NCBI GenBank assembly: GCA_018663505.1
Contig: JABJQG010000046.1
Span: forward strand, 614 to 64,613
Direction of reading: 5' to 3'
Length of the DNA: 64,000 bases
Source: Pseudobdellovibrionaceae bacterium
Lineage (GTDB): Bacteria > Bdellovibrionota > Bdellovibrionia > Bdellovibrionales > UBA1609
This document shows, piece by piece, positions 1-64,000 of the stretch; within the stretch, counting starts at the first letter, position 1, and every line of letters begins with the position of its first letter. The position numbers and the translations under genes were made by a program. The notes under the pieces are model-generated. The model did no database searches, was not told the origin of the DNA, and saw nothing but the letters and a program-made list of their open reading frames with translations.

Positions 1-2
1 AT

Positions 3-3000
3 TCACCTAGAGAGAGTTATTTTGAATTAGAAAAGAGAAAGTGGTTCAGCTTAACAAGTATTAATAGTATTTATCAATTGGAAATTAGTACTGTATCAGC
101 CAAAGAGTTTGCTCAAGAAATTCTTGAGTTTGTGTCTTCACATATTATTGCAAAAGAACAAAACCAAGATTTAGCACAACTGTTTTATGAAGGCTTTAAG
201 AATTCTCAAGTTGTTGAATTGAGAGAACAAGCCCTTCGATTTAAGTCTGAAATAATCTTTGGAAAAACTATTGACGTAGCTAATATTATTTTGTCCTTAG
301 GGTCATTAGCAAAAGGAGTTGACCATTTCTTTAAGATTGATTTTTCAAAACAATTAAAAAATTTAAAAAATTTTTTCGAAAATAAAAAAGCTAAGTTACC
401 AAAAGCTAAACAAAATTTCAAAAAACGGTTAAGACACGGTGGGCTTGCATTTAGTCGAATCGGAACTAAAAGCTATGATTTATATAAAAAGTTTAATCCC
501 TTTTATCGTGGGAAACTGATTCATAAGACATTTGGATTAAGCGCAGCAGTTCATATTGGAGTAATCACGACCTATAGAGATGAACTCTTTAATTACGAAC
601 AGTCGAAATACTTAACACCTAAAGAAAAGGTGGCAGTGGAACAATTGAAAGTGGTGGAAGAAAAAAAACAACAAAGAAAAGAGTTACTATTGTTAATTGA
701 TGACTTTGCTGGATTTTATCAAATATTAATAGAGCAATATCCTATTATGACGGCATCTGACTACAGAGATTTTAAGCCTCAGTTTCAACTGTGGAGTAGA
801 GACACTTTAGTAAAGCAGATTCAGGATTTTTTAAATATTCCTGATGAGCAAAACCCCAATTTATTTGCTTCAGTGTTGATACAATCCGAAAAGCACTTAA
901 GTGTTGATGAGCGGCAGTTTGAGGATGATTTAGCGATGCAGGTAATAACAGATAACTATTTGCAACTTCAATCTAAAGTTAAAAAAATTGTAGAAACATC
1001 AAATGCAGAAAATTTCATTGCAAACTTTAGGAAACTTGTGGTTGAAGGCCCTCTAGAGAGCTATATGAGAGATAACCCTAGTCTCACTTCTCTAATGTTA
1101 GGTTGGGGAGGAAACTGTGTGGGCGAAACAGCTCTGTTAACATCCTTACTATACCCATATAAAGACAGTTTGCCTGGCAATTGGAAGTTGGGGATAGTCT
1201 TAGAACCGCTTCATATTGAAACCGTTTTATTTAATGATAATGAATTTGTTAAGATGGTGTCTGGGTCAAAACAATCAAGTGATGATAAGGCGTTCTATAA
1301 GTCAGAGTTTTTAGCATTATTAATGTTGAGAAACTTTTTGCCACAATCACAAATCAAGTTAGGGGCGAAAGATCTTATTGCTTTTGATAGTAGGTCAGAA
1401 CAGTTTAGTCTGGAAGAACTTTTAAAAGACGGATTTAATTTTAGTTTACCATCCTTAAAAGCTATGATGAGCTTGTTTGCAGCAATGTTTAAAAGAGAAA
1501 AAGGAGCATTGGATACTGTAAACGTAATGGATAATATTTCAACGTCAAGTTTAAGTAGTCTTAAAGAGAGCCTTGCAAATTTATCAGAGATTAAAGCTAT
1601 ACCTGAGCAGGCTAAAAGAACGTATCGAAAAGTGGTATCAGTGAAAACAAATCAAGAGGTACAGGAAAACTATCGCAAAGATCTTGTGGGGACAACAAGT
1701 GATGGTTCGAGGCAACAAGAGAGTTTAAAGCATTCAGGAAAAAATAATTTGGTCAGTAAATCTAAGAAGACTCAAGTTAAAACAAATAAATTTCAACTAA
1801 ATATAAAACAAAACTATCAGATGAATGGAGAAACAAAAGGTGCCGGTAACTATGAAGAGGCATTAAAAAGCTCAAATGGTAATTACAAGAATGGTCAGGG
1901 AAACAATGAGGAGTCTTCCGAAAAGGGGGGAGGAAATGTGCTTGGTAATAGTGTTTCACCAGTTAGTCTAGGATTAATAACTGATACAGGTATGGAGATA
2001 AATGCAAATACCGAAGAGTTTTTTGAGAAAATGAGTCTGCTTAAGTTAAAACCCAATTTATCTCAGTTAGATGTTTTAAAAGAGATTGTATATGTTGAGC
2101 AAGAATTTTTAATGAGTATGCTTGAAGAATCAAAATATGACAAATTGTCTTCAGTTGATTATAAATTAGAAGTTAATAATTGCAACAGGCTTGCCCCTTG
2201 TGAGTTAGATAGTTTTGATAAAAAAATGAACCCATTATTTGATGCCTATGACGCTTTTATTAAACCAATATATATTTATCAAGAAACACTGAGAAGTGAG
2301 AAGCGTATACATGAGCAATTATTTTCCCAAGGAAAAGTAGACAGAGAATTTGATTCTGTACGTTACCCAAATGTTAGCGATATTTATAAACTAACAAACG
2401 AAATATATAATCAGAAAATTCAAAGTATTTTTAATAACCGAATAGAGTTTACTCGTTATTATTCTAAAAACCCGAGAAAGTTTTTAGAATTATTTAATTC
2501 TTTTAATAACTTTCAGAGAAAATCACTGATGTCTTTTATGCTAAATTCTTCTTTTGAAAATATTGGGAGCAATGCACTTATGAGTGCTCGAAATCTAACT
2601 TTTTTACAGCAAGAATTATATGAAAACGTAAGTACTTATCTTTATATTTTAGACCAAATCAAAGTGATTTCCGGTGAAAACGTTATTACCTCAAACATTA
2701 TGCTACCTGTATTGCCGAATTTAATAGGTCCCTATCCAAGAAGTGGATTATTTATTGTTTATAACGAACATGAAAAGGTAAACAAGGACGCTGCTAACAA
2801 ATTTTCAGAACATCCTGATAAGATAGATAAATCGCTAGACAGCTCTAATGATACATTAAGCATTAGAGATGATGTTTTAATTGAAGCCACATTTATATTT
2901 GGAAAGGGACACCAGTTATGGGTCCCTAGAATGATCGATCTATTTCGAGATGGTTTTTTTGAAGATCATGGATTGAGTATAGATGAAATTAAAACATCAT

Positions 3001-3077
3001 TGGAAGAGGGATTAGAAGGATACCCTGGAGTTAAAGCAGAGATTTTTAAAGATATTGAAAGTTTAATTTATGAATAA
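3..3077 (+). CDS. large hypothetical protein, 5'-partial at the window edge
   Basis: Uninterrupted ORF of 999 aa from the TTG at 78. I read no in-frame stop between nt 3 and 78, so the gene probably starts upstream of the window. It has an N/G/K/S-rich low-complexity centre. No family recognised. Confidence 0.7.
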   Translation, partial: SPRESYFELEKRKWFSLTSINSIYQLEISTVSAKEFAQEILEFVSSHIIAKEQNQDLAQLFYEGFKNSQVVELREQALRFKSEIIFGKTIDVANIILSLGSLAKGVDHFFKIDFSKQLKNLKNFFENKKAKLPKAKQNFKKRLRHGGLAFSRIGTKSYDLYKKFNPFYRGKLIHKTFGLSAAVHIGVITTYRDELFNYEQSKYLTPKEKVAVEQLKVVEEKKQQRKELLLLIDDFAGFYQILIEQYPIMTASDYRDFKPQFQLWSRDTLVKQIQDFLNIPDEQNPNLFASVLIQSEKHLSVDERQFEDDLAMQVITDNYLQLQSKVKKIVETSNAENFIANFRKLVVEGPLESYMRDNPSLTSLMLGWGGNCVGETALLTSLLYPYKDSLPGNWKLGIVLEPLHIETVLFNDNEFVKMVSGSKQSSDDKAFYKSEFLALLMLRNFLPQSQIKLGAKDLIAFDSRSEQFSLEELLKDGFNFSLPSLKAMMSLFAAMFKREKGALDTVNVMDNISTSSLSSLKESLANLSEIKAIPEQAKRTYRKVVSVKTNQEVQENYRKDLVGTTSDGSRQQESLKHSGKNNLVSKSKKTQVKTNKFQLNIKQNYQMNGETKGAGNYEEALKSSNGNYKNGQGNNEESSEKGGGNVLGNSVSPVSLGLITDTGMEINANTEEFFEKMSLLKLKPNLSQLDVLKEIVYVEQEFLMSMLEESKYDKLSSVDYKLEVNNCNRLAPCELDSFDKKMNPLFDAYDAFIKPIYIYQETLRSEKRIHEQLFSQGKVDREFDSVRYPNVSDIYKLTNEIYNQKIQSIFNNRIEFTRYYSKNPRKFLELFNSFNNFQRKSLMSFMLNSSFENIGSNALMSARNLTFLQQELYENVSTYLYILDQIKVISGENVITSNIMLPVLPNLIGPYPRSGLFIVYNEHEKVNKDAANKFSEHPDKIDKSLDSSNDTLSIRDDVLIEATFIFGKGHQLWVPRMIDLFRDGFFEDHGLSIDEIKTSLEEGLEGYPGVKAEIFKDIESLIYE

Positions 3078-3092
3078 AAAAGGAGATAAATA

Positions 3093-3767
3093 ATGAGAAA
3101 AAAAATTATATTAATGAGTATAATAATTTCTAATTTTTTGTGGCCCAGTTTTGGTTACTCAAATATTGCTATAAATGGAGAATATAAGGACGAACTAAAT
3201 TATAATGGTTCCAAGCCTAAAATGCGATTTACTCAAATTGATGATATTATCAATATTTTTGACATTCAGTCAGATGGTTCAGAATTTAGTTATGAATTAG
3301 ACCTTTCTAAGAGAAAAAATACTTATGAAGGCGCTACCTTAGACGCAATTAGAGCCTCAAATCCATTTTTGGGACGTATTCTTAAAAAAGTTGAAATAAA
3401 ATATGCTAAATTTGAAGGTCAAGAGTTAACAGGAAAAATGTACGTTGACTTTGGATATACTAGCGATTTCGGCGAATTTACTATGTCTGTTAAAAGTGAA
3501 TTTAAGATAAATTTTAATATAATTAATAATGATAATTGGGACAATGAATTAAATAAAAGGATTCCTACAGCCTATGTTCATGCAAAAGTAAATTATTTTA
3601 AAAAAGCCCAGTTGCTAGAATTTAATATCACTCGCTTAAAAAGAGATTCTAAAACCAGTGGCCTTCAGGTAGCCAGTGATACATTGGGCTTACTATTTGA
3701 TTTTGTTATTGCAATGGCTGGCTCAGGTGAAGGTAGTAATGATAATTATTATAAGAAGGTCAAATAA
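3093..3767 (+). CDS. hypothetical secreted protein
   Basis: ATG preceded by AAGGAG, 15 nt after the upstream stop (operon-like). Hydrophobic signal-like N-terminus MRKKIILMSIIISNFLWPSFG. Confidence 0.65.
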   Translation: MRKKIILMSIIISNFLWPSFGYSNIAINGEYKDELNYNGSKPKMRFTQIDDIINIFDIQSDGSEFSYELDLSKRKNTYEGATLDAIRASNPFLGRILKKVEIKYAKFEGQELTGKMYVDFGYTSDFGEFTMSVKSEFKINFNIINNDNWDNELNKRIPTAYVHAKVNYFKKAQLLEFNITRLKRDSKTSGLQVASDTLGLLFDFVIAMAGSGEGSNDNYYKKVK

Positions 3768-3826
3768 TGATTAATATTTATGAGTTGAGGACTCTATTTA
3801 TTGTTATTTCTTAATATTGAACACTT

Positions 3827-4159
3827 TTATTCAAAATCACCAGGGCTATTGCACTCAATTGAAATTCTGCTTTTAGATAAATAAGGATGGTAAATAGTTT
3901 TCAACGTCTCAAGATCAGATGTTTGTATTACGAAATATGTTAAGAGTACATTTCGAATGCTTACTATCTTATTAGTTGTGGATTCAGAGAGTTTTTTGGC
4001 AAGGTGAGCTCCATCAACAAAGCTAAGATTATGTGGGTCACTGACTTGAACTATATAACTCGCTGGACTTTCGGGAGCACAGCTATGTACATTGGTAAAT
4101 TCGCTTGATATTGCAAATGAATTTGAGCTGAAAAATAAAAATACGAATATGAACTTCAT
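3827..4159 (-). CDS. small hypothetical secreted protein
   Basis: 110-aa ORF with signal-like N-terminus MKFIFVFLFFSSNSFA. AAGGAG lies 6 nt upstream of the ATG on the minus strand. Confidence 0.55.
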   Translation of the reverse strand: MKFIFVFLFFSSNSFAISSEFTNVHSCAPESPASYIVQVSDPHNLSFVDGAHLAKKLSESTTNKIVSIRNVLLTYFVIQTSDLETLKTIYHPYLSKSRISIECNSPGDFE

Positions 4160-4171
4160 TTAATTCTCCTT

Positions 4172-4198
4172 AAAATGGCCTCGTAGAGAGGCCATTTT
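4172..4198 (-). terminator. stem-loop between the repeat-protein gene and the next minus-strand gene (intrinsic terminator or attenuator candidate)
   Basis: AAAATGGCCTC-GTAGA-GAGGCCATTTT forms an 11-bp perfect stem with A/T runs on both sides. It lies 24 nt downstream of the stop of 4223..5644. Confidence 0.5.
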
Positions 4199-4222
4199 TA
4201 TGTTTATAATGGTTTAGTATTG

Positions 4223-5644
4223 TTAGTAATAGTCTTCCTCGGAATAACTATCTTCGTTATAATAGTCATCATCGGAAACTTCATCATAGGAATAGTCATT
4301 ATCCCATGTTCTTGCGGATTCCCAATCATCGCTATGGTTTCTATATGTGTAAAGCAATTCATTTGTGTAATATTCCATCCATGTAAAAGACTGTTGTGTG
4401 CTGTCACGAAGTAGGTACATATATGGTTTTGCTTCTGACATTTTCTCTTCAAGATTAAATAGCTCATATAAAGAGTTATCTAAATCACTATAGTTTTCAG
4501 CGGCACTGTTATATACTTGGGCTGCTGTAACTACGTCGTAGAGGGCTGAAAGGGCTTCGTCATCAGTTCTGCTATTGCCGAGTTGTTCTTCAGCTGCAAA
4601 ATATATATTTTGTGCATGATGTTCGATGGCCTCTGCAGTTTGCCTGACTTCTGCCATTCTCCAGTAACCGGCATCGGGATATGGAATGGGAAGTACAACT
4701 CTATAGCGGTGTCTAGGACGGTATGGACGGTAATCAGCATAATAATTCCACCATCTGGTGCGTCTCTGTTGCCATCTGTAGGCATCCCTGATTCGTCCAG
4801 AACGGCCAACTAATATTCTACGAGTAATATAGCGCCAACGGTTTCTTAAACGGTGTCTGTGGTCATGGCGTACAGTTCGGCCAATTCTTTTGTAGTACCT
4901 ATGGTGACGGTTGCCTCTTCGGATGCGTTTATTTCTAAGAACTTTTCTTTTGTGACGTCTCTGACGATCGGAAACCTTACGATGTGGGCCTCTTCTCTTA
5001 CCGTCTTTAATTCTGTCTCTACGATTTCGATCTTTGCCGATGCGATCGTTTCTTCTATCTCGGTTTGGACGATCCCTTTTTACACGGTCATTTCTTCTAT
5101 CCCGGTTAGGACGATCTTTTTTTACACGGTCATTTCTTCTATCCCGGTTAGGACGATCTTTTTTTACACGGTCATTTCTTCTGTCCCGGTTAGGTCGATC
5201 TTTTTTTACACGATCGTTTCTTCGATCTCTGTTAGGTCGATCTTTTTTTACACGATCGTTTCTTCTGTCTCGGTTAGGTCGATCTTTTTTTACGCGATCA
5301 TTTCTTCTATCCCGGTTAGGTCGATCTTTTGCTACACGGTCATTTCTTCTATCTTTATTGGGACGATTTCTTTTTACGCGATCTTGACGTGGTGTGGTCG
5401 CTGTGTCTTTTTTAACTCTTTTGTTATTTTGACGATTTTCTGTTTTATTGGATCTATTTCGCTTTGTTCTAGCGTTATCTCTTTTTTTAGCTCTATCAGG
5501 TGCTGTTTGTTTTTTTGTTCGGTTTTTCTTTTGCCGGCTTTGCCGCTGTGTTGTGTCTTTTTTGTTTGGTCTTTCTTTAGCCCCGGCACTTATGGATGTG
5601 ACCATAAACATCACAGCTAAAATAGACAGTAATATATGCTTCAT
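4223..5644 (-). CDS. secreted, extremely basic tandem-repeat protein with an acidic Tyr/Asp-rich C-terminal tail
   Basis: 473-aa ORF with signal peptide MKHILLSILAVMFMVTSISAGA. A K/R/N/Q-rich region is followed by about 8 copies of DRPNRDRRNDRVKK, then an Arg/His/Trp-rich stretch. The C-terminus ends ...SDDDYYNEDSYSEEDYY. Confidence 0.8.
   Translation of the reverse strand: MKHILLSILAVMFMVTSISAGAKERPNKKDTTQRQSRQKKNRTKKQTAPDRAKKRDNARTKRNRSNKTENRQNNKRVKKDTATTPRQDRVKRNRPNKDRRNDRVAKDRPNRDRRNDRVKKDRPNRDRRNDRVKKDRPNRDRRNDRVKKDRPNRDRRNDRVKKDRPNRDRRNDRVKKDRPNRDRRNDRVKRDRPNRDRRNDRIGKDRNRRDRIKDGKRRGPHRKVSDRQRRHKRKVLRNKRIRRGNRHHRYYKRIGRTVRHDHRHRLRNRWRYITRRILVGRSGRIRDAYRWQQRRTRWWNYYADYRPYRPRHRYRVVLPIPYPDAGYWRMAEVRQTAEAIEHHAQNIYFAAEEQLGNSRTDDEALSALYDVVTAAQVYNSAAENYSDLDNSLYELFNLEEKMSEAKPYMYLLRDSTQQSFTWMEYYTNELLYTYRNHSDDWESARTWDNDYSYDEVSDDDYYNEDSYSEEDYY
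5009..5368 (-). repeat. 42-bp (14-codon) in-frame tandem repeat, about 8 to 9 units
   Basis: Plus-strand unit ACACGGTCATTTCTTCTATCCCGGTTAGGACGATCTTTTTTT recurs head to tail. Units differ at a few positions that are synonymous in the minus-strand frame. Confidence 0.9.
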
Positions 5645-5680
5645 TAAACTCCCCCTTTTGGATTTTCAATAAGGGAGGGT

Positions 5681-5696
5681 TGCAATTACTAGACCA
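5681..5696 (-). promoter_or_regulatory. sigma-54-type -24/-12 box candidate
   Basis: Minus strand reads TGGTCTAGTAATTGCA (GG-N10-GC spacing, TTGCA at -12). It lies about 37 nt upstream of the ATG at 5644. Confidence 0.4.
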
Positions 5697-5760
5697 TATT
5701 AAGGGGTCACTTTGATACTCGCAAAACAGATACTTTGCTTATGTATTAAACAACAATTTG

Positions 5761-6675
5761 TTATTCTATTTGGCCATTATTTACATAAATTTTTATTTTG
5801 TATGCTTTTTCATCATACTGGGATTTAAAGGTGTCAATTTGACCATTATCCACTTTAAGTTGATAAACATATTTCTCACTTTTATGTGGATTAAATTTAA
5901 CCAGTCCATTATTAATTTTTACATCTAAGTTGGCACGTAATTCTTTAATATTAATTTTTCCGTTAACACCACGAATTATTAAATTAAGTTGATCTGGTAT
6001 TTTAATTTTACACTCACTGCCCTGAAAATCTGCTAAATTTAGATTGAGCTGTTCTCCCTTCTCTGTAATTTTTAAATCAGAAAAGTGGGCTTCCAGATCC
6101 TGTGAAATTTCACAATCCCAGGATAATGTTTGGCTTTTGGAGGGCTCTAGTTTGAGATCCATATTGGAGAAAACAATGTTAAAAGCTTGGATTTTGTCTT
6201 TATTGACCCCCATGCTGCCTTTAAAGTTTAATGTTTCATCATCGCTATTAAGACTATGGCCACCTATATACCACTGGCCGGTGTTAGGTAGTGTAATAAG
6301 GCCACCAAAAAGCTTTGTATTATTTGATGACTCCTCTAAAATTGGAGTCATGTTGTATAGCGCAACACCCGCAATCACTGTAAAGAGAATAATAGAGCTA
6401 AAAAAGATTAAAATGCCAGTGATCAGCCATTTGAAAAGTCCAGTTCCCTTTGAATTAAGGTGAGAAAGTCGGTGTGTCTTAATGTACTTTAGGGCTAATA
6501 GCTCTGGTTCACCAAGTTTAACTAAGAGGTCGTTTTCGCTAAGTTCTGGATGACTGAGTTTTAGCTCTTCCAGCTGGGTCTCTATCTCTTTTATAAATTT
6601 CATTTTATGGGTTAATGGAACTTTGCCCATAGTTATTTCAATACGCTCTATAAAACTGTCAAATGAATTTTCCAT
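5761..6675 (-). CDS. membrane protein with a DUF1700(HAAS)-like N-terminus and a DUF4097-like beta-rich C-terminus
   Basis: N-terminal helical region, one TM segment (LFKWLITGILIFFSSIILFTVIAGVALY), then a repetitive beta-rich C-terminus (VNGKINIKELRANLDVKINNGLVKF). Assigned from memory of these families. Confidence 0.55.
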   Translation of the reverse strand: MENSFDSFIERIEITMGKVPLTHKMKFIKEIETQLEELKLSHPELSENDLLVKLGEPELLALKYIKTHRLSHLNSKGTGLFKWLITGILIFFSSIILFTVIAGVALYNMTPILEESSNNTKLFGGLITLPNTGQWYIGGHSLNSDDETLNFKGSMGVNKDKIQAFNIVFSNMDLKLEPSKSQTLSWDCEISQDLEAHFSDLKITEKGEQLNLNLADFQGSECKIKIPDQLNLIIRGVNGKINIKELRANLDVKINNGLVKFNPHKSEKYVYQLKVDNGQIDTFKSQYDEKAYKIKIYVNNGQIE

Positions 6676-6739
6676 AAGATAGGTTTAACATGACTTTGAT
6701 CAAATTGACAAAGGGGAAAAATGGAACTTTAATATTTGT

Positions 6740-8002
6740 ATGAATAATAGTAAATATTTAATATATTTTGCCTTTATCGTGTTTTTTGTTGCTTGTGCTC
6801 GATCTCCCATTAAGCAAAAAAAACAAGCCATGCGACAATATTCTGGTGAAGTGAGTCTAGCTGATGATTTGGACTTTAAACATTTAATTTTAGGGATTCA
6901 GACTCATATTCAATATTTTGAAAAAAAAGATTTCAATAGTAAGCTCCGATTTGGCCCCCGTGAAATTACAGTGGGGGAGTATGTGGACGCTCTAAAATAT
7001 ATTATTAGGGGTCAGTATCCAGAACAAGTGGATAATATTCTGTTTTATAAAAAATTAAATGAGGTTTTTGATATTTTTGAAGTCTATGGAGGCAAAGACT
7101 GGGGTGATGTTTTTATAACTTCGTATTTTGATCCAGAAATTGAGGGATCAATAGTTAAAACAGAACGCTTTAGTGAGCCTCTATTCAGGACTCCAGAGGA
7201 TCTCGTAAGTATTAATATGGGAGCATTTATAGAGGCTTTTCCAAAGCTGAAGCCTATAGAAAAAAATGTTATAGAACAAAAATCTAGAGATCGTGTTGTG
7301 CGAGGTCGCTTGATAAAATCATCCACTGCTACTCAATATAAGGTGGTTCCTTATTACGATAGAGAGCAAATGGATAGCAAGTTAGTGTTGGCTTCCCTAA
7401 AAGATCAAATCATAGTTTGGGTAGATCCTATTGATGCATTTTTTTTACAGATCCAAGGGTCGGGCAGGGTTAGGCTGGCAGATGGCAAGAGCATTAAGGT
7501 GGGCTACGCCGCACAAAATGGCCACCCATACGTAGCTATCGGGCGATTTTTGTTAGACAAAATTCCAAGAGAAGAAATGAGCCTGCAAAAAATTGAATCT
7601 CATTTACGTTCTTTATCAGAAGTTGAGTATCGTGAAATATTAAATAAAAATCCTAGTTATGTCTTTTTTCAAAAGCTAGATACTAAGTCACTCACTTTTA
7701 TGGGCACTGAAGTTATTGAAGGGCGGACAATTGCTACAGATTATAGCTACTTTCCAAAAGGAGCTTTGGGTTATATTGAATATGAAAAGCCCATATACGA
7801 GAATGAGCATGAGCCTCCGGCCAAGTGGGTTAAAAGCTCAAGGTTTATTATAGATCAAGACACTGGAGGAGCCATTCGTGGTCCTCATAGGCTCGATCTA
7901 TACTGGGGATCCGGAGATGAAGCTAAAAAAGTAGCGGGCGTAATGCGAAACCCTGGCCGCTTATATTATTTTGTACCAAAAATTAAAAAGGAAAAACTAT
8001 GA
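6740..8002 (+). CDS. mltA: membrane-bound lytic murein transglycosylase A
   Basis: Lipoprotein-type N-terminus (FFVAC) and MltA-like body. The C-terminal 3D-domain motifs are IATDYSYFPKGALGYIE and IDQDTGGAIRGPHRLDLYWGSGDEA. Confidence 0.85.
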   Translation: MNNSKYLIYFAFIVFFVACARSPIKQKKQAMRQYSGEVSLADDLDFKHLILGIQTHIQYFEKKDFNSKLRFGPREITVGEYVDALKYIIRGQYPEQVDNILFYKKLNEVFDIFEVYGGKDWGDVFITSYFDPEIEGSIVKTERFSEPLFRTPEDLVSINMGAFIEAFPKLKPIEKNVIEQKSRDRVVRGRLIKSSTATQYKVVPYYDREQMDSKLVLASLKDQIIVWVDPIDAFFLQIQGSGRVRLADGKSIKVGYAAQNGHPYVAIGRFLLDKIPREEMSLQKIESHLRSLSEVEYREILNKNPSYVFFQKLDTKSLTFMGTEVIEGRTIATDYSYFPKGALGYIEYEKPIYENEHEPPAKWVKSSRFIIDQDTGGAIRGPHRLDLYWGSGDEAKKVAGVMRNPGRLYYFVPKIKKEKL

Positions 8003-9177
8003 AAATTAAAATACTTGCAGCCCTACTATCAATCACATTTTTAACTCAGTGTACTTATACTAAAGATAAAGTGGCAAAGAGGACGTGGCAATCTAAGATG
8101 GACCAATTTTCGGCCATTCTTACAGATTTGTTTCCACTGCTTGTGAGCGATGATAAATTTAGAGACCCAGTGAATAAAGATCGTATTCAATCTCATGTTA
8201 AAACTCTGAACACCTTAGCTCATAGTTTAAATGACAAAGATGATGCGGCCTCGGTTCTCATTGCTACATCCAATGACCCTAGTATGAGATATTTGTCTCA
8301 ATTACTAAAACATGAGCTGGATTCTGCTTTAGATGGCTTAGAGCTTGGAAAGTCGGATTACTCTAGAGTTGTGTTAAAAAATATAACCGGTATTTGCATA
8401 GAGTGCCACACCAGAGGAAAATGGGGCAAATCCTTTCAAAAAGATCTGGCAAATAGCTGGCAGTTTAAGGGTTTAGATACATTCGATAAAGCTCAACTTT
8501 ATACGGCCACAAGGCAGTATGAAAATGCTTTAACTATTTATGAAGGCATATTTAATAATTTTTCGAAAAATAAAGGTTTTCATTTTCGCTGGGAAAAAGC
8601 CGCTAAAATGGTTTTAAATCTAAGTGTTCGAATTAAGCAGGATCCAGATCTAGGATTAAAAACTGTAAATAAAATTTTGAAACATCCTAATGCCGCCTTG
8701 TTTTTAAAAAATAATGCACGTCAATGGAAACGAGATCTTCTTTCTTGGAAAAGAGAGAAACCTTTGACCTCAGAATCAGCAAAGTTTAAGTTTGCAAAAA
8801 AATTAATTAAAAGAGCCCAGTTAAATCAGAATTACTGGGGAGATAGTACCACATATGTTCTTTATCTCAGAGCATCAGGTATCTTACATGACCTTCTTAA
8901 TTCTTCTACGGTTAAAAAAGCAAAAAAAGCAGAATCTTTATATTTGTTAGGGCAGGCCTATGAGGCACTTTCAGCTCATAGTTATTCAAAGTTAAATGAG
9001 TATTATTATAAATCTTGTATTACTTACCAGCCACATAGTGCCCAGGCAGTAAAATGCTACCAAAGATATGAAGTGAGTGTATTTTTGGGGTATTCAGGTT
9101 CTGGCGGTTTTGCAGCACCACCAAGTTCTATGCAGCACCTGAGGTATCTTAAAGATTTAGCTATGCCTAAGATGTGA
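7999..9177 (+). CDS. hypothetical lipoprotein with a single CxxCH motif
   Basis: The ATG overlaps the mltA stop (ATGA). Lipobox-like LTQC, motif CIECH at about aa 133, and a helical repeat-like C-terminal half. Confidence 0.65.
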   Translation: MKIKILAALLSITFLTQCTYTKDKVAKRTWQSKMDQFSAILTDLFPLLVSDDKFRDPVNKDRIQSHVKTLNTLAHSLNDKDDAASVLIATSNDPSMRYLSQLLKHELDSALDGLELGKSDYSRVVLKNITGICIECHTRGKWGKSFQKDLANSWQFKGLDTFDKAQLYTATRQYENALTIYEGIFNNFSKNKGFHFRWEKAAKMVLNLSVRIKQDPDLGLKTVNKILKHPNAALFLKNNARQWKRDLLSWKREKPLTSESAKFKFAKKLIKRAQLNQNYWGDSTTYVLYLRASGILHDLLNSSTVKKAKKAESLYLLGQAYEALSAHSYSKLNEYYYKSCITYQPHSAQAVKCYQRYEVSVFLGYSGSGGFAAPPSSMQHLRYLKDLAMPKM

Positions 9178-9377
9178 TTTATACATAGAGGTTCTTAATC
9201 ATAGAGACAAAGGGTGCTATTTTAAATTACATCTAACGGTTCATACTTGATCTTATCAGCAGCTCTTAATTTTAAATATAGAGCACAGGTCTCATCCTGA
9301 TACAGTTTTACTTAATGATATCATATATTTAAGAAAAATACTTGATATTATTATCTAAAAAGACGATAGTAATACTA

Positions 9378-10148
9378 ATGAAAGATTTAATGGAATTGTT
9401 AGTGACATCAGAAACCCGGAAGCAACTTTTGAGATTGCTCTGGCAAGAGGGCGTTGAGGCTTCAGCGCACCAGTTATCCAATTTGTCAGGTTGTTCCTAT
9501 GCATCTGTTTATGATGAGCTTGAGCAGCTGGTTAATGTTGATTTAGTGTTAAAAACTAAGTCAGGAAAATCCAACCTCTATAGTCGTAATTTACAATCGG
9601 AGTTTGCTGAGTCTCTGTGTAACTTAGTGGGAGAGTTAAGATTTCAGACAAACCTAAAGCAATTAGATGAGCAGGAAGTTGAAGCGCATCTTTTTGCTCT
9701 TGGTGCCCCTTTAGGGGGCGCACGGGTTACTCAAAAGAGCTTATCTTTAGAAGAGGCTTTGGTGGCTGGAGTTATGTTAGCACATAAGAATTCCACAGTA
9801 GCCAGAGTCTTGCCAGTAGTCATGGCAAAAAATGTTAGTCACTTTGATTTTGAAAGATTATTTTTTCTTGCCCGAAAAGAAAAAGTATCTAGAGGATTAG
9901 GCTTTTTACTCGACCTGACTGGGACTCTTAGCTCCTCGAGGAAACTAAAGAAATTAGCGCTTAAGCTTATGGATAAGCGGGTTAAGACAAGAAAACCTTT
10001 TTTTGTTTTAACCTCTAAAAAAGGAAAGTATGCACTTCTACTAGAGGAGCAAAATACTCCTGAGTTGGCAAAGAAATGGCATTTTTCCATGAATATGGGA
10101 CTTGATAGTTTTTCAAGTCTTTATAAAAAAGTAATTGAAACGGAGTAG
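9378..10148 (+). CDS. winged-helix (ArsR/MarR-like) DNA-binding protein with an uncharacterised C-terminal domain
   Basis: The ORF runs from the TTG at 9342. I prefer the ATG at 9378 (MKDLMELLVTSETRKQLLRLLW...). HTH-like segment SAHQLSNLSGCSYASVYDELEQLVNVDLV. Confidence 0.6.
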   Translation: MKDLMELLVTSETRKQLLRLLWQEGVEASAHQLSNLSGCSYASVYDELEQLVNVDLVLKTKSGKSNLYSRNLQSEFAESLCNLVGELRFQTNLKQLDEQEVEAHLFALGAPLGGARVTQKSLSLEEALVAGVMLAHKNSTVARVLPVVMAKNVSHFDFERLFFLARKEKVSRGLGFLLDLTGTLSSSRKLKKLALKLMDKRVKTRKPFFVLTSKKGKYALLLEEQNTPELAKKWHFSMNMGLDSFSSLYKKVIETE

Positions 10149-10151
10149 TGA

Positions 10152-10664
10152 ATGCAAAAGTATAGTGCCCCAGAGATTAGGTAATTCCTGAAAACAACGG
10201 ATGAGTTTCTATCCAAAGAAGTTGAGCTTATAATTATTGGAGGAACTGCCGCTGCATTAGCCTATAAGGCGAGTCGACGTACAACAGATGTGGATACATA
10301 TAATTCAATTGGCGACCTCAAAGGGGCCCATGCAAAAGCTCAAAAAAAATTGAACGTGGGAATTGCTCTTGAGCAACCTGCTACTACAGATGCACCTTAT
10401 GAGTTTGAAGATAGATTAGAGGAGTTGGATTTACAGCATAAATATTTAAAAGTATGGGTCCCAGAGGTTCATGATCTAATTTTGATGAAGACAATGAGGG
10501 CTTATGATCATGACCTAGAGGTTATTCAACAAATAGTGGAAGAGAAAGAAAATGAGGTAAAATTGGATGTGCTTGTAGATCGTTTAATTAATGAAATGAC
10601 TCATGTCATAGGTGAACCCGAACGAATTAAAGGTAATTTTTTGGCAGTTGTGGAAAGATCATAA
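10152..10664 (+). pseudogene. small nucleotidyltransferase-fold (DUF6036/AbiEii-like) gene interrupted by an in-frame TAA at codon 11
   Basis: ATG at 10152, 4 nt after the upstream stop, gives MQKYSAPEIR, then TAA (10182-10184). The same frame continues FLKTTDEFLSKEVELIIIGGTAAALAYKASRRTTDVD... The only listed restart (GTG 10290) lies inside the TDVD motif. Confidence 0.5.
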
Positions 10665-11025
10665 GGAGATGGTGCTGCCAAAAAAATAGCTAAGAAATTA
10701 AATCCTTAGTTAACTTAGAATGAGCTTAAACTAGTCAGACAATACATTTGATAATGGCACATAACTAAAAGAGAAACTAGGTCTAGGGATTTGGCGTTTC
10801 TCTGGAAAGGTCTTTGCTATTTTCAACTGCAAATCGCTGACTTTTGAGTAATTTTTATCTCAAATCAATAGGTTTAGTTCGCTTAACAAAATACGACGCA
10901 TTTTTTTTGATCATATTGTTTACACCTAAGAAAAGATTACAATTTAGCCAGAATAATTCTCACAACTAAAGTGGGCCTGTTATAATAAAATCGAAACTCA
11001 TTTGATAGTTTAATTGGAGCAATAT

Positions 11026-11421
11026 ATGAAATTAAAATATAGTTTTCTATTCCTAACAATTCTATTTTCCACTTGTGTAGTATCTGCGGATGTTAAGCCA
11101 TGGTGCGATGCTGATCAAATTTCCACTTATTCAATCAGCGCTACGAGTGTTAATATAACCGATTTATGTGAAGAATTTGCCATTTGTATTCTTCCATCTT
11201 TTGTTATTGAGATTAAGGATGCTGACTCAACTTTAAGTAGTGCTACACATTACATTGACCAGCCATTTGATAGTTTTGAAGGGGATGCAAAAAGTGAAAT
11301 AGTTAAGTTAAAAACACTCTTAATCAAAGCGGCAGAAAAAAAACAGAAAATCAAATATAATATTTGCTTAAATTCGGATGTAAATTTAAATAATTTGTTT
11401 AATCAATTTTCGTTTGAGTAA
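11026..11421 (+). CDS. small hypothetical secreted protein
   Basis: ATG with GGAG 7 nt upstream. Signal-like MKLKYSFLFLTILFSTCVVSA. Confidence 0.55.
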   Translation: MKLKYSFLFLTILFSTCVVSADVKPWCDADQISTYSISATSVNITDLCEEFAICILPSFVIEIKDADSTLSSATHYIDQPFDSFEGDAKSEIVKLKTLLIKAAEKKQKIKYNICLNSDVNLNNLFNQFSFE

Positions 11422-11723
11422 GAGACAGTAATTTCGTACTGAAGACTTATTATAGGAGACAGGATTGGTTTCCTATAATATAAAGTTCAAGTTCGACAAT
11501 TATTTAAGGAAATCTAGGCTGCTCACATTCTCCAGTACATTAGATTAAATAATTTTTATGTTCATTTTCTTGCAAAGAACATGCGTCCAGTCTAGTGACC
11601 TAGTCTGTATTAGATATTGAGACATTACTCCATAAACGGCTCGATGAAATAATATTTTATTCTGTGGTTTTTAAGGTTAAATTTCAGAATTCACAAATAA
11701 CATCTAACGACAATCGGCAAAAC

Positions 11724-13772
11724 TTATTTTAAATAATTCTTTTTTATATATTCTTGCATTTCTATAGACCTATGGACACCTTCTTGAGAGCGGAAATCAA
11801 ATAATAAATGGTTTTCTGTTTCTACAGGTAAGAAATTATACTCTCCGTACCATTGTTTTCCTTGATGGTTGTAGCTGTAAGGAAGTTGGTAGTAAGTGTA
11901 CCCACTATAATTAACTGTTTTCATTTCTTCTAGTTTAAGCTTTTTTAAATCTTTAATTTGCTTATTATGTCTAACTTGTTGAGATAGTAAATCCCAGGCA
12001 ATTTTCTTACTGACTTCACCCTTTGAATAGGGAGATTTATGTTTTTGAACAGAGATTTTACTTATTTTATTATCCATTTCTTTTGTGTACTGTATGTAAT
12101 CACTTGGGTTGTTGTCTCTTCTTTTATATCCATTTGGTGTTTTCTTTTTTGCCATATTTATTATTTTAGAAGTCGCATTGTCAGTAACTATAGGTTGTTT
12201 TTTTGAAAGTGTTGCAACAGTTGAACTTGGACTTGTGTTAGGAGAGCCAAGAGACATATCTAAAACTCGTTTAATTGCACTGATCATAGATTCTGAAGTT
12301 GTTATAAACTCAATATCTTTTATGAAGCTGTCAATGGCAGGGGGTTTTACATTAAGTTTTGCTAGAATATTACGAATAAGTTTTTTCCCAAAGTTAACTT
12401 TTTTAAAAAGACTAAATAAAGATTCGGAAATTTTAGCAACTTTATTGGCTAAAAGAGGCCCTGTGAGTGGAGTGGATGTTCCTCCTGTGAAGACTGATAC
12501 TGCTAAGGATGCAATTAAAACAGTAGCGTCCGCACCTAATCCTCCTAAAAAATAACACATATCATTCATTTCTTTTTGACAATTAACCTTTCCTGCAAGA
12601 AGTGTTTGGTTTTGAGTGACCCCCTGTAGCGGGATGTTTTTATTAGCCACAGCTTTCAATGCTTCAGAAAATGTATGTAATGATATTGTCATTTGGCTTA
12701 ACATTTTATTTCGAAATTTTTCGTCAGTTTCCATTTTTTTCAAGTTATTGGTTAAAAAATTCTCAACTATTCTTGATTTTTCTTCTTTAGACAAATTTTT
12801 AATACTTGATTCAGGCTCATCCTCATTATCATTACTCTTTCCTTTTATGCCCATCAGTGATGCTTGTTCTTGATTAAGTCCTGAGGCAAAAAGAAGATCA
12901 AACAATATATCTAAACCATATCCAGCCGTTTTAAGAGCCAGCTTTAATTCCTCAAGAAAAACTAATGAGCTGCCAGCTCCTTTGATTGCTTTCCAAATAC
13001 ACTCTTTGCCTATTTCTAAATCAGGACTGTCTTGAGAAAAACACCCCTTTTTTTCTTTTTTTTGAATTTTTGCTTTTAAATTACAAATTTGAATAACTAC
13101 TTGATGTAACGAAGTTGTATGTTCACATGTTTGGTGATGTTTATTACAGGGATTAAGCTTGTTTATAGCTCGCATTCGCGCATTATAAAACTTATCACAA
13201 ATAACTTTTTGAAACTGATGTGGATCATGACAGTATTCATTGATTTTACTTAACTCTTCCCAATCTGCTTTTGAAAAGTTTTTAACGACTTCACTTTCTG
13301 GCAGAGCTTTTTTATTACAGTTTTTTGTGGAATATCCATTAGCTTCTACACAGATTCCAGGACCGAAAAGAGCTTTGTTGCACTCTATGTCATTTTCACT
13401 TGTACAGACTCCTTTTTCGGGCCTTTCACAAAATAAACGGTCATTTTTGTTTATTAGTTGGCTCATGTGTCCACCGTAAACACAAGGTTCACCAATGGCA
13501 GCTATGCGTGCATTTGCTTTAGGGAAGAGAATTTGGTGAAGAAGGCTATATTTTTGTGAGCCTAAATTCAAATTATAAAAATGTTCAGCCTCAATATATA
13601 TATTACGAAGTTCTTTAATATAATCAACTCTTTGAAATTTAGAAAGCTGGTTGTATTCATAGCTATTTAATACATAGCCTTCTTTTAGACTTTCTGCTGC
13701 AAAGGCAGTAAAAGGTGTCAGTGTGATTAAGCATAAAGTGAATACCTGGCGAAGATATTTGTTCATATTCAA
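11724..13772 (-). CDS. hypothetical secreted protein with a Cys-rich N-terminal half
   Basis: 682-aa ORF with signal peptide (LITLTPFTAFA) and many Cys in aa 90-250. No family recognised. Confidence 0.7.
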   Translation of the reverse strand: MNMNKYLRQVFTLCLITLTPFTAFAAESLKEGYVLNSYEYNQLSKFQRVDYIKELRNIYIEAEHFYNLNLGSQKYSLLHQILFPKANARIAAIGEPCVYGGHMSQLINKNDRLFCERPEKGVCTSENDIECNKALFGPGICVEANGYSTKNCNKKALPESEVVKNFSKADWEELSKINEYCHDPHQFQKVICDKFYNARMRAINKLNPCNKHHQTCEHTTSLHQVVIQICNLKAKIQKKEKKGCFSQDSPDLEIGKECIWKAIKGAGSSLVFLEELKLALKTAGYGLDILFDLLFASGLNQEQASLMGIKGKSNDNEDEPESSIKNLSKEEKSRIVENFLTNNLKKMETDEKFRNKMLSQMTISLHTFSEALKAVANKNIPLQGVTQNQTLLAGKVNCQKEMNDMCYFLGGLGADATVLIASLAVSVFTGGTSTPLTGPLLANKVAKISESLFSLFKKVNFGKKLIRNILAKLNVKPPAIDSFIKDIEFITTSESMISAIKRVLDMSLGSPNTSPSSTVATLSKKQPIVTDNATSKIINMAKKKTPNGYKRRDNNPSDYIQYTKEMDNKISKISVQKHKSPYSKGEVSKKIAWDLLSQQVRHNKQIKDLKKLKLEEMKTVNYSGYTYYQLPYSYNHQGKQWYGEYNFLPVETENHLLFDFRSQEGVHRSIEMQEYIKKNYLK

Positions 13773-14049
13773 TTTATCGGAAATATGGCAAGAAAAATAG
13801 CATTACATCAAAGATTATAGCCAATAGTCTTGAGGCAAGTTACGAGAGACAAATGACGTATAACCCTATGATTTTTGTGAATTTATCATTCTTGGTATAT
13901 AAATCAAAAATTGATACCCCCTGATCTTTATTTTAAGGGCAAGGCTCTAAATTAATGTAAAATTTTTTGAATTTCCTTTCAAATTAAGATTAATCATTGA
14001 AATAAGCATCAAATAGGGGAATTATAGCCCGTAATTATAGGGGCTAGTC

Positions 14050-16356
14050 ATGATTAAGACATTAGATACTATTACTGAAGATCATAAAGAAAGTGTTGGA
14101 GGCAAAGCTTATTCTTTAGCTTTTATGCACCAAAGGGGCATATTTGTTCCTCCGGCCATTGTCCTTAGTGAGATTCCTACCGCCGAAGAGTGGCAAGGGA
14201 TAAAAAAATGGTGGAATAATTTGGGAGAGATCTCCTTAGCTGCCAGAAGCTCAGCTGTGGGAGAGGACTCAGAGGATTTTAGTTTTGCAGGACAGTTTAT
14301 ATCTATTTTAGATATTCAGAATTTTTCTGAATTAGAAAATGCAGTGGTCACATGCTTTAATTCTTTAAAAAGAAAATCGGGACAAGCTTATCAAGAATTT
14401 TTTAGTCATAAAGCTCCCAAGATGAATGTGGTAATTCAACAAATGGTAGAGCCACAATTTTCTGGTGTGTTTTTTTCCATGGATCCCACCAAACAAGAGG
14501 ACAATTCTCAATGGGTAGTGGAAATGGTGGAAGGCGTAGGGGAAACCTTAGTTTCAGGCCAAGTGACTCCATATTATTTTTCAAAAAAGAGTTATCCTGA
14601 AGATCTACCTCATAAATTTAAAAAGAAATATTTAGAGGAAATCTTAAAACAAGGGGAGAAAGTACGGGCATATTATGACTTTCATATTGATATGGAGTGG
14701 TCCATAGATATGCAAGGAAACTTGTGGATATTGCAAGCACGACCAGTTACTGCTAGAAATAGTCAGTCCTCTCATAAACAGATAATTGATTGGGAGTTAA
14801 AAAGATTAAAAAATAGTTATAGTGAAGAGAATATTTGGGATGGGCAAACTTTTGCGGAATGGACGGGTGTGCCTTCTGAGCTTACATTTAGTGTTTGGCA
14901 AAAGGCTTTTGCTGCTGATGGGGCCTATGGAGCTGCCTTAAAAGAAATTGGTTATGCTGGGTTTAGGGATGGAGAGGATAAAGAAAGCCTGCTTGAACGT
15001 GTTTTTGGTAGAGCATACCTTAATTTATCATTACTTGAGCCCTTATATTTTGGTGAAATCCCTTTTAATATTGTAGCGGACCCACGACCTCATTTGAAAT
15101 TTTCTTGGAAAAAATTGACTTTAAAATCTCTATTTCTCGCCCCATTATCATTTTTTAGAATGTTACGTGTGGGTTGGAGGGTTCAGAGCTATCGTAAGGA
15201 CTATATAGATAAGGCAGAAAAAGCCCTGATACAATTTGAAGAAAAAGAGCTTAAATATTCTTATGCACCTGAGCAATATGAAAAGTGGACCTCGGATCAG
15301 CTATTAAAAGAAATTAATGATGCCGAATCATTGTTTACTCAAAAGGCATTGAAGTGGCCTTTTGTTTTAATTATTTTAATCGAATCTACAACACAAGGGC
15401 TAGAGAAATTTCTTAAAAAATCATTTGGTGAAAACGGCTCTAAGCAAATGCTTAATGAATGGATGAGTCATGGTTTGCACACAGAAACCATGGCCATGTA
15501 TGATATTTTTAATGAATCTGAGTTGACTAAGGATAAAGTCTTTAACTTTTATAGTGCTTATGGACACAGAGCCACAGGTGAGCTAGAGCTCTCTCACCCT
15601 CGTTGGATTGAGCTTAGTGATACACTTTTTAAAAAGGATAAGAAAAACAAAAAATATATTTCTAAAAAAGTTTTTGATGAGAACTATATATACGATAAAA
15701 TTAAAGAAGCTCCTTTGCTTTATCGACAAGTTCTTAAGGAAGAATGGGAAATATTAAGATCACTTTTAGAGCTTCGCGAAACTTGGAAGATGCAAATAAT
15801 GAAACCTTATGCGCGTTTAAGATGGTATGTCTTAGAGTTGGGGCGTAGGTTAAATTTAAATAATGAGGTGTTTTGGTACTCCTTAGATGAAATTTCGAAT
15901 ATGATATTTGATGATATTAATGTATTGGAACGAAAACAAAAATCAAAAATCTTTTCTCATATTAATTTTCCAACGGTAGTTTCTTTAGAGCAGATTGAAA
16001 AGTCTCTAAAGGGAGAATTCAATCATTCTCAAAAAATTATGGAGGGTGTTGGTATTTCACCGGGAATGGTCTATGGAGAAATAAAAGTTATTAAAGACCC
16101 GCAAAAAGAAATGGATGAAGACTGGCCAGAAAATATTATTATTGTGGCCGAAGCTACAGATCCAGGTTGGACCCCTTTATTTCAAAAAGCCAAAGGGATA
16201 ATTGTGAGTAAGGGGGGTGTTTTGTCACATTGTGCTATTGTAGCAAGAGAAATGGCATTACCTGCTGTAAGTGGAGTTAATAATTGCAGTCACATCTTTA
16301 AAGATGGACAGAAAGTGTGGTTAGATGGAAGTCATGGACGTATATCAGTGGATTGA
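14050..16356 (+). CDS. PEP-utilising enzyme family protein (PpsA-N ATP-grasp plus C-terminal swivel His domain; rifampin-phosphotransferase-like layout)
   Basis: N-terminus KESVGGKAYSLAFMHQRGIFVPP. C-terminus GISPGMVYGE...IIVAEATDPGWTPLFQKAKGIIVSKGGVLSHCAIVAREMALPAVSG. No TIM-barrel PEP-binding domain follows the His domain. Confidence 0.85.
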   Translation: MIKTLDTITEDHKESVGGKAYSLAFMHQRGIFVPPAIVLSEIPTAEEWQGIKKWWNNLGEISLAARSSAVGEDSEDFSFAGQFISILDIQNFSELENAVVTCFNSLKRKSGQAYQEFFSHKAPKMNVVIQQMVEPQFSGVFFSMDPTKQEDNSQWVVEMVEGVGETLVSGQVTPYYFSKKSYPEDLPHKFKKKYLEEILKQGEKVRAYYDFHIDMEWSIDMQGNLWILQARPVTARNSQSSHKQIIDWELKRLKNSYSEENIWDGQTFAEWTGVPSELTFSVWQKAFAADGAYGAALKEIGYAGFRDGEDKESLLERVFGRAYLNLSLLEPLYFGEIPFNIVADPRPHLKFSWKKLTLKSLFLAPLSFFRMLRVGWRVQSYRKDYIDKAEKALIQFEEKELKYSYAPEQYEKWTSDQLLKEINDAESLFTQKALKWPFVLIILIESTTQGLEKFLKKSFGENGSKQMLNEWMSHGLHTETMAMYDIFNESELTKDKVFNFYSAYGHRATGELELSHPRWIELSDTLFKKDKKNKKYISKKVFDENYIYDKIKEAPLLYRQVLKEEWEILRSLLELRETWKMQIMKPYARLRWYVLELGRRLNLNNEVFWYSLDEISNMIFDDINVLERKQKSKIFSHINFPTVVSLEQIEKSLKGEFNHSQKIMEGVGISPGMVYGEIKVIKDPQKEMDEDWPENIIIVAEATDPGWTPLFQKAKGIIVSKGGVLSHCAIVAREMALPAVSGVNNCSHIFKDGQKVWLDGSHGRISVD

Positions 16357-17797
16357 GCTTTATGGTGTTAAGCAAGCCATTATACCCACTGTAGTATTGC
16401 CTTTTACAATACTTGGTGTGCTGTTGACCATGCTTGCCACCTTTATTGCAGGTTTGTTTGGTATTCAATTAAAGGCTGAGGGACCAAGGAAACTACTGGA
16501 AGTTTTGTTAAAACCTCGGATATTACTCACGGCACTTATTGTAAATCTGCTGAGTGTAGGTGGATACTATGGTTATCAATGGGTGAAAACATATCCCTCG
16601 TTTTTATGGACGATTAATAATAATAATCCAGTAAACACTTTGGCCACAGACCAACATTATAAAGATGTTTTTTTTGAGAAAAATAATTTTACACAACCAC
16701 TGATCAAAAAAGCTATTAAGAATGTAAAACTCAGTTGGGAAACCAAGATTCCTAAGGGGTCATTTGGAGGTTTAATTATCTCTGGAAACTCTTTGTTTTT
16801 TGGCTCCGGTGATGGCAATGGTTATGAGGTAGACAAAAACTCTGGTAAAATATTGAGGAAGTTTTATGTTGGTCAGCCAGTGACACCTCGTCCAGTGGTT
16901 TGGAAAAATTATTTGTATTTGGCAGAGGGAGTTCACCTTACACATCATGCACGAATTTATCAATTTGATTTAATGACTGGTCAACTAATTAACTCTTTTC
17001 AGTCTACTGGGCATATTGAAGGAGCCCTTAGCTTATATAGTTTTAAGGATGATGAGAAACAAAAAAATATAATTTTTGTTTCTTCAGGTCGAGACGGGTT
17101 GCATGCACTAAATGCGGAAGACCTATCACCGTTTTGGCACTCTAGTGTGGGTCATATAGATGCCTCTGTAAAGGTGGTGAATGATTTAGTATATGTTACT
17201 ACAGGTATGGAGAAGGGCGAAAAAAGAGAAAATCAACAAGCCTATGCAATAGATATTAAAACCGGAAAAACAAAGTGGGTAGCAGAACTTCCGGCCTCTG
17301 GTTGGGTTTCATCAGTGGTTTATGGAACAGAAATTTGCTTTGGTTTAGGTGAGGTATATTTTCGTAGAAACTATGGCCAGATTGCTTGTTTTGATCAAAT
17401 GACTGGAGAGTCAACATGGGCTGTGAATCAAGGGGCAAGCCTTATAGGTCGTCCAATGATAGTTAAAGACACTCTGTATATTTCTGATTTTTTTGGTGGT
17501 ATTTATGCTTACCATATGAAAACTCGAAAAAAGCTTTGGTATATTAAAACTAAGGTTAAAAAGTATGCCTATGCCCCAGTTGCTTATAATGGCAACGGGC
17601 ATATTATTTACCCCACAGTGTTAGATGGACTCATATTTATCAATGGTGAAACTGGCTCTATTGATTTTAGTTGGCAGCCAAAAAATCTTAAAAAAGATTG
17701 GTATATCTCTCTAGCGGGTGTGGCTGTGGACAACGAAAACTCGGCATATCTCATTGATTGGAAGGGCCGTTTACGTAAATTTGATACATCTTACTGA
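16325..17797 (+). CDS. membrane-anchored PQQ-like (BamB-type) beta-propeller repeat protein
   Basis: Two N-terminal TM helices. Repeats of the type YEVDKNSGKILRKF, YQFDLMTGQLINSF, YAIDIKTGKTKWV, IACFDQMTGESTWAV and IYAYHMKTRKKLWY. The listed start overlaps the upstream gene by 32 nt, and ATG 16334 is also possible. Confidence 0.75.
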   Translation: MEVMDVYQWIELYGVKQAIIPTVVLPFTILGVLLTMLATFIAGLFGIQLKAEGPRKLLEVLLKPRILLTALIVNLLSVGGYYGYQWVKTYPSFLWTINNNNPVNTLATDQHYKDVFFEKNNFTQPLIKKAIKNVKLSWETKIPKGSFGGLIISGNSLFFGSGDGNGYEVDKNSGKILRKFYVGQPVTPRPVVWKNYLYLAEGVHLTHHARIYQFDLMTGQLINSFQSTGHIEGALSLYSFKDDEKQKNIIFVSSGRDGLHALNAEDLSPFWHSSVGHIDASVKVVNDLVYVTTGMEKGEKRENQQAYAIDIKTGKTKWVAELPASGWVSSVVYGTEICFGLGEVYFRRNYGQIACFDQMTGESTWAVNQGASLIGRPMIVKDTLYISDFFGGIYAYHMKTRKKLWYIKTKVKKYAYAPVAYNGNGHIIYPTVLDGLIFINGETGSIDFSWQPKNLKKDWYISLAGVAVDNENSAYLIDWKGRLRKFDTSY

Positions 17798-17812
17798 GTA
17801 CGAGTTTACTAA

Positions 17813-19204
17813 TTAATCAGTAATGCCAATTGCACTTTTTATTTCGACGATTCGCTTCTGCATTGTTGTTACGGGGTGTTCATTTGAAGCAAGTCCCTCA
17901 GTGACCTCCATATTATCGTTATATCGAGCTAATACTGTGGAAGAATCCTTTTTATTTAATTCTACAAAGGTTTCGTAATGTTTGTTTACCTCAACAAAGA
18001 ACATAAATAAATTATTCTGAATTTGCTGTTGTTGTTTGTTTTGGCTATTTATAAAATATTTATAATCATTAATTGAAGGGTCTGCTGGATGTTCATATAT
18101 GAATTGTGCTTGGTTAACAATTAATCTATCTAACCAATCTTTTAGTTTATAGTTAAAATTAGGCAAGAGGTCTATTTTAGAACGATTTATGCTAGCAAAA
18201 CTTGCCCCTAGGTGGAAATCAATAACCTGGAACAAATCACCAATTTCAAAGTAATCTTTAATTTGCTTAGCATCAATTAAATGTAAAGGAATAAAGGCAG
18301 AAAGGTTATCTAAGTCTCTTGATGCAATTTGAAAGAGAAATTTAATAAACTCCTCCCTAATTTTTATTTCGGATAACATTTGTACATCATTAATTTTATT
18401 TGTTTTGTTCGTTGGTATAGTTCTTAAATAATCTGCAAACTTAAATAAATATAGCATTCTATTTTTTATTGGTGACATCAATTTTTCTGTAAGTAATATG
18501 TTGAGTATATGAAATGAGATGTCATGAATAATCTCTCTCTCAGCTAATGGAAATTGCTTATCAATAAAAAATCTTCTTAGAAAGATTTCTCCGTAACTAG
18601 CATTGTTATCTGATTCCCATTTGTTGTGCTGTAATTTATCAATGTAGAGGTATGGAATCTCAACCAATCCTTTGGACCTCAGTTCAATGTTGATTCTTTG
18701 GATATTTAAATTCAAGAGTTGTGCGTTTGGTATAATAAGAGTTCTTTCATCAACTAAACGAATTCCTAAGGAGGCGGCTAGTTTTGAGCCAAGAATAGAA
18801 ATTACCCACGTTGGGTTACCTTCAACTGTAAACGTTGATGTTGCATGCTTTGACTGCCAAGTATCACTAATTCTTTTTAAAGTGTATTCACCTTGTCCAT
18901 GCTCACCGTTGATTTTTAGTTTACCAACATTGACAGCTTTTTGTTCACTAAATATCTCGAATGCTGTTTCTGGCTCTGGAAGTTTTTTTGCAAGTTCTTC
19001 ATGTTTTGACTCCACAAATTGGTTTGCATGAAAAGTGGTAGAATGTGCGTTTTGGTGATCGGCAAAGAGTTTATAACAACTGTTATCTCCATAAAGTATT
19101 TTTGCCTGCATTATGGATATTACAAAAAGAGTCTTTAAAATTAAATTAAAGTGAGAAATCTGTGGTCTGCTAATGACAGAATGTATTCTTTTAAATGAAG
19201 CCAT
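17813..19204 (-). CDS. hypothetical protein
   Basis: 463-aa ORF with a possible long signal sequence (NLILKTLFVISIMQA). No family recognised. Confidence 0.65.
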   Translation of the reverse strand: MASFKRIHSVISRPQISHFNLILKTLFVISIMQAKILYGDNSCYKLFADHQNAHSTTFHANQFVESKHEELAKKLPEPETAFEIFSEQKAVNVGKLKINGEHGQGEYTLKRISDTWQSKHATSTFTVEGNPTWVISILGSKLAASLGIRLVDERTLIIPNAQLLNLNIQRINIELRSKGLVEIPYLYIDKLQHNKWESDNNASYGEIFLRRFFIDKQFPLAEREIIHDISFHILNILLTEKLMSPIKNRMLYLFKFADYLRTIPTNKTNKINDVQMLSEIKIREEFIKFLFQIASRDLDNLSAFIPLHLIDAKQIKDYFEIGDLFQVIDFHLGASFASINRSKIDLLPNFNYKLKDWLDRLIVNQAQFIYEHPADPSINDYKYFINSQNKQQQQIQNNLFMFFVEVNKHYETFVELNKKDSSTVLARYNDNMEVTEGLASNEHPVTTMQKRIVEIKSAIGITD

Positions 19205-19215
19205 ATATTATAAAT

Positions 19216-19231
19216 AGCATATATTGTGCCA
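19216..19231 (-). promoter_or_regulatory. sigma-54-type -24/-12 box candidate (near-consensus)
   Basis: Minus strand reads TGGCACAATATATGCT with GG-N10-GC spacing. It ends only about 12 nt before the ATG at 19204, so it implies a leaderless mRNA, a downstream start or chance. Confidence 0.3.
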
Positions 19232-19389
19232 GTATGTGGGAAATAGGGTGGTTTAGCACTAATTTAGCTAATTTAAAGTGATCACCTGACAATTCTTGCT
19301 AACGTTTGTGGTGTAATTTGACAGTGGGAAAGGTCTTTAGCTTATTTGTGGGAGCTCTAAATTACAGCACATAGAGAACTTGCCCAAAA

Positions 19390-20457
19390 CTAGTGAACTT
19401 GCTCAATAGTATGATCTTCTTTAATCCTAAAATACACAGATTTCATTTTATTTTTTTCATAATCGAGCTTAAATTCGGGAATTTTAATCACACCAAAAGT
19501 GCTATGAATCTCTAGTTTTACTTGAGCCTTGTTGTTGTTACCATAGGGGCTATAAAAGTTCACATCCACCTTATATTTACCGGGTATAAGTTTTGATGAC
19601 TGCCACATTTCAGCACCTGGTCCCTTTCTAGAATCTAAGGTAAAACTACCAGGGTGCCCCTTATGCTTTCTGTTTTTAAAGTTAAATGTTTTTCCTTTGG
19701 GATCTGTAATTGATAGATCTATGTCATGGTTTTCAGTGGGCCAATTAACCACAACAGTTGTGAATTCTTTAACAGAAGAAAGAAGAGCCTTGAGGGCCTT
19801 TACCTCTACAAGGATGGTCTCTTTGTCCTTTAAATCTTTTTTAAGCTCTTCAACCTTGCGTTCAGCTTCTTCAAGTTCTTTAAGGTCCACCTTCATTTCA
19901 ATGATTTCAGCTTTCATCTTTTTATTATCTGCTACGATCTTCTTAGAACTCTTAATTTTTTCTCTTAAACTCTGTATGATGTCTTTTTTCTTGTTTATGT
20001 CTAGTTGTTTTTCTTTAATAGTATTCGCTATGGACTGAATCTTTTGTTTTTGTTGAGAATCCGTTATCTTAAGATCCTCCACTTGTTCTTTGATTTTATT
20101 AATTTTTGCATTTACTTCAATTTGCTTTTTTATTTCTGTACGAGTTTCTTTTGTAATTATTATCGGAGTTTCAGGTTTTGAAACTATTTCTTGATTAGTG
20201 AACTGTAGCTTAATTGAGTTTTGAATAGCCCTAAGTGTCTCTGGACTACGCATGGAGTATAGAAGGATAAACAAACCAAAAAGCAGCGTCATTAAATCTG
20301 CAAAAGAAATTAACCATCTCTCGTCAATTTTTTCTGTAACTTCCTCTTCATGACTAATAGGGATTATATCTTCTGAGTTACTTTGTGCATCATCAGCCAG
20401 TTGGGTTTGAATTTCGTGATCTGTTTTTGTGAGATCAAAATCTTCAAAATCACTCAT
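19390..20457 (-). CDS. MotB-like stator/anchor protein with a coiled coil and a DUF2135-like C-terminal domain instead of an OmpA-like domain
   Basis: MotB-type TM/plug region ERWLISFADLMTLLFGLFILLYSM, followed by about 150 aa of K/E-rich coiled coil. C-terminus NHDIDLSITDPKGKTF...GPGAEMW...PGKYKVDVNFYSPYG. Confidence 0.7.
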   Translation of the reverse strand: MSDFEDFDLTKTDHEIQTQLADDAQSNSEDIIPISHEEEVTEKIDERWLISFADLMTLLFGLFILLYSMRSPETLRAIQNSIKLQFTNQEIVSKPETPIIITKETRTEIKKQIEVNAKINKIKEQVEDLKITDSQQKQKIQSIANTIKEKQLDINKKKDIIQSLREKIKSSKKIVADNKKMKAEIIEMKVDLKELEEAERKVEELKKDLKDKETILVEVKALKALLSSVKEFTTVVVNWPTENHDIDLSITDPKGKTFNFKNRKHKGHPGSFTLDSRKGPGAEMWQSSKLIPGKYKVDVNFYSPYGNNNKAQVKLEIHSTFGVIKIPEFKLDYEKNKMKSVYFRIKEDHTIEQVH

Positions 20458-21308
20458 TATGAAGACTTTCGTTGAGGTGTTCTTGAACTGCTGTGAGTAC
20501 TAATAATACTTCTGTTTTTTGCAATATGATCTTCATAATAATCTTTTAAACGGTAACGTTCTCTAATTGGGATAAAGCTGAGCAAGGTTTCAAGTAAAAA
20601 TGAGCTATTGTTTTTTAAGTGAATACTGAGCATAGCGGCTTTAATCATGTTTCTAGTGTGAGTCTCTTCTTGCACAGCTTTATGGGCATGGTCAGCTAAG
20701 GGGAGTAGTATAAGGTTTGCAATAGCTATACCCCAAAATGTGGTAACCAGAGTCACAGCCATCGCCGGTCCAATTTTCTCTGCGCCACCCTCTCCGAGAC
20801 CGGTCATCATACTGATAATACCCGTTACGGACCCTAGTAGTCCAAAAGCAGGTGGAAATTTTGCAAGAATAGTTAACATATTTGAATCTTCTGAATAGGC
20901 TTTTTTCACTAGCTGAATACGTTCTGATAATATGGAATTCAATTCGTTAGCTGAGAAATTATTTTTTTTAACAAGATAAATACTTTCAACCAAAAATGGG
21001 TGGTATTTTTTTTTATCTCTTGAGAGCTCCTGTTGAACATCTTTATCAAAGAATAAACTCAATATGTTTTTGGCAACTTTTATATCTGTTCTTCTAGATT
21101 TAAAAATGACTTTTAAAAAGAAAAAATCAAATAAGTCAGATATTTTCTTTAATGGGAAAATGATAAAAAAGGTGGCCATAGTGCCACCCACAACAATAAT
21201 TATGGAAGATGTATCTAAGAATAATTCTGGACTGGCAGCATTTTCAAAGATACCAAAGTAGAAAACTAAAAAAGCTATGGAGAATCCAATAATAGAGTTA
21301 ATATTCAT
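20457..21308 (-). CDS. MotA/TolQ/ExbB-family proton-channel protein
   Basis: 283 aa with 4 predicted TM segments. C-terminal channel motif AFGLLGSVTGIISMM...LVTTFWGIAIANLILLPL. Its stop overlaps the downstream ATG (TAATG). Confidence 0.8.
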   Translation of the reverse strand: MNINSIIGFSIAFLVFYFGIFENAASPELFLDTSSIIIVVGGTMATFFIIFPLKKISDLFDFFFLKVIFKSRRTDIKVAKNILSLFFDKDVQQELSRDKKKYHPFLVESIYLVKKNNFSANELNSILSERIQLVKKAYSEDSNMLTILAKFPPAFGLLGSVTGIISMMTGLGEGGAEKIGPAMAVTLVTTFWGIAIANLILLPLADHAHKAVQEETHTRNMIKAAMLSIHLKNNSSFLLETLLSFIPIRERYRLKDYYEDHIAKNRSIISTHSSSRTPQRKSS

Positions 21309-21315
21309 GCTTAAG

Positions 21316-21342
21316 TTATCGGTAAATTAGTGAAAATTCTTA
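21316..21342 (-). promoter_or_regulatory. sigma-28 (FliA)-like promoter candidate
   Basis: Minus strand reads TAAG-N15-ACCGATAA, against the consensus TAAA-N15-GCCGATAA. It ends 7 nt before the motA-like ATG, which is uncomfortably close. Confidence 0.25.
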
Positions 21343-21578
21343 GGTCAAAACACACTTAGGTCCAGTGGTTTTGGCAATAACTTTAATATGGATTTTCTTT
21401 TCAAATTTGCTCAAACACAGGCAAGCATGAAAAATATTCAACCTTCACAAAGTGGGTCTCCTGAGCCATATAAGTAAAGACCTGTATTGAGTAATCAATT
21501 TTGCAAATATTACAGGCCTTTATTGTCACAGTAGACACTTTGGGGCCCTAGATATTAATCTTTTCAAGTAGTTAACAA

Positions 21579-21594
21579 TGGTTTAGAAGTTGCA
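21579..21594 (+). promoter_or_regulatory. sigma-54-type -24/-12 box candidate
   Basis: TGGTTTAGAAGTTGCA with GG-N10-GC spacing, about 40 nt upstream of ATG 21634. Confidence 0.4.
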
Positions 21595-21633
21595 ATTATA
21601 GGTTTCTGTAGATCTCCATAGAGAAGGGCAGGA

Positions 21634-22827
21634 ATGAATCAAAGTTGTGTAAAATCGGAGGATTATGTGAAAATACTGATCAAACTTATTTTGATCATGC
21701 CATTTTTTGCATACGCAAATTCAGAGAATAAAAATAGCTCCCAAAAAAGTACTTTGGCAGTAAAGGACCAGTCTGCACTTTTGAATAATAAATCTAGCAC
21801 TATGTTCTCTTTGGAAAACAGCTTTATTTCCAAAGTGTCCACATTTGATGAAGGTGAAGATTCTGCATACCAGGTGATTTTTGGATACCAACCTAGTTTA
21901 AAATTTAACATCCATTCAAAGTTTAATATTGATACTCAATTCTCCATTAACCTTGGCGCTTCGCGGGTACAATCTCGTTTTCAGAGACACAGCGACAATG
22001 ATACGGTTTTGAATGAATTAAGTATGAATTACCTACCCATAGAAAATTTAAAATTTTCATTAGGTGCAATAAATCAAAAACACCTAGAGTCTCCACATTT
22101 AGTTTCAGGTGTGACGTTCCCAGGTTTTAAATTGGAAGCAAAAACTAAGGGAAAGGGATTTAATATTGGAGCAAAGACACAATATTTAGTTCCCACATCT
22201 TCAAGTTTTGACTCAGACAGAAGCGAATCTGAAGTGCTACCTAACTTTCAAACCCAGGGTATCTTTGCAAGTTATAATGGTTTTAGTAAAGTAGATCTGC
22301 AAGCTCAGTGGAACCTGTATAGTTTTTCTAACTTGCCTTCTGTGGTGGCTTATGAAAGCAAGCGATTAGGGAATTTTTATATTACAGGAACAGATGTTTC
22401 AGAGAGTGCCTTTGCTGTTGATTATGCTGGGCTAAGCCAATCCTATAATGCGAAAATTAACTACACCAAGGGGCTTTCACATAATTTATTTGCCTCAATT
22501 GTTGAGAACCAAAATTTAGAATCCGGTAGTAATCGAGCACAATCAGTAGGTACAAGTTTAGATGTGAAAATTGCTCAAGTGGTTTTGACTCCTTCCATAA
22601 CCACATTTTTCTCAGAAACAGATGCTTCGCCAGCATTTTATAACTCTAGTGATCTTGGACACAGTAACAGACAAGGGATGAAATACTCTTTGCGTACCTA
22701 TTTTAAGAAATTGAAATTTGCCATTCAAGCGAACCTTATAGATTCCCAGGTGTTAAACATCTCTGCATATCAACAAGATTTAGTTATAGCAGAACTCTTT
22801 GTGGAGATGATCAATGTACGGTTCTAA
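21634..22827 (+). CDS. predicted outer-membrane beta-barrel protein
   Basis: Signal peptide (...IMPFFAYA), alternating beta-strand-like pattern throughout, and a C-terminal aromatic residue (...MINVRF). The GTG at 21667 with GGAGG 5 nt upstream is an alternative start. Confidence 0.6.
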   Translation: MNQSCVKSEDYVKILIKLILIMPFFAYANSENKNSSQKSTLAVKDQSALLNNKSSTMFSLENSFISKVSTFDEGEDSAYQVIFGYQPSLKFNIHSKFNIDTQFSINLGASRVQSRFQRHSDNDTVLNELSMNYLPIENLKFSLGAINQKHLESPHLVSGVTFPGFKLEAKTKGKGFNIGAKTQYLVPTSSSFDSDRSESEVLPNFQTQGIFASYNGFSKVDLQAQWNLYSFSNLPSVVAYESKRLGNFYITGTDVSESAFAVDYAGLSQSYNAKINYTKGLSHNLFASIVENQNLESGSNRAQSVGTSLDVKIAQVVLTPSITTFFSETDASPAFYNSSDLGHSNRQGMKYSLRTYFKKLKFAIQANLIDSQVLNISAYQQDLVIAELFVEMINVRF

Positions 22828-25800
22828 GGTGTTGCAACATTTTATCAAAACCACGTTACTTGTTGGCTTAGTATCTACAACGTTTCTTTCCTCAGGTTGT
22901 TTACGAAAGGCTGAGAAAGCGAAGCCACAGGTAGAAATGTCGGTGGAAGAAAAAGCTAAAAGTTCAGCTGATTTTAAATTAGTGACGGTAACTGGTGAGT
23001 CTTTTGCCAGCTCCGCATCTAAACTTTGGGGGATCCCCACCCACAAAACCTATGATTTCAGAGCATGTTTAATATCTAAAGCCACTAAATCTCCCTTGTC
23101 ATCGGGTCAAAAATTTAATGTTGTAAGGCCTGACAAAGGGGTTTCCTTTGCAGAAACAGATGATCATGGGTGTTTAAATTGGCATGAGAAAATCACATTT
23201 AACTTTGCTGCAGACTCCACATACATTGAATTGCCGAGAACATTATCTGGCCGTGGTATTTACAAAGGGGATCTTCCATTAAGTATTGGTATAAATCCTT
23301 GGTTAGAATATAGAAATGAAAAAGGAACGGAGGTTGTAGACCTTGCTAAAGTTAAGTTACCAGACAGCCATGTGGTAAGAGGGAAAGACAGTAAACTTTC
23401 ACTTTCAGGCCTATATAACAATGGGTCAGGTAGAGATCTGCTTATCGACAATAAAGTACAGTTAGAAATTTCCAAAGTTGAAGACGTTAAGGGAGCAAAA
23501 AGGGTAGAGGTAATTGCTAAAATTAAACCCTATATTGAACCTTTAAACATGTTAGGCAAACAAGTACGATATGACTTCAGAAAGGGAAAATTTCATGTAG
23601 CTCTTCAACTGGTTGCTGACCAGTTAGGTGCAGGAGCCAAACGCAGTATGCTGTTAACACCCACATTGATGCCCAAACCAAATGCAGAAGTTAAGGCTGA
23701 TGGAACAATTATATTCAAACAAGAAGTGTTGTTAAATAGAGAAGTTATGCAGGGTAATATTCATATGGCCTTAAGTGTAAGGACTGTGGACGACCCCTTT
23801 GTCACACCTTTAAAACCATATGAGGGGCTGCATAGAGTTAGTGACCTTAGAAATATTTTTAACAAGGACCATAGTGCCCATCAGATTGCAGGTGTGTTTA
23901 CTGAGGAAGACTTCAGCTATGGTGAGTATATTTCGAAAACAGAAGGTTTTGACATACTTAAAAAAGAAGGCCTAGCACGTGATCTACCACCATTTGTTTA
24001 TGAGCCTATGGCCATTCGTTTTGTGCGCATAAAATCAGGTGAAACGGCAACACGTAGAATTGTCATGTACAGAGTACAAACAAGGGTTGTTGATAGCATA
24101 ACAATGTTACCTGTGAAGTTTGCAAAGTTCTCTATCTATAAAAGTGAAAGTGCAACAAGAGAGTCCTCTGATACTGATGCCTTTGGTATTTTAAAATGGA
24201 CGGATGAAATTTCTCATTTATATTATATCCCCGAACAGTACTTTTTTCCCCAAGCTGTGGCTACCCATGTTTTATCTAAGGATACTCATAAGTTTAAATT
24301 AGTTTTAAACCCATGGACAGCGGGCTGGACTTTTGGAACGGATATGGGTGAACAAGGCGCATATTACGAAGGATTAAATAAAACGGTAAAGCGTAAGTCA
24401 TTATTTATGGTGGATGCTTTCAGATATCAAACCATTCGTTTTCGCTATGTTATAGATAAAAATATGACATTGAATGTAAAAAAAGCTGTGGTTATGGCCA
24501 TGGACCCATTAACCCAACGATACACAATTGATTTTGGTCGAAAGGGTGGAGAACCCCTAAGAGATGGTATTTATCTTGTTAAGGTGGCTTTAGTGAAATT
24601 TTTCGTTGACCCCTTTGGCAATGGAACTCGACTGCAACGGATTAAAGCTACAGGGGAACATAAGGTGGTAAAGGTTTCAGATAACCCTGAATCCAAGAAA
24701 AGAAAATATGTCACTGTAATTAAAAAATTGTTAAGAGTGCAGGGTGGGCGTATAACTACTCCATTAGAATTTTCCATGCGTGACCTTAGAATGATGAGTA
24801 TTCGTACAAACATTATGATTCAAATTGAAACCATTGATGAACAAAAGTTACTTGAAATTAATATTGCTGATAAGAAAATTAGAGACTTAGAGACAGCATG
24901 GAAAGCCTATAATCCTGAACTGATTGATGAAGGCAAGGCTCTTACTGAAGAGCAAAAAGATGAGTTTATGCTTAAACATATGGATTTATATAAAGCTGAA
25001 ACTGAAAAACTTAAAATGAATATGGCCACTGAGATCACTGATTTGCAAAACCACAGAGAAGTGTTGGCCAATAACCAAGCAGCTCGTTATAAAGCCTTAC
25101 AAGCCTTTGAAGATAAGGTTGGTAATGCTGATATAAAAGAGTTGAAAAAAAGATTTGAAGATACCATGAAATTAGATAAGACTGAGTTTGAAGCTTATTC
25201 GGCAAAACTGCGTGGAAAGATGAGTGACATTGAGACAACTTTTTCAGATGAATGGCGGCAGTGGAACCGTGATATGGACGTGCCAAGTAATGAAATTAAA
25301 GACTGGTACACATGGAGTGATGATTTTAAAGAAGATGAGTTTGATGGCGTAGGTGCTTTAAAAATAAAAAAACAATCCATGTCATGGCAAGCTAAAATAA
25401 GTGAGAATGAATACTATAAATCCCTATCTTTTTCCAACGAGAATCCAGATACAAATAGAAATGGACTAGGGGAAGTAAAATCTGTTTACGACTATCTCTC
25501 AAACCTACAGCTTTTTATGGATAATAATGACATGCCAGGTGTTGTAGGGAACGCTGACTTAACAACAATGAAACTGAATAACTACACACAAAACCCAGCA
25601 GCCCCATTTATTGACCTTGACTTGTATCGTGTTAATGAGGGACTGGCTCGTAGAAGTTTTATTGGTCCATGCACCTTAATTGAAAACCAAAATTTATCGG
25701 AAATGCGTCCTACAGATACCATTGATGAAAAATATTGTGAATTCATAGATTGCCAGGAAAATTTAGATACACTTGCCGAAAAAATTGATAACAAAGAATT

Positions 25801-27667
25801 TGAAGACTCAGCATATCACGGTGCTGTAAAGCCATTTGCCCAAATCCAAGTGGATAATATTATCGATCTTTACCAAAGAGAAGAACGCTTTTATTACACA
25901 GAAATGAAAGCCGTATCCCAGGTAGGTAGTTTTCTTGATAAATACAATATGGATTATATTTCTTTGACTGATAACGCATTTGATAGTGAAGATCCCGAAG
26001 CTCATGCTGAAAAACCCAAACGCTTTAATAATGACTGCGTGGTAAAAAAAGATCTGAAGGAATATAATCGTAATACTTTAGATACCTGTTACGTAGATGC
26101 AGACGATAAAATACAACCTATTGCTGATTTTTTAAAAGAGCTTGATGCTGCTGATTCTAAAAGCCTGATTCAAGACTTTTTTCTATATAAATTTTATGGA
26201 GAAGGAGATGAGGTTGATTACCCACAAGTGAATACGCTACCAGGTTTGTTAGGACAAGTTTGGGGTGATTTTCGTGAAATGGTAGAATTTATTGATGACA
26301 AGATGTACGATAATTACATTGAGGATGTAATTAATGTAGCTAGGAATACCACTAAATTGGTGCAAGGAGCAGTCAATTCAACTTTTGATACCGACTATGG
26401 GTTGGATACTAACACTCGTCGCTATATTAATGAATTTGAAGATCAGAAATTAAAAAAGTTTGATACAGAATCATTAACTGATTATTTCAACAATGAGCAT
26501 GCGAAGCTAAGCCTATTACAAGCTACTAAACTATGTGGTTTACTCACGCAAAGGATTGCTGGTCAGCTTGTAGATAAAAATATGATAAGCGATGAGTATG
26601 TAGGTGTGCCTGGAAAACCTAGAAGTGTAGAGGATCTAGTTAATTCAGCGGGATATATGATGGCTGATAATGATCCTGAAAAAAGAAAATTTATGGGATT
26701 GCCCGAAAACCGTCCAAAATTGCTGATACACAAAGCTCTTCGAAAAATTTGTTTACAGTCAATTAAGCTCGATTACAGAACAGGGAAAGTAAATGCGCCT
26801 ATGCTTTCTTTTGATCGACGCCATCGAGTCATTGAGACAGAAGGCTATGAACACAAAATTGGTCAAAATATGAATCTTAACGTTGGCTACGGTTTTGAAA
26901 TGAATTTTGCTGAATTAAATATGAGTAGTACAACCATTGGCCTTAATGGAGCTAGTATTCCTGCAGCCATGATGGTAGCAGCTTCAAAAAAGGGTGCAGA
27001 TTTATTAAAATTAAGAAAAGCTAAGAAAACGGGTACTGACTTAAAAAATATTAAAAGTTCAAGTTTAGGAGTTATGATAGAGGCGGGGCTATTGTCAGGA
27101 CTCATCATTGCTTCTAAAACACTTGATCGTACTGAAGTTAATGAAATAGCTAAAGGATCTTCAGTAAGTGAAGGGGTGTTTCTAGTGGTGCAACAAGCCA
27201 CTATGGAGATTACACTAAAGAAGTATGAGAGATGTTTCACGTCACACCTCTCACCAGCATTGTTTTATGGTAAGTCTCCTGAAGATTTATATTTACGGGA
27301 AGGACTTAATTTTTCTGATAAAAAACTAGCTGAAGTTATTACAAAAGGTATCATGGTCTGTGAAGGTAAAGTGATTGCTGATCAGCCAAAAAAGGTTATT
27401 GAGAATTACTATTATATCACCCAACATTTTACAGCAGGTGATTTATTGGATGACGGTAATTTATTAAATCATGTATGGCTATTACCTATAAGAGGGACTA
27501 AGGATTTTAATAAATTCATGCGAGCCATTAATGCAAAGGAAATCGACCAAGATGGTGAAGTGATTAAGCCAGGTGACGAATTTTCTTACCCATTAAAGAG
27601 CTTAAGAAAAAACTATGATCAAGTAATTCCATCTTTTCCAGGTATGTACACAGAACAAAGCTTATAG
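22814..27667 (+). CDS. giant (1617 aa) hypothetical lipoprotein with a central coiled coil
   Basis: The start overlaps the barrel gene by 14 nt. Lipobox FLSSGC and a long K/E-rich coiled-coil segment near aa 690-830. No family recognised. Confidence 0.8.
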   Translation: MYGSKVLQHFIKTTLLVGLVSTTFLSSGCLRKAEKAKPQVEMSVEEKAKSSADFKLVTVTGESFASSASKLWGIPTHKTYDFRACLISKATKSPLSSGQKFNVVRPDKGVSFAETDDHGCLNWHEKITFNFAADSTYIELPRTLSGRGIYKGDLPLSIGINPWLEYRNEKGTEVVDLAKVKLPDSHVVRGKDSKLSLSGLYNNGSGRDLLIDNKVQLEISKVEDVKGAKRVEVIAKIKPYIEPLNMLGKQVRYDFRKGKFHVALQLVADQLGAGAKRSMLLTPTLMPKPNAEVKADGTIIFKQEVLLNREVMQGNIHMALSVRTVDDPFVTPLKPYEGLHRVSDLRNIFNKDHSAHQIAGVFTEEDFSYGEYISKTEGFDILKKEGLARDLPPFVYEPMAIRFVRIKSGETATRRIVMYRVQTRVVDSITMLPVKFAKFSIYKSESATRESSDTDAFGILKWTDEISHLYYIPEQYFFPQAVATHVLSKDTHKFKLVLNPWTAGWTFGTDMGEQGAYYEGLNKTVKRKSLFMVDAFRYQTIRFRYVIDKNMTLNVKKAVVMAMDPLTQRYTIDFGRKGGEPLRDGIYLVKVALVKFFVDPFGNGTRLQRIKATGEHKVVKVSDNPESKKRKYVTVIKKLLRVQGGRITTPLEFSMRDLRMMSIRTNIMIQIETIDEQKLLEINIADKKIRDLETAWKAYNPELIDEGKALTEEQKDEFMLKHMDLYKAETEKLKMNMATEITDLQNHREVLANNQAARYKALQAFEDKVGNADIKELKKRFEDTMKLDKTEFEAYSAKLRGKMSDIETTFSDEWRQWNRDMDVPSNEIKDWYTWSDDFKEDEFDGVGALKIKKQSMSWQAKISENEYYKSLSFSNENPDTNRNGLGEVKSVYDYLSNLQLFMDNNDMPGVVGNADLTTMKLNNYTQNPAAPFIDLDLYRVNEGLARRSFIGPCTLIENQNLSEMRPTDTIDEKYCEFIDCQENLDTLAEKIDNKEFEDSAYHGAVKPFAQIQVDNIIDLYQREERFYYTEMKAVSQVGSFLDKYNMDYISLTDNAFDSEDPEAHAEKPKRFNNDCVVKKDLKEYNRNTLDTCYVDADDKIQPIADFLKELDAADSKSLIQDFFLYKFYGEGDEVDYPQVNTLPGLLGQVWGDFREMVEFIDDKMYDNYIEDVINVARNTTKLVQGAVNSTFDTDYGLDTNTRRYINEFEDQKLKKFDTESLTDYFNNEHAKLSLLQATKLCGLLTQRIAGQLVDKNMISDEYVGVPGKPRSVEDLVNSAGYMMADNDPEKRKFMGLPENRPKLLIHKALRKICLQSIKLDYRTGKVNAPMLSFDRRHRVIETEGYEHKIGQNMNLNVGYGFEMNFAELNMSSTTIGLNGASIPAAMMVAASKKGADLLKLRKAKKTGTDLKNIKSSSLGVMIEAGLLSGLIIASKTLDRTEVNEIAKGSSVSEGVFLVVQQATMEITLKKYERCFTSHLSPALFYGKSPEDLYLREGLNFSDKKLAEVITKGIMVCEGKVIADQPKKVIENYYYITQHFTAGDLLDDGNLLNHVWLLPIRGTKDFNKFMRAINAKEIDQDGEVIKPGDEFSYPLKSLRKNYDQVIPSFPGMYTEQSL

Positions 27668-27760
27668 CGCTATAAAATCAACAATTCTAGAGCTTTTCAT
27701 TTAACTTTGCGGTGGGACATGCTAAGTGTTGCTTTCGTACAAAGTCATTTTCAATCTTTC

Positions 27761-29128
27761 ATGGAGACCGCAAAAATGTTATCTCAAATTCTTTCCATTG
27801 TAGTGGATTACGCATGGGGAATGCCTCTTTTAATTTTACTTGTTGGTGGTGGAATCACTTTGGTTTTTTATTCTCGTTTTATACCTTTAGTGGGTTTTGT
27901 TCACGCAATAAAGCTTGTAACAGGTAAGTTCCATCATAAGGATGAGGAAAAGGCAGAGGGGCAGCTGTCTCACTTTAAAGCTCTGATGAATGCTTTGTCC
28001 TCAACAATTGGTTTAGGAAACATCGCTGGTGTTGCGGTTGCCATAACTCAGGGGGGTCCAGGTGCAATTTTTTGGATGTGGGTTTCAGCGCTTATTGGTA
28101 TGAACACTAAGTTTTTTGAAAGTACTTTGGCGGTGATGTACCGTGGTCATGACTATAGAGGTGAAGTCCAGGGTGGACCAATGTATGTGATCGAAAAAGC
28201 CCTGCCGAAGCAATTTCATTTTTTAGCTATATTTTTTGCAGTGTGTGGTCTGATTGGCACCATGTCTTTGTTTCAGGTGAATCAGCTGGCTTCAATGAGT
28301 GAAACTTATTTTTCAGTGCCACCCATCTTTGTAGGTATAGTTTCTTCAGTTTTTGTAGCTTATGTAGCTATGGGGGGAGTACGTAGAATTGCTGAAATTA
28401 CCTCGCGATTAGTGCCTTTAATGTGTGTGCTCTATATTATCTCTGCAATTTCCATATTGGTGTTGAAGTCAGATCTTATTCCAAGAGTTTTTCTTTCAAT
28501 ATTTACAGAAGCACTTTCACCATCGGCTGTAGGTGGCGGAGTTTTCGCCGGAATTTTAATTGTGATGAAGGTAGGGATAAAGAGAGCCTCTTTTTCTAAT
28601 GAGGCTGGCATCGGTACAGCGTCTATGGCTCATAGTAATGCTAAGACCTCTGAGCCCATCAGTGAAGGACTTGTGGCCATGTTAGGCCCCTTTATTGACA
28701 CTATAGTTGTATGTACAATGACGGCCTTAGTGATTTTAGTGACCTTGGACCCCTCAAGTTACGGAACAGACTCTGGAGTGGTATTGACCACTAGAGCGTT
28801 TGAGTCTGTATTTGGAGTTTTAGGGCGGTATTTTTTAGGGATTTCGGTGGTCTTGTTTTCTTTAACTACAATGGTGGGTATGTCCAACTATAATGAGAAG
28901 TGTTGGAATTATTTATTTAAAGGGCGTTCGTTTTTTAAAGAAAATAGCTTTATTGCTTTCTATGCCATTACTATTTTATTTGGGGCCGTTAGCGCATCGG
29001 ATGATGTGGTTAATCTGCTAGATATTGGTTTTGCTTTTATGGCTATTCCAAATATGATGGCAACCATATACTTAGCTCCTAAGGTTAAAGTTGAGCTTTT
29101 GAAATATAAAGCTAAGTATTTGTCCTAA
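27761..29128 (+). CDS. alanine/glycine:cation symporter (AGCS family)
   Basis: GQLSHFKALMNALSSTIGLGNIAGVAVAITQGGPGAIFWMWVSALIGM, with a multi-TM body. The ORF is open from 27707, and ATG 27761 or 27776 are the likely starts. Confidence 0.85.
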   Translation: METAKMLSQILSIVVDYAWGMPLLILLVGGGITLVFYSRFIPLVGFVHAIKLVTGKFHHKDEEKAEGQLSHFKALMNALSSTIGLGNIAGVAVAITQGGPGAIFWMWVSALIGMNTKFFESTLAVMYRGHDYRGEVQGGPMYVIEKALPKQFHFLAIFFAVCGLIGTMSLFQVNQLASMSETYFSVPPIFVGIVSSVFVAYVAMGGVRRIAEITSRLVPLMCVLYIISAISILVLKSDLIPRVFLSIFTEALSPSAVGGGVFAGILIVMKVGIKRASFSNEAGIGTASMAHSNAKTSEPISEGLVAMLGPFIDTIVVCTMTALVILVTLDPSSYGTDSGVVLTTRAFESVFGVLGRYFLGISVVLFSLTTMVGMSNYNEKCWNYLFKGRSFFKENSFIAFYAITILFGAVSASDDVVNLLDIGFAFMAIPNMMATIYLAPKVKVELLKYKAKYLS

Positions 29129-29175
29129 TCATAAACTTTTTAATTTTTTTAGTTAATTTGTTACTTGAGTGGTTT

Positions 29176-29318
29176 GTTTTTCATAAGAGGCTTCTGTGGC
29201 AGGCAAAACCTCTACCCCAAAAAGGCTCAGACATGCAGTGCTCGGCCTTCAGCCTCCGCGCTGAACTCGCTTTTTGTGCCAGAGGTTTTGCCTGCCACAG
29301 AAGCCTCTTATGAAAAAC
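29176..29318. repeat. palindromic element copy 1: 38-bp perfect arms around a 67-nt GC-rich core
   Basis: 29176-29213 is the exact reverse complement of 29281-29318. The reverse complement of core 29214-29280 aligns with core 57964-58024. Confidence 0.85.
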
Positions 29319-29343
29319 TATGAGGTATTTGGGAACTTTAAGT

Positions 29344-30042
29344 ATGAATATTTTAGTGGTTAGTCCTTTGAAGAAGGAGCTTAAAATTGTTATGCAGACT
29401 CTTGGTTTGTTTGATGAATTGATATATAGGTGTCTTTCTAATGGTTGCCCTGTGTGGGAACATCCTGGTAAGAAAATTGTTTTTACTTATCTTGGGGTGG
29501 GACAAAGTGAATTTCAGAAAAATTTCAAAAACATGTTAGGTACATTGGAATCTTTGGAGCAAGTTATTTGTGTTGGGAGCTGTGGAGCCTTAAATAATGA
29601 GACTCAGCTGGCTGAGGTTTTTACTTTTGGTCATAAAGCTATCTCTGAAACTAATTATGTAAGTGTTGAAGAACAAAAGGATACCGTCACCTCCGACTCT
29701 TCGCCCACCTCTAAATCTCTTTTTAGTCTTAATTCAAATGAACCTGGGCCTGAAAAATCGGCAGCGGGAAGTGTTAAGCTTGCCAAGAGCTATGTCCGGT
29801 CAGATGTGGGGCCTATAGAAGAGAGTGAAAGGATTGCTCTTTTGGCTGAAGGTTATGTGTGTGTCACTCAAGAGGGATTTCTAGGGGAGGGATACGCAGG
29901 AGGGGTGGCTTTGCTTGAGATTCGTGGTGTAACTGATTACTCTGACTCTGCTTTCCAGGCTGACTTTCATCTTAATTTGGAGCAGGCCTTGATGAGCTGC
30001 GCCAAGGTGCTTGGCCAAATATTAAAAATACATATAGACTAA
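29344..30042 (+). CDS. nucleoside phosphorylase superfamily protein (MTA/SAH nucleosidase or futalosine hydrolase-like) with a low-complexity insertion
   Basis: MNILVVSPLKKELKIV..., VICVGSCGALN and LLEIRGVTDYSD resemble PNP_UDP_1 motifs. There is a Ser/Thr/Pro-rich insert at about aa 110-150. The alternative ATG at 29320 abuts the hairpin arm. Confidence 0.5.
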   Translation: MNILVVSPLKKELKIVMQTLGLFDELIYRCLSNGCPVWEHPGKKIVFTYLGVGQSEFQKNFKNMLGTLESLEQVICVGSCGALNNETQLAEVFTFGHKAISETNYVSVEEQKDTVTSDSSPTSKSLFSLNSNEPGPEKSAAGSVKLAKSYVRSDVGPIEESERIALLAEGYVCVTQEGFLGEGYAGGVALLEIRGVTDYSDSAFQADFHLNLEQALMSCAKVLGQILKIHID

Positions 30043-30045
30043 GTC

Positions 30046-30057
30046 TGATTTAGATCA
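30046..30057. promoter_or_regulatory. Crp/Fnr-type palindrome candidate TGAT-N4-ATCA
   Basis: cTGATTTAGATCAt lies about 120 nt upstream of the CBS gene ATG. A TATAAT hexamer is at 30097-30102. Confidence 0.3.
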
Positions 30058-30176
30058 TGTTTTAGTTTCTCTCCTGTCATATCATTTTATTCAGGATATA
30101 ATAGAGTAAAAGCATAGAAAAACATAGGCTTAGATCATAAACAAAAGGCGATTAGTCAGTAAAAAAGGAGAAAATA

Positions 30177-30578
30177 ATGGACTATAAAAAAGTACCCGTT
30201 GATGATTACTCGAGTCCGATTATTGAGGCAGCAACTGAAGAAATGGTTGTTTCTGATATCGGTGCATTCTTTAAAAATAAGGGCTACAGACATATGCCTG
30301 TGATTCGAGACGGAAGACCTGTGGGCATGATTAGTGACAGAGATGTGGCATTACTTGCATGTTTCTCTGGTAAGGAGCAGCTAACAGCTAAAGAGATTAT
30401 GGTAAGTGATCCATATTGTGTAGAAGTAGGAACATCATTGCATGAGGTTTGCTTAGAGATGAGCAATAGTAAAATTGGCTCGGCTCTTATTGTTGATGAA
30501 AATGGAAAATTAGACAGCATTTTTACTAGTATCGATGGTTTGAATGCACTTGTTGAAGTATTGCGAGGAGACATATAG
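30177..30578 (+). CDS. CBS-domain pair protein
   Basis: 133 aa with two CBS-like units (HMPVIRDGRPVGMISDRDV; GSALIVDENGKLDSIFTSIDGL). AAGGAG RBS. Confidence 0.8.
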   Translation: MDYKKVPVDDYSSPIIEAATEEMVVSDIGAFFKNKGYRHMPVIRDGRPVGMISDRDVALLACFSGKEQLTAKEIMVSDPYCVEVGTSLHEVCLEMSNSKIGSALIVDENGKLDSIFTSIDGLNALVEVLRGDI

Positions 30579-30584
30579 CAGTAG

Positions 30585-30612
30585 CCCATCAATTCATGGG
30601 TGAATTGATGGG
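30585..30612 (+). other. perfect 12-bp stem-loop between the CBS gene and hpf
   Basis: CCCATCAATTCA-TGGG-TGAATTGATGGG is followed by AAAAA rather than a T-run, so it is not a canonical terminator on the plus strand. Confidence 0.4.
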
Positions 30613-30642
30613 AAAAACTAACAAAACCTAAGGAGGTATATA

Positions 30643-30942
30643 ATGAACTTAACTATATCATTTAGACATATGGACTCTACTCCATCACTTGAAGAGAAAA
30701 TTAAAGACAAAGCTGGACATCTAAAAAAGTATTTTAAGGGGAAAGTTGATATTGAGTGGGTTTGCTCAGTGGAGGGAGAGGGGCACTTAAGTAAAATTGC
30801 TGTACATGCTGGAAAAAATTACTTTCATGCTGAGGCGGCAGATGAAAATTTATACAAAACTTTTGACCAAGCCTTGTCCAAGGTGGAACGGCAAATACGT
30901 AAAAAACATGCTCAGTTAAAAGATCACTTACACAGTGCTTAA
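30643..30942 (+). CDS. hpf: ribosome hibernation promoting factor (short HPF/RaiA family)
   Basis: MNLTISFRHMDSTPSLEEKIKDKAGHLKKYF... is typical of the S30AE/sigma-54 modulation protein family. AAGGAGG RBS. Confidence 0.85.
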   Translation: MNLTISFRHMDSTPSLEEKIKDKAGHLKKYFKGKVDIEWVCSVEGEGHLSKIAVHAGKNYFHAEAADENLYKTFDQALSKVERQIRKKHAQLKDHLHSA

Positions 30943-30949
30943 TAACATT

Positions 30950-30963
30950 CTGATAATTATCAG
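30950..30963. promoter_or_regulatory. 14-bp perfect palindrome CTGATAATTATCAG (Crp/Fnr-type half-sites, or a weak hpf terminator)
   Basis: TGAT-N4-ATCA core followed by TTTTT. It lies 16 nt upstream of the Crp/Fnr gene ATG. Confidence 0.35.
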
Positions 30964-30978
30964 TTTTTGTAGGAAATT

Positions 30979-31746
30979 ATGAATTTATATGATAGCGTGA
31001 GGCATTCTGAACTGGAGGATGCCTCATTGACAAACCGCGATTTAGACACTTATAGATCCTGTAAGACTTGTCCTACATGCAGTAACTCTATTTTTAGGGA
31101 CACAGGTGACAGCTTTCAGCTGGAGCTTCAGGGAAATAAAACACCACAAGCTTTTAAAAAAGGGCAAACGTTATTTGTAGAAGGTGGCCCCTCTTTTGGA
31201 ATGTACTGCATTGGTGAGGGAAATATTAAAGTTTCTAAACTAAGTCCAGATGGAAAAGAATCTATTGTTAGAATAGCCTCTCAAGGCAGTCTGCTTGGTC
31301 ACCGTAGTGTATTTGCTAACGAACCTTATATGGCTTCTGCAATTTCCATAGCTGACTCTAAGGTTTGTTTTTTAGACAAGGAGCATGTTTTAGATATGGT
31401 TGAGAAGCAACCAGGGGTTGCTTTGCGTATTTTAAAAGTTATTGCTAAGGATCTTGGAGTCTCAGAAAATAAGTTAGCTGATTTTTCGCAAAAAAATGTG
31501 AGAGAACGTGTGGCAGGACTCTTGATTTATCTTTCGCAAAATTTTGGAAATCAAACAGATGATGGCTTGCGACTAGAAATTAAGTTAACTCGTGATGAAA
31601 TGGCATCTATTGTTGGTACGGCCACAGAAACTCTTATCCGATTTTTATCAGAATTTAAAGAAGAAGGCCTTATCGTTCAAGATAAAAAGATCATCATTAT
31701 AAAAAATATGGCACAATTGGAGACTTACAGTCAGGGTGAAGTTTAA
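30979..31746 (+). CDS. Crp/Fnr-family transcription regulator with an N-terminal Cys cluster
   Basis: cNMP-binding-like domain (LFVEGGPSFGMYCIGEGNIKV) and a C-terminal HTH (TRDEMASIVGTATETLIRFLSEFKEEGLI). N-terminal CKTCPTC. Confidence 0.85.
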   Translation: MNLYDSVRHSELEDASLTNRDLDTYRSCKTCPTCSNSIFRDTGDSFQLELQGNKTPQAFKKGQTLFVEGGPSFGMYCIGEGNIKVSKLSPDGKESIVRIASQGSLLGHRSVFANEPYMASAISIADSKVCFLDKEHVLDMVEKQPGVALRILKVIAKDLGVSENKLADFSQKNVRERVAGLLIYLSQNFGNQTDDGLRLEIKLTRDEMASIVGTATETLIRFLSEFKEEGLIVQDKKIIIIKNMAQLETYSQGEV

Positions 31747-31752
31747 TCTTTT

Positions 31753-32316
31753 TTACCATGCGCCCCAGTCTTGTTTTCCAGAGATGTAGTTTGAAGGACA
31801 AATGAACTTAAAAAGTTTGGCTATGGTTCTGGCCTTTTGATACTCCTCTTTGCTCTTTTCTTTTAACTTTTTGAGATCACCGCTAAACAGATCTTCAAAT
31901 ACATCTTCAGCAGCTTTTATTCTATCCTCTTCATTTTTAAATAAAGACCTCAGAGCCGACAGTTCTCCGGCATCTAGCCAAAATCCTCCACAAGTGGGAC
32001 ATTCATCAATTTCCACATGTTTTTTTACACTAAAAAAATGACGATAGAGCACTATGTCTTCGCACTTTGGGCACTTGTGTCGTTTATCCATATCTGGAGA
32101 AGCGTTAGCCTGTGCGATGATGTCTAAAATTTCAGACCCTGTTGCTTCATGGGGCTCGTCAAATTTTTTCAACTCCATCCAATCAAACCATAAACCGCCA
32201 CATCCTTTGTCGCACACATCAATATCAATACCATCAAATGTTTTTTCACTGAGTTTGGAATCACAAGCTGGACAAATCATGAGTTGCTCCTTGAGTTTTT
32301 CTTTATATGTTAGCAT
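31753..32316 (-). CDS. double zinc-ribbon (zf-TFIIB-like) protein
   Basis: Two units: CPACDSKL...CDKGCGGLWFDWMELKKF and CPKCEDIV...CPTCGGFWLDAGEL. Confidence 0.65.
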   Translation of the reverse strand: MLTYKEKLKEQLMICPACDSKLSEKTFDGIDIDVCDKGCGGLWFDWMELKKFDEPHEATGSEILDIIAQANASPDMDKRHKCPKCEDIVLYRHFFSVKKHVEIDECPTCGGFWLDAGELSALRSLFKNEEDRIKAAEDVFEDLFSGDLKKLKEKSKEEYQKARTIAKLFKFICPSNYISGKQDWGAW

Positions 32317-32355
32317 AATTTATAACAAGTTCCATTTCTTTTCAAAGGGGATTCG

Positions 32356-34512
32356 TTGAAAGGTTTAAATCGTAGATTAGGTCTAGGTGCAGTTATAGCC
32401 ATTAGTATGAGTGCTATGCTTGGCAGTGGTATTTTTGTTTTACCTGGAATTGTTGTGGGACAAACAGGGCCGGGATTATGGGTCACATACCTTTTGTCTG
32501 CACTGTGTGTATTACCTGCTGCTCTTTCAAAATCAGAATTAGCAACGGCTATGCCTTCTTCAGGGGGCACCTATGTTTATCTAGATCGAACATTTGGCCC
32601 ATTAGTAGGAACAGTAGCTGGTCTTGGTTTGTTTCTATCTCTCCTGTTAAAAAGTGCTTTTGCTTTAGTAGGGTTTGGTGCTTATTTTTATGTTCTTGCA
32701 CAAGTGCCGTTGTTACCCCTCTCATTAGGGCTCTTAGGCCTAATTGTTTTTCTAAATATCCTTGGAGTGGGGAAGGTAAGTAGCGCATTAGTGGCAGTAG
32801 TCATGATATCCACAGTGAGTATGCTGGCATTAAGTACGGCTTCATTATTTACACTTGATGTTGCCAACATAACGCCCTTGTTTCCAGAAGGCTTAACTGG
32901 GGTGTTTGCAAGTTCAGCCACAGTTTTTGTAGCTTTTGCTGGTGTAACTAAAGTAGCTGCTATTGCCGAAGAAATCAGAATGCCAGAAAAAAACTTACCA
33001 CGAGGAATTCTTATTTCCCTACTGTTGGTTACTTTGATTTATGTAATTGTTAGTTTTGTTTTAACGGCAAATATTCCTTATACAGAACTTCAGGGGAGTT
33101 TAAAGCCTATACATATGTTGGCAGAAAAAGTAGGCGGGCATTATTTAGGAATTATTCTGTCTGTGATTGCTGTTCTCACAATGGTATCTATGGCAAATGC
33201 AGGAATACTAGCGGCCTCAAGGTTTCCATTTGCCATGAGTAGAGATAACTTATTACCAGCCCAGTTTGGCCAAATTAGTTCAAAATATATGACCCCAGTA
33301 TGGAGTATTCTTCTTTCAGGGATAATTGTATTCGTGATTATTATAAAATTGGATGTGGCCAAAATAGCTAAGTTAGCTTCTTCTTTTATGATTATGATTT
33401 ATATGGCAGAAAATATTGCTGTGGTTATTTTAAGAGAAACTCGAACGCAGTGGTATAAGCCAGCATATAGATCTTGGTTGTATCCTTGGATGCAAATTTT
33501 TGGTATTGTTAGTGGCTTTTTGTTACTTACAACCATGGGCGGTGTGGTTGTAACTTCTTTATTCTCTATTGCGGTACCAGGGGTAGTACTTTATATGTTT
33601 TACTCTCGCAAACGCACTGATAGAAAAGGGGTCATTGGAATAAAAGGTGTTCGAAGAGACTTAGTTGAGGCCCCGTTAATAGAAAGTAGAGACGAACTGC
33701 GCTTAGAAGCTATCGATTTTTCTCGAGATTCACCTGTGGTGGTGGCGATGTTTGGGAAGGAGAGGTCCCCTGAAATGTTAGTTGAGCTAGGGGTTGCTTT
33801 TTGTAAAGGAGAAGTGATCGAGGTGGCTCATTTGACTGAGGTGCCCGAACAAACAAGTTTAAATGATTTTTGGCGAGAACCTGCTGTGGTAAAATCTTTA
33901 CGGCGAAGAATGCAAGCATTGGGTAAATACAGATCTGTGGGCATAAAGTTTGACCCAGTGGTTTCTCATGATATTTATAAAACAGTGTTTGAAATTAGTC
34001 AGAGATTGCACTGCCGCTGGTTAATTACAGAGTGGGGTGGGCATACTCGATTTGCTTTTACAATACATAACCCTATGGGCTGGTTAAAAAACCACCTATC
34101 TTGTCATCATGCGGTTTTTAATGACAAGGGAGTGCGTTATATTCGTAAAATTATGGTTGTGATTCAGTTTTCAGATAATGACACTCTTGCCGTGGATACA
34201 GCTGACCATTTAGCAAAAGTTTATGGTGCAGATTTATGTTTAGTTGCAGTTAACAACTCTGGTGAGGACGAATCTGTATTTAAGGATGACCTGGAGAGTT
34301 TAAAAAGCAAATGCACGATTTGTGATTCGAAGCCATCATTTTTAATTCTTACAGGGAAGAGTAAAATGGATCCAATTATAGAAGCCACAGCAGATTATGA
34401 TCTAGTGGTCATTGGGGGGCTAGCTAAAGAAGACCGCCTAGAGCGTCTATTTGGTAGTGAGCATGATAAACTCATGGCTCAGTCGGCTTGCTCTGTAGTG
34501 AGTGTACTTTAG
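32356..34512 (+). CDS. APC-family amino-acid permease fused to C-terminal Usp-like domains
   Basis: TTG start with an AAGGGGA RBS. N-terminus LGLGAVIAISMSAMLGSGIFVLPG, about 12 TM segments, and a soluble tail of about 270 aa ending in a Usp-like ...DLVVIGG...SVVSVL. Confidence 0.8.
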   Translation: MKGLNRRLGLGAVIAISMSAMLGSGIFVLPGIVVGQTGPGLWVTYLLSALCVLPAALSKSELATAMPSSGGTYVYLDRTFGPLVGTVAGLGLFLSLLLKSAFALVGFGAYFYVLAQVPLLPLSLGLLGLIVFLNILGVGKVSSALVAVVMISTVSMLALSTASLFTLDVANITPLFPEGLTGVFASSATVFVAFAGVTKVAAIAEEIRMPEKNLPRGILISLLLVTLIYVIVSFVLTANIPYTELQGSLKPIHMLAEKVGGHYLGIILSVIAVLTMVSMANAGILAASRFPFAMSRDNLLPAQFGQISSKYMTPVWSILLSGIIVFVIIIKLDVAKIAKLASSFMIMIYMAENIAVVILRETRTQWYKPAYRSWLYPWMQIFGIVSGFLLLTTMGGVVVTSLFSIAVPGVVLYMFYSRKRTDRKGVIGIKGVRRDLVEAPLIESRDELRLEAIDFSRDSPVVVAMFGKERSPEMLVELGVAFCKGEVIEVAHLTEVPEQTSLNDFWREPAVVKSLRRRMQALGKYRSVGIKFDPVVSHDIYKTVFEISQRLHCRWLITEWGGHTRFAFTIHNPMGWLKNHLSCHHAVFNDKGVRYIRKIMVVIQFSDNDTLAVDTADHLAKVYGADLCLVAVNNSGEDESVFKDDLESLKSKCTICDSKPSFLILTGKSKMDPIIEATADYDLVVIGGLAKEDRLERLFGSEHDKLMAQSACSVVSVL

Positions 34513-34537
34513 TATTTGTTTTGGTAAATAAATCGAA

Positions 34538-35641
34538 TTATTCAAAATAATTGGCATAACCTTCTTTTTGTAAATCTGCTTTGCTAATGAACCTCAGCGA
34601 GGCCGAGTTGATGCAATACCTTAAGCCTGTGGGTTTAGGGCCGTCTTTAAAAACATGTCCCAAGTGAGAATTGCCAAACTTGGATCTTACTTCTGTGCGA
34701 GAAGTAAAGAAATGGTTGTCTTCTTTTTCTACAATATATTTATTTTCAATTGGTTTTGAAAACGAGGGCCAACCTGATTTTGATTCAAATTTATCTTTTG
34801 AACTAAATAGCGGTTCTCCAGAAACAATATCTACATAGATGCCCTCTTCTTTGTTGCTCCAGTATTTATTTTTAAAAGGGGGCTCTGTGTCTTCATTCTG
34901 AGTCACTTTAAACTGTAATGGAGTTAGTTTTGATTTAATTATGTTCATGCTAGGTCTTGTGTAGCTTCTTTTGGAGTCTTTGGATTGAGACATTAACTTT
35001 GCTGACTTAGATTTATTGATGTTATTCATAAAATTTAAATTCTTGTTTTTCCAATGTGTTCTAATAAAGTCGTCACGCCCAGATGCATTTCTGTAGTATT
35101 TATACTTTGTTTTAGTATAGAGATTTTTTTTGTAATAATCTTGATGATATTCCTCTGCAGGATAAAAAGTAGAGGAGGCTCTTATTAATGTGACGATGGG
35201 ACTTTTGAAGAATTTTTGTTGAGTTATGTATTGTTTAGATTTCTCAGCCAGTATTTTTTCAGATTTGTTTTGGTAAAATATTGCTGTTGAATATTGGTGG
35301 CCACGATCTACAAACTGTCCTCCCTTATCTGTGGGGTCGATATTAAGCCAAAAGACTTTTAATAATTTTTCGTAAGATATTATTTTTGGATTATAAGTTA
35401 TCTGAACACTTTCTATGTGTTTTGTTTTACCAGCAGAAACTTGTTCGTAACTAGGGTTTTTAATTATTCCGCCAGTATATCCAGAAACAGCAGAGCTGAC
35501 TCCTTTAAGCTTTTCAAAGGGAGGCTCCATACACCAAAAGCATCCCCCAGCAAAAGTTGCAGTTTTCAGATTTGTGGCAATGAGGTATTGTGAAAAACTT
35601 ATTACAAAGCTGACTGAAAGAAGTTTAAAAAATAAGGCCAT
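34538..35641 (-). CDS. msrAB: bifunctional methionine sulfoxide reductase MsrA-MsrB, with signal peptide
   Basis: MsrA motif [16 protein letters not shown]. MsrB motifs SGWPSF and [13 protein letters not shown]. Confidence 0.9.
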
Positions 35642-35892
35642 TAACCCTCCTGGGTAGTTATTTTCTGTTTTACTCTAAATTAGCTATGATGACAGACTAT
35701 GCTTCAGATTTATTCTTGCAGAAAAAGAGTATGGAGTAAAGTGTAGCCTGTAACCTGGCTCTAACCTTAGTGGTTTTGAGTTATTTAACAAATATTACTA
35801 TGGTCATAGTTGTTTTATTGGTTTAAGAGCTATTTTAAATCATTGAATAATTAAAGTTATTGAACTAAGTTGGCTCCATACAAGGGGGGCTT

Positions 35893-37173
35893 GTGAAGCA
35901 ATATCTATTTGGAACATTAATATTTTTTATATCCGTGGTGTCTTATGCACAAAATATGCAACCTATGTTTGATTCTGCACATTCAATTGCTTTGGATGGC
36001 TTTGTAGAAAACGGGAAGATTTTAGTTAATAGCCCTTCACCTTTTACAGCTGAAAAAAGAATTCAAGAACAAATGAAGTACACCATTGGGCAACTTAACG
36101 GTGTTTCCTCTGTGGCGGATTTAAATCGACTAGAGATTAATATTTTAGATATTATCCCCACGCAGAATAACAAGTATAGTGTTAGCTATGAAGCTCATTT
36201 ATTTATAGCATGGCCTAGAAATTTAAATATTCCAGAAGAGTTTCAGTTGATATTACCTGAGTCCACAGAAAATCAAGCTCTATATGATTTTTATGAGCAA
36301 TATGTAGATGAGAAATGCCAAAGCTCTGGAGCTCATGATTTATCAGTGGGAATATTCTGGTATTACTACCGTCCCAATAACCAGGATTGTCAGTTAGGGA
36401 CAGAAGATCAGCCAGCTTTTGCAGTGAAGTTTTCAATGCAACTTTCGGTGAGTGAAGAAAACACCCAAGGAAAATACCCTGAGTACCATAAAGTTTGGGA
36501 GGATGGTCGCTTGGTAATCACGGCAATTTTTGGAATGGCCGACTCGGAGAACACTTCCACCTATGATGCCGGAGTTTACGCTTTTCAACAAATGTACCAT
36601 GATGTAATACGCTATTACGGAGAACTTATAAGTACTTCATTGCCCCCAGGTACTCATGTTGGTTTAGCAACACCTGAAATTCGATTAGTTCTTAAATCAG
36701 AGAGCGGACCAGTTGAGGTGAATTTATTTTTGGTTGAAGGCATTCGCTTTCCTTATAATGGATTTCGTCAAAAATATAATAAATTAACTAAGTACTCTGA
36801 TTTTATCTCTTATGCAGGGCACTCTGGCCTAGGGGCAAATATTCGTGCCTTAGCTCGTATGGGTAAATTTGTAAAAGATCAGTATCAAATATTTTTAATT
36901 AATGGATGTGATACTTTTGCATATACAGATCATGCCTTAAGAGATGCTCATGTTGAAGTGAATCCACTGGCAGATTCACCCTATAGATATATAGATCTGA
37001 TAACCAACGCTATGCCTGCTTTCTTTCATAGTAATGTACGAGCAGTCATGGCTGTAGTACGTGGTTTAACTGAAAAAAGAAAAACGTACAGAGAGATACT
37101 GAGTGATTTTGATAGTTACCAAAAAGCTTCAGTTGTTGGAGAACACGACAACCGCTGGCCAGAACCCTTTTAG
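35893..37173 (+). CDS. hypothetical secreted protein (possible clan-CD-like His/Cys dyad)
   Basis: GTG start after AAGGGGGG, with a signal peptide. Segment FISYAGHSG...(29 aa)...IFLINGCDTF. Confidence 0.65.
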   Translation: MKQYLFGTLIFFISVVSYAQNMQPMFDSAHSIALDGFVENGKILVNSPSPFTAEKRIQEQMKYTIGQLNGVSSVADLNRLEINILDIIPTQNNKYSVSYEAHLFIAWPRNLNIPEEFQLILPESTENQALYDFYEQYVDEKCQSSGAHDLSVGIFWYYYRPNNQDCQLGTEDQPAFAVKFSMQLSVSEENTQGKYPEYHKVWEDGRLVITAIFGMADSENTSTYDAGVYAFQQMYHDVIRYYGELISTSLPPGTHVGLATPEIRLVLKSESGPVEVNLFLVEGIRFPYNGFRQKYNKLTKYSDFISYAGHSGLGANIRALARMGKFVKDQYQIFLINGCDTFAYTDHALRDAHVEVNPLADSPYRYIDLITNAMPAFFHSNVRAVMAVVRGLTEKRKTYREILSDFDSYQKASVVGEHDNRWPEPF

Positions 37174-37332
37174 TTGAAGTACTAATGCAAAATGATAAAA
37201 TGACTTGTATATCACGAATAAACGGTGCCTAAACAACTTGAAGTTGCTTCCTCTGTGGGGTGGTACTAGTTCCCACTGATATTGAGATTTTCAATGCCCG
37301 TTATGTTTAAAGTTAAGAAAAGGGTTTATTAT

Positions 37333-37836
37333 TTATTTTATTAATAAGCTGTCATCACTTTGTTGGCTGTAGCCCATATAAACTCGGTAAAAATACTTTC
37401 CATCTTCTTTTAAATAATCTCTGCGCTCTACAAGGGATTTAGTTTGGGGAGTTTGTTCGGAGTAAAAATAGGAAACGCTTTTGAGTGTGTCTTCATATAT
37501 TTTTGAGTGTTCGGTGATGTTAAGTTTTAATGCTGGCAGCTCGTAACGATTACCAATGATAATTTTTTGAATTTCGGCAACAACTTTGATAGACCTAACG
37601 GCATCATTATATATAATGGCAGGTTCTTTCTGGCCTATATTGTATCTGTATTGAATAATACTGCCATTATAATATGTGTACTTAAAATCAAAGTTCTTAC
37701 ATTGTTCTTGCGTAACCTTAAGATTGATGATTTCATTGTCTAAGCTCATTCGGTAGTCACCACTAAGTTCAGGGCAATCATTGGCTGAAACTGATACTGA
37801 AATTAATACTAAGGTAATTAAGAATATATTTTTCAT
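37333..37836 (-). CDS. small hypothetical secreted protein
   Basis: 167 aa with signal peptide MKNIFLITLVLISVSVSA. Confidence 0.6.
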   Translation of the reverse strand: MKNIFLITLVLISVSVSANDCPELSGDYRMSLDNEIINLKVTQEQCKNFDFKYTYYNGSIIQYRYNIGQKEPAIIYNDAVRSIKVVAEIQKIIIGNRYELPALKLNITEHSKIYEDTLKSVSYFYSEQTPQTKSLVERRDYLKEDGKYFYRVYMGYSQQSDDSLLIK

Positions 37837-38066
37837 TAGGTCCTCCAGGTAGTTAAGAATATGTTAGTGCTTTACACCTATTGTTCAATTGAAAAATATG
37901 AAATGCTTGGCTGCGTAACTGTATCTGTCAAAACCATAAAAAATGTAAGACATTTAAAGTTATTAATATGGAATATTTTTCTCTTGTATCTTAGATTTAT
38001 TCAAAGATATGATTTTATCAGTATATTTTGTTTTGTTTGATTCAAATAAAATTATGGGGTGTTCAC

Positions 38067-38990
38067 ATGATAAAAATAATTATAACAAATATTTTGTTAT
38101 TTTTTTTGATATCAACAGGTAGCACTGCCAAAGCAAAAATTGATGCTATTTATGGACAGGATGATCGAAAAGAAGTGTCAAGGATGGCGGAAGGGCACCT
38201 AAAAAACGCCTCTAGGTCGGTGGCCGCAATTATATACAGTGAAGACCTTCCTTTTGACTCCATTATAAATAAATATAGAATTAATAAAAAACAGTATGAT
38301 ACTAAGCTTTGTGAAGACCTTCCTTTTTCTCAACAAGTTTTTATTGCAGGATGTACCGGTTTTTTGATTCACCCTCAGCTTGTTGTAACAGCGGGGCATT
38401 GTATTTTTTCTCAAGAAGATTGCTTTAATTATTCATGGGTCTTTGATTACGAAATAGATTATTTGCAGACAAATGATTACTGGGTAGAAAAAGCTAATGT
38501 TTATACTTGTAAAAAATTACAAGCGCGTGAGCTGGATCCATCTACAGATATAGACTTTGCAATAATCCAATTAGACCGACCGGTGGTTGGAAGAGTTCCA
38601 TTAAGTTATCGTAAACAAGGTTCCATTGTTTTAGGGGAATCCATAACAATTATAGGACACCCCTTAGGTGTCCCTTTGAAATATTCAGATAATGCAATGG
38701 TGACAAACAATGTTTCAAAAAATTACTTTAGTTCAAACTTGGATTCATTTACTGGAAACTCTGGGTCTCCAGTATTTAATAATAAAAGCTTTGAAGTGGA
38801 AGGGCTACTTGTTCGTGGAGAGGCTGATTTTATTTATAATCGTAAAAAATCCTGTTTAGACTTAAAACGTTGTAGTAGTAAAAACTGTATGGGAGAAGAG
38901 GTTGTTCGGATGACAGCTATAAAATCTTCTATAGATAAGGCAATTAGGAATGTTGATTTAGAATTATTTAAAAAAACTCAAGTTTTTTAA
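38067..38990 (+). CDS. secreted trypsin-fold serine protease (V8/Glu-specific endopeptidase-like)
   Basis: Catalytic triad contexts VVTAGHC, DFAIIQLD and TGNSGSPVF. Signal peptide from ATG 38067 (the ORF is open from 38028). Confidence 0.85.
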   Translation: MIKIIITNILLFFLISTGSTAKAKIDAIYGQDDRKEVSRMAEGHLKNASRSVAAIIYSEDLPFDSIINKYRINKKQYDTKLCEDLPFSQQVFIAGCTGFLIHPQLVVTAGHCIFSQEDCFNYSWVFDYEIDYLQTNDYWVEKANVYTCKKLQARELDPSTDIDFAIIQLDRPVVGRVPLSYRKQGSIVLGESITIIGHPLGVPLKYSDNAMVTNNVSKNYFSSNLDSFTGNSGSPVFNNKSFEVEGLLVRGEADFIYNRKKSCLDLKRCSSKNCMGEEVVRMTAIKSSIDKAIRNVDLELFKKTQVF

Positions 38991-39050
38991 ATGATTGAGG
39001 TTGGTGTGATATGCAGTTAAGTGAGGAGATCCAAAAGACTCTGGAGTTTT

Positions 39051-39126
39051 TGGAGCGGGTGATGGGACTCAAACCCACGGCCTTCGCCTTGGCAAGGCGA
39101 CGCTCTATCAACTGAGCTACACCCGC
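39051..39126 (-). tRNA. tRNA-Gly(GCC): tRNA-Gly (anticodon GCC), CCA encoded
   Basis: Minus strand reads GCGGGTG-TA-GCTC-AGTTGATA-GAGC-G-TCGCC-TTGCCAA-GGCGA-AGGCC-GTGGG-TTTGAGT-CCCAT-CACCCGC-TCCA, which folds as a full cloverleaf. Confidence 0.95.
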
Positions 39127-39219
39127 AATTGAAAGAATGGCTAATCTATTTGGATTTTAGTTTGATGTCAAATACTAAAGTAAGAATAATTAAATATGGG
39201 CCTAAATATAAGAGCTTAG

Positions 39220-40476
39220 CTATTGAAATTTCAGCTTATAATATAGCTTATCTTTTTTTGTGATTAAAGTTAGGGCATCCTTTGAGAGTTCAAATTCACC
39301 TGTAAAACTATGTTCTTTAAAACGGAGACGGCTTAGTGCACGGCCAGTGGTTGGGTGAATCAAACATATTTTAGATAAACCGCAAGGGGCAGCAATAAGC
39401 TCAGCGGCAGCGTTGTTGGGATCTAATTTGTTCATAAAGCTTTTAGATATAGGCAAGCTAAATAGTTTTCCAACTTTAGAGTTTTCATTATACAATTTGA
39501 GTCTCCAAACTCTTTTTCCATCCTTGTGACTGATGGTTCTTAGGTAGTTACTCTCTAAAATCATGGCAATTAAATGGGTATTAGGCACTTTATAAAGTGG
39601 AGTGATGGGTTTCGATTGTAGGCTTATACGCCAGTTTTCTTTAAAATTTCTGCTGTCTAGTGATAACAGCTGGTTTTTAATATTTGTGAACAAGATTTCA
39701 TTTTCAAGTTCTTTAATGAGTCTAATATGCAAAATTTCTGAACTGTCATGTTTTACACTTGCATCGGAGAGAGACAAGATGACGTAGCCTTGGTCATGCG
39801 TAAGGAGAAGGCTTTTACTTGCATATAATCTTTTGGATCCTGTGATTTCATTAAATGAGTGAGTATAAATGTATGGTTTTGTTAAGGTGTTGTCGCTAAA
39901 TACGTGAACTTCATTTTTCTCATATCTTATCTCTATGTCATCATGGACTTCAGTTGGAATCTTGATTTCTGTAGGGTTTATAGCTTTTGAGAATTGAGGT
40001 GCCCCATTTTGCAAGTTGATTATGTAATAATAATTTGTGGAATAAAATGAAAGCCAATTTTGAGATTGCCTTGATGAGGGTTGGTCAATGAGCTCGTCTT
40101 TAGGCAGCTGAAATGTCCACTTTATTTCTGAATTACTGTTGTAAGATGTAATCTGATTACCTGAAAAATGAATATATCCAGACAATGATGGGTTGTAATT
40201 ATCAAAAGTGGACTCTTCCGTTTGGACTAGGTTTTTTTGTAACGGAATAATACTATTTGTTTCCGCTTTTATCTTATTTTTATGTGGCAAGAGTGACTTT
40301 TTTGAAAAGAGAAACTCATTTGGAAGGGACAAGCCCAGGTTGCCTTTAATTTTTACAATAGTCTTATCTGAAAAAGTGGTGGGATTTTTGTAGTAAATAG
40401 AAATACTGATAAGTACTAAGACTACAAGAAGTAAAAAAATCTTTAAATCAAGGTATCTTTCTTTATATGGATTCAT
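39220..40476 (-). CDS. hypothetical membrane-anchored or periplasmic protein
   Basis: 418 aa with an N-terminal TM segment (IFLLLVVLVLISISIYY). Overlaps the upstream gene by 14 nt. Confidence 0.65.
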   Translation of the reverse strand: MNPYKERYLDLKIFLLLVVLVLISISIYYKNPTTFSDKTIVKIKGNLGLSLPNEFLFSKKSLLPHKNKIKAETNSIIPLQKNLVQTEESTFDNYNPSLSGYIHFSGNQITSYNSNSEIKWTFQLPKDELIDQPSSRQSQNWLSFYSTNYYYIINLQNGAPQFSKAINPTEIKIPTEVHDDIEIRYEKNEVHVFSDNTLTKPYIYTHSFNEITGSKRLYASKSLLLTHDQGYVILSLSDASVKHDSSEILHIRLIKELENEILFTNIKNQLLSLDSRNFKENWRISLQSKPITPLYKVPNTHLIAMILESNYLRTISHKDGKRVWRLKLYNENSKVGKLFSLPISKSFMNKLDPNNAAAELIAAPCGLSKICLIHPTTGRALSRLRFKEHSFTGEFELSKDALTLITKKDKLYYKLKFQ

Positions 40477-41635
40477 TAAAATCCTCCATGCTTAAATGCT
40501 GTAAACTGCAAATGTCATGACTTCTGAAGGTAAGAAGTTTACTTGAGGGTTTGTTTTCCATCACTTCTAAGTGTGTGGACACCTTAGTCTTTGTTTTATT
40601 ACATAAGGACTTGCTGCTAAATACTTGTTTTAAAGGTAAACACTCGAAAGGGGTTATAGATTGAGAGATCACTTCCCTGTGAATACCTTTTGTAATGATA
40701 CTCACTTGTTTGCATAAATAAGACTTACTCTCTATAGCTTTAAAGGATAGGAAGTTAAGACGATTTGTGGTTGATTGAGAGTAGAAAGGAAAAATAAAAA
40801 TAGCTTGAGAAGCGATAACAAGTGCTAATGAGAAATATTTCCAAGCTTGGTTGGCTTCAGGGTTAAGGAAAGATATGTAGAGTTGATTTGTCTTAATGAG
40901 TTGATGCTCATGAATAAAAAAGAAAAGAGAGCAGGTTAATAAGGTGAAAGGAATTATTAGTATATAGTTATCAACAATGTATAGATAAAAGAACATGCTA
41001 AAAATGAGGCCTAGAACTCCAAATACATTATATTTGTTTTTATTGAAAAATAACAAGCTGAGGCTGGTTGCAACTACGAGGATGTAAAAATATGCGATAA
41101 CCTCTAGCAAGTTATAACTAATACTTATTTTGTCTTTAAGGGCCCAGCCGCTGAGCCAAGAGGTTTCAAAAAAACCAAGAAGGTGAGTAAATAAAAAGAT
41201 GATAATGGCATAAGGGAGTACTTTTTTTTTGTGTGGAAAAAATAAAAAGATAAAAATAAAAACAAACACGGCATTAAAAATATGATTTTGGTAACTGGTA
41301 TACCCTAGATAAACTGTGAAACTAAGAACAAAAGCTATGAGCAGTAAAGATATTGCTGCTAAAAAAAGTTTTTTAATGCCAAATAAAATCAAACTCATAA
41401 ATGAAAATATAAATGCTGCTTGAAGAGCCCACTGTCCATAAGTAGAAATGATATCTTGAATGCCTAGGCACGGCTTTGATGATCCGCAAAATGAAGCTTG
41501 GGGAGAAATATGAAAGTTAATGCTAAACAACAAACTGTAAACAACAGTGAGCAAACAAATATTTATTATCCAACCAAAGTTTTGATTAGAAAAGGACTGT
41601 TTGATTTCCCAGATAGAATTTTTAAAACTAAACAC
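40463..41635 (-). CDS. polytopic integral membrane protein, unknown family
   Basis: 390 aa with about 9 hydrophobic segments. Lies in an apparent operon downstream of pgsA. Confidence 0.7.
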   Translation of the reverse strand: MFSFKNSIWEIKQSFSNQNFGWIINICLLTVVYSLLFSINFHISPQASFCGSSKPCLGIQDIISTYGQWALQAAFIFSFMSLILFGIKKLFLAAISLLLIAFVLSFTVYLGYTSYQNHIFNAVFVFIFIFLFFPHKKKVLPYAIIIFLFTHLLGFFETSWLSGWALKDKISISYNLLEVIAYFYILVVATSLSLLFFNKNKYNVFGVLGLIFSMFFYLYIVDNYILIIPFTLLTCSLFFFIHEHQLIKTNQLYISFLNPEANQAWKYFSLALVIASQAIFIFPFYSQSTTNRLNFLSFKAIESKSYLCKQVSIITKGIHREVISQSITPFECLPLKQVFSSKSLCNKTKTKVSTHLEVMENKPSSKLLTFRSHDICSLQHLSMEDFNESI

Positions 41636-41653
41636 AGTGAGTATTCCCCGATT

Positions 41654-42220
41654 TTATTTGTTCTTATAATATCCAAAAGTATATTGTATTCCCGATATGA
41701 GACTTAATACTACGCTAATCCATAGCCCCCAGTATCCAATTTCTTGAATAGGTATATTGAAAAATAATCTTGGTTCAAATACAAATAAGCAGGGAATTGT
41801 CACCATTTGGATGGCTGTTTTGTATTTACCAAATGGTTTAGCAGCAATAATTACCTGGTTAGCTGCTGCCACAGATCGTAAGCCTCCGATATAAATATCA
41901 CGGGCAATAAGTATGGTGACCATCACTGGGCCCACTCGATCAAGATGTAGTAACATGATCAAAGCAACAAGAACTATGATTTTATCAGCAATAGGGTCCA
42001 TAAATTTGCCCATTGCTGATTCTGCATTATATTTCCGAGCTAAATAGCCATCCAGCCAGTCTGTGAGGGAAGCTATTATAAAAACAATGGCGGCTGGCCA
42101 TTGGCTCCAAGGTGTGCCCATTGAGAGCAAAACCATAAGAGGAACCGCTGCAAATATACGAGAATAGGTGGCTATCATAGGATAATGTTTTTGATATGAT
42201 GCATTCATGTGGGCAATCAT
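41654..42220 (-). CDS. pgsA: CDP-diacylglycerol--glycerol-3-phosphate 3-phosphatidyltransferase
   Basis: CDP-alcohol phosphatidyltransferase motif DGYLARKYNAESAMGKFMDPIADK. Size (188 aa) and TM layout are typical of PgsA. Confidence 0.85.
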   Translation of the reverse strand: MIAHMNASYQKHYPMIATYSRIFAAVPLMVLLSMGTPWSQWPAAIVFIIASLTDWLDGYLARKYNAESAMGKFMDPIADKIIVLVALIMLLHLDRVGPVMVTILIARDIYIGGLRSVAAANQVIIAAKPFGKYKTAIQMVTIPCLFVFEPRLFFNIPIQEIGYWGLWISVVLSLISGIQYTFGYYKNK

Positions 42221-42263
42221 AGAATGTATTGATCAATGAAATCAAGTCTTTTACTGTTAGTTT

Positions 42264-42965
42264 ATGCCCATGATGAGAATTACTTTTTTATTCCTGCTCA
42301 CTGCTTTAAGCTGTAGTGTGATGGCACGCTTATCTACAGACAAAATTCCACCAATGCTATTAAAACACGCAGCCTACTGGCGTGGCCACTTGAATTCAGA
42401 CTTCTTTAAGCAAAATCTTTTGCACCCTGACTTATGGAAAAAATCTAAAATTATCACTAGTGTAAAAATTCAAAAAAAGGAGTATGGTTTAAATGTTTTA
42501 CAACTAAAGTCAATAGGGGTGGTAAATGCGCCTATAATTTTTGTTTTTAAACATTTGCTTAGGTTTAAGGCCTATAAAGATTTCTCAATGTTTGTAACAC
42601 GGGTAAATCATTTGCCCTTAAAACAGCAATTTTATATAAGGTTTTCGGCGTTCAATTACGTTGCTGATTTAAAAATAAAGTATAAGACCAAATCAGGGGT
42701 AAATGACGAAAGGATTATCTTTGGTGAAGTTGTAGAAGGTGTATTTAAGGGATTACATTTTGAGTTAGTGAGTGTAGATTCATATACCTTAGACAAAGGG
42801 CGTCGAAGTACTAGAGTTCAGTTAAAAGCAGTGTATGGGTATGCTAAATTACCTATTCCTGAAATCTTTGTGAATTTTGGCTTTGAAGTGGTTATGGAGA
42901 AATTATCTGCCACTTTAAAGGCTCATATAGAAAGAAAATATAACCAGGCTCTTAAGAGCCAGTAA
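42264..42965 (+). CDS. hypothetical secreted protein
   Basis: 233 aa with signal peptide MPMMRITFLFLLTALSCSVMA. Confidence 0.6.
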   Translation: MPMMRITFLFLLTALSCSVMARLSTDKIPPMLLKHAAYWRGHLNSDFFKQNLLHPDLWKKSKIITSVKIQKKEYGLNVLQLKSIGVVNAPIIFVFKHLLRFKAYKDFSMFVTRVNHLPLKQQFYIRFSAFNYVADLKIKYKTKSGVNDERIIFGEVVEGVFKGLHFELVSVDSYTLDKGRRSTRVQLKAVYGYAKLPIPEIFVNFGFEVVMEKLSATLKAHIERKYNQALKSQ

Positions 42966-42975
42966 AGGATCACCC

Positions 42976-43941
42976 ATGGACAGAAATCTCGCGTTAGAAT
43001 TTGTAAGAATAACAGAATATGCGGCTTTAGCTAGTGCTCGCTTTACTGGTCGAGGAGACGAAAAAGCCGCGGATCAGGCAGCCGTAGATGCCATGAGAAA
43101 GGCCTTCGATAAGGTGAATATTGACGGCACTGTGGTTATTGGGGAAGGCGAACGTGATGAAGCACCCATGCTTTATATTGGCGAAAAAGTGGGCGTAGCT
43201 TTGGAGAACTCTCCTCAGGTGGATATAGCTTTGGACCCGTTAGAAGGAACAACCATTTGTTCAAAAGGAGGAGTGGGTGCTACTTCTGTGATTGCCATTG
43301 CACAAAAAGGACATTTTTTACATGCACCAGATACTTATATGTTTAAAATTGCTGTGGGCCCAAAAGCAAAAGGGGCCGTTAAATTTGAAAACACACCCAC
43401 AGAAAATATCTTAGCTTTATCAGAGGCTTTACATAAACCTGTAGATCATATTTCAGTGGCCATACTAGATCGACCAAGACACCAGGATATTATCGATGAA
43501 ATTAGGCAAACCAAAGCGCGTATTCATCTATTTGGTGATGGGGATGTGTCGGCGGGAATTGCAACATGTGAAGACAGTTCTGGAATTGATATGATGATGG
43601 GCATTGGAGGCGCACCAGAGGGAGTGATTACTGCGGCGGCCTTAAAATGTATGGGTGGTGATTTTTTTGGTAAACTGCATTTTAGAAATGATCATGAAAA
43701 GGAACGAGCTTCAAAAATGGGAGTCACTGACTTAGAAAAAGTATATACTTTGGAAGAAATTGCTAAAGGTGATGTCATGTTTTGTGCTTCAGGTGTAACT
43801 GATGGCCCTCTTCTAAAAGGGGTAAGAACTTTATCTGGTAATCAAGCAAAAACTTACTCCCTAGTTATGCGTTCAAAAACAGGAACAGTTCGCTATATAG
43901 AAACTCAACATAACCTAAACCTTAAGTCTTTTGCCTTTTAG
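42976..43941 (+). CDS. glpX: class II fructose-1,6-bisphosphatase
   Basis: MDRNLALEFVRITEYAALASARFTGRGDEKAADQAAVDAMR..., DPLEGTT and GIGGAPEGVITAAALKC are characteristic of GlpX. Confidence 0.9.
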   Translation: MDRNLALEFVRITEYAALASARFTGRGDEKAADQAAVDAMRKAFDKVNIDGTVVIGEGERDEAPMLYIGEKVGVALENSPQVDIALDPLEGTTICSKGGVGATSVIAIAQKGHFLHAPDTYMFKIAVGPKAKGAVKFENTPTENILALSEALHKPVDHISVAILDRPRHQDIIDEIRQTKARIHLFGDGDVSAGIATCEDSSGIDMMMGIGGAPEGVITAAALKCMGGDFFGKLHFRNDHEKERASKMGVTDLEKVYTLEEIAKGDVMFCASGVTDGPLLKGVRTLSGNQAKTYSLVMRSKTGTVRYIETQHNLNLKSFAF

Positions 43942-43959
43942 TATTGTCGGTTCAATTTT

Positions 43960-44244
43960 ATGAAATATAGTTGCTTTCATTGTGGTAATAGAGTGGAAAT
44001 CCCAAAAGAGTTTGCACGGCGAGAAGAGTGTCCTAGCTGCGGCTGGGATGTTCAGTGCTGTAAAAACTGTGAGTTTTTTGATGTATCTTCATACAATGAA
44101 TGCAGAGAACCCTCTGCCGAAGTAGAAAAAGAAAAAGAGCGAGCCAACTACTGCGACTATTTTAGTTTAAGTAGTGCTCACAAGGGGGCATCCGCAGAAA
44201 AAGAAGAATTGCTTTCTGCAGCAGAGGCTTTGTTTAAAAAATAA
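43960..44244 (+). CDS. small Cys-rich zinc-ribbon protein
   Basis: 94 aa containing CFHCGN...CPSCGWDVQCCKNCEFF...C...C. Confidence 0.6.
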   Translation: MKYSCFHCGNRVEIPKEFARREECPSCGWDVQCCKNCEFFDVSSYNECREPSAEVEKEKERANYCDYFSLSSAHKGASAEKEELLSAAEALFKK

Positions 44245-44610
44245 TGAATAGAAAGTAATTTCAGTTAACCTGAGCATTGGTGTGGGCGAATGCGGCTGCT
44301 GTTTTTATGGATTAAATTCAGATTTTAATCAGCCTTATTTGCTCACAAATTGCTGCGCAATTGGTCGAGCGTAATAATAAATTAAAGCTTTATTCCCTTT
44401 AAAGAGTTACAGCCAAGAGGCTCATTCTTATTCTCCCTTTTATATTTAGAATTAATAAGCCTATATCAGAATAAGATTATTGAAACATTATATTGTAACT
44501 AGTGTGTTTTAATATGAGGCAGCCCTCTACTGTAAATTTGTTAAACATTTGATCAGTGTCTAAGCCATCGTCAAATTATTAGCTTGAAGTGAATTGTATG
44601 GTCGATGGTC

Positions 44611-44626
44611 TGGCATCATCTGTGCA
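44611..44626 (+). promoter_or_regulatory. sigma-54-type -24/-12 box candidate in the operon leader
   Basis: TGGCATCATCTGTGCA with GG-N10-GC spacing. It lies 117 nt upstream of ATG 44743 and about 49 nt upstream of the mini-ORF at 44675. Confidence 0.35.
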
Positions 44627-44742
44627 ATTTAAATCTCAAGATGGTCTCGCCTAGACTTTAATTTAGGTTTTTATATGAGACAGCCGATAAAATATTTGCA
44701 TCAGAGTGGTACGGTAATTGAGCTCAAAGTCTGGGGGGATAG

Positions 44743-46755
44743 ATGAGGCAAGGTAAGTTTAAGAAACATTACTTTAAACAACAGGTATTAATGATATTTG
44801 TTGTTTCTCTATTGGTCATCCCTTTTCAGAATTGTGCCCCTGTGGGTGAAACGTCGGCTGATTTTGGCTCTGGAACAGATTCTATTAATGGAGTTAATGG
44901 AGCAGGTGACACTAATGTTGATGGAACAGATACGGGTGCAGGGACTGACACAGGGACAGGTAATAATACGGGAACAGGTAACGAAGAAATACCACCTGTG
45001 GAGGAGGTTGATCCTGTTCGTAAATTTGCAAATGATAGCGCACCAGTAATTGTATTTTCAGATGGTGGCCTTACTGATGATAATAGCGATGGTCTTGTGG
45101 ATTTTATTTTCTATTCAGGTGCTGATAATAATAGAAATTCAGGTACGACAGATGATGATTTTGCAGGAATAACAATTTCAGATGCTGATGGAAATGGATT
45201 AAATGCTGCCAATTGTGATGTGTACGAAAGTTCACAGTTATCATCAGGGGTAGTTACTAATGCTTCTGTAGTGCACTCTGAGGTAGGCTGCACTATTGCA
45301 GCAGGAACAATCACAATAACTGTTGGTAGCTGTGCAAATTTACCCAATCGACTAGATCGCTATAGTGATTTAAGAGTGCATCTGTCCGTGGATGAGTCTG
45401 ATGCTGGCGATGGAGTTGATGATGTATATGTTGCTTCTGCTGAGCTTACATCCACTAATCCGACAGTTGTTCAACCAAAGTCTTTTGATTTGGTTTTAGA
45501 TTTAGACTTAACTGTAGCAAATAATTGTATCAACGAAAGTGTTGTTAATCCATTAGACTTGGACGGTGCTAGCGGTGGAATTTTTGGTTCCAAGGTAGCT
45601 ATCTATGATAATTATGCAGCGGCATCTTCAAAAACAACTTCAGGTGTGATAGGTGGTATCTATATTTATGAAAGAGATAATTCTAATCCAAGTTTAGATA
45701 GTTTTGTCAGTGCTCCTACAAAAATAACGATAAAAGACATGGTAGGGGCTACCTATTATGATAATAGTGCGAACAATGCTGACGCATTTGAGATTTCAAG
45801 TCTTAGTATGTATAACGATGGTACAAATGATCTTTTGGCTGTGGGTATAGAGAAATACAATAACTGTTATGGAGTAGTTTACACTTACCTTAGGGGAACT
45901 GGTAACAACTGGACGCAAGCAGAGGCTATAACATTGTCTGGTGTGGCTACAGGGCTGGGTTGTGGAGCTCCTGCCGCACCCAAGTTCGGAGCATCATTAA
46001 GCTTGCATGGTTTAAAATTGGCCGTTGGAGCACCAAAGTTTGTCTCAGGAGTTGATGTGAACAGTGGGTTAGATATTGTCGGTCGAGTTACGATCTACGA
46101 TATTTCTAGTTTAGGAGTAACTTCAAATCCCCAAGCAAAAGATCCCATTGATCCTTTAACATCTTTTGGTGAATCAGTTTCAGTAAGAGATGGAAAGATT
46201 ATAATTGGGGCTCCAGCCTATAATCAACAAAGAGGGCGCGCCTATGTTTACGATATCGGCACAGACGCTGATTTAAATGTATTGCTAAATGAAGTTAGTT
46301 TAAGAGCAGCAAGCCAAGAATCTGGAGATTTATTTGGATCCGCTGTTGATATCAATGCTGGTATCGCTGTAGTTGGTACAGCAAAATCATCAGGTTCAGG
46401 CGAAGCTTTTATTTTTTCAGGTACAGATTATGGCACTCGTGTAGAAATATCTGAAGGTGCTCGCACATTCGGAAATGATGTTGCGATAGTTGGAGATAAA
46501 ATCCTAGTGGCTGATTATTTATCAGATGCCGTGAGATACTATCGTAATCCAGCTGGTAATCAACGAAGAATCATCGAGACAGACATGACCGATAACCCTA
46601 ATACAAAAGATTATGGCAGCTCCATTGCTGTAGATAGAGGCGGTGATTTAACTCCCACATTGTTTGTAGGAGCAAAAGGATCTTCAGATTTAGAAGGACG
46701 CGGTTTTTTTGAAGAATTACCAGCTATAGTTGGTGATGAAACTGAGGGTATTTAA
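44743..46755 (+). CDS. FG-GAP-like repeat (integrin-alpha-type beta-propeller) protein
   Basis: Signal/anchor region, then a G/T/D/N low-complexity linker. Repeats include FGASLSLHGLKLAVGAPKF, FGESVSVRDGKIIIGAPAY..GRAYVYD, FGSAVDINAGIAVVGTAKSSGSGEAFIF and YGSSIAVDRGGD. Confidence 0.75.
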   Translation: MRQGKFKKHYFKQQVLMIFVVSLLVIPFQNCAPVGETSADFGSGTDSINGVNGAGDTNVDGTDTGAGTDTGTGNNTGTGNEEIPPVEEVDPVRKFANDSAPVIVFSDGGLTDDNSDGLVDFIFYSGADNNRNSGTTDDDFAGITISDADGNGLNAANCDVYESSQLSSGVVTNASVVHSEVGCTIAAGTITITVGSCANLPNRLDRYSDLRVHLSVDESDAGDGVDDVYVASAELTSTNPTVVQPKSFDLVLDLDLTVANNCINESVVNPLDLDGASGGIFGSKVAIYDNYAAASSKTTSGVIGGIYIYERDNSNPSLDSFVSAPTKITIKDMVGATYYDNSANNADAFEISSLSMYNDGTNDLLAVGIEKYNNCYGVVYTYLRGTGNNWTQAEAITLSGVATGLGCGAPAAPKFGASLSLHGLKLAVGAPKFVSGVDVNSGLDIVGRVTIYDISSLGVTSNPQAKDPIDPLTSFGESVSVRDGKIIIGAPAYNQQRGRAYVYDIGTDADLNVLLNEVSLRAASQESGDLFGSAVDINAGIAVVGTAKSSGSGEAFIFSGTDYGTRVEISEGARTFGNDVAIVGDKILVADYLSDAVRYYRNPAGNQRRIIETDMTDNPNTKDYGSSIAVDRGGDLTPTLFVGAKGSSDLEGRGFFEELPAIVGDETEGI

Positions 46756-46795
46756 TAATAATTATTAAAATTAAAAATGTTTAAAGGAATGTGAA

Positions 46796-49219
46796 ATGAA
46801 ACGTATTAAAAACATAAATAAAAATTTAGTTTTAAAAGTTATAGGCAGCCTGTATTTCATTGTAAGTTATAACTTCACTCTGTCTTTAGATCTCAATGAA
46901 AACTCATCATCAGTGTTACAGGAAAAAGTAACTCAAGATGGTTTAAGAGCTTATTATATATTTGGTAGTACAAATGGAAACCACAGTTTGAGTGGTAATG
47001 ACACCATTATTCCTAATTTAGTTGGAGACCTCGGTTTAACTCTTCCAGAAGGCTCAAATGTAACTAACCCAGCTTTGTTGAATATTACAGTCCCATATCT
47101 ACATACTTTAAATGGACAACATGATATTGATGGAGATGGCACCAATGAAGAATATTATCGTCGATCAGAGATAACTGGTGATTTTATTAAATTTTTTAAA
47201 ACATCAACTCAGGGGCCTATTGCAATAAAATCGGGTGATGCATCTGAATTGGCATCAGAATGTAGTGCTAATGGCGCACTTTCATTAGAGTTATGGTTAG
47301 TTAATAATGACCATAGACCCAGTGTGGTGGGTTTATCTAAAATAGTAAGTTTAACAAGAAACTACGATGAGTTAGGACCTGATAATAATTTAGATGCAGT
47401 TGGCAACTTTTATTTTGGAACTCGATATGATCAATTTGCACTTTATGAAGCTGGGTACCGAACAGGTGCCGATATTGGAGACTTTAGTGTTAAGCAAACT
47501 TCAGTTAGTACAGATTTTTCTCCACAGGTTGATGAACCAACCGCTCGGGTTCAACATGTTTTTTTGACTGTGGATGCTAATAGAACAGAAAAAATTTATG
47601 TATCAGATGGTGCAACAGGTGAACTCGTTAGAATGACAGGAAGTTTATCCTCACATAATGGAAATTTTTTAAATTGGGATAAATCCATTGAGATGGTTTT
47701 GTCCTTAACTAATGAAATATCCAAAGATGACGCTGCCGATACAGCTTTGCCTAATGTTGATGGAGCGACCCAAGAAGAATCAATAAAAAACAAAGCTTGG
47801 TCGGGAAGTTTATACAGTATGGCGATATATTGTGGGGCATTAAGTGAAAGTGAAATCTTAGGTCCAAGAGCTCCAAACCCTTCGGCTAAATTTAGTGGAT
47901 ACGATGGAATTAGCTCTGTTTCCAGAGATACAATTACACCAGCAAGATTAAAAGCAGCTCGGCTTCATTCTCGATTAACAGGAGTTAAAATCCCAATAGA
48001 TCATCCCAGCTTAGATGTGATGGAAACTGAAGTGGCAAAGGGAACGGCATTAGGTATGAAAGCTGCTGCCCAAGAAGCTACAAAACACCCTGACTTTTAT
48101 AATATAACGGTAAAAGATTTTGCAACGAGAATGTCTAATCGAGATGAAACAGTAAATGACAATTTAAATGATTTTATTGCCACTGTAATTGGGGTCACTG
48201 CAGATCATGCCCTAGATGTAGATGATATAGATGGAGCTAATCCCGGAATTAAGCAAAGTGACGCCAGAACTTTATTGTTTGGTAATTTTGTTTATAGGGC
48301 TGACCCAACAAAATCTGCCGTGCCAGCAGAGCCAGTAGATTACTTAGCATCAAACCGTCATTACGAAGAATTAGAGAAAAAACGTTATAATATTGGCAGT
48401 AGCTTGGTGCGCGAACCACAGAGTGTATTTGTGGCTGGAGCAAAACAAAATGTGAACCGTAGAAATGCCGCGGGATTAATTACATCAAGAGCATTCATGT
48501 CGGCGCATGCTTCTGCTGGGACAAATAGACGAATTGTAGAGTACACTTTTAGGCAGTTTCTTTGCATACCCATAGAAAAATGGGCTGATCCATTAGCTGG
48601 TGATGATGTTATTGGACGAGATGTAGAAAGAAGCCCAGGTGGTAGTCATCAAAAATTTAAGACCAGTTGTCGTGCTTGTCACTCTGTTATGGATGGGTTT
48701 AGAGGTTCCACAGCATATTTTGATTTTCCAGATCCACCTAACAGTTTTGTTGTAATCACAGATGAAATGCCAGCACAAGCAGCGACAGAAACAACTGCAG
48801 GACAAAATTTAGTGGTACAAAAAATGAATAGAAATTCAAATGTTTTTCCAGCTATAGGTTTAACTGGAGATGCAAGGTTTCAAGTTAAAAATGATGCTCG
48901 ATTTGTCAATAATGCCATTTATGGAGCAAACGCGAGTTATTTTAAATGGGAAGATAGTATATATCCAAATGGCGACAAAACGGCCGGTGTTCCTTCTGGA
49001 AGTGGGATCAGATCTTTTGGAAAAATGGTTTCTCAGTCAGGAGCCTTTGCCCCCTGTATGGCAAAAAGAGTATATCGCTCTGTGTGTAAGAGGGAACCAG
49101 CTTCTTTTGATCAACCGATGCTAGATAGTGTAGCAAACAAATTTTCCACTACAGGATTTAAATTAAAAGATTTATTTGAAGATATTGCTCTATCACCAGA
49201 GTGTTTAGGTCGTGATTAA
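46796..49219 (+). CDS. LamG-like plus DUF1588/DUF1592-like protein with a CxxCH motif
   Basis: LamG_3-like segment (ALSLELWLV...AWSGSLYSMAIYCGALSESEI). The C-terminal CRACHSVMDGFRG resembles the CxxCHxxxDPxG motif of the planctomycete-type DUF1588 family. Confidence 0.65.
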   Translation: MKRIKNINKNLVLKVIGSLYFIVSYNFTLSLDLNENSSSVLQEKVTQDGLRAYYIFGSTNGNHSLSGNDTIIPNLVGDLGLTLPEGSNVTNPALLNITVPYLHTLNGQHDIDGDGTNEEYYRRSEITGDFIKFFKTSTQGPIAIKSGDASELASECSANGALSLELWLVNNDHRPSVVGLSKIVSLTRNYDELGPDNNLDAVGNFYFGTRYDQFALYEAGYRTGADIGDFSVKQTSVSTDFSPQVDEPTARVQHVFLTVDANRTEKIYVSDGATGELVRMTGSLSSHNGNFLNWDKSIEMVLSLTNEISKDDAADTALPNVDGATQEESIKNKAWSGSLYSMAIYCGALSESEILGPRAPNPSAKFSGYDGISSVSRDTITPARLKAARLHSRLTGVKIPIDHPSLDVMETEVAKGTALGMKAAAQEATKHPDFYNITVKDFATRMSNRDETVNDNLNDFIATVIGVTADHALDVDDIDGANPGIKQSDARTLLFGNFVYRADPTKSAVPAEPVDYLASNRHYEELEKKRYNIGSSLVREPQSVFVAGAKQNVNRRNAAGLITSRAFMSAHASAGTNRRIVEYTFRQFLCIPIEKWADPLAGDDVIGRDVERSPGGSHQKFKTSCRACHSVMDGFRGSTAYFDFPDPPNSFVVITDEMPAQAATETTAGQNLVVQKMNRNSNVFPAIGLTGDARFQVKNDARFVNNAIYGANASYFKWEDSIYPNGDKTAGVPSGSGIRSFGKMVSQSGAFAPCMAKRVYRSVCKREPASFDQPMLDSVANKFSTTGFKLKDLFEDIALSPECLGRD

Positions 49220-49247
49220 TTTTTTATATAAGCTTTAGGAGATAGTT

Positions 49248-49877
49248 ATGAGAGTTTTAAAGAATAAAATATTATCAATACTGAGTATAATTTTTGGGCT
49301 TGCGCTGATTTCAGGAGTTTTTGGAAATGCTTGTAGTGGTGGTTTTAATTCTTCGTACTCAGAGAGCTCCTTAAATGTACAAGCTTTAAATAATGGTGAT
49401 CTTGTGGCAATTGAAGGAAAAGCCACAGTAAGTACAGCGTATTCGAAGCAGTTTCTAGACAATATGTTGTCTTGCACAGGAGTGCTAAACCCAAGTACAG
49501 ATACTTTGCTGGAGTACGAAAATAGAAAGGGGTCCGTGTCAGAATACGGTTACGCAACAAAAATAACAGCTCCAATGCTTATGGCTTTTGTGAGCATAGC
49601 CGGAGAAGTGTGTTCTGACCTTGTGGATTTAGAAAGTGGAAGTACTTCGAGAATGATTTTTAAGGATATTGACTTTAACAGTGAGAGTATTTTTTCCGAA
49701 CAGGTTTCACAATCAGTGAATCGTCTCGCACGGTCTTGCTGGCAAAGAAACGAGACGGATGAAGAATTGTCATATATTATTAATGATGTTTTTTCTGAGG
49801 GATCTGTCACACCTCGAGATGCGGCTGTAATGATGTGCACATCAATGTTAGCTAGTGTTTCAGCCTATGAAATGTAA
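49248..49877 (+). CDS. small hypothetical lipoprotein
   Basis: AGGAG RBS and lipobox-like VFGNAC. 209 aa. Confidence 0.6.
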   Translation: MRVLKNKILSILSIIFGLALISGVFGNACSGGFNSSYSESSLNVQALNNGDLVAIEGKATVSTAYSKQFLDNMLSCTGVLNPSTDTLLEYENRKGSVSEYGYATKITAPMLMAFVSIAGEVCSDLVDLESGSTSRMIFKDIDFNSESIFSEQVSQSVNRLARSCWQRNETDEELSYIINDVFSEGSVTPRDAAVMMCTSMLASVSAYEM

Positions 49878-49918
49878 AGAAACTTAGATTCAATTTTAAA
49901 ATATTCCCGGGGGGGAGA

Positions 49919-51409
49919 ATGAGCAAAAATAAAAAAAATAATGATATAAAACAGGAAGAGACTTTTGAAGAACTTCACAATAAAAGAGTTAAAGAAATGT
50001 CTCGTCGGGAACTTATCAGTTCAGGCTTGATTAAGTTTACAGCTGGAATGGCTCTCCCTTCTATATACAAGGTATTGGCTAATAATGGATTTGCTCAGGC
50101 ACAAGAGATATTTTGCCCCAAAGGGAACTCCTCTGGGCTATGCCCGGTAATAACCTTAAACCTTTCTGGTGGCGCTGGTCTTGCTGCACAATTTGTACCT
50201 CATGATGAGGGTGGTGCTATGCTACAGTCCTACGGCAAACTTGGGCTTGGAAACTTAGCTTCACGTGCCTCTGAAATTATGGACAATTCACCAACTGCAG
50301 ATCCTAATAACATTCAGCGTGAATTTGGTGGTGTGCCTTTTGCTCCCATTCAAGCAGGTGCTGCGGGCAGTTTTTTAGTTGGTGTGCGAACATCGATTAA
50401 TGGAGCTGCGCCAGCAGCATTAGCAAATACTGCTTTTGTGGGAATTCCGGTACAGTCGAGAGATGATTCTGGTGTAAACAAATTTGATATATCAGGAATG
50501 GTTGCTAAGGCTGGTTTAGTGGGTGAAATTTTACCGAACTTAGGTCGAAACAACACCGCCACAGGCTTAAGGCAGGATTTTGCTTTAATTAAGCCACCGA
50601 CGCCATTAATTGTGGGCAATACCGCTGACCTATCTGCAGCACTTGGTGTGGCAGGACGACTATCAAATTTAAATAATGCTCAGAAAACTAAAATATTTAA
50701 AATGGTACAGAATTTAAGTGGATCACAAGCAAGAAAGTTAGCTAGTAATAGTGGAGGCCAAAACCTTGTAAATTTAGTACACTGTGCCACTGGATCAAAT
50801 ACTGATTTGTCATCACAGGATGATTCTATTGTTGCTTTACCTGCTGATATCGAAACTATATGGAATGTAGCAAATCAAAATGGTAACAATCGTGACAGAA
50901 TTTTTGCAACTATGGTTTACAATGGTATTGTTGGAAATGCTGGGACAATTAACTTAGAGCTTGGGGGTTATGATTACCATAACGGAACAAGAACATCTGG
51001 AGAAACAAGAGATCAACAAGCCGGCGAAGTTGTCGGTCGTATTTTGGAAACAGCACAATCATTAGGTCAAAAAATTATGTTAATTGTAACTAGTGATGGA
51101 TCAGTATCTGCTGCTGATGATGGATTTGGAGCGGCTTGGGTGAGTGATAGGGGAAATGCTGGAATGGCCTATATGATGGCCTTTGACCCTGTGGCTAGGC
51201 CAATCACAAGCTCTTTTCAATTAGGGCAGTTTACACTAGGACAAGAAGTAGACACTCAATTTATTACAGGAGGGTCTCCAGAATTAGCAGCAGCAGCAAT
51301 GTTTGCAAATTATCTATCATTAAATAGAAAAGTTGGAGACATAGAAAAAGTAATTCCAAGAACATTTACACAGGCTGATTTAAATAAAATAGTAAAAATA
51401 TTTGGCTAA
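49919..51409 (+). CDS. Tat-signal protein, DUF1552/DUF1501-like
   Basis: N-terminal MSRRELISSGLIKFTAGMALP (twin-Arg-like). LELGGYDYHNGTR resembles the GGWDTH-type motif of DUF1501/1552 proteins. Confidence 0.6.
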   Translation: MSKNKKNNDIKQEETFEELHNKRVKEMSRRELISSGLIKFTAGMALPSIYKVLANNGFAQAQEIFCPKGNSSGLCPVITLNLSGGAGLAAQFVPHDEGGAMLQSYGKLGLGNLASRASEIMDNSPTADPNNIQREFGGVPFAPIQAGAAGSFLVGVRTSINGAAPAALANTAFVGIPVQSRDDSGVNKFDISGMVAKAGLVGEILPNLGRNNTATGLRQDFALIKPPTPLIVGNTADLSAALGVAGRLSNLNNAQKTKIFKMVQNLSGSQARKLASNSGGQNLVNLVHCATGSNTDLSSQDDSIVALPADIETIWNVANQNGNNRDRIFATMVYNGIVGNAGTINLELGGYDYHNGTRTSGETRDQQAGEVVGRILETAQSLGQKIMLIVTSDGSVSAADDGFGAAWVSDRGNAGMAYMMAFDPVARPITSSFQLGQFTLGQEVDTQFITGGSPELAAAAMFANYLSLNRKVGDIEKVIPRTFTQADLNKIVKIFG

Positions 51410-51459
51410 CAAATGTTTATTAGGTTTAAGTTGAAAGGTTTTTTTTAAAGGTGCACGTT

Positions 51460-53421
51460 ATGAATCAAATTACTCGTATAATAGTTGTGTTTTTTGTTGG
51501 GGTAATACCCTTAACATATAATGCTTGTTCTTCTTCTCATACAGGTTCCGATTCATTATCAAGCCTAGATGCTTGTCAACAAAAGCAGTCAACAACTTTT
51601 CAAGAAACATATTATCAATTTGCAAAAACCAATTGTATTACTTGTCATGCTCCTGGAGGAGTAGGGAAAGGATATTTTGCAGGCAGTGACATCGAGGTTG
51701 CTTACAAAGCATTTAGCTATTTGGGATATGCAATGTTTGGCGAACGGGCTAAAGATGATGCTCATGCGCCGCCTTTCAGTGGGTCTAAGCATGCGCAATC
51801 TGTTAAAGACATGGAACAAAAATGGGGAGCACAGGCTGAAGAGTTTGAATTTTGTTTGGCTAGTGGGGATGCCTCATTAGCTCCAATATTCCTTCCAGAT
51901 TCTGAACTAGATTTAAGAGTGCAAACAACACAAAAAAATATTTCAGCCAATTTAATTGGTGAAGATAGTGTAGTGGTTAGTTGGGACTTAGCTACAGAGG
52001 TATACACATCCGATGGTTCTTCGTTACAAGGCGTAACAGGAACATTCTCTGTTACAGTAATTCCTTATATTGATTCTGGTGGGGAGTACTACTATCATAT
52101 TTATCGACCAGAGGTTGTTTCCACTTCGGATATTCGTGTAGAAAGCTTAGTGTTTGGATTTAATGGATCTTACCTTAAGACAGAGAGTACATTCACAAAT
52201 ATTATAGCTGATGTTTACGATAGCGATGATAGAAGTAATAATATTGGAGTGGGATCTGAGATTATTTCAGGTGGTACTTTAATTATAAAAACGGTGCCTA
52301 CAGTAAATGATTTTCTGAAAGTGACATTTGGAGTTATAGAGTCCACAACTTTGGTGAAGCCACCCGCAGGGCCAATTATAACTTTTGCTTCTAACACAGG
52401 CTCAGTTCTAGAGGGGTCTCACTTAAGTGCAGATCCTGTAACTCGAAGAAATGATTATATGGGAGCTTTAAGTGAGATTACAAACGTTTATGAATCTGTT
52501 CCAAATAATAGTGCGTGTGTAACCTTGAATGTTCAAACAGGAGGGGAGAATGACTTTATAAGCCCTGATGAGCCTGTGCGAGTTATTATTGGAGTAATAG
52601 GACAAGGTGGAGCAAAACCAGTTGGTGGTGGCCCTGGAATAACCGCTGTAAATGTGGATATAGGTGGCAATCAAACAGATGTAAATCGATATGATTGGGA
52701 TTATATCTTAGGTAGTGAGACAGTCTTAATTTATCCTGGTGAAGCGAGTAAAGAATTTTGTTTAGAGATTTCAAAGGACAATCGTTTTGAAGAAGGTGAG
52801 ACAGTAGAGGTTACTATTAGCGGAATAGTTGGGGGAACAAATGGCCAAGGAAATACTCCTATGGTGATATCAATTATTGATGATGATGTAGACATTGTTA
52901 CTGAAACAACCGTTTTTGGAGAGCCTTACCAATTTGTTAATAAAATTACATATGGTTATTTAATGGATCCTAATTATCCATACGAGCCTCCTTCAGATTA
53001 TATTAATGTGCCAAAGGGTGTTTTATATACAAACTGTTTTCAATGCCATAATTCGGTAAGAAGGTATGGTAACTATGATTTGTCAAACTATGTAGAACTA
53101 CTGGAAAGAGGGGTTGTGCTCCCACCTGAGGTTGATAATACTTATATTTCATCTGTTTGTAATGATGCAAATGTAATAGCGAACAACGATAACGTTAGTA
53201 ATAGTGCCGAATGCATTACAGCACTAAACAGTGACTTTTCTTCTGTGGACACATCATCAGCAGCTTTTGCTGGGCTTATATCAAATAGCTACATGTATAT
53301 TAGGACAGCAGCCAAAGATAGTACTAATTTTGATACAATGCCTATTGAGAATGGCCCAATGAATATTGATAATATTGATGCAGTAAAACAGTGGATTCTT
53401 ACTGGAGCACTAGACGATTAA
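51460..53421 (+). CDS. protein with two planctomycete-cytochrome-c-like (PSCyt) CxxCH modules flanking Calx-beta-like repeats
   Basis: CITCHAPGGVGKGYF near the N-terminus. CFQCHNSVRRYGNYDLSNY ... MPIENGPMNIDNIDAVKQWILTGA at the C-terminus. The middle segments end in ...ISIIDDD. Confidence 0.7.
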   Translation: MNQITRIIVVFFVGVIPLTYNACSSSHTGSDSLSSLDACQQKQSTTFQETYYQFAKTNCITCHAPGGVGKGYFAGSDIEVAYKAFSYLGYAMFGERAKDDAHAPPFSGSKHAQSVKDMEQKWGAQAEEFEFCLASGDASLAPIFLPDSELDLRVQTTQKNISANLIGEDSVVVSWDLATEVYTSDGSSLQGVTGTFSVTVIPYIDSGGEYYYHIYRPEVVSTSDIRVESLVFGFNGSYLKTESTFTNIIADVYDSDDRSNNIGVGSEIISGGTLIIKTVPTVNDFLKVTFGVIESTTLVKPPAGPIITFASNTGSVLEGSHLSADPVTRRNDYMGALSEITNVYESVPNNSACVTLNVQTGGENDFISPDEPVRVIIGVIGQGGAKPVGGGPGITAVNVDIGGNQTDVNRYDWDYILGSETVLIYPGEASKEFCLEISKDNRFEEGETVEVTISGIVGGTNGQGNTPMVISIIDDDVDIVTETTVFGEPYQFVNKITYGYLMDPNYPYEPPSDYINVPKGVLYTNCFQCHNSVRRYGNYDLSNYVELLERGVVLPPEVDNTYISSVCNDANVIANNDNVSNSAECITALNSDFSSVDTSSAAFAGLISNSYMYIRTAAKDSTNFDTMPIENGPMNIDNIDAVKQWILTGALDD

Positions 53422-53499
53422 GAGTCAGAACTTATTTTTGGCATTGTTTTTGTGGGGAGCCTTCACACTAGAAAGGCAGGAGAGAGCCTAATGGCTCGC

Positions 53500-55791
53500 T
53501 CACTGTTGAATTCTTAAATCTGATGAGGAATCACCGGAAACAGATTTAATATTTTGAAAATGTTCGAGTACTCTTTTTTGAGCATCAGAAATATTGCCAA
53601 AAATAATTTCATCTCTGTTGGGGTGTGCTCTGTCAGAAGCTGTAGCAAGAAAATAAAAGTAGTCTTCCGCATTCAAGTTATATTTTTGAATCAGCTGATC
53701 AGCCATATAAACTAAATAGCCGCTGAGGTGTTTATGAATCCCCCCCCTTTTGAGTAGCTGAGTAAATTCCTCCAAAGATTGATCATTTTTAAAAGTCAAA
53801 GGACTGGAATCGTTATTACCTACAGCTTTATTAAACTTCACTTTAGAGAGTACACTAGCGAGCTCATTGATAAATTTTGCTCTAGGGTTTGTTATACTAT
53901 ACTGTTCAGAAACAATATCACTTTCAGAATTAGAAGAAGTATAATTGTACTGATAAATATGGTTCTTATCAAAATAGTCTTGCAGAAGTTGAGAAAGTTC
54001 TTTGGTCGAAAACTGAGACACAGATCTGATGGCTCGTGGAAACAGGTAAAGCCCATATGATAATGAAAAACTACGTTTAGGTTTCAAATTATCTAAATCA
54101 CTCATGTCGGGAAGTTTTTGCATAAGTTTATTGTAAACATCAATAGGCAGCTCTCTTTGTAAATTAAGAACCAACTTCTTTTGTTCTTTCACATCATAAT
54201 CAGTTTCTTTAACTCGTCTGTTTCGACTTGTGTATAATAGAGACTTATCTTCTTTATCCTCTGAGAGTTCAAAAATAGTGTACCTTGTCATTGTGTTCTC
54301 AAAAGAATAGGTATGACCCCACCAAGCCCTACCGTGCCCACCTGACCGGTTAGATAGATAACTGTAGTTACTAGGTATATTGTATTTATCAATTACAGAG
54401 AATCGGCTTTCATCACTGTACTTCTTTGATTTATAATTTAAGAAGATTAAAAAATTTAGTTCAAAATTGCCGGAATAATCGCTGTGGGTTAGGCTTGAGC
54501 CATAAAAATTTCTTTCAATTTTTGGGTCTAAATCCAATCGGGCTAGTCCTCCATTGTTATCAAACTCTGTAGCATAGGAATTGTTAACAGCTTTAGCTAC
54601 ATTTATATTGTCTTGGTAAGCTTTTTCTAAATGGTATACATAAGGTTTAAGATCTTTAGAAAACTTCTCTAATTGTTCGGAATTAGTAGGACGTATTTGC
54701 TTAGTCATATTCACTAAAGAAAGGTACATTAAATCCATTATAGAATCTTGAGATTGCTCCATAAACTTTTTAAATGTGGATCTCATATCCAAGTTTTCTT
54801 CACGCAAATCTAACATATAGTCTGCCAGAAGAAAATCCTGATTTCTTTTATCTAATAAGCTGAATTTTAACAGTTTTAAATAACGTCGAGCACTTTTATT
54901 CAATGCTTTACCAACAAAGGAGCTTCCAAACACAGTGACTTGATGAAGAAAAGAGGAATTGAGGTAAATTTCTTTTTGATTGCCTCTAATTACAATAGCT
55001 TTTAGTCGAATTTTGTGAGGAGCTGCTTTGAATAAATATAAACGTACGGAACCATAGTTTTTATATTGAGTACCAAGGTTAGAGATAAATTCAGTTTCAC
55101 TTCCACTTAAGTGCTCTGAATTATATCTAGCCTTGAGCTCCATTTTTAGATTGATGGCTATAAAATCCCCTACATCAAATTTCTTGAAATCATCAGCAGT
55201 GGTTGGGATTTCATTTGGGCATTTTGTGTATTTTGGTTTTAAAGCCTCTTCCCAGCCACTTAGTGAGATCATTTCAGTGTCAGGATTTGTGACATCACTC
55301 TCATTAGGTTTGTAATAATACTGTACATCTTTAAATTGTTTTTCAAAAACCACTTCAATTTTAGGTACAAAGCTCACTGAAATGTTCTTATTAATATGAA
55401 CAGCTTTGGAAAGTGTATCGTTAAGGTTATAGTCTAGTCCGGAGGACCAAACATCTCGACGTAAAAATTGGTTTTTTATATATGACTTTCTTACCGTCAT
55501 ATCGAAGCTAAAGCCAGAGAAACTAAGGTCACTTGAAATGGTATTCAAGGGAGTATCAAGTACGTTGGATACTCCGTAGCCTAGTTTTGTACGTTCTAGT
55601 TCTTCCCTAAGCCAGGATTTACTTTTTCCAGCATATTTAACATTTTTAGCTTTTTCTGCTGCCAAAGTAAATTTATTGTCTGGTACATTAGGCTTACAGA
55701 TATCAGTAAGTCCCTCAAAAAAGCTTTCCAGGGATAAGGCAGAGGCGCTAGTTGCACTTATTAGAAGTAGTATTATCAAAATATTTTTCAT
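53500..55791 (-). CDS. large hypothetical secreted protein
   Basis: 763-aa ORF with signal peptide MKNILIILLLISATSASA. No family recognised. Confidence 0.7.
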   Translation of the reverse strand: MKNILIILLLISATSASALSLESFFEGLTDICKPNVPDNKFTLAAEKAKNVKYAGKSKSWLREELERTKLGYGVSNVLDTPLNTISSDLSFSGFSFDMTVRKSYIKNQFLRRDVWSSGLDYNLNDTLSKAVHINKNISVSFVPKIEVVFEKQFKDVQYYYKPNESDVTNPDTEMISLSGWEEALKPKYTKCPNEIPTTADDFKKFDVGDFIAINLKMELKARYNSEHLSGSETEFISNLGTQYKNYGSVRLYLFKAAPHKIRLKAIVIRGNQKEIYLNSSFLHQVTVFGSSFVGKALNKSARRYLKLLKFSLLDKRNQDFLLADYMLDLREENLDMRSTFKKFMEQSQDSIMDLMYLSLVNMTKQIRPTNSEQLEKFSKDLKPYVYHLEKAYQDNINVAKAVNNSYATEFDNNGGLARLDLDPKIERNFYGSSLTHSDYSGNFELNFLIFLNYKSKKYSDESRFSVIDKYNIPSNYSYLSNRSGGHGRAWWGHTYSFENTMTRYTIFELSEDKEDKSLLYTSRNRRVKETDYDVKEQKKLVLNLQRELPIDVYNKLMQKLPDMSDLDNLKPKRSFSLSYGLYLFPRAIRSVSQFSTKELSQLLQDYFDKNHIYQYNYTSSNSESDIVSEQYSITNPRAKFINELASVLSKVKFNKAVGNNDSSPLTFKNDQSLEEFTQLLKRGGIHKHLSGYLVYMADQLIQKYNLNAEDYFYFLATASDRAHPNRDEIIFGNISDAQKRVLEHFQNIKSVSGDSSSDLRIQQ

Positions 55792-55940
55792 TGGATGATA
55801 GTACCATGAAAGGGGTCATTCTTGTGTTATTACAGGATAATTGTAAATTGTACAGTGAGCGTAAAGAATTTTTTCAGAGTTAAATATGAGGATTAACTAG
55901 AGGAGAAGATCCATAAGTTTTGAGAATTAAAACTGGGGTA

Positions 55941-56198
55941 TTAGGATTCGCCGCCATCATCGCCAATGGCCTCCACAGGACAACCATCTAGCGCTTCTTT
56001 GCATTGTTCGATTTCATCCTCGGTGAGGGGTTGCTTGCTCACGTAAGCATGACCATCATCTTCGTCCATCATAAAGTTATCTGGAGCACTCATGACACAG
56101 GCGTCGCAGGCAATGCACTCATCATCAACAAAAAACTTTCCTGGTTTATTATCTTCAAATTTTCTATCTTTATCTGCCAAAACAACCTCGTAAATCAA
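55941..56198 (-). CDS. small ferredoxin (single Fe-S cluster type)
   Basis: CIACDACVMSAP ... CPVEAI. Confidence 0.8.
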   Translation of the reverse strand: MIYEVVLADKDRKFEDNKPGKFFVDDECIACDACVMSAPDNFMMDEDDGHAYVSKQPLTEDEIEQCKEALDGCPVEAIGDDGGES

Positions 56199-56342
56199 AA
56201 TAAGTATAATTATATTAAATATTTAAATGTATAATCCTCGGTAAAGCCACAGCTCTTTAAGAAGGAAATTCTTTACATTTTCCCACAGGGCGTGTAATTC
56301 ATCAAGGTATATAACAATCAATTACAATAGGAACTCTCGCTA

Positions 56343-57911
56343 ATGGTTACTGAGGCTGGAAAACGACGAACATTTGCAATTATTTCCCATCCAGATGCGG
56401 GAAAAACAACAATCACCGAGAAGTTACTCTATCATGGTGGTGCTATTCGCGAAACAGGTGAAGTTAAAGGAAAGTCAGGCAAAAAAGCAGCCATGTCTGA
56501 TTGGATGACATTGGAAAAAGAAAGAGGAATCTCCATAACTTCTTCAGTGATGCAGTTTATGTACGGTGAGTTAAAAATCAACCTTTTGGATACACCAGGC
56601 CATAAGGATTTTGGTGAGGATACTTATAGGACCCTTATCGCCGCAGATTCTGCAGCAATGCTTATTGACGCAGCCAAAGGTGTAGAAAAACAAACACGTC
56701 AGCTTTTTGATGTGTGTCGTATGCGTAAAATACCAATTTTTACCTTTGCTAACAAAATGGATAGAGAGGGGATCGACTCCCTAGAGTTAATTGATGATGT
56801 GGAAAGCACTTTAGGCATTAAGTGCATACCAATGACATGGCCAATAGGAATGGGCGACCGATTTCGTGGTTTGTTTCATAGAATGCATAACAAATTATAC
56901 CTTTATGAAAAAGGCAAAGTAGAGCCAGAAGTAATAGCTGTGAGCTCCTGGGAGGACCCCATAATTAAAGAGTATGTCTCAGAAGAGCTTTACGAAAAGT
57001 TTTTAGAAGATATGGAACTGTTAGAAATAGCCTTGGGTCCCTTTGAAGTAGATGATTTTTTACGAGGTGATGTTTCTCCCATGTCTTTTGGATCAGCAAA
57101 AAATAATTGGGGTGTGGATTTGTTTTTAGAAATATTTGCTAAATATGCCCCAGCACCTCAACCCAGAGAATTTGATACGGGCTCTATCAGCCCAGATGAT
57201 AAAGAATTCTCTGGATTTATTTTTAAAATTCAGGCGAACATGGACAAGAAACATCGAGATCGCATTGCTTTTTTAAGAGTTTGTTCTGGTGAATTTGAAC
57301 GGGGCATGAAGGTAAAACATATGCGTTTAAACCGTGAGCTCAGGTTAGCCTATGCCAGTGAATTTATGGCCAAAGACCGTGGTACGGTGGATAATGCTTT
57401 TGCTGGAGATATTGTGGGCATTGTTGATACCGGTAATTTTCAAATTGGAGATAGTATTTCCAGTGGGAAAAAAATAAATTTCCCACCCTTTCCTAAGTTC
57501 TCTCCTGAAATGTTTGCGTCCCTATATATTAAGGACCCTTTAAAGAAAAAACGGTTACAAAAAGGGGTGAATCAGCTGGCCGAAGAAGGAGCAATTCAGG
57601 TATTTATTGATCCACTTATAGGAGAACAGGAGCCTCTAATAGGTGTTGTTGGGGAACTTCAGTTTGAAGTTTTACTTTATAGATTAAATGATGAGTATAA
57701 CTTAGATGTACGTTTGGACCGCCTACCATATAGTGTAGCTCGGTGGCCAAAAAACAAGCATGGAGAAGACGTTTCTGATGTTAAAGGAGCTGAACGTATG
57801 TTTCAGGACTCTGATGGAAACCCGGTAGTATTATTAGCCCAAGCCTGGGATATAGGTTGGTTAGAAAAAGAAAATCCTGATGTTGAGTTTATGGCTTCAC
57901 GCTGGAGGTAG
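56343..57911 (+). CDS. prfC: peptide chain release factor 3
   Basis: RRTFAIISHPDAGKTTITEKLL, DTPGHKDF and NKMDR GTPase motifs, with RF3-like length and C-terminus. Confidence 0.95.
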   Translation: MVTEAGKRRTFAIISHPDAGKTTITEKLLYHGGAIRETGEVKGKSGKKAAMSDWMTLEKERGISITSSVMQFMYGELKINLLDTPGHKDFGEDTYRTLIAADSAAMLIDAAKGVEKQTRQLFDVCRMRKIPIFTFANKMDREGIDSLELIDDVESTLGIKCIPMTWPIGMGDRFRGLFHRMHNKLYLYEKGKVEPEVIAVSSWEDPIIKEYVSEELYEKFLEDMELLEIALGPFEVDDFLRGDVSPMSFGSAKNNWGVDLFLEIFAKYAPAPQPREFDTGSISPDDKEFSGFIFKIQANMDKKHRDRIAFLRVCSGEFERGMKVKHMRLNRELRLAYASEFMAKDRGTVDNAFAGDIVGIVDTGNFQIGDSISSGKKINFPPFPKFSPEMFASLYIKDPLKKKRLQKGVNQLAEEGAIQVFIDPLIGEQEPLIGVVGELQFEVLLYRLNDEYNLDVRLDRLPYSVARWPKNKHGEDVSDVKGAERMFQDSDGNPVVLLAQAWDIGWLEKENPDVEFMASRWR

Positions 57912-58077
57912 TCTGAAGTTTATATTTAATCTTTAAGCTCTTTTTTGGCTTTTCTTAAGTATGGGCAAAAAACGAGTTCGGAGCGGAGCCGAAGGCGAGC
58001 ACCGCTTGTTTGAGTATTTTTGTGCATACTTAAGAAAAGCCAAAAAAGAGCTTAAAGATTAAATATAAACTTCAGAC
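57911..58077. repeat. palindromic element copy 2: 53-bp perfect arms around a 61-nt GC-rich core
   Basis: 57911-57963 is the exact reverse complement of 58025-58077. Core 57964-58024 aligns with the reverse complement of 29214-29280. Confidence 0.85.
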
Positions 58078-58156
58078 GGGCATTTGAAGATTAACCAAAT
58101 ACAAAGTATATTTACTGATTTGAATTGATTTTTCAGTGGAAATAGAGAGGCTATTT

Positions 58157-58984
58157 ATGTCAGATTTGAATAAAGAAATGTTCCCTTACCTGCATGGTTT
58201 TAGCGAAGACGAGCAGCTGCGATTAAGACGACAGGCTCGGTTTATGGAGCATATTATATATAAAGATATTGATTTTTCTCGATGTAAAAACGTCATAGAG
58301 GTAGGGTCCGGAGTTGGGGCCCAAACAGATATACTTTTAAGGCGATTTCCTGATTTAAAAGTTATTGGTATTGACCTTAATGATAAACAATTGGCTTCTG
58401 CTAGGAAATACTTTTCTACAAAAGAGGAACTTAGTTCTCGGTGTGAGTTTTTAGAAATGAACGCGGAATCTTTAAGCTTTGAGTCCAATAGCTTTGATGG
58501 AGGTTTTCTTTGTTGGGTGTTAGAGCATGTACCAAACCCCTCACATGTATTAAATGAAGTTCGCCGAGTGTTAAAACCTGGAGCTTCAGTTTATGTGAAT
58601 GAGGTGATGAATGCTACTTGGTTTTTAGACCCATATTCGCCAAACTTGTGGAAATACTGGATGGCTTTTAATGACTTCCAGTACGATCAGGCTGGTGACC
58701 CATTTGTAGGTGCAAAGCTGGGAAATTTACTATCTTCTTTAGGCTATAAGAATGTGCAGACCACACCAAAAACTTTGTTTTATGATAATCGTTCTACTGA
58801 GCAAAGAAAAGAAACTATCGACTATTGGATGGACTTGCTTTTAAGTGCCTCAGAGCAACTTGTGAAATCGAAATATGTAGATCAACAAACTGTGGATGAA
58901 GCTGTGAAAGAAGTAAATCGTGTGCAGAAGGACCCGAATGCTGTTTTTTATTATACATTTATGCAAGCCACAGCTATAAAATAG
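58157..58984 (+). CDS. class I SAM-dependent methyltransferase
   Basis: Motif I VIEVGSGVGAQTDIL, and post-I/II regions IGIDLN and FDGGFLCWVLEHV. ATG 58157 is preceded by AGAGAGG (the ORF is open from GTG 58136). Confidence 0.8.
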   Translation: MSDLNKEMFPYLHGFSEDEQLRLRRQARFMEHIIYKDIDFSRCKNVIEVGSGVGAQTDILLRRFPDLKVIGIDLNDKQLASARKYFSTKEELSSRCEFLEMNAESLSFESNSFDGGFLCWVLEHVPNPSHVLNEVRRVLKPGASVYVNEVMNATWFLDPYSPNLWKYWMAFNDFQYDQAGDPFVGAKLGNLLSSLGYKNVQTTPKTLFYDNRSTEQRKETIDYWMDLLLSASEQLVKSKYVDQQTVDEAVKEVNRVQKDPNAVFYYTFMQATAIK

Positions 58985-59061
58985 TGACTTTTTTCATTTA
59001 TTGCATTCCAATGGCTGTTATAAATTTAAAATGAAATTAATGCTCTTGTAAGGGGGAACCA

Positions 59062-59574
59062 ATGAAAACTAAATTACCATTTATACTTGTTGCCGCATCT
59101 ATGGTGCTTGGAGTTTTTATCTCCATACTTTTTGGAGCCAACGAAGCTTTGTTTAAAGATAAAATTGCCAATGATATCAAATCTAATGTTAAGATACAAA
59201 AAATTATGGATGTCGAAAAACGCCAAGCAAAAATTGAAAAAGAAAAATCAAAAAACTGGCGCTACTATCAACGTTTTCATTTTCATTCCACTGGCATTAG
59301 TGCCATGAGCTTAGGTGTACTTTTGTTATTGGCATTTTCTGCAGCCCCAAAAACACAAAAGTTAATTTGTTCGTATTTGGTCTCAGTGGGTGGTTTTTTA
59401 TACCCTTTTGTATGGTTATTTGCTGCCATATATGGGCCTATAATTGGACGACATGATGCTAAGGAGCGCTTTGCAATATTTGGTTATATGGGCGGTGTAT
59501 TTTTTCTTGGCTTAATATTTTTTCTATTTTTAATTTCTAAATACCCAATTAAATTCAATAATGAGCCTGCTTAA
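59062..59574 (+). CDS. hypothetical membrane protein (4 TM)
   Basis: 170 aa with four hydrophobic segments. GGGGGA RBS. Confidence 0.6.
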   Translation: MKTKLPFILVAASMVLGVFISILFGANEALFKDKIANDIKSNVKIQKIMDVEKRQAKIEKEKSKNWRYYQRFHFHSTGISAMSLGVLLLLAFSAAPKTQKLICSYLVSVGGFLYPFVWLFAAIYGPIIGRHDAKERFAIFGYMGGVFFLGLIFFLFLISKYPIKFNNEPA

Positions 59575-59641
59575 ATATTACACTTAGTCTTTTTACACAA
59601 ATATTTAACTGAGTAAATAGTATTAGGGAAGTCATTCTATT

Positions 59642-60169
59642 ATGGGAAAACTACAGGATTTTAAATTTAAGGAAGAAAAGCTGTGTATGTTTTATTTAGG
59701 TGGCCGTGTTCAAGGCTGTCATATTGAAGTTCATGATGTGATATTTTTAACAGGCAGGTCCTCGGAAGAGTTGAAGCCTAAAATCAAAAGGAAGTGGTTT
59801 GGCATTAGTAAAAGCCTACATGTGGACTCCTGGTGTGCAGTAGAGCATGTTATGGGGTTTGATGTATTGCTTACTAAAGAAATGCCAACCTCTGAGAATA
59901 AACTCTACTTTGTGAACTTAGGAGCCTATAAAGAAGGTGAGTTTGGGGAATTTCATTATATTAAGTTAATTGTTGCAAAAAGTGCAGTAGACGCCAAAAC
60001 CTTGGCAAAATCTCAATTAAGAGAAGGTCTTGTGGAGGTACATACAGATGACATTTTTGATATAGATGATTGTGAAGAAGTAAAAGTGGAATCTTTTAAC
60101 ATTGAATTATTACAAAATGATCTAGCTACTGCGCAGATGAAGCCTGTAAATGGATGGCTGAAACTCTAA
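59642..60169 (+). CDS. DUF1543-like protein
   Basis: FYLGGRVQGCHIEVHDVIFLTGRSSEELKPKIKRKWFG matches my memory of the DUF1543 signature, and a second degenerate unit follows. Confidence 0.55.
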   Translation: MGKLQDFKFKEEKLCMFYLGGRVQGCHIEVHDVIFLTGRSSEELKPKIKRKWFGISKSLHVDSWCAVEHVMGFDVLLTKEMPTSENKLYFVNLGAYKEGEFGEFHYIKLIVAKSAVDAKTLAKSQLREGLVEVHTDDIFDIDDCEEVKVESFNIELLQNDLATAQMKPVNGWLKL

Positions 60170-60306
60170 TATTTATCTATCTAATTATATTACAAAATTA
60201 TGCTTAAATTACTTTTCTCACAAATGAGACGATGTCCTTGTTTTTGGAATTCAGAAGTTATTTATTTTATGAGCTGCGCTTTATTTTGTTTTGTAGTCAA
60301 AAATGT

Positions 60307-60322
60307 TGGTTTCTAAATTGCA
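60307..60322 (+). promoter_or_regulatory. sigma-54-type -24/-12 box candidate
   Basis: TGGTTTCTAAATTGCA with GG-N10-GC spacing, about 33 nt upstream of ATG 60355. Confidence 0.4.
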
Positions 60323-60354
60323 ACCATCTAATTTCCAGGTAAGGAGCCTCAGCT

Positions 60355-61011
60355 ATGATTATAAAGTTATTTTTAATTTCAACCCTATGTATGTTTGTTA
60401 ACACCACTATGGCTAATTGCAGGTTACATACGCCTATCATTGCAGACTGTAAATTCTATACCCAATGTTTAGAGTCCAAATTTAGCTGTGGTAAAGAAGG
60501 TTACCCCTTGAGTTATGGAGGCAAATATTGCAAAAGATTTCAATCCTTAGATACGCCCAAGGCTCATAAAGGAATCCAATTGAGCAATCAGGGCATCGTT
60601 TGGCGCGACAGAACTTTAAGGTGCCTTCAGGATGATCTTATAATAGGCATGGAAGTAGCTAAGAGTTGTTCTGCCATTAATGAAATTGGTTTTAACTCTC
60701 ACTCCAGTTGTTATACACTCCCTGGCTCATCTATTTGTGATTTGAGTGCTGAGGATTTATTTTCCATAGCTAGAGTTGTTGATGGCATTGAGTATTTTAC
60801 CTATAATGCTTTAAAACAAATGACCGAAGTGGCTTCTACTTGCGCTCCAACCTGGTTAAAAGAAAAATTAGATGCTATGGCTCATTTAAAATCAACACAT
60901 ACGGGCTTTGTGCGTACGGGGATAAAAGTGAATATTTATGAAAAGAAAATTAAATCACTGGATAAGAAAATTAAATTAGTAGAAGAATTAAGAGGTTTTT
61001 ATGCGAACTAA
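60355..61011 (+). CDS. hypothetical secreted Cys-rich protein
   Basis: AAGGAG RBS, a signal peptide and about 12 Cys in 218 aa. Confidence 0.6.
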   Translation: MIIKLFLISTLCMFVNTTMANCRLHTPIIADCKFYTQCLESKFSCGKEGYPLSYGGKYCKRFQSLDTPKAHKGIQLSNQGIVWRDRTLRCLQDDLIIGMEVAKSCSAINEIGFNSHSSCYTLPGSSICDLSAEDLFSIARVVDGIEYFTYNALKQMTEVASTCAPTWLKEKLDAMAHLKSTHTGFVRTGIKVNIYEKKIKSLDKKIKLVEELRGFYAN

Positions 61012-61423
61012 AAAGAAACAGATTTTATATAATACTAGCGCAAGCCTTTTGGCTGTTTTCTTGTTTCACCTTATTTTGAGGTTTGTCTCGGCAAAGCCTT
61101 ACTTTGCACATGATGCAGGAATTACTATTGTTCCTTTATCTTTTATTACAGTGGCATTAATGAGTATGTTTATTTCTTTTTTAATTCCAAAGATGAAGTC
61201 ATATGTATTTGCCTTAGTTGTATTTATTGCTAGTGTTCCGCTCACCTTATTTGCAACATTTGTTATAATCTCTACAGGCGAGCTAGATATTCTTGGAGAT
61301 TTTCTGAGGTCACTTGCCATATCTATAGGTTTAATTCCTGTTTATTTTTTTCCAGGCCTTATACCTTTAGTTTTCTTGTCCATAGTTTTAGAATTGGCCA
61401 GTCGCAAAAATTGGCTGCAGTAA
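61001..61423 (+). CDS. hypothetical membrane protein (4 TM)
   Basis: Overlaps the upstream gene by 11 nt. Hydrophobic throughout. Confidence 0.55.
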   Translation: MRTKKKQILYNTSASLLAVFLFHLILRFVSAKPYFAHDAGITIVPLSFITVALMSMFISFLIPKMKSYVFALVVFIASVPLTLFATFVIISTGELDILGDFLRSLAISIGLIPVYFFPGLIPLVFLSIVLELASRKNWLQ

Positions 61424-61463
61424 GAATTTTAGTTAATAAGTAAGAGAGCCAAAGTAAACTTAC

Positions 61464-61679
61464 TCATGCAGATTTGACAGAAATACCCACTTTAATGATT
61501 AAAATGATCCATGGCACGGCATGCATAATAAAGTCAAAAATATCAATGGGCTTCACTAACTTTCCATTAAATAACATGACTAATTTTTCATAAATATGAG
61601 GGGGGGTAAATGGAGCTAATCCAAGGGTGGCACAAAGAATTATAACGTGAAACCATTCTAAATTTTTTATGAACTCCAT
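61464..61679 (-). CDS. small hypothetical membrane protein (2 TM)
   Basis: 71-aa ORF with two hydrophobic helices, and nothing competes for the interval. Confidence 0.45.
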   Translation of the reverse strand: MEFIKNLEWFHVIILCATLGLAPFTPPHIYEKLVMLFNGKLVKPIDIFDFIMHAVPWIILIIKVGISVKSA

Positions 61680-61827
61680 AAGATCCTCTACAGGCTGTGG
61701 TTTAAACTATTAACACTTATGATAAGTAGTAACTTTTTGCCGAGACTAATGTCAAAAAATGCTATTGATTTTGGTAAAAATTGCCCTAATTAAAACTGAG
61801 CTTCTTAGAATTGTTTATAATATTACA

Positions 61828-62895
61828 ATGAATAAGATTATTTTAGTGCTTCTAATAGGCACAAGCTTGGCTTGTAATAACTTTCAACCCAGTGACCAAT
61901 TTATATTGGGATCAGCTAATCAGGGGCTAAGTGCAGCACCTGATGAGCCTGGAAAGCTGCCAGGAGAAGATGTCGGTGTGGAGGATCCTCAGCTACCTGA
62001 TGATGAGGACGTGGGCGGAAAAGATCCTGATCAAAATAATCCTGCAGAACTAAAGGTGGCTTGCTATCTATACGCACAAGGCAGTGAGAGCTGTTTTGAC
62101 CTAGTAGATTATGAAGAAATAACAACTCTAGATGATTATGAGTACAAAGACCCCTATACAGACAGTAGCTTTCCAAATGGTTTTAATAAGGGACAGTATG
62201 TAAAACCATTAAAATTTATAGATATATCTAACTACGATGCCTTAATACAAGTAGCCGATAATTTTATTTTAGAGGAATTAATACCAATTCGACAGGGAGA
62301 TTATGGGGTATTTTCAAAATTAGCCTTAAGAAAAATACAAAATTTAAGAAATGAACTGGGAGGTGCTTTATTTATTCACAGTGCTTATAGAAGCCCAGCC
62401 TACAATAAAGGACTTTCTGGGGCGAAATGGTCTCGCCACAAATATGGTGATGCCATTGATTTCCATGCGGATATTGCCGATTTAGATAAGCTCAAAGAAC
62501 TTTGCATTTCTCAAGGTGTTAGTTTTTATCAAGTATACAAATCCCACATACATTGTGATTGGCGAGAGCTAACTTTAGACTCTGATTTTTATGGAGAGCA
62601 AGTACCTTTACCTTTACCTTTACCTATTGCCAGTGCGACTATTGATAAAATGCATAAAAGCTCATTTGTGAGCATTGTAGATAATGGTAAAGAATATGAA
62701 GTTAGTGTAAACACAGATTATATCGAAGATGACCCCAAAGACTTAGTTTACTCGTGGAATGTTCAGTTTGAAAATAAAAAAGCTAAGTCATACTCGAACT
62801 CTAAGATTTTTTTAAAGAAAAAATCAAAGCCCACTCAGATATATGTAAATATAGGTGGGTCTTTAGATTTATTTATGAATATTTCTAACAAATAA
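61828..62895 (+). CDS. lipoprotein with a peptidase M15 (YcbK/DUF882 or D-Ala-D-Ala carboxypeptidase-like) domain
   Basis: Lipobox LIGTSLAC from ATG 61828 and an acidic P/D/E-rich linker. Zn-site contexts HSAYRSPAYNKGLSGAKWSRHKYGDAIDF and HIHCDW. Confidence 0.75.
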   Translation: MNKIILVLLIGTSLACNNFQPSDQFILGSANQGLSAAPDEPGKLPGEDVGVEDPQLPDDEDVGGKDPDQNNPAELKVACYLYAQGSESCFDLVDYEEITTLDDYEYKDPYTDSSFPNGFNKGQYVKPLKFIDISNYDALIQVADNFILEELIPIRQGDYGVFSKLALRKIQNLRNELGGALFIHSAYRSPAYNKGLSGAKWSRHKYGDAIDFHADIADLDKLKELCISQGVSFYQVYKSHIHCDWRELTLDSDFYGEQVPLPLPLPIASATIDKMHKSSFVSIVDNGKEYEVSVNTDYIEDDPKDLVYSWNVQFENKKAKSYSNSKIFLKKKSKPTQIYVNIGGSLDLFMNISNK

Positions 62896-62903
62896 ATTAC
62901 AAA

Positions 62904-63839
62904 TTAATTTTGAGAAAACAGAGTCAGGCAACTACGTATAATTACTTTAGGGGAAGGGGCTCTGTCACTTGGGTTCATATTTTTTTCCAACGAATTAAAA
63001 AAAAGTGTAGTTTCCTTTTGGTAATTACGCATTTTTGGAATATTATTTGACATATTTTTTGGTATTCCCAAACCTTCTGCAAACATGTAGATAGTTCGTT
63101 CTTCAAAAGATAAGTCTTTAATGTTTAAGTGGTTTAATAATGTAGAAATATTAAACTTCATCCTCTGGCGAAAGCTAAAGTATTGTCTTTTTTGAAAGAG
63201 TAAGCTCATTTCATTAGGAGAAAAGTTTAAAAAAAATCTGTGTTCAAAAATATTTGATAGAGCTTTAGCAATTTTCCTATAATAAAATATATTTTTTTTT
63301 ATGTCCGTCTGCCACTCAGATTGGCCTAGATGGTGAAAGAGGCCTGCTTGAAATACTACAGATTTAAACACTTCGAATTTAACTAATGTATTGTGACCTT
63401 TGTAGCTTTCGGGGATATGAATGACTAACGTGGTGTCCTTGAGTGTGACAATACCCTCGGTAATATTCGCTTTGTACTTAACATTAGAACCCAAGTACAT
63501 GGCCATAAATTTTTCTCTATGTGCTGGTGGGTAATTATTAAGAAATTCATTAAAAATTATATCCAATGATTGTTCTAATGGAAAAGAAGGAGAGTGCTTT
63601 TTCCAAAAATTTTCTGGAAAATATGTCATCTGCACAAAACTAGCGAGGTCTACAGCTCCATCAAAAAAACTGATATACAACTCATACGCTTTTTTGTATG
63701 TGGGAGGTTGTTGTGGTAGCTCAGTATATTCAGGGAAAACAAAGCCACCGTTAAAACGTGTAACATTGCTGTCATCAGCAGCAAAAAGTGAAGTGCTTGT
63801 CATGAAGACTAACAGTAGCGGTAGGAGCTTTCGAGTCAT
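62904..63839 (-). CDS. hypothetical secreted protein
   Basis: 311 aa with signal peptide MTRKLLPLLLVFMTSTSLFA. Confidence 0.65.
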   Translation of the reverse strand: MTRKLLPLLLVFMTSTSLFAADDSNVTRFNGGFVFPEYTELPQQPPTYKKAYELYISFFDGAVDLASFVQMTYFPENFWKKHSPSFPLEQSLDIIFNEFLNNYPPAHREKFMAMYLGSNVKYKANITEGIVTLKDTTLVIHIPESYKGHNTLVKFEVFKSVVFQAGLFHHLGQSEWQTDIKKNIFYYRKIAKALSNIFEHRFFLNFSPNEMSLLFQKRQYFSFRQRMKFNISTLLNHLNIKDLSFEERTIYMFAEGLGIPKNMSNNIPKMRNYQKETTLFFNSLEKNMNPSDRAPSPKVIIRSCLTLFSQN

Positions 63840-64000
63840 ATTATTATTATATAATGTATCGAGGAAAAATAATAATTACTTTAGTGAGTTTAACATTATT
63901 ACATGTCAGTAACTAAACTGATCAAAAGTTGGACGATGAATGGTTTCTATTTCATTTTAGTTTCATCTCAAAGCTACAGCATATATGGATCTGTGATGTA

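Follow-up and report, generated by a model that had tools for sequence, protein, structure and literature searches.

Two long palindromes and their heads

The DNA studied here is a stretch of 64,000 nucleotides (64 kb; hereafter the window) from an uncultured marine, predatory-type bacterium of the Bdellovibrionota. It contains two long palindromes, and only these two: copy 1 (29176-29318), downstream of a gene for a sodium:alanine symporter, and copy 2 (57911-58077), between prfC and a methyltransferase gene (Table 1). Both are present where a preliminary description of the sequence had placed them, each with perfectly complementary arms around a conserved, GC-rich interior, here termed the head. 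Beyond the perfect part, imperfect pairing extends the arms of copy 1 to 49 nt (94%), with 45 nt remaining unpaired; those of copy 2 reach 61 nt at 97%, if the closing A-run and T-run are included.

Table 1. Coordinates of the two palindromic elements and of the genes flanking them in the window
Feature	Position	Strand	Remarks
Sodium:alanine symporter gene, flanking copy 1	27707..29128	+	Pfam Na_Ala_symp; stop codon 47 nt upstream of copy 1
Copy 1, left arm	29176..29213	.	38 nt; exact reverse complement of 29281-29318
Copy 1, head	29214..29280	-	67 nt, conserved; the - strand reading has the orientation of the copy 2 head
Copy 1, P4 stem halves	29236..29263	-	CAGcGC / GCaCTG; compensatory G-C to A-T relative to copy 2 and plasmids
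Copy 1, apical mini-hairpin	29244..29254	-	GGCT-GAA-GGCC; GAA triloop, closing pair here T.G; compared with the plasmid covariation
Copy 1, hairpin noted earlier	29248..29276	+	TTCAGC..GCTGAA, then CTCGCTTTTT; terminator-like, same strand as the upstream symporter gene
Copy 1, right arm	29281..29318	.	ATGs of the downstream ORF at 29320 (1 nt past the arm end) and 29344 (25 nt past)
prfC (peptide chain release factor 3), flanking copy 2	56343..57911	+	Stop codon overlaps base 1 of copy 2
Copy 2, left arm	57911..57963	.	53 nt, perfect; base 1 = G of the prfC stop codon, TAG
Copy 2, head	57964..58024	+	61 nt, conserved; GGCAAAAAACGAGTTCGGAGCGGAGCCGAAGGCGAGCACCGCTTGTTTGAGTATTTTTGTG
Copy 2, closing A-run (57966-57972) and T-run (58017-58022)	57966..58022	+	Lengthen the stem; correspond to the imperfect terminal inverted repeat of the head
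Copy 2, P4 stem	57979..58004	+	CGGaGC / GCaCCG around the apical hairpin
Copy 2, apical mini-hairpin	57988..57996	+	GCC-GAA-GGC; includes CCGAAGG, the RSF1010 ssiA mini-hairpin sequence (PMC13037366)
Copy 2, right arm	58025..58077	.	53 nt; methyltransferase start codon 80 nt past the arm end

The homology of the two cores, proposed before by eye, is borne out by formal alignment: core 1, when reverse-complemented, can be aligned with core 2 from end to end at a global identity of 78%, and the local score of 59 compares with 13.4 +/- 2.1 (maximum 29) in 2000 shuffles. The arms of the two copies are indeed unrelated, their likeness being limited to chance-level 7-9-mers, and each arm is unique in the window. 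The closure by CAAAAA/TTTTTG is found in both copies. The small hairpin postulated within the cores (TTCAGC/GCTGAA in copy 1, TTCGG/CCGAA in copy 2) can be drawn as described, but it is not the sole supported pairing. A nested stem (P4) topped by an apical GCC-GAA-GGC hairpin fits equally well and is common to the relatives discussed below; the G->A change between the copies is compensated in this competing pairing, too (CGGaGC/GCaCCG becoming CAGcGC/GCaCTG), and it is P4, not the TTCGG/CCGAA hairpin, which is kept in the plasmid and phage relatives.

At least four assemblies, made independently from different samples, agree base for base in copy 2, save two single-nucleotide differences in the head; in one population variant (L001), A57982 is replaced by T. 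Inversion of the head (flip-flop) was rejected for this copy, since all full and partial contigs show one orientation.

A dispersed family in Bdellovibrionota

Scanning metagenomes for further copies, we found five more, likewise in Bdellovibrionota (L053, L054, L058, L061 and L055). The family thus comprises seven elements at six loci, of which L055 is truncated by the contig end and six are complete. These additional copies strengthen the notion, first put forward from the two window copies, of a family in which the GC-rich interior is conserved while the complementary arms are specific to each locus; besides the existence of further copies, the cores score better than shuffled sequence and no REP or MITE family with conserved termini was matched.

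The head is the conserved tip of each element and measures about 48-65 nt, with about 61 nt in the additional copies. Copy 2, L053, L054 and L058 form a subfamily (A) with head identities of 93-98%, to which the head of copy 1 is 78% identical. In five of the seven copies an imperfect inverted repeat of 11 nt (TTGGGCAAAAA / TTTTTGTGCAA) terminates the head; the heads of L061 and L055 differ there. The arms begin exactly where this inverted repeat of the head closes. They are 33-63 nt long and their sequences are unrelated from locus to locus, every copy having different arms which nonetheless pair, as had been expected. In subfamily A only one mismatch occurs among a total of about 222 paired positions, and the perfect segments are free of wobble pairs. 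The arms of the L061 subfamily are only 88% complementary; they have decayed, and the arms are therefore not continuously homogenised.

All six complete copies are intergenic and begin 0-47 nt past a stop codon, between co-directional or convergent genes and in either orientation (2/2/2 relative to their neighbours). No direct repeat longer than 1 nt, as a target-site duplication would leave, lies outside the arms of these six copies. In L058, an SLT gene ends within one arm, which comprises its final codons together with the stop codon; the other arm is thus most simply regarded as the copy. None of the arm sequences has a further copy elsewhere in the window or in the related loci. An origin of the arms as captured foreign DNA, comparable to spacers, was considered and rejected, given this lack of second copies and of any exact match of arm 24-26-mers in IMG/VR.

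Other searches for the element gave nothing closer. At the gathering threshold, Rfam recognised tRNA-Gly alone in the window, no family over the elements and nothing in the plasmid loci. Among species-representative genomes, the 21-base pattern GAGTTCNNNGCGGAGN{2,3}GAAGGCN{0,1}GAG gave 36 matches, all of them chance occurrences in GC-rich coding sequence, and no head of the Bdellovibrionota type; scanning viral sequences with a relaxed core pattern similarly returned chance matches in GC-rich sequence only. The concatenated six-frame translations of the heads matched nothing in the protein database. Among prfC homologues no empty site was found: the nearest (83% identity) lies on a 1.7-kb contig ending 20 nt past the stop codon, and the next relative (73% identity) has a different downstream synteny.

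Relatives in plasmids and filamentous phages

The preliminary description recognised no described repeat family in the element. This stands with regard to Rfam, REP and MITE families, but the head does have relatives elsewhere: sequence and predicted pairing relate it, at some divergence, to an unannotated structured hairpin motif of plasmids and filamentous phages. This motif of about 48 nt occurs in 271 plasmid records, among them IncW, PromA and IncU types as well as plasmids of Burkholderia, Xanthomonas and Ralstonia, and also in a small RepL/MobV plasmid; nt 16-41 of the head agree with it at 25 of 26 positions. It usually carries an apical C-GNA-G mini-hairpin, the stems of which are flipped and covary. 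In the stems of the motif, covariation amounts to 0.31 as compared with 0.13 in shuffles, none of 500 shuffles reaching the observed value, and the stems contain 16 G.T pairs versus four A.C pairs.

Models built from plasmid sequences alone recover the chromosomal heads. In 106 kb of Bdellovibrionota DNA, a plasmid-only HMM matched heads and nothing else, with E from 1e-3 to 0.2. The similarity between head and plasmid motif is modest, nhmmer E-values ranging from 4e-4 to 0.06 and copy 1 not being found by HMMs. The plasmid-only covariance model R1 matched all seven elements, six over their full length (E = 1e-5 to 1e-3) and the truncated L055 partially (E about 1), although part of the R1 score is due to pairing which any palindrome would provide. 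Each element was matched on one strand only (copy 2 on the + strand with 36.4 bits and E = 1e-5; copy 1 on the - strand with 27.6 bits and E = 1e-3), and nothing else was matched up to E = 10 in the 106 kb.

Membership in the plasmid/inovirus motif was judged by the blocks GGAAGCCGCA...GCGGAGCGCAG and GAGCACCGAACGGGTGAG plus a second, 3' mini-hairpin. The heads retain CGGAGCG.AG, the apical hairpin, GAGCACCG and TGAG, and are devoid of GGAAGCCGCA, GAACGGGTGAG, GAACGGG and the second mini-hairpin. As GGAAGCCGCA, GAACGGG and this mini-hairpin are missing, we call the heads diverged relatives and not strict members. The literature searched on PromA and IncW repeats and on elements with conserved loops and variable stems yielded no description of the motif, nor did the core sequence strings appear in the papers searched. 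The pBR322/pUC region near ori scored 31 against one plasmid variant (shuffle maximum 29), which is marginal, and showed no similarity to the Bdellovibrionota head.

Strand and orientation

In filamentous phages and plasmids the motif is strand-biased. Eight IMG/VR contigs contain the full element (50-94 bits), at least six of them together with Zot. In all seven phage contigs examined for orientation, the element lies on the coding, that is packaged, strand downstream of Zot or of the secretin gene; in L096 it is located between Zot and the G2P Rep gene. On plasmids, 16 of 24 copies are situated upstream of a gene and on the template strand of that gene (manual tally of annotation tables), the motif preceding directly such genes as ardC, ssb and methyltransferases; this template strand can be read as the transferred strand. 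The preponderance of G.T over A.C pairs in the plasmid stems (16 to four) accords with this strand. The two window copies belong to the same replichore (GC skew is positive throughout), and their heads point in opposite directions. Considering also the 2/2/2 orientation towards neighbouring genes, a strand-specific function in single-stranded DNA is not evident in the chromosome.

Proposed nature of the element

The ancestral task of this signal family most likely was, by analogy with known systems, to mark single-stranded DNA for initiation of the complementary strand, as a single-strand origin, an ssi site or a signal of the Frpo type do; the phage motif could instead be a packaging signal. 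For the chromosomal elements we tentatively favour the reading that they are non-autonomous, single-strand-origin-like hairpins, whose arms would have arisen by local inverted duplication of one flank. Each copy would fold as DNA into a long hairpin, or in the duplex state into a cruciform, of which only the tip is conserved and dispersed, and the Bdellovibrionota copies would be non-autonomous repeats residing in short 3' intergenic spacers. The terminal inverted repeat made up of A-run and T-run might allow a 3' end to fold back and to copy the adjoining flank, and such fold-back copying would add an inverted copy of 33-63 nt of the flank or overwrite existing sequence with it. The outcome would be a conserved interior enclosed by a palindrome unique to its locus, with arms made on site. 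It speaks against this reading that the head alone, as DNA, is of unremarkable stability (z about -1.8).

In a more far-reaching version, the head would be a self-propagating module of the single-strand-origin type, which generates its palindrome at each new site by self-primed fold-back copying of the flank and which is part of a single ancient family of signals for complementary-strand initiation, common to those of filamentous phages, of the transferred strands of conjugative plasmids, of rolling-circle plasmids and possibly of ssDNA viruses. In this entirety, we regard the proposal as unlikely.

Alternative explanations

An explanation at the RNA level, which we hold possible but doubtful, sees in the head a portable bidirectional intrinsic terminator and stabiliser of mRNA 3' ends that has spread as a repeat, the arms merely lengthening the hairpin. 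The location of all six complete copies shortly behind stop codons, between co-directional or convergent genes and in either orientation, is what such a terminator would show. A consensus scan moreover flags terminator-like sites in both window heads, the one in copy 1 on the strand of the upstream gene, and in L081 a T-run comes after the related hairpin. The earlier statement that the element does not resemble an ordinary terminator holds only in part, since A-run, GC hairpin and T-run are all present in the head, and a terminator role of the elements is possible. Against the explanation as a whole speaks that the T-runs begin 4-12 nt beyond the candidate stems, where an intrinsic terminator would have its U-run immediately behind the hairpin, that sites of this kind are not above chance in 20 kb of the window (17 as compared with 13.2 +/- 3.2 expected), that the plasmid and phage relatives are without T-runs and that the plasmid strand bias is opposite to mRNA sense. 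Perfect Watson-Crick arms of 33-63 bp without any G.U are, furthermore, not a product of selection at the RNA level, and as RNA they would be substrates of RNase III. Termination would account for a possible function of the elements, but not for the origin of their arms.

The stability of the predicted RNA hairpins (-89 to -105 kcal/mol; z -11 to -20 in dinucleotide shuffles) could also point to a gene for a long-hairpin RNA, with an apical head binding a protein or ligand and a stem cut by RNase III into locus-specific small RNAs. Run in E-value mode over the element, Rfam gave sub-threshold, generic matches only, namely to hairpins of microRNA precursors; no family reached its gathering score. 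The apical loops of the relatives are mostly C-G-closed GNA triloops, which are reported to be far more stable in DNA than in RNA (PMC13037366). There is no conserved promoter, and the arms, which would have to contain it, are unrelated between copies. The orientation towards neighbouring genes is random, and neither the window nor the related loci nor IMG/VR offer a second target for the arm sequences. We therefore judge such an RNA gene to be very unlikely.

REP sequences or terminator hairpins are known targets of some IS elements and group II introns, and the head, with its 11-nt imperfect terminal inverted repeat, might by comparison be a small insertion element aiming at the centres of pre-existing palindromes or terminator hairpins, in which case the arms would be older than the head. 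Palindromes of at least 24 nt lacking a head, which could serve as targets, are absent from the 64-kb window; about 40 kb of related loci contain a single long one, which is GC-rich, unrelated and located in L001, and native terminators stay far below 33-63 bp. This makes insertion into palindromes highly improbable.

An artefact, with palindromes created as chimeras during assembly or amplification and window cores that are merely chance-similar terminators, can practically be dismissed: many contigs do end precisely where arm meets head, and those around copy 1 are short and broken within the palindrome, but such breaks are expected, because the inverted repeats exceed the assembler k-mer, while copy 2 recurs in independent assemblies, the same head is found at five further loci and the core alignment outscores shuffled sequence by far.

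Retron, attC and CRISPR-like readings were dropped on architecture alone; integron attC sites, for example, have conserved R''/R' end boxes and a variable centre, the reverse of a conserved centre with variable ends.

Comparison with known systems

The signals of single-stranded DNA stages considered for comparison were the minus-strand origin of Ff phages, Frpo/ssi of the F plasmid, ssiA/ssiB of RSF1010 and the sso of rolling-circle plasmids. The concept of single-strand promoters and ssi sites has been laid out before (PMC11541004), and GNA mini-hairpins are known from the G4 origin, from RSF1010 ssiA (CCGAAGG) and from the single-strand promoters of N4 (PMC13037366). Like signals of the ssi/Frpo type, the elements are long imperfect hairpins with variable stems and conserved unpaired or apical motifs, and like RSF1010 ssiA they carry an apical CCGAAGG mini-hairpin. 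The plasmid and phage relatives of the head share with these signals the location on the strand that becomes single-stranded, and some plasmid relatives, forming hairpins of about 200-270 nt, resemble Frpo in size. As to sequence, the only likeness is the weak one to the pBR322/pUC region near ori mentioned above. In contrast to ssi/Frpo-type signals, the arms have no conserved -35/-10 boxes, and the chromosomal copies are dispersed, follow no strand rule and possess perfect, locus-specific arms.

With MITEs the elements have in common that they are small, non-coding, multi-copy and intergenic, and that the head ends in a short imperfect terminal inverted repeat. They differ from MITEs in that the conserved part is bordered by an inverted duplication of 33-63 nt instead of a direct one of 2-10 nt, and in that the long arms are not conserved; we know of no partner transposase. 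REP/BIME, ERIC, Correia and similar bacterial repeats, too, form hairpins, lie between genes close to 3' ends and may affect termination or mRNA stability. Their palindromic stems, however, are themselves the conserved sequence, in REP/BIME-type repeats a short, imperfect palindrome of 20-40 nt, whereas here a non-palindromic interior is conserved and every locus has stems of its own.

Imperfect inverted repeats are known to become perfect through quasipalindrome correction, and fold-back (snap-back) inverted duplication is known to produce inverted duplications on either side of a spacer. Processes of this kind would yield what is seen in the elements, perfect Watson-Crick arms flanking a non-palindromic centre. 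Such processes have, though, been described for individual loci, where they act as mutational events; as a regular source of arms for a repeat family they are not known.

Implications

The family represents a chromosomal repeat built in the opposite way to MITE and REP elements, and its perfect, locus-specific arms of 33-63 bp would call for either a new insertion mechanism or a systematic formation of palindromes by template switching. Since the palindromes break short-read assemblies at the boundary of arm and head, metagenome-assembled genomes of this lineage are fragmented. If dispersal and arm formation do proceed by self-primed fold-back copying, bacterial repeats would thereby show a mode that has not been described for them. 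Should the reading as single-strand-origin-like hairpins hold true, the hitherto unannotated motif of plasmids (271 records) and phages would gain an assignment as a signal for complementary-strand initiation or as a single-strand promoter, and this would bear on how plasmids and phages establish themselves after entering the cell as single-stranded DNA.

Structure and setting of the two palindromes

Both palindromes lie exactly where the preliminary description had placed them (see table); the perfect complementarity of the 38-nt arms of copy 1 is verified, and the homology proposed for the cores over their full length is borne out, the reverse complement of core 1 aligning end to end with core 2 at 78% identity and a local score of 59, against 13.4 +/- 2.1 (maximum 29) in 2000 shuffles. 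The arms of the two copies, already regarded as essentially unrelated, have no kinship to each other or elsewhere in the window, and the 64 kb contain no long palindromes and no core sequences other than those of copies 1 and 2. The Rfam search proposed at that stage gave no family at gathering score and, in E-value mode, only generic long-hairpin matches (microRNA precursors).

The window has a G+C content of 36% and a GC skew that is positive along its whole length, which places it within one replichore. Homologues of prfC assign the organism to Bdellovibrionota, the nearest relative among 5.8 billion proteins searched being 83% identical, and several marine metagenome assemblies contain the same sequence. 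Copy 1 is flanked by a sodium:alanine symporter gene and an ORF without Pfam match, copy 2 by prfC and a class I methyltransferase gene; all four neighbours are on the + strand, and the two heads (the conserved GC-rich interiors) are oppositely oriented. Since four or more independent assemblies give the same sequence for copy 2, an artefact is ruled out, and with head orientation agreeing in all partial contigs, no flip-flop of the head is visible among them. Many contigs end exactly at the arm/head junction; de Bruijn assemblers are expected to break at inverted repeats. Among about eight contigs, only two variants of copy 2 were found, both A-to-T changes in the head, with no polymorphism in the arms or in ~400 nt of flanks. 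The head of copy 2 may mutate unusually often or be error-prone in sequencing.

Two gene arrangements also occur in the population upstream of the paired ferredoxin and prfC genes: a 763-aa ORF without Pfam hit in the window and in contigs L002 and L003, and a 141-aa ORF in L001, L004 and L005; in L001, genes for YceI, cytochrome b and FTR1 come before this shorter ORF.

Positions of features in the window and in related loci, and parts of the plasmid motif in alignment A2
Feature	Position	Description
Copy 1, arms	29176-29213 / 29281-29318	exact, 38 nt; pairing extends to 49 nt at 94%
Copy 2, arms	57911-57963 / 58025-58077	exact, 53 nt; 61 nt at 97% including closing A-run/T-run
Copy 2, head variants	57982 (L001); 58013 (L094)	A to T
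Two gene orders	53500-56200	window region compared with L001, L004, L005
Predicted lipoprotein ORF	22814-27667	1617 aa; product without Pfam family on record
ORF 3' of copy 1	29344-30042	232 aa; Pfam scan without hit
tRNA-Gly (GCC) gene	39051-39126, - strand	sole Rfam or ARAGORN hit in window
GC-rich inverted repeat	L001:1888-1958; also L004:611-629	perfect, 23 bp; 25-nt spacer; missing from window
Region with match to plasmid motif	L081:3220-3335	3' intergenic region
Nested inverted repeats around motif	L084:2425-2637	Ralstonia plasmid; about 70-100 nt per side
Nested inverted repeats around motif	L088:2393-2659	Mycetohabitans plasmid; about 70-100 nt per side
A2 outer stem		CAAGGG/CCCTTG plus variable extension
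A2 second stem		variable
A2 invariant stems		AGCCG/CGGGT and CGGaGC/GCaCCG
A2 apical hairpin		GCC-GAA-GGC, GGC-GAA-GCC, GCCC-GCA-GGGC, GGGC-GCA-GCCC, CTGGCC-GCA-GGCCAG, CCC-GTA-GGG
A2 second GNA mini-hairpin		3' side

Further copies of the element

A search for more copies had been proposed at the outset. A scan of species-representative genomes for the head yielded only chance matches in GC-rich coding sequence, and a metagenome scan with a pattern anchored on the A-run recovered five true copies with different arms. These are L053, L054, L058, L061 and L055, the last of them truncated, and their contigs are AT-rich. Subfamily A comprises the heads of copy 2, L053, L054 and L058 (93-98% identical), a second subfamily L061 and L055 (82-88%), and a third copy 1 (78%). 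The arms differ at every locus (54, 52 with one mismatch, 63 and 33-48 nt); those of subfamily A have one mismatch in about 222 positions, and their perfect segments are free of wobble pairs. The arms of L061 reach 65 nt at 88% and those of L055 are degenerate, an imperfection indicating that arms decay, with no continuous homogenisation. The central claim for the original pair, that a conserved interior lies between flanks that vary yet are always complementary, is thus true in every case examined. All copies are intergenic, between co-directional or convergent genes, and start 0, 4, 11, 15, 39 or 47 nt downstream of a stop codon; in two convergent gene pairs the element occupies the entire spacer, and in L058 it reaches into an SLT transglycosylase gene, taking in the stop codon and the three or four codons before it.

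Comparison of the head with plasmid and phage motifs

Compared with plasmids by BLAST, the 62-nt head gave a match of 25/26 nt (CGGAGCGGAGCCGAAGGCGAGCACCG) within a motif that is itself repeated: its consensus of ~48 nt, GGAAGCCGCACGCGGAGCGCAGCCGAAGGCGAGCACCGAACGGGTGAG, occurs at 521 places in 271 plasmid records, including IncW R7K, PromA and IncU types, plasmids of Burkholderia, Xanthomonas, Ralstonia and Pseudomonas, and a 2.6-kb RepL/MobV plasmid. Beneath almost every listed copy there is no annotation, and the motif, which is almost wholly unannotated, has no match in Rfam and is, as the element, without an Rfam family. In A2, an alignment of fourteen diverse plasmid copies, the full motif of ~100 nt folds as one irregular hairpin, with 90.8% paired cells against 79.9% in shuffles and a covariation score of 0.31 against 0.13, the observed value being reached in 0/500 shuffles; the stem of the apical hairpin covaries and even flips. 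There are 16 G.T pairs as against 4 A.C pairs, which identifies the motif strand as the folding strand. The nested repeats around the motif in plasmids L084 and L088 partly share sequence (CCCCTGAGTTC..), and together with the motif they form a hairpin similar in size to Frpo. A variant on plasmid L076 has GAGCGCAGCGAGT and some neighbouring words in common with the ColE1-type region by ori (pBR322/pUC), at a score of 31 that is barely above the shuffle maximum of 29; this region carries the primosome assembly sites.

The 18-mer GAGCACCGAACGGGTGAG is present in eight IMG/VR contigs, 8/8 with the full element (50-94 bits), at least six of the eight being filamentous phages with Zot; two of the Zot-phage contigs encode a G2P replication protein and one a secretin and RstB. 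The arm sequences of the Bdellovibrionota element, searched against IMG/VR as exact 24-26-mers, have no match there. In 7/7 contigs examined the coding strand, which in Inoviridae is the packaged strand, carries the motif. Its place is downstream of Zot or secretin, and in L096 the Rep gene follows, so that the motif has Zot on one side and Rep on the other; Ff phages keep their packaging signal and minus-strand origin in that intergenic region, and the phage motif could be a packaging signal. The AT-rich 3.5-kb contig L081 looks like a crucivirus-like ssDNA virus, since it encodes a capsid of tombusvirus-like type (S-domain) together with a Rep-like ORF. A stretch of 22 nt (GCGCAGCCGAAGGCGAGCACCG) in this contig is common to it and the plasmid motif, located inside a GC-rich hairpin that is followed by a T-run. 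On plasmids, 16/24 copies in a manual tally of annotation tables lie upstream of a gene on its template strand, the genes including ardC, ssb, DUF3560, DNA methyltransferases and parB. Genes of these kinds belong to the leading region and are described as being expressed from the transferred strand via single-strand promoters (PMC11541004). GNA-triloop mini-hairpins reportedly have far greater stability in DNA than in RNA and are found in the phage G4 priming site, RSF1010 ssiA (CCGAAGG) and N4 single-strand promoters (PMC13037366); the CCGAAGG heptamer of ssiA is also present in the head.

Over 106 kb of Bdellovibrionota DNA, a plasmid-only HMM hit the heads only (E 1e-3 to 0.2), and the HMM with phage copies added found heads at E 4e-4 to 0.06. 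The covariance model R1, built on plasmid copies only, recovers all seven elements at the six loci (copy 2 counted twice, as window and as L001): six at full length and on the correct strand only (E = 1e-5 to 1e-3; copy 1 at 27.6 bits), and the contig-truncated L055 as a partial match at E about 1, with no other hits up to E = 10. This score stems partly from generic pairing; its strand specificity demonstrates a contribution of the head sequence as well. Compared with copy 2 and the plasmids, copy 1 has, as a compensatory change, A-T in place of a G-C pair in the CGGaGC/GCaCCG stem, and an apical hairpin longer on both sides (GGCT-GAA-GGCC). The hairpin TTCGG/CCGAA, initially described as covarying, stands in so far as its G-to-A change is compensated, but the nested CGGaGC/GCaCCG pairing is equally compensated by the same change, so that the two are inseparable on these data, and only the nested one is common to the relatives. 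Because the heads are without several plasmid-motif blocks and the second mini-hairpin, we call them diverged relatives; a true relationship of this kind is probable.

Origin of the arms

Perfect segments without wobble pairs and arms unrelated between loci argue for copying at the DNA level and not for selection for pairing, as do sharp outer boundaries with no direct target duplication beside the copies. Insertion of the head into pre-existing palindromes is argued against, head-less palindromes being essentially absent from the sequence examined: there is none in the window, and about 40 kb of related loci contain a single long one, GC-rich and unrelated, in L001. The latter sits in AT-rich DNA, and each of its arms is a small hairpin (GGGCGGG..CCCGCCC) with no sequence relation to the element. 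Together with this near absence, the signs of DNA-level copying favour a local inverted duplication of one flank, which would be nucleated by the terminal inverted repeat of the head (TTGGGCAAAAA / TTTTTGTGCAA) and would proceed through fold-back priming or template switching, as in quasipalindrome correction. Under such a duplication, two cases are a tentative hint that, in head orientation, the native arm is the 5' one and the copy the 3' one: the L058 arm overlaps a gene end, and the copy 2 arm begins within the stop codon of prfC. The coding sequences on either side seem to limit how long the arms are.

Orientation, possible roles and classification

No strand rule emerges for the chromosomal copies, since both head orientations occur within one replichore. 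By position, two copies precede a gene on its template strand, two precede a gene on its coding strand, and two lie between genes that converge. A side-role of the head as terminator or insulator is plausible. An A-run borders the head on one side and a T-run on the other, and terminator-like sites are flagged on both of its strands, the site in copy 1 being on the strand of the upstream gene. However, the geometry is poor, terminator-like sites in this genome are no commoner than chance, and such a role leaves the arms unexplained. We agree with the preliminary description that the pair are not ordinary terminators, and find no REP or MITE of usual architecture in them either.

The finding is real and broader than was visible from the window alone, its function and mode of arm formation being what we infer. 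We classify the element as a dispersed intergenic hairpin repeat with a conserved head that has its relatives among single-strand-origin-like signals carried by plasmids and filamentous phages. The common denominator of the motif carriers is that they are replicons passing through a single-stranded stage, and the parsimonious shared function would be complementary-strand initiation or single-strand transcription.

Follow-up and report, generated by a model that had tools for sequence, protein, structure and literature searches.

The inverted repeat that begins in the stop codon of prfC belongs to a repeat family in which a conserved, structured core sits between near-perfect arms that are composed of local DNA and differ from locus to locus, and its core resembles a hairpin carried by plasmids. 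Two copies lie in the window analyzed, a 64,000-nt stretch of one contig, and all of the loci that we recovered are apparently from a single uncultured marine Bdellovibrionota-like genome. The account that we favor, and to which we give an even chance of being right, is that of a young family with a conserved hairpin core, whose perfect arms would be local DNA copied in inverted orientation by fold-back synthesis or template switching at or soon after insertion. What we infer is how the copying works, when it takes place and what the element does.

The copy next to prfC (copy 2) is flanked upstream by that gene (56343-57911, plus strand; peptide chain release factor 3) and downstream by a gene for a class I SAM-dependent methyltransferase (58157-58984, plus strand; a 275-aa gene call with Methyltransf Pfam matches). 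Its left arm (57911-57963, 53 nt, locus-specific) and right arm (58025-58077) are exact reverse complements and enclose a 61-nt core of subtype A on the plus strand (57964-58024), which reads GGC, an A-run, a structured GC-rich center, a T-run and GTG. The prfC gene ends in GGAGGTA followed by G, and arm base 57911 is this G of the TAG stop codon, an arrangement that is the same in three further assemblies (L001-L003), while the right arm stops 6 nt short of position 58084, where a weak -35-like hexamer precedes the methyltransferase gene. With the imperfect core ends counted in, the repeat becomes 61 nt at 97%. Copy 1 has a perfect 38-nt left arm (29176-29213; 49 nt at 94% with the core ends, and the same in assembly L082), a 67-nt core of subtype B on the minus strand (29214-29280), opposite in orientation to that of copy 2, and a right arm (29281-29318) that ends 1 nt before an ATG at 29320 and 25 nt before an alternative start at 29344. 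The first-pass annotation had described the copy 2 arms as exactly complementary, the left one as opening on the final base of the prfC TAG, the core by its sequence, the two cores as oppositely oriented, and the two copies together as comprising 91 strict Watson-Crick pairs; on re-reading, the sequence bore out every one of these statements (53/53 pairs at copy 2, 53+38 in all).

No perfect inverted repeats of at least 14 nt with a spacer of 3-100 nt occur in the 64 kb apart from these two copies, and the longest arms found by a perfect inverted-repeat search of five shuffled sequences measured 10-12 nt. As single-stranded DNA, copy 2 is predicted to fold at -70.5 kcal/mol, compared with -17.4 +/- 2.8 kcal/mol for shuffled sequence (z = -18.8). 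Its sequence recurs in L001, L002 and L003, the last with one core SNP. We rejected an assembly artefact as the source of the element, because independent metagenome assemblies reproduce both copy 2 (L001-L003) and copy 1 (L082); that shorter contigs end at the arm/core edge is expected of an inverted repeat.

The family comprises six sequenced loci (copy 2, copy 1, L072, L073, L075 and L087) and approximately four more from short Logan contigs. The core is GC-rich in every sequenced copy and falls into one of two subtypes, of which subtype B is the commoner. The subtype A cores of copy 2, L072, L073 and L075 differ at a few bases only, two variable sites among them occurring in all four combinations, and unitigs of 40-57 nt, identical between copies, reach 28-57x depth. 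Relative to the flanks, core k-mer depth is ~6-8x for subtype A and 20-40x for subtype B, with individual core-bearing contigs at genome-like depth, which suggests ~30-50 copies in the genome if every core-bearing contig belongs to that one genome. Our pattern scans of genomes and metagenomes demanded GAAGG and thus missed subtype B, which limits the census: the metagenome scan returned three true copies, the scan of GTDB representative genomes with this pattern gave chance matches only, and scans of viral contigs gave only chance matches in high-GC coding DNA. L087 was the sole copy recovered through spurious ORFs that translate the core. Half-sites of the core, which could have pointed to a full-length parent element, were found nowhere else in the 64-kb window, and the 20 window ORFs scanned yielded no candidate for a mobile-element enzyme.

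The arms differ at all six sequenced loci, where they consist of local DNA, span 38-63 bp and contain at most one mismatch: 53 bp at copy 2, 38 bp at copy 1, 54 bp at L072, 37 bp plus one mismatch plus 14 bp at L073, 63 bp at L075 and 41 bp at L087. The additional Logan loci have arms of at least 22-31 bp, and single mismatches remain in L073 and in one Logan copy. The L087 arm begins at the base immediately after an upstream TAA, and the L075 element occupies the entire spacer between convergent genes, with one arm taking in the final four codons of a lytic transglycosylase gene together with its stop, the other beginning 11 nt past a peptidase stop; the C-terminal tails of lytic transglycosylases, which we compared to find the ancestral L075 arm, are not conserved. 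Long palindromes were found only with the core. No inverted repeat of at least 26 nt without a core occurs in ~55 kb of other loci, no coreless palindrome in the approximately 110 kb examined (the window plus other loci), and such palindromes are absent from relatives with 73% identical prfC. Nor was a short-armed copy seen in the marine genome, and this clustering of arm lengths at 38-63 bp argues that arm formation is tied to insertion rather than being the result of slow growth. The near identity of the cores within a subtype fits a recent spread.

The first-pass annotation had attributed the perfection of the arms to a DNA-level process or to young age and not to selection on RNA structure, and this attribution is supported by the locus-specific, near-perfect local arms, the want of any coreless palindrome and the near-identical cores. 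One of the possibilities it raised, that the element makes an inverted copy of flanking DNA, gives the best fit; it is unproven, no empty site having been found. The prfC homologues were either too divergent for this comparison or carried on too short a contig: the nearest, 83% identical, sits on one of 1.7 kb, and a different gene follows prfC in the next relatives; exact-protein look-ups of the neighbors of copy 1 returned the same strain only, and no reads or joints that skip the element turned up in eight metagenome runs. It had further proposed that decay of arm pairing in other copies would weaken the case for a DNA-level mechanism. Such decay, as mismatches and G.T pairs, is seen outside the marine genome, in relatives from other habitats.

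A 47-nt stretch of the copy 2 core (57968-58014, plus strand) recurs with no differences in freshwater, groundwater, wastewater/sludge and other metagenomes, each time with its own flanks, and the arms of relatives from other habitats are shorter and imperfect. Long perfect arms are thus not intrinsic to the core. Within it, an inner helix CGGAGC/GCACCG (57979-57984 with 57999-58004) surrounds an apical hairpin GCC-GAA-GGC (57988-57996), and this region (57979-58004, plus strand) has a plasmid match of 25/26 nt. The apical hairpin is replaced by inserts of 42-57 nt in contigs X19 and X25 and covaries in plasmids, and every copy retains the mismatched boxes of 3-4 nt (GGC vs GTG) that separate the arms from the A/T clamp. 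The succession of A-run, GC-rich hairpins and T-run has the layout of an intrinsic bidirectional terminator, with pattern matches on both strands of copy 2 and on the plus strand of copy 1: on the minus strand of copy 2 the terminator-like module consists of TTCGGCTCCGCTCCGAA followed by CTCGTTTTTT (57977-57993), with its equivalent on the plus strand in copy 1, and a weaker module lies on the plus strand (57993-58011). Judged from these patterns, it is plausible that the core acts as a bidirectional terminator. Rfam returned only generic long-hairpin (miRNA-like) sub-threshold matches for the marine element.

A related, unannotated hairpin is present on at least 319 plasmids in one to six copies each, among them IncW, IncN, PromA-like, Burkholderia and Xanthomonas plasmids and small MobV plasmids, and frequently lies beside leading-region genes (ardC, ssb, ParB-like genes and methyltransferases). 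R7K and a 2.5-kb Salmonella plasmid also carry it. It shares with the marine core the central motif CGGAGCG(G/C)AG, the apical hairpin and CGAGCACCG...TGAG, and has the same helix layout with a long stem beneath. The two differ in that the plasmid outer stem (GGTCAAGGG/CCCTTGACC) is itself conserved and imperfect, whereas marine stems are unique and perfect, and in that the marine copies are chromosomal and AT-rich outside the core. We built a covariance model (R1) from an alignment (A6) of plasmid copies only, with the marine copies left out. It scored 28-35 bits (E 7e-6 to 3e-4) against the four subtype A loci, compared with at most 19 bits in 248 kb of unrelated control loci, and only 14 bits against copy 1 (subtype B) and 16 bits against L087. 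Compensatory changes occur in 8/23 pairs in the plasmid copies alone. In a joint marine-plasmid alignment, which was fitted to the model and leans towards its structure, 93% of cells are paired as against 78% when shuffled, both members vary in 17/23 pairs, and pairing falls to 21-45% when the partners are slid out of register. The marine core accordingly resembles the plasmid hairpin, and on this comparison is related to it. The earlier suggestion that a protein recognizes the hairpin gains support in that the core is a conserved structured apex common to the plasmid family. Rfam gave no match whatever for the plasmid hairpin. Possibly, and only as a lead, it is of the Frpo/ssi class of single-stranded-DNA promoter and priming hairpins: its context fits the leading region in several plasmids, its orientation is not uniform, and its stem holds a TTGAC motif with, by eye, no convincing -10 box.

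In the account that we favor, the heritable conserved unit would be the GC-rich core of ~61-67 nt, folded as a multi-helix hairpin apex, and the long arms would lie outside the mobile unit as local DNA copied once, inverted, across the core. The order flank, core, inverted flank would then result from DNA synthesis by fold-back or template switching, either during insertion or very shortly afterwards. The arms would be flawless mainly through the recent spread of the family, to which arm-to-arm correction may contribute. As to function, the element likely forms a stable hairpin in single-stranded DNA or stops transcription bidirectionally between genes. Since neither an empty site nor an outgroup locus was found, it is not established that an arm is a copy, which arm that would be, or whether flanking DNA was added or overwritten. 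The priming geometry is likewise unclear, because simple fold-back from the T-run of the core would erase the GGC/GTG boxes, yet these are conserved in every copy. We put forward more tentatively a specific form of this account, in which the core is a mobile hairpin, a relative of the widespread plasmid single-stranded-DNA hairpin, and its insertion chemistry makes an inverted target duplication of ~40-60 bp. By one possible route, a reverse transcriptase, a primase-polymerase or an HUH-type enzyme would carry out target-primed synthesis and then snap back to copy the adjacent strand.

We consider it unlikely, although deserving of weight, that the copies are older and that their arms are kept perfect by ongoing homogenization (intrastrand or cruciform conversion, or repeated template switching) or by selection for a long stable stem on which function depends, such as that of a single-stranded-DNA priming or promoter hairpin, growing outward until they reach a gene or promoter. 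Arm ends do coincide with functional boundaries, lying 0-1 nt from a stop codon at copy 2 and L087 and 6 nt from the -35-like hexamer at copy 2, and the L075 element fills its convergent-gene spacer. The four combinations of the two variable sites in subtype A hint at conversion between copies, and the related plasmid hairpins have long stems. Copy 1 would seem to speak for age as well, as its core is ~20% diverged from that of copy 2 and still has 38 perfect arm pairs; this core difference does not date the insertion, however, because it is a subtype difference common to many other copies. Against this reading stand also the lack of short-armed copies and the single mismatches that persist in L073 and one Logan copy.

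That the whole element is primarily an RNA device, either a bidirectional intrinsic terminator or a 3' stabilizer of the prfC mRNA whose arms are selected as an RNA stem, strikes us as improbable. The terminator-like features on both strands of the core, the position of the elements just past gene 3' ends and the tolerance of relatives elsewhere for G.T(U) pairs speak for this reading, but selection on RNA does not require 53-63 flawless Watson-Crick pairs, and the distal arm would go untranscribed if the core terminates. Orientation relative to the genes also varies. Copy 2 and L073, both subtype A, face opposite ways relative to co-directional genes, which argues against a strand-specific RNA role, and no transcripts at the prfC locus were seen in three metatranscriptome runs of the same study, a very thin body of RNA data. 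A terminator role of the core is compatible with the copied-arm account; the two readings part ways only over how the arms arose.

If the core were a small transposable element aimed at the center of long pre-existing palindromes, much as REP hairpins are targets of some insertion sequences and terminators of group IIC introns, this would explain why it always lies exactly on the symmetry axis. We regard this as highly improbable nonetheless, given that no unoccupied palindrome was found (of at least 14 nt in the 64 kb, coreless at other loci, or in the relatives with 73% identical prfC) and that perfect palindromes of 100-126 bp including gene ends are not a normal feature of genomes. Hardly credible is an invertible DNA switch, in which the arms recombine to flip the core and thereby stay identical: the opposite core orientations of the two window copies and two Logan contigs that join core to flank in the flipped sense would suit it, but a flipped joint is the assembly-graph ambiguity expected at k=31 with 53-nt arms, a single orientation was found at prfC in four independent assemblies and at copy 1 in two, and known invertons have conserved repeats and a varying interior, the reverse of the conserved interior and varying repeats found here.

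Should the arms form as the core inserts, as the copied-arm account would have it, the element would leave a new kind of insertion footprint, an 'inverted target-site duplication' that to our knowledge has not been described for any bacterial element, and would be a natural means by which long perfect palindromes are written into a chromosome. If true, this would bear on the origin of hairpins, cruciforms and new terminators or small-RNA precursors, and on the tolerance of bacteria for palindromes. The core also ties a chromosomal repeat to a conserved, structured and hitherto unannotated plasmid hairpin, one that often has leading-region genes as neighbors. On that ground the hairpin is a concrete candidate for a priming or promoter signal of a new single-stranded-DNA class.

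We know of no described bacterial repeat family that has a conserved core inside a long perfect inverted copy of the neighboring DNA; an exact-sequence literature search returned no paper, and keyword searches no description of this architecture. Like MITEs, the marine element is small, non-coding, dispersed and intergenic, its core ends are imperfect inverted repeats, and the core has larger relatives with 42-57 nt between its halves. It differs from MITEs in that its long inverted repeats are locus-specific and come from the target rather than the element, no direct target-site duplication is present at the arm boundaries, and no full-length parent was found. Integron attC sites, whose R''/R' consensus is RYYYAAC / GTTRRRY, are likewise imperfect hairpins functioning as folded single strands; their stem sequence can vary, as can the length of the central part. 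In attC, however, the apex is the variable part, whereas the marine apex is conserved, and attC sites lie in cassette arrays beside an integrase; by eye, the R''/L''...L'/R' boxes are absent at the core ends, and the neighbors here are housekeeping genes.

REP/REPIN elements, which are mobilized by RAYT (Y1/HUH) transposases, resemble the marine element in being short, GC-rich, imperfectly palindromic, intergenic, hairpin-forming and non-autonomous, with tens to hundreds of copies. The REP stem is conserved and its loop or spacer varies, whereas conservation in the marine element lies in the apex, its long stem differing at every locus. REP elements are often located no more than 20 bp from the 3' end of a gene and are defined by a terminal GTAG or CGTC tag (PMC3733652). 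Neither tag is found at the marine core ends, and no RAYT (TnpA_REP) gene is among the 20 ORFs scanned in the 64-kb window. In template-switch (quasi-palindrome) mutation, one event at the DNA level places an error-free inverted copy of the neighboring sequence across a loop and can homogenize and expand arms; switching at imperfect inverted repeats is an established route to perfecting and extending them (PMC5453318, PMC10710096, PMC13100816). Known events of this kind are sporadic and strike unrelated sites, whereas here every one of the ~10 loci is centered on the same conserved core, with arms of 38-63 bp. The implication is that the core either drives the event or goes along with it.

The element that follows prfC (copy 2, 57911-58077) consists of a 61-nt core (57964-58024) between two arms, 57911-57963 and 58025-58077, that are exact reverse complements at 53/53 positions, as the first-pass annotation had claimed, and pairing runs on imperfectly into the core ends to give 61 nt at 97%. 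Its reading that the left arm starts inside the prfC stop codon was likewise borne out, position 57911 being the G of the prfC TAG (ORF 56343-57911), as was the opposite orientation of the core in copy 1, a second element at 29176-29318 in which 38 perfect pairs enclose a core of 67 nt. A search of the 64 kb for perfect inverted repeats of at least 14 nt around a spacer of 3-100 nt yields these two alone, the maximum in shuffled sequence being 10-12 nt, and copy 2 folded as single-stranded DNA reaches -70.5 kcal/mol (z = -18.8). A weak sigma-70-like promoter match at 58084-58112 (TTGAAG, 17 nt, TATATT), which does not exceed shuffle expectation, begins 6 nt past the right arm, so that copy 2 occupies the space from the prfC stop codon to the putative promoter of the downstream methyltransferase gene.

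An assembly artefact was ruled out, since an identical prfC-downstream element occurs in three other metagenome assemblies, one with a single core SNP; copy 1 is also present in another assembly. Shorter contigs end exactly at the arm/core edge, as is usual for assemblers at inverted repeats. Orientation of the core relative to co-directional genes differs between loci, and no evidence of core flipping was found, every full assembly showing one orientation; flipped core-flank joints occur in k=31 contigs, where such ambiguity is expected.

The best named relatives of prfC are in Bdellovibrionaceae or Pseudobdellovibrionaceae MAGs (66-72% identity; closest relative, 83%), GC content is 32-39%, and element-bearing contigs derive from marine, Saanich Inlet-type metagenomes. 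The genes around the elements are housekeeping genes, and the DNA is therefore chromosomal. When the retrieved sequences L003, L005 and L006 are set against window 53400-56300, strains that share the prfC protein and the element exactly are seen to differ in gene content on the upstream side of ferredoxin (one arrangement with cupredoxin, FTR1, cytochrome b and YceI, the other with a 763-aa protein), which indicates a rearrangement or island boundary just upstream of the prfC locus. A strain-specific segment upstream of prfC includes a 23-nt perfect GC-rich inverted repeat of REP-like appearance (L003:2530-2600) that starts with GTAG (GTAGGGGCGGGGTCCTCCCGCCC ... GGGCGGGAGGACCCCGCCCCTAC), has a 25-nt spacer and bears no relation to the core. 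Elsewhere in the window, a small ORF with a weak HVO_A0114-like match adjoins a DUF6036 nucleotidyltransferase (9342-10664), the two being a possible toxin-antitoxin or defence pair, and a 1617-aa ORF immediately 5' of an alanine:sodium symporter (22814-27667) has no Pfam match in the contig's gene table, as is the case for several further large ORFs.

Three further loci (L072, L073 and L075) came from a metagenome pattern scan, and a fourth (L087) through look-up of a spurious ORF translating the core. All loci have one core in common, in two subtypes (A, copy 2, L072, L073 and L075; B, copy 1 and L087), between arms whose sequences are wholly different from locus to locus, with lengths of 54 bp in L072, 37 bp plus one A.C mismatch plus 14 bp in L073, 63 bp in L075 and 41 bp in L087. 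About four additional loci came from Logan contigs; their inverted flanks measure at least 22-31 nt and, in one case, contain a single mismatch. At L087:132-590 a public 152-aa gene call crosses the element, although according to the look-up that protein is not the translation of the locus; protein databases probably hold other spurious ORFs over the element. Within the subtype A cores, TGT[T/C]TGAG[T/C]A varies at two sites (window 58009 and 58015, and their equivalents in L072, L073 and L075), and since the four copies between them show every one of the four C/T combinations, either recurrent C/T change or gene conversion among dispersed copies is indicated. Core k-mer depth exceeds flank depth about 6-8x for subtype A and 20-40x for subtype B, while individual core-bearing contigs have the genome's own depth; the genome would thus carry roughly 30-50 copies, if all core-bearing contigs belong to it. 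Both the genome and metagenome scans required GAAGG, which subtype B, the commoner, lacks, so the taxonomic census is incomplete.

The arms consist of neighbouring sequence. The L087 arm begins at the base directly after an upstream TAA, and one L075 arm holds the final four codons and stop of a lytic transglycosylase gene, its partner beginning 11 nt past a peptidase stop; transglycosylase C-termini, compared to judge which of these arms is ancestral, are not conserved. Neither the window nor about 55 kb from other loci, including relatives with 73% identical prfC, contains a coreless palindrome of comparable length; no empty site was found among prfC relatives or metagenome runs, no linked enzyme among the window ORFs scanned, and no transcript in three metatranscriptome runs, a very thin data set.

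We consider it about an even chance that the arms arose by inverted flank copying closely tied to insertion, rather than by slow growth: a DNA-level process would copy one flank in inverted sense across the core, in a step tightly linked to insertion. Near-identical cores within each subtype, arm lengths clustered at 38-63 bp and the lack of any short-armed copy seen in this genome favour this reading. The mismatched boxes of 3-4 nt between arms and A/T clamp, conserved in all copies, imply that priming is not simply from the T-run, a difficulty for a simple fold-back model. The main rival, which we judge unlikely, is continuing homogenisation and outward arm growth bounded by selection; it draws on arm ends that fall at stop codons in copy 2 and L087 or adjoin a -35-like hexamer (copy 2), and on the L075 element taking up the entire spacer between convergent genes. 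That arms can be perfected and extended by template switching at imperfect inverted repeats is established (PMC13100816, PMC5453318, PMC10710096). Within the limits of the data, insertion of the core into palindromes already present is excluded, since no unoccupied palindrome was found, and the 38-63 flawless Watson-Crick pairs seen at every locus are more than RNA-level selection can account for. With these two set aside, the class left is a DNA-level process in which one flank is copied across the core in inverted sense; the earlier proposal of a DNA-level or very recent origin for the perfect arms is supported.

The core has about 60% GC in an AT-rich host genome, is laid out as A-run, structured GC-rich stretch and T-run, and scores terminator-like on both strands by pattern match; in Rfam only generic long-hairpin models match it, below threshold. 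It is not restricted to this organism. Metagenomes from freshwater, groundwater, wastewater, sludge and aquaculture share its 31-mers, and contigs from them contain 47 nt identical to 57968-58014 with different flanks. The stem of these relatives extends via GCTTCG...GCTTTRCGGAG, and the inverted arms beyond are short or imperfect: one pair spans 18 bp and has a single mismatch, another spans 21 bp and includes both a G.T pair and an A.C mismatch, and a third is only about 7 bp long. Some contigs carry 42-57 nt in place of the apical GAA loop.

The core centre, CGGAGCG(C)AGCCGAAGGCGAGCACCG, is matched at 25/26 nt in plasmids (BLAST, PLSDB), within a conserved, structured hairpin that spans about 100-140 nt, occurs in 319 PLSDB records at 1-6 copies each, is unannotated in every copy inspected and has no match in Rfam. 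Its hosts include Burkholderia, Xanthomonas, Pseudomonas, IncW R7K, IncN, a PromA-like plasmid and 2.5-3 kb MobV plasmids; examples among the retrieved plasmids L088-L100 are L088:79-176, L089:2470-2566 and L090:4007-4108 and 228-323. Thirteen plasmid copies share a multi-helix hairpin fold with compensatory changes at eight pairs and a variable apical hairpin. A covariance model trained on plasmid copies alone, with marine copies left out, matches 4/4 marine loci of subtype A in register and in a single orientation, with scores of 28-35 bits (E 7e-6 to 3e-4), whereas 248 kb of unrelated loci reach at most 19 bits; subtype B scores just 14-16 bits. A joint plasmid-marine alignment, which was itself fitted to the model, has 93% of its cells paired versus 78% in shuffles; 17/23 pairs vary on both sides, and shifted partners reduce pairing to 21-45%. 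Together, the model matches and this pairing identify the core as the apex, conserved throughout, of a family of structured hairpins in which the marine arms stand where the plasmid element has its own conserved outer stem. Plasmid copies often lie among leading-region-type genes (ardC/kfrA/ssb, ParB-like, DNA methyltransferase, DndB, small-ORF strings) or, on 2.5-3 kb plasmids, close to rep or mob genes, contexts that suggest, purely as a lead, that the hairpin may be a new signal of the Frpo/ssi kind, serving as promoter or priming site in single-stranded DNA (for background, PMC11541004 and PMC7736820). Plasmid hairpin orientation is not uniform, and no clear -10 box is apparent by eye.

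The element is thus real and unusual, and has an unannotated relative among plasmid hairpins that is widespread; that it reflects genuinely new insertion chemistry is a possibility we regard as rather doubtful. The known kinds nearest to it, REP/MITE-like hairpin repeats and template-switch palindromes, have the opposite logic, in that the apex of the element is conserved whereas its stem is unique, perfect and target-derived.
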